DNA of 23,320 nucleotides from Promethearchaeota archaeon. GTDB taxonomy: Archaea; Asgardarchaeota; Lokiarchaeia; Sigyniarchaeales; SOKP01. The DNA lies in contig JABCSY010000063.1 in NCBI GenBank assembly GCA_018238625.1, positions 1 to 23,320 of the forward strand, in the 5' to 3' direction. The position numbers were made by a program, and so were the translations under genes. Under the pieces are notes generated by a model that saw nothing but the letters and a program-made list of their open reading frames with translations, was not told where the DNA came from and made no database searches. Shown here piece by piece: positions 1-23,320 of this stretch (positions are counted from its first letter, which is position 1; every line of letters starts with the position of its first letter).

Positions 1-101
1 ATCTTGATAATCTAGAGAATTAATATAAGTGTATCCAGCAATTTTTGTATTTATAAACACATCGAGCTTCTCCTTTTTAATAAATTTTAAACGATAATTT
101 A

Positions 102-857
102 ATGAAGCAACTTGACACAAATACGGAGGCCCTTACCGGAATAAGGCAAGGAAATAATAATATTCTTGTAGCTGCTAATTGTTACACAACTTCAAAAAAT
201 GCCTCCGCAACAGTAAGATTGAGTGTTAGGTATAAGCCAATAATTGATCAGAATCAATTATTGGCAATGACCGATGAAGATATTGAATTTGAAGCATTGT
301 TGGGCAAGTCATTGCTTGAGAACACCTTGAAAAAGATAGATGCTTCCACATTAGTCACGGACTATAAAAAGACCAGAAAAAACCTGAATTCATTTGCCTG
401 TTTTGAAACAGTATATATCTTAAATAATAAAGAAAGGATGCTGCTTTTTATAGTTCCATTGGGTGACAGGCGTATAAAACTTCATTTATCATATAAATTA
501 TCAGAGGAAAATTATCTAAAGCCAACGATAATGCACATCATTGACTCCCTTTCAATAAGAAAAGCTACTGTTGATGGTACGGATGCAGAAGAAAAATTTT
601 CGAGGTACGAGAAGCAGGACTATTGGTTTTCGATTATGTATCCTGCAACCTGGAAGTTAGAAGAAAAAAAGCTTGGTTATAAATTTACTGCTAAATTTCT
701 TGGCAAAAGGGGAAATATCGTTGTAGCTGTGAAGGATCCAATGGATTTCCATAAAAAAACAATTGGTTTAATCAAGGAAGCAAATTTAAGTGCAAAACAA
801 TTAGAAGATTTGAAGAAGAGAATATTTAAAGCTTTTAAAATAGGATTAAAGAAATAG
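102..857 (+). CDS. PsbP/DcrB-like repeat protein, probably a fragment
   Basis: 251-aa ORF. YEKQDYWFSIMYPATWK matches the Y-x4-FSI-xYP-x2-W start of PsbP/DcrB-like domains. The preceding YLKPTIMHIIDSLSI resembles the end of such a domain. Confidence 0.5.
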   Translation: MKQLDTNTEALTGIRQGNNNILVAANCYTTSKNASATVRLSVRYKPIIDQNQLLAMTDEDIEFEALLGKSLLENTLKKIDASTLVTDYKKTRKNLNSFACFETVYILNNKERMLLFIVPLGDRRIKLHLSYKLSEENYLKPTIMHIIDSLSIRKATVDGTDAEEKFSRYEKQDYWFSIMYPATWKLEEKKLGYKFTAKFLGKRGNIVVAVKDPMDFHKKTIGLIKEANLSAKQLEDLKKRIFKAFKIGLKK

Positions 858-864
858 TAAATTT

Positions 865-873
865 AAAAAAAAA
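865..873 (-). terminator. oligo-T archaeal terminator candidate
   Basis: A9 on + (T9 on -) directly after the TGA at 876-874 of the frameshifted membrane gene. Confidence 0.45.
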
Positions 874-1217
874 TCACAACAATAAAGGGAGACAAGGTGT
901 CCATCCCACTAACATGCCCATAACAATACCGCTTAATAAACAGGTTATTTTTTTCTTATGATCGCGATTGTTGTCGTTAATTAAATACCATACGCTTAAA
1001 ACGACATTCAATATAGTTCCATTTTATAAATTCCCCTTAATTTTACAAGCGTTAACGTTCCTATTACTAACAATATAAATGCAAAGATAAATTTCATGTT
1101 AAGAAAGAAAATTATTGCAAAATCGTTAATTAATTTGCAGAAACTATTCAAGCTAGCCAAAAATTGATCTAAAATATCTTCTGGTGAAATAAAGTTTTGA
1201 TTAATTCTATAATTCAT
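874..1217 (-). pseudogene. frameshifted small membrane protein (69-aa ORF plus 49-aa downstream part in the -1 frame)
   Basis: ORF 1217-1008 has a hydrophobic helix. A -1 shift at the A4 run (1025-1022) continues as NGTILNVVLSVWYLINDNNRDHKKKITCLLSGIVMGMLVGWTPCLPLLL*, with two more hydrophobic segments, a stop at 876-874 and then a T-run. Confidence 0.6.
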
Positions 1218-1273
1218 TATTAACTATTTTATAATCTAATATATAATATAAACCAAAATTACTATCGAGCTAA

Positions 1274-1329
1274 TTTCGTATTACATTAAAGCGTTTTCGT
1301 ATTACAATCCAAAGATTTTTTGCATTACG
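1274..1329. repeat. direct repeats TTTCGTATTACA x2 plus a degenerate third copy, possible operator
   Basis: Exact 12-mers at 1274-1285 and 1295-1306 (21-bp period). TTTTGCATTACG at 1318-1329. They lie upstream of a TATA-like tract (~1238-1253) for the 1217 start. Confidence 0.55.
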
Positions 1330-1509
1330 CTTTTAAAAATCGTAAAAGCAATTAAATTAAGAGAGAGAAGGTTATTCTATATTATTAAAAAAATAGGTTT
1401 TTAAAATTTTCGAGAAAGGAAAATATAATTCTCATTCCAATCCCTTCTTTATCCTTTTTCTATAAGATTAAATTAAATTTTTATCATTTGGTCTATTATA
1501 ATATAAATT

Positions 1510-2205
1510 TTATGGCTTATATGTTAATTCGGGATAGATTTTTAATAAAGCATGGTCAAAATATGACGTAATTTCGAATGAGAGACCAAAATATTTAAAA
1601 ATTAGTTCTTGTGTAAGATTTAATTTTTCTCCATATCTTTGATTTGAATTTGGAAAATTATCTAAATATTTTTGGTTGATTGTTCCATTTCCATGAGTAA
1701 ATAAGTTTCTAATTATTTTAAACTTCTGCACTTCATCGATTAAATTACTATTTAAATTATGATTTAGATTGTGTAAAGTCTTAAAACCCTCAAAGATGTT
1801 TTGCCAATTATTTCTCATTATAAAGTCTACTGTTTCTTTTTCTGCTTGAATTTCTGACTCACCTGTTTTAATAATGCAATAATTCATGCACCTAAAGAAA
1901 TATTCTTCCATCTCAGAATAAGTAAAGACAAGAACAGCTCTTTTCTTAATATAGGAGTATACACTCTCAGAAATTCTGGGAAATAAGGAAAAATGAAATT
2001 CCTTAATAGATTTAATATCTTCTTGATTTAGTTTGAATTTTTCTGATAGATTTCTTATATTACTATTTATAGATTGTTCTCTATCTCTTAAAAAATCTTT
2101 AAGAGAATCCCTTTTCTCTATATAAAAATAACTATAGAGAAAAAAATGATTGGAGAAAATTCTAAAATATTCTGATCCTTTTCTAAATGAATATTTTCTT
2201 TCCAT
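1510..2205 (-). CDS. HEPN-domain protein (putative RNase, toxin or defence effector)
   Basis: 231-aa helical protein with IRNLFTHGNG, the R-x4-H HEPN motif, near the C-terminus and an upstream YSEMEEY helix. Confidence 0.65.
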   Translation of the reverse strand: MERKYSFRKGSEYFRIFSNHFFLYSYFYIEKRDSLKDFLRDREQSINSNIRNLSEKFKLNQEDIKSIKEFHFSLFPRISESVYSYIKKRAVLVFTYSEMEEYFFRCMNYCIIKTGESEIQAEKETVDFIMRNNWQNIFEGFKTLHNLNHNLNSNLIDEVQKFKIIRNLFTHGNGTINQKYLDNFPNSNQRYGEKLNLTQELIFKYFGLSFEITSYFDHALLKIYPELTYKP

Positions 2206-2600
2206 TGTTAATACCGATTTATTTTGATAATTTGTTTAAGTTAGATGGAATTTTTTTACCTTGTTTGTAATTCATTATTTTTATAGTCATATAAGACTCC
2301 ATATTACTTAAATAATAATTTATGATTTTATGAATTGATAAGTGCTAGTATACATGTTTTAACAACGAATGGCAGTAAACGACAATATACAACGAAATCT
2401 TAAGACTTGTCAATTCGGGGATTATACGCTTTCCACTTCTATTTCATAAAGGGGAAAAAAATTTACTTTTTTATAGAGGATTTTCCAATTATTATTCGTT
2501 AATTCAAATTTAATAGAGTTTTCGAAATTTAATTTTGCAGATCAGAAATAATTTACAGTAGTATAAAGTATTAATCAAAAAAAGTTTATAGGGTATAAGT

Positions 2601-2831
2601 GTGATAACTAAACAAGATTTAGATCAAATACTATCATTTCTTAATACAGATTGGAAGCAAATAAAGAAAGATTATGGTGATGTGCAGGTAAATCAAGAAT
2701 TAAAACTTTTATTTCACTATTTAGGATTTGAAGTAATTCCCATAGAAATGATTATGCATAATGAAAAATATAAGTCTTTAACTCAATCCCCCCATCCAGA
2801 CATTATTTTATACGATTTTTCATTAGAATAA
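2601..2831 (+). pseudogene. short ORF resembling a truncated PD-(D/E)xK nuclease N-terminus
   Basis: GTG start, 76 aa. ELKLLFHYLGFEV...HPDIILYD resembles the helix and PD strand of Mrr-like nucleases, but the ORF stops before any (D/E)xK. Confidence 0.35.
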
Positions 2832-2846
2832 GATATCTTCATTAGA

Positions 2847-3749
2847 TTATAAACCTTTTAAAAGTTTAGAAAAGTTAGGTTCTTTGAAAAACTCGTTAAA
2901 CTCTTTGAGTAGTTCAATATTAACCAAATGTATTTTTTGATTTTGTTTATTCTTGATAGATTTTATTAAATCCAAATCTTTTAACTTTTTCATGTGATAT
3001 TGAATTGTTCCAGAATAAACGTCAAGATTTTCTCCTATTTTTGAGATGGCAATGTCCTCATCTTTAAAAATTTCCTCAATTAATTTTGGGATTAAGGGGT
3101 TTGAAAATATTACCTTGTACTTATCGTAATCCTCGGGAACATCAACCAAGAAATAATGTAAAGATTTTCCAATTTTTTTAGACCTTATGAGTTTGAAACG
3201 CTCTAAAGTCATTATATGTTTTAAAAACGGCGTTCTTGTAATGCTTAATTCTTTTTCGACTCTCTCATCTCTAGCGTGAACACCAGGATTATTTTTTATG
3301 AATCTTAATATTTTTGAGAGCTTCTCGTTGTTTAGAATTTCTAATTTGGTTCTCCTCTCCTTCGTGACAATATATGATTTTTGTTCTAAACTTCTAATGG
3401 CCAAGAATATTTCTTCTTTGCTATAACCTTTCTTATACGCAAGTTTTGCTATGCTCTTTGCGTATAACTTTTCAATTATGGGAAATTTCTGCAATTCGGC
3501 TTCAGAAGCGACTTCGATATCAAAATCAGCGTCGTATCTTTTTAATTTTAAAATTATTTTGGCTATTTCTAAAACATCCTTCTCTACTTCAGTTAATTCC
3601 TCAATTAACTTTCCTTTTTCTGCTATTTTTGGTTTTTTTACTGTTTTAACCTCTTGTAAAGGAGCGAAATTTAAACGCCTAAATGAACTTGCTTCTAACT
3701 CTTTAATTTTTCTGTTTTCTCCAGTTTCTCTTCTTTTTTCAAGCGACAT
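2847..3749 (-). CDS. winged helix-turn-helix transcriptional regulator (tandem wHTH)
   Basis: ILRFIKNNPGVH...FLKHIMTLERFKLIRSKKIG and ISKIGENLDVYSGTIQYHMKKLKDLDLIKS are two archaeal ArsR/MarR-type wHTH units. There is also an N-terminal extension. Confidence 0.75.
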   Translation of the reverse strand: MSLEKRRETGENRKIKELEASSFRRLNFAPLQEVKTVKKPKIAEKGKLIEELTEVEKDVLEIAKIILKLKRYDADFDIEVASEAELQKFPIIEKLYAKSIAKLAYKKGYSKEEIFLAIRSLEQKSYIVTKERRTKLEILNNEKLSKILRFIKNNPGVHARDERVEKELSITRTPFLKHIMTLERFKLIRSKKIGKSLHYFLVDVPEDYDKYKVIFSNPLIPKLIEEIFKDEDIAISKIGENLDVYSGTIQYHMKKLKDLDLIKSIKNKQNQKIHLVNIELLKEFNEFFKEPNFSKLLKGL

Positions 3750-3770
3750 TTTTTATGAAAGTTTTTTTAA

Positions 3771-5333
3771 TTAGGCGTTTTTTTCTAAAAATAGTACAAA
3801 TTCTATTTGTTCCTCGCTATCTAAATATTTCAGCTCTTCTACTATCTTATCGTAATATTGTGGTTTAACGTTCTGAAGCTTGCGTATTCTCTCGATCAAT
3901 TTCTCTGGAATGGTCTCGTATAAATTTCTCAACGCTCCGATGTACTTCAGTTGTTCTTCCTCAGCTAAGAAAGCTAATTCTTCTAATATTTCTTTTCTTT
4001 GTTTTTTAGGTATATCAAGTTCTGATATCTGTTTTCTCAAATCTTTAGAGATGATGTTAAATATTTTTGAGAAGTACTCCTTTACTACCTTCCTATCCTT
4101 CTCGTTTTTAACTGGTAAAAGCGACTCGTGAAGTTTAAATTTAATTTCTTTCTCTTTCTTTTTTATTCCTTTTAATTTGGGAGGTTGTTCTTCAATTTTT
4201 TCTTTTTTTTGATCCTCCTCAAGAACTTTAACTTCTTCCTCTTCTTCTAATGAAAGCTCTTTTTCAGTACTTATTACATGAATTGTCGGTTCTGGGGGTG
4301 TACTATCTTGTTCTACCAATTGTATCTCTTCTTTTTTAACAACTGCTTCTATTGGCTCTACTTTTTGAATTGGAACAATTTCACTTTCTTTTTCTTTTAA
4401 TCTAGGTTTTTCAATTAAGTCGATTGGTTTTCCTACAAAAAGCAAAAACAGTAAAATAGACTTTAACAAAATAAAAATCCCTATATTAAAGAAAGCTGTA
4501 CCTATTGCTCCCAAAATAAAATAACGAAGCGCATCACGACCTGTAAACTCTCGCTTCTCGTGAATTTTAGCTTTTAACTTAAGATCTATAATCAAAATAC
4601 TAACAGGTATTAAAAGAAAAAATAATATAGACATGTAAGTATCCATGAAAAACATTCCTTCATGGAATCTTAAAAAGAAAACATCAATGCGCCCAGAGAA
4701 TGTTCCATAAAGCACAAGTAATACGATTACGAAACCTGCTTTTGCTGAAACATTGTTTATTGAATTTTTTAGTTTAAGACCAAAATTATACAATTTATGA
4801 TCGCTACTTTCATGTTTTTTAATAGAATTAATAAAGATTAATATACCTTTGATTAAAATAAGTACACCAGTACCGTAAATAAAGCAACCTAAAATACCAT
4901 AACAAATCCCATCAAGTGCTATCTCGTCATAACTATCAGATTTAATTCTTGGGGAAATAGATTTTGAATCATATATGAGGATTAACACGCTAATAAATAC
5001 CATTAAATAAGAAGCTATGAAAAGATTAACTCCATTAGTTCTATATATTAAATTGAAAACAAAAACTATTAGTGAAAAGATAACCATTGGAACATAGTCA
5101 AATTTATTCAATATTTTTATTGCGTTCTCAAGTTTAGATTTTTTCTTGTCCCTAATTGAAGACTTGGGATGTATGGGAATCGATTTATCTGATTGCTTAA
5201 ATTTTATTCCCGCCAAAGAGAAAGGCGTTCCACACATTTCGCAGTAAACCTGTGTTTTATTATCTATAAGTTCAGATAACTCCTTTGGAAAACCATAACC
5301 GCACGAACGGCATACATATAGCGTTTTACTCAT
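3771..5333 (-). CDS. membrane protein with N-terminal Zn ribbon, duplicated TM block, charged linker and duplicated helical C-terminus
   Basis: CRSC...CEMC at the N-terminus, several hydrophobic helices, an E/K-rich linker and two similar C-terminal helical units. Confidence 0.8.
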   Translation of the reverse strand: MSKTLYVCRSCGYGFPKELSELIDNKTQVYCEMCGTPFSLAGIKFKQSDKSIPIHPKSSIRDKKKSKLENAIKILNKFDYVPMVIFSLIVFVFNLIYRTNGVNLFIASYLMVFISVLILIYDSKSISPRIKSDSYDEIALDGICYGILGCFIYGTGVLILIKGILIFINSIKKHESSDHKLYNFGLKLKNSINNVSAKAGFVIVLLVLYGTFSGRIDVFFLRFHEGMFFMDTYMSILFFLLIPVSILIIDLKLKAKIHEKREFTGRDALRYFILGAIGTAFFNIGIFILLKSILLFLLFVGKPIDLIEKPRLKEKESEIVPIQKVEPIEAVVKKEEIQLVEQDSTPPEPTIHVISTEKELSLEEEEEVKVLEEDQKKEKIEEQPPKLKGIKKKEKEIKFKLHESLLPVKNEKDRKVVKEYFSKIFNIISKDLRKQISELDIPKKQRKEILEELAFLAEEEQLKYIGALRNLYETIPEKLIERIRKLQNVKPQYYDKIVEELKYLDSEEQIEFVLFLEKNA

Positions 5334-5537
5334 CTAAGCCTCACACTTATATATTTAATAATGCTATTTAATTTTTTTAATTTTTGAAAAATAATTAATT
5401 GATTATAATTGAAAAATAAATAGTTAATTTACAGAAGTAAAGATTTGAATATAAAAAAATTGGAGTCCAGTTTTTAAAAAATTCTTTCAAAATATAGTTG
5501 AAACTTTCGGTTCTTCTAGATAACTTTGTAAAATTAA

Positions 5538-6035
5538 TTATGAAATTAAATATATCCAATCTAATTCTTTTACGGTTTTATGAAGCATATGATCGTCTTT
5601 CGTTGAATTATATTCTATGTTTGTAAATAACTTGTAAGCTTGTTCGCGAGAGGTTTTAAATTGTACTACATCGTCATTTTCACCGTGATAAGCTATAACA
5701 GGCACATTCACCGGATTATATTTCTCTAAATCCAATACTGATGGCGCTAAATATGGCGCTAATAAAATCAATTTTTTAACCTTTTTAGGGTTTTGAAGCG
5801 TATATATTGCACCCATTAGGCCCCCAAAACTTGAACCTATCACTATCCATGAGTTCTTTCCCCTTAAAATTGATGTTAACTGAGCCATTCTCTTTTCAAG
5901 AATGTCGTTAATTGATTTTTTTTGGTCAAACTCAATAAAATCAGGAGTAAGAATTTCTGGAATTAATTTTTTTAAATACACTCCTTTAAAACCTTTGCCC
6001 GAGCTTTCTAGACCGTGTATGAATATAACATTCAT
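5538..6035 (-). CDS. YqiA/YcfP-like alpha/beta hydrolase (esterase)
   Basis: IFIHGLESS, nucleophile elbow GSSFGG, HGENDDVV and C-terminal DDHM. Start moved from 6080 to the ATG at 6035 (MNVIFIHG), which removes the overlap with the upstream gene. Confidence 0.85.
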   Translation of the reverse strand: MNVIFIHGLESSGKGFKGVYLKKLIPEILTPDFIEFDQKKSINDILEKRMAQLTSILRGKNSWIVIGSSFGGLMGAIYTLQNPKKVKKLILLAPYLAPSVLDLEKYNPVNVPVIAYHGENDDVVQFKTSREQAYKLFTNIEYNSTKDDHMLHKTVKELDWIYLIS

Positions 6036-6063
6036 TATTATTAATTTAGTAGAAATAATTTTC

Positions 6064-7137
6064 TCATTTATCCTGATCATTATCGAGGTCTTCTGGTGAT
6101 AATGGGTTTAATTCTTTTTTTAATTCTCTAAATAGCTTTTTCTGACCGAAAAAAATTAAAAGGAAAAGGATAGCAAAATAAATAGTTACTATAATGAGTG
6201 TCAAGAAATAATAGGTTTTTGTAAACGACATGAAATGCAGCGCAACTCCGATAATAAAACCCGTAAGCAACCGAGATTCCGTAGTGCTTTTCCTAAATAA
6301 GAGTTTTTGAGTTCCCCAATCTATCATCCCCGGTATTGGAAAGATGATTATTATAAGTAAAGCTATTTCAGCGCTAAATTGAACGTTAAATATCAATTCA
6401 GATAAATGCGTAAAAAATACAGAGATAATAATTCCTATTATCATCCCCGAACATCTTGAACATAAATATATTTTTGTCCTTCCAAATTGAAAATAAAATG
6501 TATGGTCGCTAGCTTCAACTGGGTGATGTGTTAAGAGGACATAGTATAGATGGCGTTCTTTTGATGCTAACAATTTATCGTAGATAATTAAAAGAATAGG
6601 TATTGAAAAAATGGTTGATATAAGCGTTTGCAAGAAAAATTTAAACCCAAAGTTGATAAAAATAGTTTCCAATTCTAAAGGACTTGAATATAGCGAAAGT
6701 TGGAATACAATAATTAAAAACATCACAATAAACGAATTGATTACCAATAACAAAAAAGTGTAATAAACAACCATACCTTTTTGATATTTTAAAGGCTTAT
6801 ATTTATATAAACCGGCTATTAAACCATAAATAGCCACGACAAGGCACCAATCTAAGTAAATATTGTTGTAAAACGCGAATTGGTATAGGAGTTCACCTAA
6901 AAAGCCCGCTATAAACGCTTGAATTGGACCGGCTATTATCGAAAAAAATGTAAAAATTAATAACAACAACCCAAAAATTATTGAAAACTCATTAATTCCA
7001 ATATAGGGTGTGGAAATTGAACCAAAAACTTCCGATATATACATATAACTCATAATAATAAAAACTGTTATGAGAATGTTCATAAATATCGATCTTAAGC
7101 TAAATTTTGGCGTCTTTTTAGCGGTGTCAACGCTCAT
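6064..7137 (-). CDS. polytopic membrane protein: ECF S-component-like N-half fused to DUF2085-like C-half
   Basis: SIIAGPIQAFIAGFLGELL...YGLIAGL resembles ECF S-components. THHP...HTF...LCSRCSGMIIG...PGMIDWGTQ...SRLLTGFIIG resembles DUF2085. Confidence 0.65.
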   Translation of the reverse strand: MSVDTAKKTPKFSLRSIFMNILITVFIIMSYMYISEVFGSISTPYIGINEFSIIFGLLLLIFTFFSIIAGPIQAFIAGFLGELLYQFAFYNNIYLDWCLVVAIYGLIAGLYKYKPLKYQKGMVVYYTFLLLVINSFIVMFLIIVFQLSLYSSPLELETIFINFGFKFFLQTLISTIFSIPILLIIYDKLLASKERHLYYVLLTHHPVEASDHTFYFQFGRTKIYLCSRCSGMIIGIIISVFFTHLSELIFNVQFSAEIALLIIIIFPIPGMIDWGTQKLLFRKSTTESRLLTGFIIGVALHFMSFTKTYYFLTLIIVTIYFAILFLLIFFGQKKLFRELKKELNPLSPEDLDNDQDK

Positions 7138-7174
7138 GTTAATCGCTCTTTAATACTAATAAAGGAAAAATAAA

Positions 7175-7852
7175 TTATGTGGGTAATTTTTTATGAAAAA
7201 TAAAATCTAATTCCTCAATTAATTTTTTTTTTGTAAGTTCGAAGCCCTTGCGAAGTACCCTTACAATTATATTCCTTCCTGCGGGAACATTAATAATAGT
7301 ATCGTCTTGTTCTACGATTGAAATGCCCTTATCGTTAAAATTTAGTTGACGCATTAGAGCTTGAAGCGCTTTTTCTTTAGTTTTAAAAGTAGCTCTCGAT
7401 AATTCGTTGTAATCTTTTACTTCTTCATTAACCTGTAAAAATAATATACACTCCTCTAATTGCGAAATAAATAGTTGTTTTGTAATTTCTTTTAATTTTT
7501 TATAGTGTTTATGATTCTTTTTACATTGCCTATCTGTCTGGTCATTTTCTAAGTAGCTTGGAAAATTTCTATTAATAACATCGTCAAACTTTTCTTTGGA
7601 AATGGTTCCATTTTCTTCTATAAGTAATTTAGCAGAATCTAGTGCGATTTTTATCTGTTTCAATGTGCCTACGCGGGCTTCATTATCGCTCCAATGCTTA
7701 TAAAAAGATTTTACAATAGGTTTTATTACAAAATTCAAAACTCCCATGTTTAATTCTGAATCTATTAGATCTCTTCCATAACCAAGACTTAAGTCAGTCT
7801 GTGCTATCATTTTTTGTTCTACAATATTATAATTCCTTTGGATATAACTCAC
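7175..7852 (-). CDS. hypothetical helical protein, paralogue A of a tandem pair
   Basis: 225 aa, GTG start with GGAGA (7864-7860) upstream. Collinear with 7963-8619. Confidence 0.85.
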   Translation of the reverse strand: MSYIQRNYNIVEQKMIAQTDLSLGYGRDLIDSELNMGVLNFVIKPIVKSFYKHWSDNEARVGTLKQIKIALDSAKLLIEENGTISKEKFDDVINRNFPSYLENDQTDRQCKKNHKHYKKLKEITKQLFISQLEECILFLQVNEEVKDYNELSRATFKTKEKALQALMRQLNFNDKGISIVEQDDTIINVPAGRNIIVRVLRKGFELTKKKLIEELDFIFHKKLPT

Positions 7853-7962
7853 GATTAAATCTCCAACGATGTTAATAGTTTATAATTTTCTTATTAACCC
7901 TAATTAAATTTTTAATAAATATATAATTTAAAATATATCATAATTAAATACTTTAATTATCA

Positions 7963-8619
7963 TTAAATATAAGTATCGTCTATAGCTTCAATAAATTCCT
8001 TTTTTGTTACTTCAAACCCTTTTCTTAGCGCTTTGCAAATAATTTTCTTCCCAGTTGGCAACGAAAGAATAGATGGATCTTCTTCAATAATTTTAATTCC
8101 ATTTTCAGTAAGTTCTAATTGCTTCATTAAATTACTAGTTGCTATTTCTTTTGTTTTAAACGCAACTCTACAAAGGTCTCCGTAGTCTTTTATGTCCTCT
8201 TTAACTTCTAAAAAAATTTTAACTTCTTTTAGATAATTGATGAAGGTGTTTTTTGAATTATTTTTTAACTTCTCGTAGTTTTTATGATGCTTGCTACATT
8301 GATAAGTAACTTGGTCATATTTTAAAAAATTAGGAAAATTTTCTTCGATAATGTTATTAAAACTTTCTTCAGAATTGCCGTTTAGTAGCAATTTCTTTCC
8401 AGCCTCTAGGGAGATATTTATTTGTTTTAACGTACCTTTTCTCGCGTCGTGTTGTGCCCAATAATCGTAAAACGCTTTGACGATCGGTCGTACTATAAAA
8501 TTCAAGATTCCCGTATCTAATTCACTATCAATTAGCTTTCTTCCTAACTTAAGCGATTCTTCCATTTGAAAAATCATTCGCTCTTTCACAATGCCATAAT
8601 TCCGTTCTAAATAATCCAA
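7963..8619 (-). CDS. hypothetical helical protein, paralogue B of a tandem pair
   Basis: 218 aa, TTG start with GGGGA (8630-8626) upstream. Collinear with 7175-7852. Confidence 0.85.
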   Translation of the reverse strand: MDYLERNYGIVKERMIFQMEESLKLGRKLIDSELDTGILNFIVRPIVKAFYDYWAQHDARKGTLKQINISLEAGKKLLLNGNSEESFNNIIEENFPNFLKYDQVTYQCSKHHKNYEKLKNNSKNTFINYLKEVKIFLEVKEDIKDYGDLCRVAFKTKEIATSNLMKQLELTENGIKIIEEDPSILSLPTGKKIICKALRKGFEVTKKEFIEAIDDTYI

Positions 8620-8811
8620 GAAATATCCCCATGTAAAAAAAAAATCACATAAATGTTCAATTGAAACTATATTGAATAAAGAAAAAGTTCAAAATTTTTT
8701 AACTTTTTTATAATTTTAATAGTTCTAAAAAAAAGTAAGAATAATAATAAGTAAAAACGTTTATAATCATATTAATTTTTAATTATAAAATAACATCTTT
8801 AGATTAATCCC

Positions 8812-11800
8812 ATGCGTTACATCTTTAAAATTCTCTTATTGGGTTTAGATGGCGAAGCTATTTCTTTTTACGCTCTTAGAGCATTCGGGGAAGAGGGTGA
8901 AAATAAAGGAGCGTATTTGGAGTTTTATAAGGAAGTAAAAGCCTTCGAGGATATTTGCGATTTAGAAGTAAACGCAATAACCGATGTTATTAACGCAGAT
9001 TTTGATGATATCGTCCCAACTGTTGATGGCATAGTATATTTTTTGAACCCTCTAAACGAAGAGGAGAATGAATTTTTCGACATTATATTACCTATTGTTA
9101 AATCAGTTAAAAGAAACATCCCCATTGTTTTGATGTACTACGATCAACAAGGAATTCTTCCTTTATCTGTAAACGAGATGTTAGAAAGTCTTTGGTTCAA
9201 ATATCTTGACATAGAAGCATTTGTTAATCTTCCACCAAGAGAATTCCACCAAGTTTTGCAGTGTTTGTGCGTAGCAATGATAACGGGAATCTCCCCTCTT
9301 AACATCGAAAACGCGTGGATGAGGTTTCCCATTTATATTCAACTAGCAAATATTTTTTTCAAAAAAGCAGAAAAAGAATTCAAACCTGAATTTTATTTTT
9401 TTGCTGCCCAAGCCATTAAAAAAGCTGCGATAATTGCCGATATATTAAATAAAGAGGAATTTTACATAATGTGCGAACAAGCAGCTTTTCTCTATTCAAA
9501 AGTTAAGTTATATTTAGATGCTTCACAAATTTTACAAAATGTTGATAAAAAAAAATCGGAAAACTTCAAGAAGTTATACGCAGATAGTATGGTTTTAGAA
9601 GGTAATAAATTATTTAATAAAAGACAATACGATCTTGCGGCAAGGCAATACTTGGCAGCGGCCCAATGGTCGTCAATAGAACTCAAAGATAACGATTTGC
9701 GAGACGAATCGTTTCTTTTAGCAATTAATTCTTGGGTTTCTGCTTGTAAAGTTGAAAATGCGTTCGAAATTATCAATAGTCTCCCCCACGAGAAAACGCT
9801 TCTTATTCTACGTGAAATTCCTCAAAAAATTATTGCAATGGCGGATTATTTAATTAAGGAAAGGAAATATTTGACTGTCCGCGATCAGTTGTACAGTGCA
9901 GTCTCCGAATATCAACAAGAAGGCTTATTTGACGAATTAGAAAAAGTTACTTCTAAGTTGACTGAAGTCTTAATAACATTATTAAAACAACAGCTCAAGG
10001 AAGAAAAAAGGTTTTTTGCAAAGCAATCTTATGATGAAATCGAAAATCTTTGGCAAACTTATGATGTTAAAAAATCAAATGTAGACGCTCAATTAGAAAA
10101 ATTAATTAAATTATTCTTAGACAATCTTGAATTTGGCAACGCTACAATTTTAACTAATAAGTTAAATTCCTTGTCTGTAAAGAAAAAATTAACGAAATTA
10201 AGCTCTAAAGTTGAAGACGAAAATAAGGAGTTAATAAAGAAGGAAATAGAAGAAAATATTGAGAAAGGTGTGGAAATTCTAAACGGTTTTATTGAAAAGG
10301 AGATAGAAATTTTTACAGAAATTAACACCCTAATAATTCAAGAAGCTAATTCATTAATTGAAAGCAACGATTATCCAAAAGCCGCTAATCTGGTGAAAAT
10401 CCAAGCAGATTTTTTCAAACGAATTGCAAGGGAAGATATTCAAAATCAAATGTTAAAAAAAACCTTAGATATCCTCTTAATTGGTAAAATTTATGATCAA
10501 TTTTTTAAAGTGTATCGCGAATTATCAAAGAGAACAAAAAAGGAGTATTTAAAGAACAAACTTGCTATTATCATTGAAAAGTTAAATGAAATTGTAGAGG
10601 AACGAGATTACGAAGAAAATGAAAAAATATTTGAGCTTATTATTTCAATTTTTAGAGAACAAATGTTATACGAGCAATCTAAGGAAATTAGCAGTATCTT
10701 TATAGAATCAATCAAAGCCGAAGGACTCAAAATTGTCGAAAGTAGCGAAGATAAATTTGTCATCGAAACATCCTTGGATTTAATTAAAAAAGCTACAGAT
10801 ATTTCGTCAGCATATATGGAAAACCCGGAATTGAGTTTTAATAAGATATATAAGAGGATTACAGAAATATATATAACTTTAGATGATTTATCTTCTGCTC
10901 ACGCTATTACCGATAAAATCGACGATAAATCCCTTAAAACTGAGCTTAATAAGAGAATTGAAAATCTCGAAGCCGAAAAAAGCGCCATTATCGTTAAGAA
11001 AGCCGAAGAATCTTTTGAAGGGGAGGTTTTAAAAGAAAGACTCTCGATAATTCAAAGCAAAGCAAGAGAGGCGTTCCATGACAAGGAAAGGGAATTCAAA
11101 CAGAGAAAAGCCTTTAAAAAAACCTATTATCTTGACGCGTTAGCGTATTTGAGTACGCAAGATTTAGATAATGCCATAGAGGAATATAAAGAAAGCATAA
11201 AAAATTTAATTAGAATAAAAAAATATAATTTAGCTGGCGTTTCTTTAGCAGTACTTTTTCTATTGCTTATCAAACAAAATAAAATTGAAGATATTAACAA
11301 AATACTAATACGCGCAAAAACTAGTTTATCGAGTTTAGAAAAATCATTTACTGAAACTTTTCCAGTATCTTTAGTTGAATACCTTATAGATATCGAAAAA
11401 TTAAGCGATCCTGTTGTGTTGAATGAATCAATACAGTTTATGGAAAATTTGCCTTTATTTGAAGAAGAAACCTTCCTAATTTCTGATATCTTAGGTAAGT
11501 CACATAAAATAATTAGTGAGCCTGAAGATTTAAAAAAGCAAATTATTGAAATTGAGAAAATAAAAGATAAAATTAACGAATTATCTAAAAGTATACAAAA
11601 AGAAAGGAAAGATGTTGCAAGAAGAAAATTAATGAAAAATCAATATTGGAAATTAGCTTTAGAGGATCTTTCTAACAAAAAATTTCAAGTAGCCACAAAT
11701 GAATACAGTGATACAATTCCGAAATTACTGGAAAAAGATTTTCCTAAGCAAGCCTCAATAAGTCTGATATTAAGCACGTTTTTAATGGTGAAAACAAAGG

Positions 11801-12555
11801 GCGCGTCATTAGCTCAATCCTATTTAATTGATAAACTAGCGAAACATAAAAAACACGATCTTGAAGATATGCCGGAGATACAAATCACAAAAGAGCTTCT
11901 TTCAGCGATGGATAACAATGATTTAGAACTAATAGGTTTATGTTTAGACATTCTAATAGATAAATTAACTCTTTTTGACCCAGAGATCTTATTACTCGAA
12001 TCTCTTTTACACAAAAAAAAAGAACGAGGAGAAGAAGAAGTAAAATTAACACGGAAAGAAGTTGGAAAAATAAACCTACTCAATATAGAAATGGATCAAA
12101 TAGATGGTAAACTAAGGCAAAAAGAGGGAGATACTAGGAGAGAACGAGAAGAATTCTTAAAGAAACGTAGCGTAATGAAAAAGAGATATTACAAAGATGT
12201 AATTGAATCTCTCGAAAGTACTTCATTTAAAAAGGCGGGTCTGCAATATCTCGAATTAGCAAAAGCAACATCGAAAAGAAAAGACCTTAGAACAAGTTCG
12301 CTATTAATTCTTTTGCACGGATTATCCCTTCTAAAAGTAAACGAACCGATTAAGGAAATAAAAACAAATATTAAAATATTTCTTGACTTATTAGGTTTAA
12401 ATAAGCAATTAGTTGAAGATACTTTCCATATTACTCTCATAAAATTTTACTTAGATGTGATTTCGCATAATCTTGATAAATATCTTTCACATATAAGAGA
12501 AATGTTAGAATTATTACCTCTATTTGAAGAAGAAAGACAGTTAATTGAAATTTAA
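8812..12555 (+). CDS. large alpha-solenoid protein with degenerate N-terminal small-GTPase-like domain and three C-terminal repeats
   Basis: 1247 aa. The N-terminal strands YIFKILLLG, VDGIVYFLN and IPIVLMY follow Ras-fold order. TPR-like helices follow (GNKLFNKRQYDLAARQYLAAA). R-x2-[FM]-K-x2-Y-[YW]...L[PT]LF units occur three times. Confidence 0.85.
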   Translation: MRYIFKILLLGLDGEAISFYALRAFGEEGENKGAYLEFYKEVKAFEDICDLEVNAITDVINADFDDIVPTVDGIVYFLNPLNEEENEFFDIILPIVKSVKRNIPIVLMYYDQQGILPLSVNEMLESLWFKYLDIEAFVNLPPREFHQVLQCLCVAMITGISPLNIENAWMRFPIYIQLANIFFKKAEKEFKPEFYFFAAQAIKKAAIIADILNKEEFYIMCEQAAFLYSKVKLYLDASQILQNVDKKKSENFKKLYADSMVLEGNKLFNKRQYDLAARQYLAAAQWSSIELKDNDLRDESFLLAINSWVSACKVENAFEIINSLPHEKTLLILREIPQKIIAMADYLIKERKYLTVRDQLYSAVSEYQQEGLFDELEKVTSKLTEVLITLLKQQLKEEKRFFAKQSYDEIENLWQTYDVKKSNVDAQLEKLIKLFLDNLEFGNATILTNKLNSLSVKKKLTKLSSKVEDENKELIKKEIEENIEKGVEILNGFIEKEIEIFTEINTLIIQEANSLIESNDYPKAANLVKIQADFFKRIAREDIQNQMLKKTLDILLIGKIYDQFFKVYRELSKRTKKEYLKNKLAIIIEKLNEIVEERDYEENEKIFELIISIFREQMLYEQSKEISSIFIESIKAEGLKIVESSEDKFVIETSLDLIKKATDISSAYMENPELSFNKIYKRITEIYITLDDLSSAHAITDKIDDKSLKTELNKRIENLEAEKSAIIVKKAEESFEGEVLKERLSIIQSKAREAFHDKEREFKQRKAFKKTYYLDALAYLSTQDLDNAIEEYKESIKNLIRIKKYNLAGVSLAVLFLLLIKQNKIEDINKILIRAKTSLSSLEKSFTETFPVSLVEYLIDIEKLSDPVVLNESIQFMENLPLFEEETFLISDILGKSHKIISEPEDLKKQIIEIEKIKDKINELSKSIQKERKDVARRKLMKNQYWKLALEDLSNKKFQVATNEYSDTIPKLLEKDFPKQASISLILSTFLMVKTKGASLAQSYLIDKLAKHKKHDLEDMPEIQITKELLSAMDNNDLELIGLCLDILIDKLTLFDPEILLLESLLHKKKERGEEEVKLTRKEVGKINLLNIEMDQIDGKLRQKEGDTRREREEFLKKRSVMKKRYYKDVIESLESTSFKKAGLQYLELAKATSKRKDLRTSSLLILLHGLSLLKVNEPIKEIKTNIKIFLDLLGLNKQLVEDTFHITLIKFYLDVISHNLDKYLSHIREMLELLPLFEEERQLIEI

Positions 12556-13481
12556 ACGGTGTTGGCTATTGCACTAGCTGCAAATTTCATGAGATCTTTT
12601 ACGCGCATCCTTAATGTAACTTCGGTAACGCGAGCTAATTTGCTAATTTCTTTCTGAGTGCGATTTTCATTACAGCGCCTAGATCCAATGTAAATTGCCG
12701 CAGCGGCTATCCCTTTTGGATCTTTTCCCGCAGAATTAAATCCGTTTTCAGCAGCACTTTTTATAATTTTTACTGCGATGTTCCTGCATTGCATGCTGAG
12801 CTTTAGCTCGGAGTTAAATCTATCCACATATTTATCAGGTGTAAAATGTTGCACCTTCAGATTTAATTTTGGTAAAATTTCCATTAATATTAATCTATAG
12901 CTCTTAATCACTTTCTTTTTTGGTATTTGCGCAACTTTTGTAATTTCTTCCACAGTTCGAGGGATGCCATGCACTCTTAACGCGCAAAATATTGAAGCAG
13001 CGAGTAGAGTATCGATACTTCTCCCCATTGTTAACTTTTTTTTTACGGTTTGTGTGTAAATTCTTAGCGCATCCTCAGCTACGGTATCTGAGATTCCTAA
13101 TCTTTTTTGTAACCTTTGTAAGTTAGGTAACGCAATCCATAAATTTCTCTCGTAGCTAGTAGTTAAGGATCTATGAATTTTTGCCAGTCTATTGAATTTA
13201 GATTTGTATTTTGGGCTTAACAAAATACCTCGCGCGTCTCTACTACCTCTTATAATCGTTCGTGGGCCTATAGGACTATAAACTCTTTCGTTACTCTTTC
13301 TTTTTTGTATTTCTTCTTGCGTGAATGCTCTTCGAGGTGAATCGTCAAGAATTCTATCGTACACCAAACCACAATTCAAACAAACATAGAAACCAAGTTC
13401 CTTACTGATTTTTGGAGAGTCGCAACAATACTCGTCTTCCTCCTTGTCAATATTTCCTTTATCTTTAGAATTTGGTTGCAT
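12552..13481 (-). CDS. tfb: transcription initiation factor IIB (TFB)
   Basis: Zn ribbon (CC...VCLNCG), ERNL...LQRL, and two cyclin repeats (MGRSIDTLLAASIF...PRTVEEI; GKDPKGIAAAAIY...TQKEISKLARVTEVTLR). Stop overlaps the convergent gene by 4 bp. Confidence 0.95.
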   Translation of the reverse strand: MQPNSKDKGNIDKEEDEYCCDSPKISKELGFYVCLNCGLVYDRILDDSPRRAFTQEEIQKRKSNERVYSPIGPRTIIRGSRDARGILLSPKYKSKFNRLAKIHRSLTTSYERNLWIALPNLQRLQKRLGISDTVAEDALRIYTQTVKKKLTMGRSIDTLLAASIFCALRVHGIPRTVEEITKVAQIPKKKVIKSYRLILMEILPKLNLKVQHFTPDKYVDRFNSELKLSMQCRNIAVKIIKSAAENGFNSAGKDPKGIAAAAIYIGSRRCNENRTQKEISKLARVTEVTLRMRVKDLMKFAASAIANTV

Positions 13482-13688
13482 ATTATCCGTTTAAATTAAA
13501 TGTAAATAATTGGACTATTCAATTTCAGTATAGTATTTAAAATAAACTGTATATTTTAATTTATCTAATTTAATTTCTGATGTGAAAATTTAGTCTATTT
13601 AACTATTATCTTATAAGTTTAAAAATTAATAATTATATTAATTCAAAGTTTAATAAATAATTACAAATTTATACAAGTTGGTAGCAAA

Positions 13689-14933
13689 ATGTCGTCCGAT
13701 ATCTCAAAAGTATTAAATGTCTTCTTAAAATTTCTAGACCCAAAAGTAGCTAAAATTGGTAAACTCAAAACCATTGAAGAAATAAAAGAATTACCAATAT
13801 ACTCTTACAAATTTCTTACAAAAAGCGAAGCTAAGGTTCTGAAAGATATATTGGACATATCTAATATCGAAGAAGCTTCCAAATTAGACAAGGAAAACCC
13901 CTTTGAAAGTTTAAATAATATTGGTTCAACTAAAGACCCGATTAAAGCTGCTGAAATCCAAGACGAATTAAGCGAAAAAATAGATGTGCTTAAAGAGAAA
14001 TACCCCGAACTTGAAGATAGCTTAAAAAAAGCAATTGTTATTAGTTCTATAATTACCAGAGTCGTAGATGAAGAAGATAGTTTAGAAAAAGCAGCGCAGA
14101 AAATAATAATAATTGGGTTAGACAATGCGGGAAAGACTGCAATTTTGAACAAGTTTGGAGGGCGGTTAGGTATTAACGATTTAGCTAACTTAAAGCCAAC
14201 TAAAGGTGTAGATCGTCGTTTTGTTAAAACCGAAAACTCTGAATTGGATCTTTATGTTTGGGATATGGGGGGTCAAGAAAAATACCGAAGTAAGTATTTA
14301 AATAATCCAGAACAATATTTTTTGAATCTTGATTTATTGATCTATGTAATTGACATGCAAGACTCGAATCGATTTGTGGAGAGTTTTGAGTATTTTGAAC
14401 AAATTCTTAAAATTTTAAACCTTATAGAAGAGGAACCTTTTATTTTAATATACATACACAAATGCGACCCGGATTTAAAACACGACCCCGAATCATTGCT
14501 TAAGATTGAACTTCTAAAAGAAAACCTTAATCAATTATTAACTCAGTACGGATTCGATTATGAAGCTTATTTAACTTCCATTTTTTCGTTAATCTCTACC
14601 GAACCCAAGTTTTCTAAATACATCAAAGAAGTAATGAGCTCAACAGACTCGTTAACAAACCCAACTTTAAAAAAGGTCGAAGGTCTGGGAAAAACTTTAG
14701 AAGAAACTATGAACGCGGTTATACGCTTATCTGAAAGCCTTTCCAAACAACTATCTGAATTGGATAACAGATTACGCGCAATTGAAAGCGGAGCTTTTCA
14801 AATGGCCCAAAGTGGAATTCCAATTGGAATTGCCAATCCTAATACGGCGTCAGAAAACCCAGGAGATTCCAGAACAACAGTTTTAAATGAATTGAAACAA
14901 TTATTTGAAAAAAAACGTAAATTAAACCTTTAG
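13689..14933 (+). CDS. Arf/Rag-like small GTPase with N-terminal extension and C-terminal coiled coil
   Basis: G1 GLDNAGKT, G2 KPTKG, G3 WDMGGQ, G4 HKCD, G5 YLTSIF. ~135-aa N-extension. Heptad segment LEETMNAVIRLSESLSKQLSELDNRLRAIE. Confidence 0.9.
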   Translation: MSSDISKVLNVFLKFLDPKVAKIGKLKTIEEIKELPIYSYKFLTKSEAKVLKDILDISNIEEASKLDKENPFESLNNIGSTKDPIKAAEIQDELSEKIDVLKEKYPELEDSLKKAIVISSIITRVVDEEDSLEKAAQKIIIIGLDNAGKTAILNKFGGRLGINDLANLKPTKGVDRRFVKTENSELDLYVWDMGGQEKYRSKYLNNPEQYFLNLDLLIYVIDMQDSNRFVESFEYFEQILKILNLIEEEPFILIYIHKCDPDLKHDPESLLKIELLKENLNQLLTQYGFDYEAYLTSIFSLISTEPKFSKYIKEVMSSTDSLTNPTLKKVEGLGKTLEETMNAVIRLSESLSKQLSELDNRLRAIESGAFQMAQSGIPIGIANPNTASENPGDSRTTVLNELKQLFEKKRKLNL

Positions 14934-14992
14934 ACCTTTCATTAGAATTTAATTATTGTAATTTGATTTAAACCAATAAAGAGAGGTTCTAT

Positions 14993-15706
14993 TTATTTAA
15001 AACTTCCAATAATCTCTTTAATTCTTTTGTTAATAGCAACAAGAAAAACTAATGTAACTATCCCAATAACTAAAATTAAATACCAAATGTTTTCAAATAG
15101 TAAGGGATTAAATACGTGATAGTGAATAGTCCCTCCATAAAATTGCTCAAAAAAAGTAATTATACTCAACAAGATTGGTGCAGCTAAAATTACAGCAAAA
15201 AAAAACCCAATAATCCCAATAAAAAAACCGAAAATTACATCGCTAGGGTAATGTACTCCTAATTGAATCCTGGAAAAAGAGACACTCACAGCAAAAATAA
15301 AGACAATAATAGTTATCGCTATTGAGTTTAACAAATAAGCAAATAACAATCCTTGAGAAAAAACATTATAAGCGTGCCAAGAAGGAAAGCTCCTCGAAGT
15401 TGGTTTTCGCTCTAGAACATTTATCTCTTTTAGCGTTTCGAAAGGTCTTTCTCTATCAAAACTCTTTTTTAATGGAGCAATTACGATTACACCAAGCAGA
15501 AATATTGTCGAAATATTTGAAAACAAAAATGGTGCGTACCAAATGAATAAGTAAAACACCATTAGAACGATCCATATAGTCTCTCTTCCCAAAAATGATA
15601 CAATTTTTAGAAAATTAGTGAAAAAATTACCTCCAATGCCGTTATATTTTAAAATTATTTTCTGATCCCAATTATTGACCTTGTTAAATATGTTTTTTAA
15701 TTCCAT
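14993..15706 (-). CDS. PAP2-family membrane phosphatase
   Basis: C1 KKSFDRERP, C2 SFPSWH, C3 SRIQLGVHYPSDV, multiple TM helices. Confidence 0.9.
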   Translation of the reverse strand: MELKNIFNKVNNWDQKIILKYNGIGGNFFTNFLKIVSFLGRETIWIVLMVFYLFIWYAPFLFSNISTIFLLGVIVIAPLKKSFDRERPFETLKEINVLERKPTSRSFPSWHAYNVFSQGLLFAYLLNSIAITIIVFIFAVSVSFSRIQLGVHYPSDVIFGFFIGIIGFFFAVILAAPILLSIITFFEQFYGGTIHYHVFNPLLFENIWYLILVIGIVTLVFLVAINKRIKEIIGSFK

Positions 15707-15720
15707 AATTATTGTGCTTT

Positions 15721-16524
15721 TTATTTGTTTAACCCTAAAAATTGGTACGCTTTCTTTACCTTAGGGATTTGTTCTTGAAAGTACTTAACTGAATGCGAGT
15801 CTGACCCGACAAAAAATTTCGCGTCTGACCGAAATTCAGATTTTAATTGGCGTACAATTTCTTTAGAAGGAAAAGGTCGTTTAATTGGAAATCTTAAACC
15901 AGACAGATTATATTCGATGAGAATTTTGTTCTTTACACACAAACGGCCAAGTTCTAATATCCGATCTTCCGAAGTGTTGCAATCGTCTAAAACTTTTATG
16001 TCGTTATCGTTGATATAGCGGTAAATCGTGTCGATATGACAGATGTTTTTAAATATTTTAGATTTTATCATCATCTCGCTAACTTCAAAGTAGTCGTCTA
16101 TAACTTGCTTCATTGGTGTCTTTTCTAACAATTCTAATAATCTTTCTCTTGATGTTATCGGATAGCGATAAATCCACTCGTGGACTGTTCCACCAATAAA
16201 ATCCAATTCTTTACCATAATCGTCCATAAATTCCATTAATTCAATTTCCCGATCTCGGTAATATTCTACCTCGAGACCGCCTAGGATGAAATTATAAGTT
16301 TCTTTTAACTCGTCTATCTCTTCAAGGTAATCGTCGATTTTGCTATCGTAAAAAGGGTTTGTTTTGTCTTGTTCTATGTAATACAGTTCATAATGTTCAA
16401 GAAAACAGATGTTAATTTCATTTGCTTCAGCAATCTTAATATAATCCTCAAATGTAGGTCCATCTTTCGCAATATCTGCGCTCCAGTTCGTATGGATGTG
16501 ATAATCAGTATGTTTATACTTCAT
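15721..16524 (-). CDS. PHP-family phosphoesterase (histidinol-phosphatase HisJ-like)
   Basis: DYHIHT, FLEH, GLEVEY, GTVH, CHID and GSDSH metal-binding motifs. Confidence 0.85.
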   Translation of the reverse strand: MKYKHTDYHIHTNWSADIAKDGPTFEDYIKIAEANEINICFLEHYELYYIEQDKTNPFYDSKIDDYLEEIDELKETYNFILGGLEVEYYRDREIELMEFMDDYGKELDFIGGTVHEWIYRYPITSRERLLELLEKTPMKQVIDDYFEVSEMMIKSKIFKNICHIDTIYRYINDNDIKVLDDCNTSEDRILELGRLCVKNKILIEYNLSGLRFPIKRPFPSKEIVRQLKSEFRSDAKFFVGSDSHSVKYFQEQIPKVKKAYQFLGLNK

Positions 16525-16573
16525 AGGATTGTATTATTTATAATTAAGACAGTTAGATAAAAATTTTGATTAT

Positions 16574-18481
16574 TTAATCCATCGAATTTTCCTTGTCAAA
16601 ATACACTTCGTAAAACAATTCTTTTTCACCCACTTCAGGTGGATTAATTTTAGTATACCCTCCTTTTCGGATAATTTGGACCGTGCTTTTATTTTGAATG
16701 TGGATGCTGCCATAAAATCCTTTTATCCCTTTTTCTTTCGCGATGATAATTAAATGGTGATAGAGAAAGGAACCTATGCCTTTTCCTCTATAATCCTCTC
16801 TTACTACAAAACTATATTCTGCTAAATTCATGGTTGGATTTAAATAATAAGTAGCATTTCCTATCATAGCTTCGTTTCCGACCTCTCCCACATAAGCTCC
16901 GATAGAGAATACATTATTATAGTCGATATTTACTTCACTTTGAGTCTTAGAATGGGTGAATTCCTTCCTTACTTCAAAAAAGCGTAAATACCTATCTCTC
17001 TCGTTTAAGGAATAATAAAGCTCTTTTAATAAAGGCTCGTCAGTAGTTCTAACTGGTCTAACTACGATCTTTTCGTTATTTCTTGCAGTGTATATTGTTT
17101 CGTACTTGAAAGGATACATACAGATGTTTCCATGCTCGTCGCAAGGTAGAATTTGATCCGAATAAATATAATTTAACTTTTTCGCGTGTTCTAACAACTG
17201 TTCTCTAAATTTAGGATGAGCTACGCAAATTAGTTCAATAACTCGTTCTCTAATTGTCTTACCGTGCACATAAGCAACGCCCCATTCGGTAACTACGTAA
17301 TGAACGTCTGCTCGAGATAAAATTACTCCGGCACCTTCATCTAAATGAGGTACAATATTTGAAACGGTCTCATTTTTTCTTGTCGACGCGAGCACGACAA
17401 TCGGTTTTCCCCCTTTAGAAAAAGCTGCCCCCCTCATGAAATCTACCGTATCCCCAATCCCAGAATAGAAGTTATACCCTTTAGTAGAAGTATTAACTTG
17501 CCCCGTTAAATCAATTTGCAAACCTTGGTTTATAGAAACCATTTTTTTGTTCATTCCAATGTATTTTGGATTACAAACGTAGTCACTAGGATAAAACTCT
17601 ATATACGGGTTATTATTTACGAAGTCATACAATTTTTTAGTGCCTAACGCGAAACTTGTTATAATCTTTTCAGGGTGAAAATTTTTCTTTCTACAAGTTA
17701 GAACTGTGTTTTCTATCAAAGGAATTATATTATCCGTGATATAATGGCTATGCATGCCTAAATCTTTTTTACTCATTAAATATTTTAAGCAAGCGTTCGG
17801 TAAATAACCGTTACCAATATGAATCGTCGATTTGTTTTCAATTAAATTTGCTACATTCTTTCCAATTTTTCCCGAAACAATAATTTTTTCTTTAAATTGG
17901 AACTCTAATAGTGGCACATCGTTGTAAACGAAATAGTCGATGTCTTTCATGTGAATAAAGCTATTGCCCAAGGTTCGGGGCATTTGAGAGTTAATTTCAG
18001 CGATTGTTAAATAAGCAGCTTGGGCTATGGGTTTTGCCACATCAATGTTAATCCCAAACGAACAAAAACCGTAACGATCTGGTGGTGTGACTTGAATAAG
18101 AGCAACATCGCAATTTTTACGCCCTGAAAGAAATAAAGAAGGAATTTCGCTCGCTAATATTGGTGTATAATCAGCTTGCCCTTTATTTATCTCCTCTCGT
18201 AGGGTTTTACCTATGAAAAATGCGTTATGTCTAAAAAGATCTTCCCTTTTATCTTTAAAATATTTTTCAGGACCAATCGTAAGAAAATGTATAATCTCCG
18301 TATCAATTAAACTTTCAGAAGACTTAATTAACTCAGTAGTAAGCGCTTGAGGCTCTGAACACGCAGAATCTACGAATACTCGGTTTCCGGGTATTATTTT
18401 TCCTATAGCTTCCTTTGCGGTTATCTCTTTTGCCTTCCACCTTTCTCTCCAATTCTTATCTGATGAATCCAATTGTTTCAT
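16574..18481 (-). CDS. acetyl-CoA hydrolase/CoA-transferase-fold domain fused to C-terminal Pat-type GNAT acetyltransferase
   Basis: DVALIQVTPPDRYGFCSFG, IAEINSQMPRTLG, QIDLTGQV, DFMRGA and VHYVVTEWGVA mark the CoA-transferase fold. VRPVRTTDEPLL...RYLRFF...AEYSFVVREDYRGKGIGS marks the GNAT. Confidence 0.9.
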   Translation of the reverse strand: MKQLDSSDKNWRERWKAKEITAKEAIGKIIPGNRVFVDSACSEPQALTTELIKSSESLIDTEIIHFLTIGPEKYFKDKREDLFRHNAFFIGKTLREEINKGQADYTPILASEIPSLFLSGRKNCDVALIQVTPPDRYGFCSFGINIDVAKPIAQAAYLTIAEINSQMPRTLGNSFIHMKDIDYFVYNDVPLLEFQFKEKIIVSGKIGKNVANLIENKSTIHIGNGYLPNACLKYLMSKKDLGMHSHYITDNIIPLIENTVLTCRKKNFHPEKIITSFALGTKKLYDFVNNNPYIEFYPSDYVCNPKYIGMNKKMVSINQGLQIDLTGQVNTSTKGYNFYSGIGDTVDFMRGAAFSKGGKPIVVLASTRKNETVSNIVPHLDEGAGVILSRADVHYVVTEWGVAYVHGKTIRERVIELICVAHPKFREQLLEHAKKLNYIYSDQILPCDEHGNICMYPFKYETIYTARNNEKIVVRPVRTTDEPLLKELYYSLNERDRYLRFFEVRKEFTHSKTQSEVNIDYNNVFSIGAYVGEVGNEAMIGNATYYLNPTMNLAEYSFVVREDYRGKGIGSFLYHHLIIIAKEKGIKGFYGSIHIQNKSTVQIIRKGGYTKINPPEVGEKELFYEVYFDKENSMD

Positions 18482-18570
18482 ATCAATAGATTTAATCTTT
18501 TATTCTTATTGTATTATATTAGCTTCGTCCATTTTTAATATTTTTACTTATTATTATATCAAGATAGATT

Positions 18571-18870
18571 TTATGATCCATCCTCCTTCTTTTTAGTATT
18601 AATGTAAGGTGATTTTGCTTCCCAAGGAGCATCAGGATCCAAAGGATTCCACCGATTGTTTAAATGTCTTAAAAATTGCTTTTGACCTTCAATCCCTCCA
18701 TTTAATATTCTATGATAGTCGTATTTACCTTTAATCTTCCGTTGAAGTATAAAAATAAGTTCTTCCTCTGTCATATTATATTTTTCATAAATATCCTTGT
18801 AAAACATTCCTCGTCGGAATTCGTTGAAGGCATTGTTAACTTCAATTTTTTCATTTTCTTTAGATGTCAT
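18571..18870 (-). CDS. small hypothetical protein, possible HTH
   Basis: 99-aa ORF filling the gap. RRGMFYKDIYEKYNMTEEELIFIL is HTH-like. Confidence 0.65.
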   Translation of the reverse strand: MTSKENEKIEVNNAFNEFRRGMFYKDIYEKYNMTEEELIFILQRKIKGKYDYHRILNGGIEGQKQFLRHLNNRWNPLDPDAPWEAKSPYINTKKKEDGS

Positions 18871-18993
18871 GTAAGGAGATAAAAATTCTGTTGCTTAAAA
18901 ATTTGAATTATTAAATTGAATTAACTACTGTTGAAAACCAGAAAGATACATTAATCGTCCTAATACTTATTTGGGTATTTTATCCTCTCGGAA

Positions 18994-19299
18994 TTACCTG
19001 AATTTTAAAAAAAAAGAAATATATATTACTCCACTGCCAGAAATGACACACGCAATCAATGGAGGAATTAAATAAAAAATATATTGCTCAAAGTCTACGA
19101 ATAATAAAGGTACAATAAAAATTATCTGTAAAAATGTCACAATAAACATTAATCCTCCCAAAAAGAATAGGAATGTAATAATTATTAATTTCGAACTCAT
19201 AGCTCTACTTTCAATCATGATACAATTAACGCATATTCCTATCTTTTCCTCAAAATCCCCCTCAACGAGTTCTTGATCGCAGATTTCACAATTTGGCAT
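18994..19299 (-). CDS. small Zn-finger membrane protein
   Basis: CEIC-x15-CVNC followed by two hydrophobic helices. AGGAG at 19313-19309 upstream of the ATG. Confidence 0.8.
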   Translation of the reverse strand: MPNCEICDQELVEGDFEEKIGICVNCIMIESRAMSSKLIIITFLFFLGGLMFIVTFLQIIFIVPLLFVDFEQYIFYLIPPLIACVISGSGVIYISFFLKFR

Positions 19300-19453
19300 T
19301 ATTTTTTACTCCTAAATAAAATTAAATAAAAAGATTATACGATTATTTAAAATTCTTTTCTATTGAAAACGAATCTTTTAGAATATTAATTCTTATAACT
19401 TTCTTTCGCCAAAAATTGTAGTTTAGTAATTTATTTATATTCAAAAATTATTA

Positions 19454-19678
19454 ATGATCAATATGTCAAAATGTCCGTATTGTAATGCAGAAATTCATTT
19501 AGAAGATTTTTTCGAAGTTACTGAGAAAGAGACCAAAAAAGGAACAATTAAAAAAAGAATCGGAGAATTTAAAGGAGAAAAAGAATGGGTTGGAGTTGCT
19601 CGCAATAATGTCAGAATGTGGGTTTGTCCATCGTGCGATAAGATCTTGGGTTTTTCAGAATATGCTTATGCTAGTTAA
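19454..19678 (+). CDS. small Zn-ribbon protein
   Basis: CPYC...WVCPSCDKILG. The start may be the ATG at 19463 (MSKCPYC). A T-rich tract follows. Confidence 0.8.
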   Translation: MINMSKCPYCNAEIHLEDFFEVTEKETKKGTIKKRIGEFKGEKEWVGVARNNVRMWVCPSCDKILGFSEYAYAS

Positions 19679-19951
19679 TAATTCCATTTCTAAGATTTTT
19701 TTATTTTATTAATCTTTTTGAACAATGAGTTTATTGAATCGTATATCATAGTACTCTTTTTATATTTTTTATAAATAAAATCTTTAAAAATAATATTATA
19801 TATTATCTTCTTAAATCAATACTGTCTATTTAATCCAAAATGTTTAAATGTGATAAGATTGAAAATAAATGTTTTAAATTTTTAAAGAATTTAAAAAATC
19901 AAGAAATTCTAACAATACAATTAAATTAGATATTCAAATTAGTGAAATATT

Positions 19952-21934
19952 ATGTCAGAAAAAGACACAAAAATGGAAAGTGTACTCACTGAAAATCGGT
20001 TATTTAACCCCGTAGATGTCAGTCCCGACTATGCGAAAACTGGAATGTCAATGGAAGAATACCAGAAGTTATATAAACGATCCATAGAAGATAGGGAAGG
20101 GTTCTGGGACGAACAAGCTAAATCGATCGATTGGTTTAAACCATACGATAAAGTATGGGAAAAAACCGATCTATTTCCCGGAAAATGGTTTGTTGGCGGA
20201 AAACTTAACGTAGCCTACAATTGTCTTGACAGACATGTGAAAGCTGGCAATGGAGATCGAGTCGCTATTATATGGGAGGCTGACGAACCCGGTCAAGTGA
20301 GAAAATTCACATATACCGAGCTTTTAAAAGAAGTAAGTAAAGTAGCTAACGGTATGAGAGATTTCGGACTGAAAAAGGGCGATAGAGTAACCATTTGGTT
20401 ACCAATGATTCCCGAATTAGCGATTATAATGCTAGCCTGTGCTCGAATCGGCGTGATTCATTCCATAGTATTCGGTGGATTCTCGAAAGAAGCTGTGAAA
20501 GATAGAGTGAAAGATTCTGATTCGCGATTATTGTTTACGAGCGACGAAACTTTACGCGCTGGTAAGACTTACCCAAAAATGGCAGATGTCGTTAAGATTA
20601 TTGACGATGTACCAACAATCGAACACGTCATTGTCGTTAAGCGTTCAGGAAACGAAGTTCCTCACACAGATAAAGACATCTGGTATGATGATTTTATCGA
20701 CGGAATGAGCGACGAGTGTGAACCCGAAGAAATGGACTCCGAAGATACGCTATTTTTACTCTATACAAGCGGAACAACAGGAAAACCTAAAGGCGTTAAA
20801 CACACAACAGCCGGATATATCTTATATACATCGTTCACTCACAGAGTCGTATTCAATTACAAGAAAGGCGAGGTTTGGTACTGTACAGCGGATATTGGTT
20901 GGATAACGGGGCATAGTTATATTATATATGGTCCATTGGCAAATGGAGCAACCACTTTAATGTTTGAAAGCGTTCCAACATATCCTGATGTAGATCGTTT
21001 TTGGGACATTGTAGAACGCCATAAAGTCAACCAATTTTATACAGCTCCAACTGCAATACGTGCTCTAATGAGACACGGCGATGAACCAGTAAATAAACAC
21101 GACCTAAGCTCGTTAAAAGTCCTAGGTACTGTTGGAGAACCAATAAATCCTGAAGCATGGACATGGTACCATAGAGTTGTTGGTAAAGAGAAATGTCCTA
21201 TAGTTGATACTTACTGGCAAACTGAAACCGGTGGGTTTATTATGACCCCAATTGCTACAGCAACGCCCACAAAACCAGGGTCTTGTTGTATGCCTTTTTT
21301 CGGCATCAAACCAGTTATTTTTGACTTAGAAGGAGATGAAATTACCGAACCAAACGAAGGTGGATACTTCGCTATTCAAACTCCATGGCCGGGAATGTTA
21401 AGAGATGTTTGGGGCAATACTGATAGATTTATATCAACTTACCTCGAAAAGTATCCTGGACATTATTACACCGGAGATGGAGCACGAACAGATGACGATG
21501 GCTATTATTGGATCCTTGGACGATTGGATGATGTTATAAAAGTATCAGGGCACCGTATAGGAACAATGGAAGTAGAATCTGCTATAGTGAGTCATCCAAA
21601 GGTAGCGGAAGCTGCCGTAGCACCCTTTCCTCACAAGATTAAAGGGCAAGCTATTTGGGCGTTCGTGACGTTAATGGGTGGCATTGAAAAATCAGCAAAA
21701 TTATCGAAAGAGATTCGCATGCATGTTAGGCAAGAGATTGGTCCAGTATTTCAACCGGATGTAATTCAATTTGCTGATGCCTTGCCTAAAACGCGAAGTG
21801 GTAAGATAATGCGCAGAATTCTTAAAGCTATTGCTTCGGGCACAGAAATAGGTAATGTTACGACCTTAGCTGATCCTTCAGTAGTCGATGTACTGCTTGA
21901 AGAGCGTAAGAAAATGGATGTCGAAGTAGGTTAA
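19952..21934 (+). CDS. acs: acetate--CoA ligase (AMP-forming acetyl-CoA synthetase)
   Basis: LNVAYNCLDRH, YTSGTTGKPKG, CTADIGWITGHSY, VGEPINPEAW, DTYWQTETGG, GRLDDVIKVSGHRIGTMEVE, LPKTRSGKIMRR. Confidence 0.97.
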   Translation: MSEKDTKMESVLTENRLFNPVDVSPDYAKTGMSMEEYQKLYKRSIEDREGFWDEQAKSIDWFKPYDKVWEKTDLFPGKWFVGGKLNVAYNCLDRHVKAGNGDRVAIIWEADEPGQVRKFTYTELLKEVSKVANGMRDFGLKKGDRVTIWLPMIPELAIIMLACARIGVIHSIVFGGFSKEAVKDRVKDSDSRLLFTSDETLRAGKTYPKMADVVKIIDDVPTIEHVIVVKRSGNEVPHTDKDIWYDDFIDGMSDECEPEEMDSEDTLFLLYTSGTTGKPKGVKHTTAGYILYTSFTHRVVFNYKKGEVWYCTADIGWITGHSYIIYGPLANGATTLMFESVPTYPDVDRFWDIVERHKVNQFYTAPTAIRALMRHGDEPVNKHDLSSLKVLGTVGEPINPEAWTWYHRVVGKEKCPIVDTYWQTETGGFIMTPIATATPTKPGSCCMPFFGIKPVIFDLEGDEITEPNEGGYFAIQTPWPGMLRDVWGNTDRFISTYLEKYPGHYYTGDGARTDDDGYYWILGRLDDVIKVSGHRIGTMEVESAIVSHPKVAEAAVAPFPHKIKGQAIWAFVTLMGGIEKSAKLSKEIRMHVRQEIGPVFQPDVIQFADALPKTRSGKIMRRILKAIASGTEIGNVTTLADPSVVDVLLEERKKMDVEVG

Positions 21935-21938
21935 AATA

Positions 21939-21961
21939 TTTTTTTTATTTTTTTTATTTTT
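21939..21961 (+). terminator. oligo-T archaeal terminator after acs
   Basis: T8-A-T8-A-T5 starting 5 nt after the acs stop. Confidence 0.65.
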
Positions 21962-22029
21962 CTGAATTTATTAAATCGTTAATATGTAGGTTAAGGAGCA
22001 TTTTATATTTGTTTTATCCTATTAAAAGT

Positions 22030-22272
22030 ATGAACAAATGTCATAATTGCCACAGTTCAATAGCAGAAAATCAGATAATTTGTATGAATTGTGGAGCTCA
22101 AATAAAGCCACTTGAAGTAAAAATAAGAATATTTGGTTCCAGACGTAGACATTTCTTACTTATCCAGCATCCACCTTTAGCTGAGAAAAATCGGATTAAA
22201 TGGAGATATCGAGAACAAAAAGTAATACTAAAAGCTCCAAAGGGCAATATGACATTAGATAACTGGTTTTAA
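22030..22272 (+). CDS. small Zn-ribbon protein with C-terminal PIP-box-like motif
   Basis: The ATG at 22030 is more likely than the TTG at 22009. MNKCHNC-x10-CMNCG. Ends in NMTLDNWF. Confidence 0.7.
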   Translation: MNKCHNCHSSIAENQIICMNCGAQIKPLEVKIRIFGSRRRHFLLIQHPPLAEKNRIKWRYREQKVILKAPKGNMTLDNWF

Positions 22273-22605
22273 ATTAGCGGGCTATTTATTAATTGCATTA
22301 ACGCATTAGATTTATTACTATGTAAATTAAAAAAGAGTTTCCAGATAAATCTATATGAAAAAGGGGTAAGCTCTCATAGTTCTTTTTCAAGGGTGTTAAT
22401 CAATGAAACTTTAGGAGCCATTCCTATGCTCCATAGGAAAAAAATCAACAATATTTGTATAGTTTTAATAAAACCTTTTAAGAGGGTTAAACAAAGCGTT
22501 TATTGGGCTTTTTAAGTTATTACTCATTTTACTATTAGACTAAGAAGTTATTTCATTTAGTGTAAGTTTATTTGTTAAGTATAAAGCTGGTAGAGGTTAA
22601 CTTTC

Positions 22606-23320
22606 ATGAATTTAGAGGAAAAGGAGTATAAAAGTTATAAAACTTGGCTCCTTCACCATCTTTATAAAAATAAATTCTTGATATTGTTTGTTATAATAGG
22701 AATTATAATTGTTACTTTTACAAGAACTCTAATACCTATAGTTATCGGCGAGATTGTGGATGATGCTCTAATTGCGCTTGATTACGATAAATTCATAACG
22801 CTCATTATTATGGGGTTCGCAATTTATTCTATACGTAATGCTATGGAATATGTAACGATGATGACCGGCCACTATTTAGGATTGAAAACCGAACAAAATA
22901 TGAGACAGGAGTTTTTTGAGACTATCCAACATAAACCTCTAAGATATCACGATAACGCTAAAGCTGGGGATCTACAAGCCCTCGCAACCAATGATGTACG
23001 AGTAATCAATGCGATGATTTCCCATGGGGCTTTTTTTTTCTATCCCTTCTTTCAAGTAGCAATAACTTTATTTCTCCTTTTTACAACATTAGATGTAAGA
23101 TTAGCTTTAGCATGTATCCCCTTTGTTTTTTTTTATGTATACTTTATTTTGTATTATCGCAGAAAAATTGCCCCGTTTGCCGCTAAGAGGTTAAGAAAAC
23201 ATTCAAATTTAGCAATTATATTACAAGACAGTATAACGGGTGCTTCTGTCGTCAGATCTTTTGCCGCGGAAGGTTTAGAACGAACAAAATTCAAGAAGGC
23301 AGTAAATGCTTTTAGAGATA
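22606..23320 (+). CDS. ABC exporter (MdlA/MsbA-like TMD-NBD type), 5' partial, runs off the window
   Basis: Not in the ORF track. ATG at 22606 after GAGGT. The frame is open to the end: MNLEEKEYKSYKTWLLHHL...LIPIVIGEIVD...EQNMRQEFFETIQHKPLRYHD...GDLQALATNDV...LQDSITGASVVRSFAAE, typical of the ABC_membrane domain. Confidence 0.9.
   Translation, partial: MNLEEKEYKSYKTWLLHHLYKNKFLILFVIIGIIIVTFTRTLIPIVIGEIVDDALIALDYDKFITLIIMGFAIYSIRNAMEYVTMMTGHYLGLKTEQNMRQEFFETIQHKPLRYHDNAKAGDLQALATNDVRVINAMISHGAFFFYPFFQVAITLFLLFTTLDVRLALACIPFVFFYVYFILYYRRKIAPFAAKRLRKHSNLAIILQDSITGASVVRSFAAEGLERTKFKKAVNAFRD

Follow-up and report, generated by a model that had tools for sequence, protein, structure and literature searches.

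To our knowledge, pseudo-GTPase domains have been described almost exclusively in scaffold proteins of eukaryotes. The available part of PMC10211241 lists CENP-M among signalling scaffolds, with kinetochore assembly as its role, and describes the pG1 and pG2 domains of p190RhoGAP as not binding nucleotide; in both cases a Ras-like fold has lost its nucleotide motifs and has been retained for protein interaction or assembly. In the large TRAPP subunits Trs85 (TRAPPC8), Trs120 (TRAPPC9) and Trs130 (TRAPPC10), a GTPase-like head is followed by an alpha-solenoid, according to the available parts of PMC8204860 and PMC10152722. We describe here an archaeal protein, P0001, that resembles CENP-M and p190RhoGAP in the fate of its head but showed no sequence relation to them in our searches, is fused to about 1,070 residues of helical repeats, and has a nucleotide-free state that is predicted. 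Its closest architecture appears to be that of Trs85 and Trs120, a likeness of architecture alone. In the accounts available, the Trs85 head carries insertions and a helix in its pocket, and Ig-like domains form the C-terminal ends of Trs120 and Trs130; the predicted scaffold of P0001, by contrast, is all-helical and has tandem SNAP-like modules. An earlier note on this DNA had been reminded of eukaryotic trafficking scaffolds; this stands as a likeness of architecture only, when set against Trs85, Trs120 and Trs130 (PMC8204860, PMC10152722). Our preferred reading, to which we assign a probability of about 0.6, is that P0001 is a lineage-specific, multivalent and nucleotide-independent scaffold made of a dead Ras/Rab-derived head and TPR-like helical modules.

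The gene of P0001 lies at 8812..12555 on the forward strand of the window, that is, of the whole stretch of 23,320 nucleotides that was analysed, and encodes 1,247 amino acids followed by a stop. Given the base composition of the window, a stop-free run of 1,247 codons has a chance of about 1e-44. The end at 9800 that had been given to this feature was arbitrary, since the protein runs to 12555. The alignment supports the start site, with MRYIFK or a near variant opening all relatives. The protein collection held 246 relatives, and 116 species-level genomes contained one; full-length relatives measure 1,021-1,410 aa and are 46-90% identical, and the whole-gene dN/dS of the family was 0.20-0.32 (six pairs of four sequences). 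On these three grounds, we conclude that the gene is real. Three closed genomes of the order, each a single contig, contain an orthologue, and the protein atlas queried with the whole of P0001 returned its own family only. An 8.8-kb contig from a metatranscriptome run covers window positions 9891-15000 with 336 differences in 3,670 bases and carries genes on both strands, which is not proof of transcription; a second RNA run gave nothing matching the window. Full-text literature searches returned no paper describing the family, which is also not mentioned in the available part of a solenoid preprint (10.64898/2026.10.28.762692).

We detected the giant-protein family in 136 of 400 Asgard genomes, all within three or four families that belong to a single order (120 of 134 genomes in family f1, 1 of 1 in f2 and 13 of 14 in f3). 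The protein is thus not spread over the Asgard classes, among which the earlier note had proposed to look for it. It is single-copy, with one match per genome apart from a few genomes that show one gene in two pieces. The full-length profile matched in none of five genomes from families f4-f7 (81-94% complete); a lone weak match in f4 had an E value of 9e-4 and 20% identity over 557 aa. Distant members of the family are only 26-28% identical overall.

The pseudo-GTPase head (aa 1-160; 8812..9291, forward strand) was modelled with AlphaFold2 from an alignment of 47 fairly similar sequences. The model had a pLDDT of 88 and a pTM of 0.87, and pLDDT was 80-88 in all five models. The predicted secondary structure comprises six strands and five helices in the order b1-a1-b2-b3-a2-b4-a3-b5-a4-b6-a5, with an antiparallel b2-b3 hairpin; this is the order of Ras-type G domains. 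The strings from which a Ras-superfamily strand order had been read, FKILLLG (aa 5-11), CDLEVNAI (aa 49-56), VDGIVYFLNP (aa 71-80) and NIPIVLMY (aa 102-109), are all in place and correspond to the predicted strands b1, b3, b4 and b5. A Foldseek search of the PDB gave at least 500 matches at E<=0.001, with KRAS as the best (E 2.7e-8, TM 0.70), and the 50 matches listed were all small GTPases. VIA placed Rab23 at the top (Z 15.6, rmsd 2.9, 154 aa), tied with Rab3C, Rab28, Sec4 and Gem; its 50 listed matches were likewise all GTPases, and the listed matches of both searches aligned 140-160 of the 160 residues. Over Rab23, Rab3C, Rab28, Sec4, Gem and K/H-Ras, the predicted fold agreed at Z 14.6-15.6 and rmsd 2.7-3.3 for 151-159 residues, but identity was only 10-16%, similarity at the HMM level was nil and the head lacks all G motifs. 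Among named language-model clusters, those nearest to the head were Arf, Ras, RabL5/IFT22 and Miro (0.88-0.93), which we take as a lead only. By AlphaFold2, Foldseek and VIA alike, the modelled head is a Ras/Rab-type G domain fold, as the earlier note had supposed.

We then compared the nucleotide motifs across 157 family members, which are the 164 members less seven removed by an N-terminus filter and which include the distant ones. The G1 (Walker A) motif GxxxxGK[ST] occurs nowhere in P0001 and in none of the 157 members. The G4 motif [NT]KxD is missing from aa 1-175 of P0001, with YYD (aa 109-111) in its place, and from all 157 members; the G5 motif, searched as S[AC][KL] or SA[KL], is likewise found in 0 of 157, and FVNLPP stands at its place in P0001. 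There is no G3 motif DxxG in aa 45-75 of P0001, and a D..G string within that range in 8 of the 157 members falls in no conserved column. Lys and Ser/Thr are missing from the P-loop position in every member, and a single one has K[ST] anywhere in aa 8-25. The former P-loop of P0001, GLDGEAIS (aa 11-18), contains acidic residues; it reads LGDPGLSLPF, LGDINSALQY and similar in distant members, and in many orthologues the loop is one residue shorter. The degeneracy that had been noticed in P0001 therefore goes back to an ancestral pseudo-GTPase and is not a local degeneration, since no intact P-loop was found among the 157 orthologues, including those 26-28% identical. Purifying selection acts on the head (dN/dS 0.12-0.28, six pairs drawn from four sequences), which also argues for an old pseudo-GTPase and against local decay. 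The loops of the former nucleotide face are conserved, with G11, D13, N79-P80, D111 and N139 among the best-kept residues of the head, and could still bind a ligand or a partner.

Sequence searches with the head stayed within the family. Pfam gave no Ras, Arf, Roc or Gtr1_RagA match for aa 1-180 at E<=10 and only an unrelated YQBQ match (E 0.043), and the head profile found only an unrelated match among PDB sequences (E 0.5). Against 1.84 billion representatives, the profile returned 48 matches, namely its own family and P0167 (E 7e-4); the latter contains repeats and has only a YFLNP-type word in common with the head. An unfused or P-loop-bearing relative of the head was not among these matches. 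Homology of the head to the neighbouring Arf/Rag-like family was rejected (hhalign probability 1.3%, E 0.04, 43 columns). A STAND/NB-ARC NTPase with a TPR sensor was not supported either: no Walker A motif was found in the 157 members, and the head matches Ras-type and not STAND folds. Full-text searches combining 'Asgard' and 'pseudoGTPase' returned no paper, and those combining 'pseudoGTPase' and 'archaea' returned general pseudoenzyme or pseudokinase reviews only.

The head is followed by a junction (aa 161-185; 9292..9366, forward strand) that carries the near-invariant PLNIENAWMRFPI (aa 162-174, window 9295-9333). This is the best-conserved stretch of the protein, with a mean pairwise identity of 0.74 and a dN/dS of 0-0.03 in the same six pairs; P162, L163, E166, N167, A168, W169, R171, P173, I174 and I176 show no variation among 47 sequences. 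The remainder (aa 176-1247) was modelled as helix throughout, with a pLDDT of 85.6 and a pTM of 0.37, and is predicted to form a superhelix of stacked helix-turn-helix hairpins, with disordered linkers at model residues 723-732 and 893-904. It begins with a TPR-like helical module A (aa 186-452; 9367..10167, forward strand), composed of helix hairpins in the AlphaFold2 model and containing the two helices quoted by the earlier note, CEQAAFLYSKVKLYLDASQI (aa 221-240) and GNKLFNKRQYDLAARQYLAAAQW (aa 264-286). In VIA, model residues 135-300 matched three-TPR domains, namely that of FKBP38 (Z 11.2, rmsd 3.7, 130 aa) and also those of FKBP52 and Sec72; the LGN/Pins TPR was found as well, and TPR domains scored Z 10-11. 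A long single helix (aa 454-517; 10171..10362, forward strand; DSSP helix at model residues 279-342) leads to helical module B (aa 518-705; 10363..10926, forward strand) of the AlphaFold2 model, for which hhalign detected no kinship with the C-terminal modules (probability <1%). Long TPR scaffolds accounted for the 85 matches at E<=0.001 that Foldseek gave with the whole helical part. The top ones were entries of the PAF1 complex, the SKI complex and IFT-A (E 8e-7 to 1e-5), in which the chains are presumably Ctr9, Ski3 and IFT139; TM values were only 0.07-0.13 and rmsd was 40-55 A, a generic repeat likeness and not a specific relationship. Pfam detected no family, TPR or other, in P0001 at E<=0.01; TPR_8 and TPR_1 matched weakly, the best being TPR_8 (E 0.033, aa 770-797). 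Across the family, TPR_2 was found in 9 of 30 members and TPR_1 in 3 of 30.

The C-terminal part consists of three modules of about 150 aa: R1 (aa 738-900; 11023..11511), R2 (aa 921-1075; 11572..12036) and R3 (aa 1091-1247; 12082..12552), all on the forward strand. R1 shows a basic helix, a TPR-like motif and the string LPLFEEE (aa 880-886, window 11449-11469), which recurs in R3 (aa 1235-1241, window 12514-12534) and as the variant LTLFDPE in R2 (aa 1052-1058, window 11965-11985). Judged from their profiles, the three modules are homologous, with hhalign probabilities of 98.5% for R1-R2, 99.0% for R1-R3 and 97.7% for R2-R3. Family members cluster at about 1,050-1,150 aa and at 1,200-1,299 aa, with one at 1,410 aa, and one member has an insertion of about 170 aa; the length classes read like two, three and four C-terminal modules, and the insertion like an extra one. 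In a second VIA search, the SNAP family accounted for 11 of the best 16 matches (Z 10.1-16.6), comprising gamma-SNAP (2ifu_D, Z 16.6), Sec17 (Z 11.2-13.6) and alpha-SNAP (Z 10.1-12.2), all on model residues 578-897, corresponding to aa ~753-1072. SNAP adaptors are likewise twisted sheets of helical hairpins, but the rmsd was 24-32 A across two linked modules and no sequence profile matched: a 60-module profile found a designed repeat as its best PDB sequence (E 0.002), then Get4 (E 0.15), and no SNAP chain at E<=10, and Pfam gave no SNAP match in P0001. Gamma-SNAP also ranked first in a Foldseek-independent search (Z 13.6). In the models, the C-terminal modules would thus resemble SNAP proteins at the level of the fold. 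Of the TPR/alpha-SNAP hairpins proposed earlier for aa 221-286, the TPR-like character is retained there, and the SNAP-like character would belong to aa ~766-1072 instead.

Upstream of the giant gene and divergent from it lies the gene of P0168 (218 aa, no Pfam match; 7963..8619, reverse strand), which conserved adjacency alone marks as a candidate partner. Its family adjoins the giant gene in 78 of 80 loci and keeps this position and its divergent orientation in 5 of 10 distant loci, whose gene order is otherwise not preserved. P0169 (225 aa; 7175..7852, reverse strand) is a paralogue of P0168, and both match the same single ORF in one-copy loci. It is followed by the gene of a DUF2085 membrane protein (6064..7137, reverse strand; Pfam PF09858, E 4.5e-15), which is found in 75 of 80 loci and also in the distant loci L081-L084 and L088. 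The DUF2085 gene and the P0168/P0169 paralogues thus remain beside the giant gene at 26-28% identity, and are the sole candidates for partners, by gene order alone. The P0168 family occurs in the whole class, also in genomes that gave no match to the giant protein, and is therefore not dependent on it. An Arf/Rag-like gene lies 1.1 kb downstream of the giant gene. The position of this gene and of a TFIIB gene was not accepted as evidence for a GTPase module, since their adjacency, kept in 66 of 80 (Arf/Rag) and 70 of 80 (TFIIB) close loci but in 1 of 10 distant loci, is inherited gene order.

Two alternative explanations concern the head. It is unlikely that the head has remained a switch under ligand control, in which a nucleotide or another small molecule, bound in a non-canonical way, would set the conformation of the scaffold; some pseudo-GTPases do bind GTP but do not hydrolyse it. 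The conserved residues listed above sit at the C-terminal edge of the sheet, in the loops that hold the nucleotide in GTPases, D111 aligns with the Asp of HKxD of the neighbouring GTPase family in a single non-significant hhalign segment, and the available part of PMC10211241 reports GTP binding without hydrolysis for the N-terminal domain of p190RhoGAP. These points are outweighed by the P-loop Lys and Ser/Thr missing from all members, by the acidic and often shortened loop, and by the loss of the guanine-specificity motifs. We consider it very improbable that the Ras-like head is a modelling artefact and the domain a generic three-layer alpha/beta fold (flavodoxin- or Rossmann-like) without GTPase ancestry. 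Significant sequence similarity to GTPases is indeed nil, and the model drew on only 47 fairly similar sequences; the pLDDT of all five models, the antiparallel b2-b3 hairpin within a full Ras order, the GTPases filling the 50 listed matches of both searches, and the GTPase families among the language-model neighbours all speak against an artefact.

Two further explanations concern the whole architecture and its C-terminal part. The C-terminal modules would be SNAP-type adaptors if they brought an AAA+ unfoldase of the Cdc48/NSF kind to substrates that form helical bundles, in the way that SNAPs bring NSF to SNARE complexes. The ranking of the SNAP family in both searches favours this, but we hold it to be very unlikely: the high rmsd reflects alignments that extend across two modules with a flexible link between them, one row alone exceeds Z ~13, a score that helical repeats can reach through a common arrangement, and the sequence profiles are silent. 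Lokiarchaeal genomes encode many small GTPases, and one of them is the Arf/Rag-like neighbour; together with the domain order of Trs85, Trs120 and Trs130 and the DUF2085 gene and paralogues kept beside the giant gene, this could point to an archaeal counterpart of TRAPP large subunits or tethers, homologous or convergent, that brings the GEF or effector machinery of Asgard small GTPases to a membrane, perhaps via the DUF2085 protein. We regard such a counterpart as quite unlikely. No Pfam TRAPP-subunit family matches P0001 at E<=10, no TRAPP chain is among the 50 Foldseek or VIA matches listed, and the predicted protein has no Ig-like or beta domains after the head. The GTPase neighbour is kept by inherited gene order only, and the limitation of the family to one order argues against ancestry of the pan-eukaryotic TRAPP. 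Bet3, Sedlin and Sybindin (PF04051, PF04628, PF04099) had 0 matches in this genome (97.9% complete), and control genomes were likewise silent.

We thus favour the lineage-specific scaffold, in which P0001 is probably a non-enzymatic binding platform. Its fold, motif loss, module repeats, purifying selection and distribution were established by prediction and comparison; its role as a scaffold is what we infer from them. The head would descend from a Ras/Rab-type small GTPase that lost the P-loop Lys and Ser, DxxG, NKxD and SAK, and the loss of these motifs suggests that it most likely no longer binds nucleotide, which would make it a nucleotide-free (class i) pseudo-GTPase, and that its part is now a fixed one, in protein docking or in structure. 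The PLNIENAWMRFPI junction would tie the head to the first helical hairpin, and the remaining ~1,070 residues would form TPR-like helical modules with long helices between them. At the C-terminus, two to four homologous modules of ~150 aa, three in P0001, would be joined by flexible linkers, each comprising a basic helix and a TPR-like motif and closed by an LPLFEEE cap. These modules may act as multivalent binding sites, and the protein would therefore assemble or tether other proteins without enzymatic switching.

A bolder version, to which we give little credence, is a TRAPP- or tether-style platform of Lokiarchaeales that arose independently of, or in parallel to, that of eukaryotes. The dead Rab-like head would imitate a GTPase and permanently occupy a GTPase-binding site, and the SNAP-like modules would collect clients, either helical bundles or small GTPases, on a membrane that the DUF2085 protein and the 220-aa adaptors mark. 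If true, a prokaryote would possess a scaffold that organises membranes and shares its parts with the eukaryotic trafficking machinery. The restriction of the family to one order means that it provides no evidence for the ancestor of a eukaryotic complex. In the preferred reading as a lineage-specific scaffold, the closest prokaryotic relatives of eukaryotes would also reuse GTPase folds as fixed scaffold parts, in the domain order of TRAPP large subunits, and the P0001 family would offer a defined and testable way into how Lokiarchaeia organise small GTPases and membranes.

The ORF at 8812-12555 (+) remains open for 1,247 codons, an event with a chance probability of about 1e-44 given the base composition of the AT-rich window (GC 24-41%). 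The window is archaeal, and the ORF is flanked by genes that Pfam identified as coding for TFIIB and an Arf/Rag-like GTPase. Each peptide string quoted in the earlier note was found at its assigned position in the encoded protein, here called the giant protein. No Pfam match was obtained for the whole protein at E<=0.01, and a search with four fragments at E<=10 returned only weak TPR_8/TPR_1 matches at aa 770-797. The TFIIB gene (12552-13481, -) converges on the giant gene and overlaps its last 4 bases (12552-12555); the arrangement is likewise tight in the closest loci, such as L001.

The earlier note had assigned a Ras-superfamily fold to the N-terminus. We folded aa 1-180 with an alignment (A2) that included the N-termini of 46 orthologues, obtained by translating related loci, which gave a head model with a pLDDT of 88 and a pTM of 0.87. 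Its elements run b1 (aa 2-10), a1 (14-25), b2 (35-44), b3 (47-56), a2 (64-70), b4 (73-78), a3 (83-97), b5 (105-109), a4 (120-130), b6 (135-138) and a5 (146-158), which is the Ras-type order. In a Foldseek search of the PDB, at least 500 chains scored E<=0.001; small GTPases made up all of the best 50, with KRAS first (E 2.7e-8, TM 0.70, 13-16% identity) and an Asgard "Thorarchaeota Rab" at rank 44. A Foldseek-independent VIA search placed Rab23 highest (Z 15.6, rmsd 2.9, 154 aa), tied within 1 Z with Rab3C, Rab28, Sec4 and Gem; Arf, Rag, MglA and the Lokiarchaeal RagA-like 8yl2 scored lower (Z 12-13.5). A separate, weaker lead came from a language-model atlas, in which aa 1-165 neighboured Arf, Ras, RabL5/IFT22 and Miro clusters (0.88-0.93). 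The predicted model is of Ras type, as proposed, and both structural searches matched it to small GTPases. The A2 profile found nothing relevant among PDB sequences, and its 48 matches among 1.84 billion representative proteins were its own family plus one repeat protein sharing a short common word. An hhalign comparison with the neighbouring, genuine Arf/Rag-like family gave a probability of 1.3%. At the sequence level, these comparisons show no link between the head and GTPases.

The degeneracy claimed for the nucleotide motifs was borne out: GxxxxGK[ST] was found nowhere in the giant protein, DxxG was missing from aa 45-75 and [NT]KxD from aa 1-175. This loss is not local. A filter for proteins opening with the head retained 157 of 164 family members; none of these had a Walker A motif, either within aa 1-60 or anywhere, and none had [NT]KxD or S[AC][KL]; a chance D..G string occurred in 8 and any K[S/T] within aa 8-25 in 1. 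The most distant members (26-28% overall identity) carry LGDPGLSLPF, LGDKKLSLPF, LGDINSALQY and similar strings at the P-loop place, which is one residue shorter in many orthologues. In six pairs drawn from the window and three close loci, dN/dS was 0.12-0.28 for the head versus 0.20-0.32 for the whole gene, indicating that the head is under purifying selection. No other part of the protein is as well conserved as the junction that follows the head, aa 161-185 (PLNIENAWMRFPI; dN/dS 0-0.03). Since motif loss extends throughout the family while the head is under such selection, the head is an old, maintained pseudo-GTPase, and its motifs suggest that it binds no nucleotide. Neither outcome that the earlier note named as refuting its reading, a non-Ras N-terminal model or orthologues with an intact GxxxxGK[ST], was observed.

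The remainder (aa 176-1247), folded with 44 homologues (alignment A3), was predicted to be helical throughout. Its pLDDT of 85.6 combined with a pTM of only 0.37 describes well-defined pieces whose relative orientation is uncertain. Three helices in the model are very long (aa 454-517, 706-767 and 1081-1122), and the linkers at aa ~727-733, 898-907 and 1068-1079 are disordered. The best of the 85 PDB chains that Foldseek matched at E<=0.001 are the longest TPR scaffolds known, from entries of the PAF1 complex, IFT-A and the SKI complex; TM values of only 0.07-0.13 make this a generic repeat likeness. By VIA, model positions 135-300 (aa 310-475) matched three-TPR peptide-binding domains, namely FKBP38 (Z 11.2, rmsd 3.7, 130 aa), FKBP52, Sec72 and AIPL1. 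Pfam TPR_2 was detected at E<=0.01 in 9 of 30 family members, the window's own protein not being among them. The last 500 residues comprise three homologous modules, R1 (aa 738-900), R2 (921-1075) and R3 (1091-1247), which hhalign relates at 98.5% (R1-R2), 99.0% (R1-R3) and 97.7% (R2-R3) probability; modules A (aa 186-452) and B (518-705) showed no detectable kinship to them by hhalign. Across 60 modules from 20 genomes, the Arg of a basic helix, the A...Y of the TPR-like motif and the L-x-L...E of LPLFEEE are invariant or nearly so, and in the predicted model LPLFEEE is followed by a short capping helix and then a flexible linker. Family lengths differ by steps of roughly one C-terminal module: they fall at about 1,050-1,150 aa and 1,200-1,299 aa, plus one of 1,410 aa (P0101), in which ~170 aa are inserted in the module region. 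We read these classes as two modules (many genomes of genus g12, e.g., P0121), three (the window) and four (P0101). A 509-aa family fragment, P0124, has a 133-aa extension ahead of the head, for which an alternative start or a gene fusion may account.

The fold and its lost motifs, the repeats, the purifying selection and the distribution come from prediction and comparison. The best-supported reading that we infer is a nucleotide-independent scaffold, in which the Ras-shaped head would be fixed and locked onto the first hairpin through the invariant junction, TPR-like grooves would follow, and SNAP/TPR-like modules, two to four of them on flexible linkers, would allow multivalent binding. We give this whole statement a probability of about 0.6 and rate the architecture alone higher. 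Because the loops of the former nucleotide face remain conserved, the head might instead be a non-canonical ligand switch, which we consider improbable. That the Ras-like head is a modelling artefact seems very improbable, given the concordant structural searches.

The earlier note had also compared the helices to TPR/alpha-SNAP hairpins. TPR-like repeats are indeed predicted, but the SNAP-likeness lies in the C-terminal modules and not in aa 221-286, where it had been placed. Gamma-SNAP ranked first for the scaffold in a whole-library VIA search (Z 13.6). When VIA was run on Foldseek's best 909 chains, SNAP-family chains filled 11 of the top 16 rows (gamma-SNAP Z 16.6, Sec17 11.2-13.6, alpha-SNAP 10.1-12.2), all within model positions 578-897 (aa ~753-1072), which span R1 and R2; the rmsd of 24-26 A arises because a single SNAP is overlaid on two flexibly linked modules. 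Just one SNAP row exceeded the level that helical repeats can attain by common arrangement, and the 60-module sequence profile gave no SNAP match. We regard this as a probably real but unproven fold-level resemblance, and a role as SNAP-like AAA+ adaptor as highly unlikely. A TRAPP-like membrane platform is only slightly less doubtful. Two sources describe a GTPase-like head on an alpha-solenoid in the TRAPP large subunits Trs85, Trs120 and Trs130 (PMC8204860, PMC10152722), which on that basis are the nearest architecture. The suggested likeness to eukaryotic trafficking and tethering scaffolds holds to this extent, but TRAPP membership is unsupported: there was no sequence-family match, no TRAPP among the structural matches listed and no Ig-like domain. 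TRAPP core families had no matches in the window's genome, and control genomes were equally silent. In function, the proposed scaffold comes nearest to pseudo-GTPase domains that eukaryotic scaffolds carry in a nucleotide-free form, CENP-M and p190RhoGAP pG1/pG2 (PMC10211241).

The neighbourhood is collinear across 80 related loci, many of them ended by contig boundaries: the paralogues described below occur in 78, DUF2085 in 75, alpha/beta hydrolase and TFIIB in 70 each, the Arf/Rag-like GTPase in 66, PHP in 59, PAP2 in 58 and acetyl-CoA hydrolase-GNAT in 53. Such general collinearity tells little about function. In 5 of 10 distant loci (L081-L084 and L088; families f2, f3 and f4), a ~220-aa protein gene and the DUF2085 gene (6064-7137, -) alone stay divergently beside the giant gene; TFIIB and the GTPase are kept in 1 of the 10. 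The window has two such paralogues (7175-7852 and 7963-8619, both -), which lack a Pfam family and share a conserved DQTxxQCxKxHKNY-type motif. Members of their family were found in 155 of the 400 Asgard genomes, distributed over each of the seven families of the class (f1 to f7) and nowhere else, so that they also occur in the absence of the giant protein. The hydrolase gene (5538-6080, -) overlaps the DUF2085 gene by 17 bases, and a single ORF (e.g., L015:4797-6365) matches both in seven loci (L015, L016, L018, L020, L024, L025 and L027), suggesting a fused protein in some genomes. The 414-aa Arf/Gtr1-RagA-like GTPase (13689-14933, +) retains its G motifs intact, is extended by ~130 aa at the N-terminus and ends in a conserved tail; among solved structures, 8yl2 is the best relative (E 2.2e-28). 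Farther on, a 635-aa protein (16574-18481, -) in which acetyl-CoA hydrolase/transferase domains are fused to a GNAT acetyltransferase domain at the C-terminus adjoins an AMP-forming acetyl-CoA synthetase (19952-21934), whose region has a GC content of 40-41% versus ~30% elsewhere. In metatranscriptome run X20, one 8.8-kb contig from a ~91%-identical relative covers 9891-15000, with several genes on both strands, and carries a 60-base replacement at 13560-13621, between the TFIIB and GTPase genes.

The protein collection includes 246 relatives, of which the 120 listed span 856-1,410 aa; in GTDB, 116 species-level genomes encode a relative. As anticipated, the named ones among these 120 read "hypothetical protein", with a sole exception that is probably misnamed. 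Distribution across Asgard classes, a point raised in the earlier note, proved narrow. The head profile matched 136 of 400 genomes of the phylum (f1, 120/134; f2, 1/1; f3, 13/14; f4, 1/4 at E 9e-4) and none in any other family, three of the same class included; the full-length profile had no match in 5 genomes of f4-f7. Nearly always there was one match per genome, the few with two representing two pieces of a single gene, and the family is present in three closed single-contig f3 genomes. These counts confine it to part of one order.

The feature is real, and the earlier note was right on the essentials. Literature searches returned no paper describing the family. Pseudo-GTPase scaffolds as such are already known; the giant protein is an undescribed, order-restricted one, whose function in these archaea is predicted.

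Follow-up and report, generated by a model that had tools for sequence, protein, structure and literature searches.

What might a CoA-transferase fold be doing when it is fused to an acetyltransferase, lies beside an acetyl-CoA synthetase gene and lacks the Glu on which its relatives rely for catalysis? The question is raised by a gene in the window analysed here, a stretch of 23,320 nucleotides from a Promethearchaeota archaeon (contig JABCSY010000063.1). A sequence-only reading had proposed that the CoA-transferase domain is a pseudo-enzyme, which senses acyl-CoA and thereby controls the acetylation of the neighbouring synthetase. Re-checking confirmed every coordinate that it gave (ORF, codons, motifs and acs position), whereas its interpretation is borne out in part.

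The fusion gene and its surroundings

The fusion gene (16574..18481, minus strand) is an ORF for 635 aa in which Pfam recognizes a CoA-transferase-like and a GNAT domain, and it is the only gene in the genome that matches PF13336. An AF2 model of the protein has a pLDDT of 90 and a pTM of 0.87. Loci 94-98% identical to this one occur in Promethearchaeota MAGs. On the other side of a divergent intergenic region (18482..19951) lies acs (19952..21934, plus strand), the product of which passes the equivalog cut-off for AMP-forming acetyl-CoA synthetases (TIGR02188, 953.6 bits against 724.95; NF001208, 983 bits) and carries the catalytic and regulatory Lys. This residue, Lys618, is encoded by AAG at 21803..21805 (plus strand, codon checked by script) within the motif PKTRSGK, which is invariant, K618 included, among the 28 Acs sequences aligned. 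In other Acs the Lys of this PX4GK motif is described as the target of acetylation by Pat and AcuA (PMC3195501, PMC11255334). Between the two start codons lie 1470 bp, in line with the distance of about 1.5 kb given by the sequence-only reading, and two small minus-strand ORFs (18571-18870 and 18994-19299) add to the length of the intergenic region here. Relatives of the 101-aa ORF were found in 10 of 79 related loci and those of the 99-aa ORF in none of the 79.

Downstream of the fusion gene, Pfam identifies a PHP-domain phosphoesterase gene (15721-16524, minus strand) after a gap of 49 bp and, 14 bp further on, a PAP2 phosphatase gene (14993-15706, minus strand). A PHP gene follows the fusion gene in 73 of 79 loci and a PAP2 gene in 66, and the two genes (14993..16524) are probable operon partners. 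Since both are absent beside the fused genes of other Asgard families, the association is likely to reflect lineage synteny only. No deacetylase gene was found by Pfam within the window.

A class I CoA-transferase fold with a rebuilt catalytic site

Residues 15-440 (17162..18439, minus strand) form a class I CoA-transferase-like domain with the fold of 4-hydroxybutyrate CoA-transferases, as judged by phmmer and Foldseek. Both Pfam models of the family match above their cut-offs (AcetylCoA_hydro, PF02550, residues 29-191, 1.2e-29; AcetylCoA_hyd_C, PF13336, residues 280-433, 1.3e-60), and the best phmmer matches in the PDB are 4-hydroxybutyrate CoA-transferases (9vag at 7e-112, 3eh7, 2oas, 3d3u and 3gk7; range 1e-92 to 7e-112). 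Foldseek gives TM scores by target of 0.92-0.95 against 3gk7, 2oas, 3eh7 and RipA, and found no solved chain spanning both domains of the fusion (TM by query 0.65). The two-lobed alpha/beta fold and the sequence homology of the AcetylCoA_hydro/4-hydroxybutyrate family are thus both present, with 31-39% identity over 420-440 residues to AbfT, RipA and butyryl-CoA:acetate CoA-transferase, and 61 of 67 canonically conserved positions are retained. With the NCBIfam model butyr_acet_CoA the score is 248.7 bits, where the cut-off is 674.8. Among orthologues the domain and the GNAT are conserved to the same degree (pairwise identity 0.80 and 0.81, respectively).

What sets the domain apart from class I enzymes such as AbfT and RipA, besides the added GNAT, is its catalytic site. 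The query motif DLGMHSHYITD aligns with DLG[VI]HTE[ML]..D, and His246 (CAT, 17744..17746, minus strand; codon checked by script) falls on the catalytic Glu in all four printed PDB alignments. The Glu that forms the glutamyl-CoA thioester is therefore missing, as the sequence-only reading had claimed, and in none of 121 orthologues is it present, position 246 being His in 115, Tyr in four, Leu in one and Phe in one. In RipA the nucleophile is Glu249, and a gating loop, G-V227-G, lies 22 residues before it (PMC3180442); the spacing from G-N224-G to His246 in the fusion is the same, with Asn or Phe at the gating Ile/Val position of the orthologues. The PDB alignments also bear out the two other altered motifs, IHIGNG standing where LQ[ML]GIG is expected and SGIGDTVDF where SG.GGQ.DF is. 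In the first, the canonical Gln is replaced by His221 (17819..17821, minus strand; from alignment comparison), which is invariant in the 121 orthologues, against Gln in 93% of 82 canonical relatives. In the second, Gly343-Asp344-Thr345 (17447..17455, minus strand) replaces GGQ, with Asp (64) or Glu (57) at position 344 and Thr345 in 120 of the 121 orthologues. Gly344, which is universal in the canonical set by definition, would correspond, by spacing, to Gly388 of AarC and hence to the glycine of the external oxyanion hole, which is described as strictly conserved in class I CoA-transferases (PMC4876117) and is lost from the GxGG loop of the fusion. Finally, the canonical Asn of the putative internal oxyanion hole, equated with Asn347 of AarC solely from an equal spacing of 41 residues, is Cys303 (17573..17575, minus strand) in all 121 orthologues, against Asn in 89% of the canonical relatives.

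Across the 121 orthologues, then, positions 221, 303 and 344 are invariant in type and position 246 is nearly so. On this alignment evidence the active site is remodelled to a conserved His/His/Cys/Asp-Glu set, and is neither decayed nor simply dead. The earlier description of a pseudo-enzyme holds as far as the missing Glu and oxyanion-loop glycine are concerned, but does not do justice to the conserved residues that have taken their place. Strict conservation of the replaced residues, the acidic residue at 344 among them, could also mean a new chemistry and not a role in binding only.

Two alternatives to a purely regulatory domain take these residues as their starting point. The old site might have been rebuilt as a metal or redox centre (His221, His244, His246, Cys303, Asp/Glu344) that senses a signal other than acyl-CoA and still gates the GNAT. 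All four changed positions have moved jointly to residues of the metal-ligand type (His221, Cys303 and Asp/Glu344 in 121 of 121, His246 in 115), His244 is retained, and two relatives without the Glu carry an N-terminal 4Fe-4S dicluster domain; the residues equivalent by spacing in AarC (Gln267, Glu294, Asn347 and Gly388) are no more than a few angstroms apart (PMC4876117). The match to AarC is by spacing only, however, six of the 121 orthologues have Tyr, Leu or Phe at position 246, and a sister copy has Ser303 and Phe246, so that we regard such a centre as unlikely.

The domain might alternatively still be a CoA-transferase or acyl-CoA hydrolase, by way of a relocated carboxylate at Asp/Glu344 or by another route, which would make the protein bifunctional. 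An acidic residue is invariant at position 344, beside the old nucleophile position, the remaining fold is intact, and Asp occupies position 246 in 15 of 71 fused representatives of the wider family; class III CoA-transferases use Asp. Against this, we know of no case of such a nucleophile relocation in class I CoA-transferases. Besides the lost Gly344, the presumed external oxyanion-hole residue, reported as strictly conserved in the class (PMC4876117), the domain lacks the putative internal oxyanion Asn, and Asn or Phe stands in for Ile/Val at the gating position. Retained catalysis is accordingly very unlikely in our judgement.

A Pat-type acetyltransferase domain

The C-terminal domain (residues about 455-625; 16607..17119, minus strand) is a GNAT that matches Acetyltransf_1 (PF00583, residues 510-598, 5e-9) and, by phmmer against the PDB, residues 709-864 of the 886-aa protein acetyltransferase 9it0 (5e-15), with further matches to 4nxy, 3f8k and 4orf; Pat GNATs are its nearest relatives there. 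It has the acetyl-CoA-binding motif RxxGxG (R565, G568, G570) and a Glu, E555, that aligns with chain residue 809 of 9it0; E809 is presumably the general base, or catalytic Glu, of the 886-aa Pat. E555 is present in all 121 orthologues, G568 in 120, and position 570 is Gly in 107 and Ala in 14, in agreement with the general GNAT motif R/QxxGxG/A. Both the GNAT fold with its acetyl-CoA motif and the features of the Pat subtype, including the catalytic Glu, are therefore found, and the assignment to the Pat type made from the sequence alone stands. The NCBIfam Pat model scores 47 bits on the fusion protein, under its cut-off of 460, and the N-terminal NDP-forming acyl-CoA-synthetase-like domain of type I Pats is absent, its place being taken by the CoA-transferase-like domain.

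Linkage to acs across the fused family

Linkage of the fusion gene to acs is real. In 61 of the 78 Asgard loci the fusion gene has divergent acs as its neighbour, and where orthologous loci reach at least 3 kb upstream this holds for 46 of 48; in 42 of the 61 acs directly adjoins the fusion gene (gap under 430 bp, ranging from 155 to 426 bp). Since the whole block of acs, fusion, PHP, PAP2 and GTPase genes is syntenic in the orthologous clade, linkage within that clade alone could be a matter of inheritance. It recurs, however, in two other clades of fused genes from other Asgard families: in nine of ten sampled loci of family f31, with an intervening transporter gene of the MFS (seven) or Gpr1/Fun34/YaaH acetate-channel (two) type, and in two of three loci of family f28. 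Both orientations occur, and an AU test rejects a single clade of all acs-linked copies (dlnL 855, p 2e-37), so that linkage is found in three separated clades. No linkage was seen in the 25 loci of the fused paralogues f1, f3, f4 and f16, and acs was not found within 9 kb of the Phe246 sister copy (genome G130).

More distant fused relatives were collected from 80 metagenome loci, 71 of which have a called fused ORF. Acs lies within 8 kb in ten of the 80. The commonest neighbour is a gene for an ADP-forming ACS (28 of 71), which is directly upstream in 20; a Hist_deacetyl gene of the AcuC type is directly downstream in 11, and two cluster representatives (P0156 and P0173) are triple fusions of CoA-transferase, GNAT and Hist_deacetyl. 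Among orthologous loci an AcuC-type gene was seen in one of 78 (L073). A switch that acts on acetate activation by lysine acetylation would fit this family context, with its genes for deacetylases, acetate transporters and ADP-forming ACS.

Could the GNAT act on something else, be it a small molecule, the ADP-forming ACS, further acyl-CoA ligases or a large number of proteins, with the adjacency of acs reflecting shared regulation or inherited synteny? The prominence of ADP-forming ACS genes beside distant relatives would be in keeping with this, as would the unlinked paralogues, the syntenic block and the presence in the source genome of about 12 other AMP-forming ligases and two ACD genes. 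Recurrence of acs linkage in three clades and in both orientations speaks against it, as do the invariant PX4GK Lys of Acs and the action of Pat-type GNATs on that motif (PMC3195501); a different target seems to us rather improbable.

The sequence-only reading had further paired the loss of the catalytic Glu with acs linkage as the notable part, a pairing that the family does not support. Most members of the fused family retain the Glu, including every acs-linked copy outside the query clade; those of the other Asgard families have HTEM and GGQ intact. Because of this retention the ancestral domain may have worked as an enzyme and not as a sensor. The Glu is missing in 31 of the 71 fused representatives, through at least eight changes on the tree, and 25 of these 31 still have the GNAT Glu, so that catalysis by the CoA-transferase-like domain is dispensable in the fusion.

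A proposed switch on acetate activation

The reading that we favour, and hold to be probable, is that the fusion protein is a Pat/AcuA-like lysine acetyltransferase for Acs, its putative target, with a non-catalytic regulatory CoA-transferase-like domain. The GNAT would acetylate the neighbouring synthetase at Lys618 and so presumably turn acetate activation off. The N-terminal domain derives from a class I CoA-transferase of the 4-hydroxybutyrate/butyryl-CoA:acetate type. In this Lokiarchaeial lineage it has lost the nucleophile and both putative oxyanion-hole residues and is nevertheless strongly constrained, presumably because it serves regulation or oligomerisation without catalysis, most likely by binding CoA or an acyl-CoA. 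Salmonella Pat would offer an analogue in its inactive NDP-forming-synthetase-like domain. Switches of this kind, by which acetate use is adjusted, probably form a widespread but unstudied class to which the fusion protein belongs.

The type I Pat of Salmonella and E. coli (PatZ/YfiQ) shares the GNAT subtype with the fusion, and in both a large N-terminal domain from a CoA-handling enzyme has lost its catalytic residue, although that domain has an NDP-forming acyl-CoA synthetase fold in Pat and a class I CoA-transferase fold here. The Lys of PKTRSGK in Acs is the known target of the former and the proposed target of the latter. In SePat the N-terminal domain, which is without the catalytic His, is described as providing a second acetyl-CoA site and conferring cooperativity (PMC3195501). 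The arrangement of acs resembles that in B. subtilis, where acsA is divergent from the operon of the acetyltransferase AcuA (PMC11255334). AcuA is a single-domain GNAT, in contrast to the two-domain fusion, and a PHP phosphoesterase gene stands where an AcuC-type deacetylase gene would be expected; in some of the distant fused relatives, as in acuABC, a Zn deacetylase gene of this type does lie 3' of the acetyltransferase gene. The source genome has five SIR2 genes, and sirtuins encoded elsewhere than in the window are the likely erasers, which would reverse the acetylation of Acs. Type III GNATs with sensor domains (cAMP-binding MtPat, which is among the PDB matches of the fusion GNAT as 4orf at 7e-7, and the ACT-domain Pats) offer a further parallel, in that an N-terminal ligand-binding domain controls the GNAT, as is predicted here for a putative sensor domain of a different family.

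A bolder proposal, to which we give little credence, is that a new sensing centre of the metal or redox type (His221/His244/His246/Cys303/Asp-Glu344) gates Acs acetylation in this Lokiarchaeial clade by a signal other than acyl-CoA, and that CoA-transferase-GNAT fusions are widespread and add a sixth architecture to those of prokaryotic lysine acetyltransferases, one in which the ancestral domain would read the acetyl-CoA/acetate ratio through its covalent half-reaction.

The CoA-transferase-like domain is conserved and remodelled

The gene at 16574-18481 (minus strand) encodes a fusion protein of 635 residues, in which Pfam recognises AcetylCoA_hydro (residues 29-191), AcetylCoA_hyd_C (280-433) and GNAT (510-598). 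Residues 11-437 score 248.7 bits against the NCBIfam butyryl-CoA:acetate CoA-transferase model, far under its cut-off of 674.8 bits, and the top solved-structure matches of the N-terminal part are the 4-hydroxybutyrate CoA-transferases 9vag (7e-112), 3eh7, 2oas, 3d3u and 3gk7, with Yersinia RipA also among them. The C-terminal part matches the GNAT of the 886-aa protein acetyltransferase 9it0, as well as 4nxy, Sulfolobus Pat 3f8k and mycobacterial Pat 4orf. Alignment to 9it0 spans the full Pat-type GNAT and takes in the N-terminal YP...RP...D...Y.RFF stretch. Chain residue 809, which we take to be the general base of 9it0, is matched by Glu555, kept in 121/121 orthologues; the RxxGxG acetyl-CoA motif is retained as well (R565, G568, G570), in agreement with the sequence-only reading of this DNA. 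The AlphaFold2 model, built from a 51-row alignment, is confident (pLDDT 90, pTM 0.87). Foldseek superposed its N-terminal part on 3gk7, 2oas, 3eh7 and RipA with TM(target) of 0.92-0.95, and found among solved chains none spanning both the CoA-transferase-like and GNAT domains.

All residue and codon coordinates of the sequence-only reading were reproduced, and its central observation, the replacement of the catalytic Glu by His, was confirmed: DLGMHSHYITD aligns to DLG[VI]HTE[ML]..D in each of the four printed alignments to solved relatives, placing His246 at the Glu position. In RipA, Glu249 is described as the nucleophile that forms the CoA thioester, and a gating loop (G-V227-G) lies 22 residues before it (PMC3180442); G-N224-G of the fusion protein has the same spacing to His246. 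When 82 of 150 cluster representatives are taken as canonical (Glu246 and Gly343-Gly344), 67 domain positions are at least 85% conserved among them, of which the window's orthologous clade retains 61 and alters six (D216N, G217K, Q221H, E246H, N303C and G344D/E). Judged by spacing, positions 221, 224, 246, 303 and 344 would match Gln267, Val270, Glu294, Asn347 and Gly388 of AarC, the distance from 303 to 344 being that from 347 to 388; Asn347 is described as the internal oxyanion hole of AarC and Gly388 as the external one, strictly conserved in class I (PMC4876117).

Among 121 orthologues (the query and its 120 best matches, 75-94% identical), position 221 is His and position 303 Cys in every sequence, position 246 is His in 115, Tyr in four, Leu in one, Phe in one and Glu in none, position 344 is Asp in 64 and Glu in 57, and position 345 is Thr in 120. 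Since mean pairwise identity is 0.80 in this domain vs 0.81 in the GNAT, the CoA-transferase-like domain is conserved like the acetyltransferase, and is constrained and remodelled, not decaying. Residues 224 (17810-17812) and 344 (17450-17452) covary (Asn224/Asp344 in 55, Phe224/Glu344 in 44, mixed pairs being rare), which could reflect a contact or merely two subclades. As for what the new residues do, the rebuilt site of His221, His244, His246, Cys303 and Asp/Glu344 may bind a metal or some other ligand; it may also be that Asp/Glu344 is a relocated nucleophile. Supply of the activity by a catalytic paralogue from the same genome was rejected, the window's genome having a single PF13336 match, although two or three copies are found in most related genomes.

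The wider family and its neighbours

The partner domain is widespread, uncharacterised, and remodelled in the window's lineage. A HMMER search of 1.84 billion representatives yielded 1523 proteins at E <=1e-30, and the best 150 of these comprise 71 full-length fusions, 60 unfused proteins and 19 partial sequences that were not counted; the fusion does exist elsewhere, as had been stated. Within these best 150, position 246 is Glu in 40 of the fusions, Asp in 15 and another residue in 16, and in the unfused proteins Glu in 45 and Gly in 12; the Glu/non-Glu state has changed at least eight times on the family tree. The GNAT Glu is nevertheless present in 25 of the 31 fusions without the catalytic Glu. 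This recurrent loss, with the GNAT Glu kept, argues that catalysis by the domain is dispensable in the fusion. To the CoA-transferase-like domain of the window's protein we would assign a regulatory role without catalysis, with its ligand binding and regulatory logic presumed. The ancestral domain, whose Glu most members keep, may be either an enzyme or a covalent sensor. Two representatives (P0156, P0173) combine CoA-transferase-like, GNAT and Hist_deacetyl domains in a single polypeptide, i.e. writer and eraser fused, and two others (P0124, P0125) carry an N-terminal 4Fe-4S dicluster domain ahead of the fusion; all four are without the catalytic Glu. The ESM Atlas holds at least ten clusters with this architecture, of 59-196 members each, whose automatically assigned names include 'bifunctional acetyl-CoA hydrolase/transferase family protein/GNAT family N-acetyltransferase'; for the most part these are bacterial, Thermodesulfobacteriota being commonest among labelled members.

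When metagenomes were scanned with 20 aligned distant fusions as query, 80 loci (GC 29-73%) were obtained; a fused ORF was called in 71 of them, with Glu at 246 in 68 of the 70 readable fusions. Unbiased clustering of 602 neighbouring ORFs returned three recurrent neighbours. The first is the ADP-forming acetyl-CoA synthetase (ACD; ATP-grasp_5, Succ_CoA_lig and CoA_binding_2) at 28 loci; in 20/71 it is the immediate upstream gene and shares the strand of the fusion (40/71 have at least 2.2 kb upstream); its SHTGS-type His motif is retained in 23 of the 28. The second is a deacetylase (Hist_deacetyl) at 14 loci, directly downstream in 11/71 (54 have at least 1.3 kb downstream), and the third is acs, detected by tblastn (42-58% identity) at 10/80 loci, where we estimate the chance of a random gene lying within 8 kb of acs, at one acs per ~4-Mb genome, to be ~0.4%.

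Linkage to acs

The product of the divergent gene at 19952-21934 (plus strand) scores 953.6 bits against TIGR02188 (cut-off 724.95) and is a bona fide AMP-forming acetyl-CoA synthetase; Lys618 in PKTRSGK, correctly located at the outset together with the divergent arrangement, is invariant across 28 aligned Acs. A scan using one genome per species gave 79 loci, 78 from Asgard archaea and one an unfused spirochaete gene. At 61/78 Asgard loci acs is present, each time upstream on the opposite strand. It is found in 46 of the 48 that have at least 3 kb upstream (the exceptions are loci L009 and L065), and its end is visible in 15 of the 30 with shorter upstream sequence. The linkage to acs is conserved among these loci.

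The gap between the two genes is 155-426 bp in 42/61 loci and 1470 bp in the window, because two small ORFs intervene there (18571-18870 and 18994-19299, both on the minus strand). The 101-aa ORF has a Cys-rich N-terminus, membrane helices and relatives in 10/79 loci; for the 99-aa ORF relatives were found in 0/79. In a 93%-alike contig from a public library, segment 18379-18934 is swapped for 257 other letters. In a metatranscriptome library, a contig of 8.8 kb from a relative that is 93% alike spans PAP2, PHP and the fusion gene, and another of 910 nt covers the 5' end of acs; since a multi-gene contig in an RNA library is possibly DNA carry-over, this is not read as expression, and no meaning is given to stretches lacking cover.

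PHP (73), PAP2 (66) and an Arf/Rag-like GTPase (68) are likewise syntenic across the 79 loci, so that within the clade the acs linkage alone could represent inherited gene order. PHP and PAP2 were rejected as components of the system, since fused genes beyond the orthologous clade do not have them as neighbours; at locus L073, which has a His-type orthologue, a deacetylase gene occupies the place of PHP. The GTPase gene of the window (13689-14933, plus strand, convergent with PAP2) encodes 414 aa, with an Arf/Gtr1-RagA-type core at 134-324 and long N- and C-terminal extensions, and for the 1247-aa ORF at 8812-12555 (plus strand) a Pfam search with E up to 0.001 gave no family. Locus L036 (DATKTW010000124.1), labelled Candidatus Nanopelagicaceae bacterium, carries the Asgard block of fusion gene (79%), PHP, PAP2 and GTPase, and the contig is probably mis-binned.

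Outside the clade, a match to the fusion protein at E <=1e-20 occurs in 266/400 genomes of the phylum, a count that includes matches near 1e-20, fused or not, and in 126/134 genomes of f1, the window's own Asgard family. Many Asgard genomes have two or three fused copies, and the window's genome has one. We sampled the neighbourhoods of 40 regions out of 32 genomes. In Asgard family f31 the best copy is 43-45% identical, with HTEM and SGIGGQVDF intact, and is divergent from acs in 9/10 loci, with an MFS transporter gene (seven loci) or a Gpr1/Fun34/YaaH acetate-channel-family gene (two) between them. At two f31 loci (L102:8001-11793 and L103:8004-11825) the fused gene is tandemly duplicated, next to the MFS transporter gene and acs, and Glu is present in both copies. 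In family f28 a Glu-bearing copy is convergent with acs in 2/3 loci (gaps of 101 and 419 bp), and the linked acs is 79-81% identical to that of the window. No acs lies within 8 kb at 25 loci of the Glu-bearing f1 paralogue and the copies of families f3, f4 and f16, nor within 8 kb at the single f32 locus.

In a tree of 105 rows, the clade of His-type proteins (SH-aLRT 100) stands beside a Phe246 sister, P0121, and both are nested in a Lokiarchaeial group of Glu-bearing paralogues (SH-aLRT 99), the linked f31 and f28 clades being placed elsewhere; genome G130 contains a sister-type copy for which acs is missing from the surrounding 9 kb. Constraining all acs-linked copies to one group costs 855 log-likelihood units (AU p 2e-37), in a test on a 40-row subset of the 105 rows with the group defined after the tree was known. 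Three separate branches thus show linkage to acs, in two orientations, an argument for function. The linkage is independent of the loss of Glu: the pairing of the two, put forward as the notable feature of the locus, was not borne out, and Glu loss as a mark of the acs-linked group is ruled out, since the linked f31 and f28 copies retain Glu. The sequence-only reading thus stands at every coordinate as an observation and in part as an interpretation, its acs linkage surviving and the tie to Glu loss falling away.

Proposed function and significance

That acetyl-CoA synthetase is switched by reversible acetylation is textbook knowledge. The gene context of the window and the family agrees with that of Bacillus subtilis, where acsA is described as divergent from acuABC, AcuA acetylating AcsA and the Zn deacetylase AcuC reversing the modification (PMC11255334). 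It agrees also with Salmonella Pat, whose N-terminal domain is reported to be a large homologue of NDP-forming synthetases without the catalytic His, which adds a second site for acetyl-CoA and confers cooperativity (h 2.2) and tetramerisation (PMC3195501); the fusion protein and Pat both have a large N-terminal domain derived from a CoA-handling enzyme, with the catalytic residue lost. Because of this likeness of context, we read the fusion protein as an Acs lysine acetyltransferase, its presumed target being Lys618, and the five SIR2 genes of the window's genome would be the likely erasers. The GNAT may instead act on other proteins, e.g. the ADP-forming synthetase or other ligases: the window's genome has about 12 further AMP-forming ligases and two ACD genes. 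At three Asgard loci (L112, L116, L120) ACD lies directly downstream of the fused gene. Given what was observed (the architecture, the replaced residues and their conservation, gene linkage and context), the locus is most likely a Pat/AcuA-type switch that acts on Acs by acetylation, its substrate, ligand binding and regulatory logic being what we infer.

Elsewhere in the window's genome, a SIR2 deacetylase gene lies after, and convergent with, a tandem array of three AMP-forming acyl-CoA ligase genes (C84:18736-24901), possibly a second acylation-control locus. A 105-aa open frame (C35:4740-5036) shares 80% identity with the C-terminal 99 residues of Acs from the window and covers the regulatory-lysine region; a strain variant within the bin or a second acs fragment could account for it.

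In the acetyltransferase architectures described so far, the extra domain is an inactive NDP-forming synthetase or a sensor of the cAMP or ACT type, or there is none. The locus and the family survey point to another, in which the partner of the Pat-type GNAT is a class I CoA-transferase fold; it is common in Asgard archaea and found also in anaerobic bacteria, and its genes adjoin those for acetate channels, deacetylases and acetyl-CoA synthetases of both kinds. A full-text literature search, with subscription journals outside its coverage, found no paper on a CoA-transferase-GNAT fusion. A 2026 preprint on Asgard chromatin names GNATs as histone acetyltransferase candidates; 'hydrolase' and 'CoA transferase' are absent from its main text, and the architecture from the passages available. 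Across the family the transferase active site ranges from intact to lost or rebuilt, with at least eight changes, a natural series that makes directly testable what the partner domain of a lysine acetyltransferase senses. For Asgard biology, where acetate is a central currency in syntrophy, the locus suggests post-translational control of acetate assimilation.
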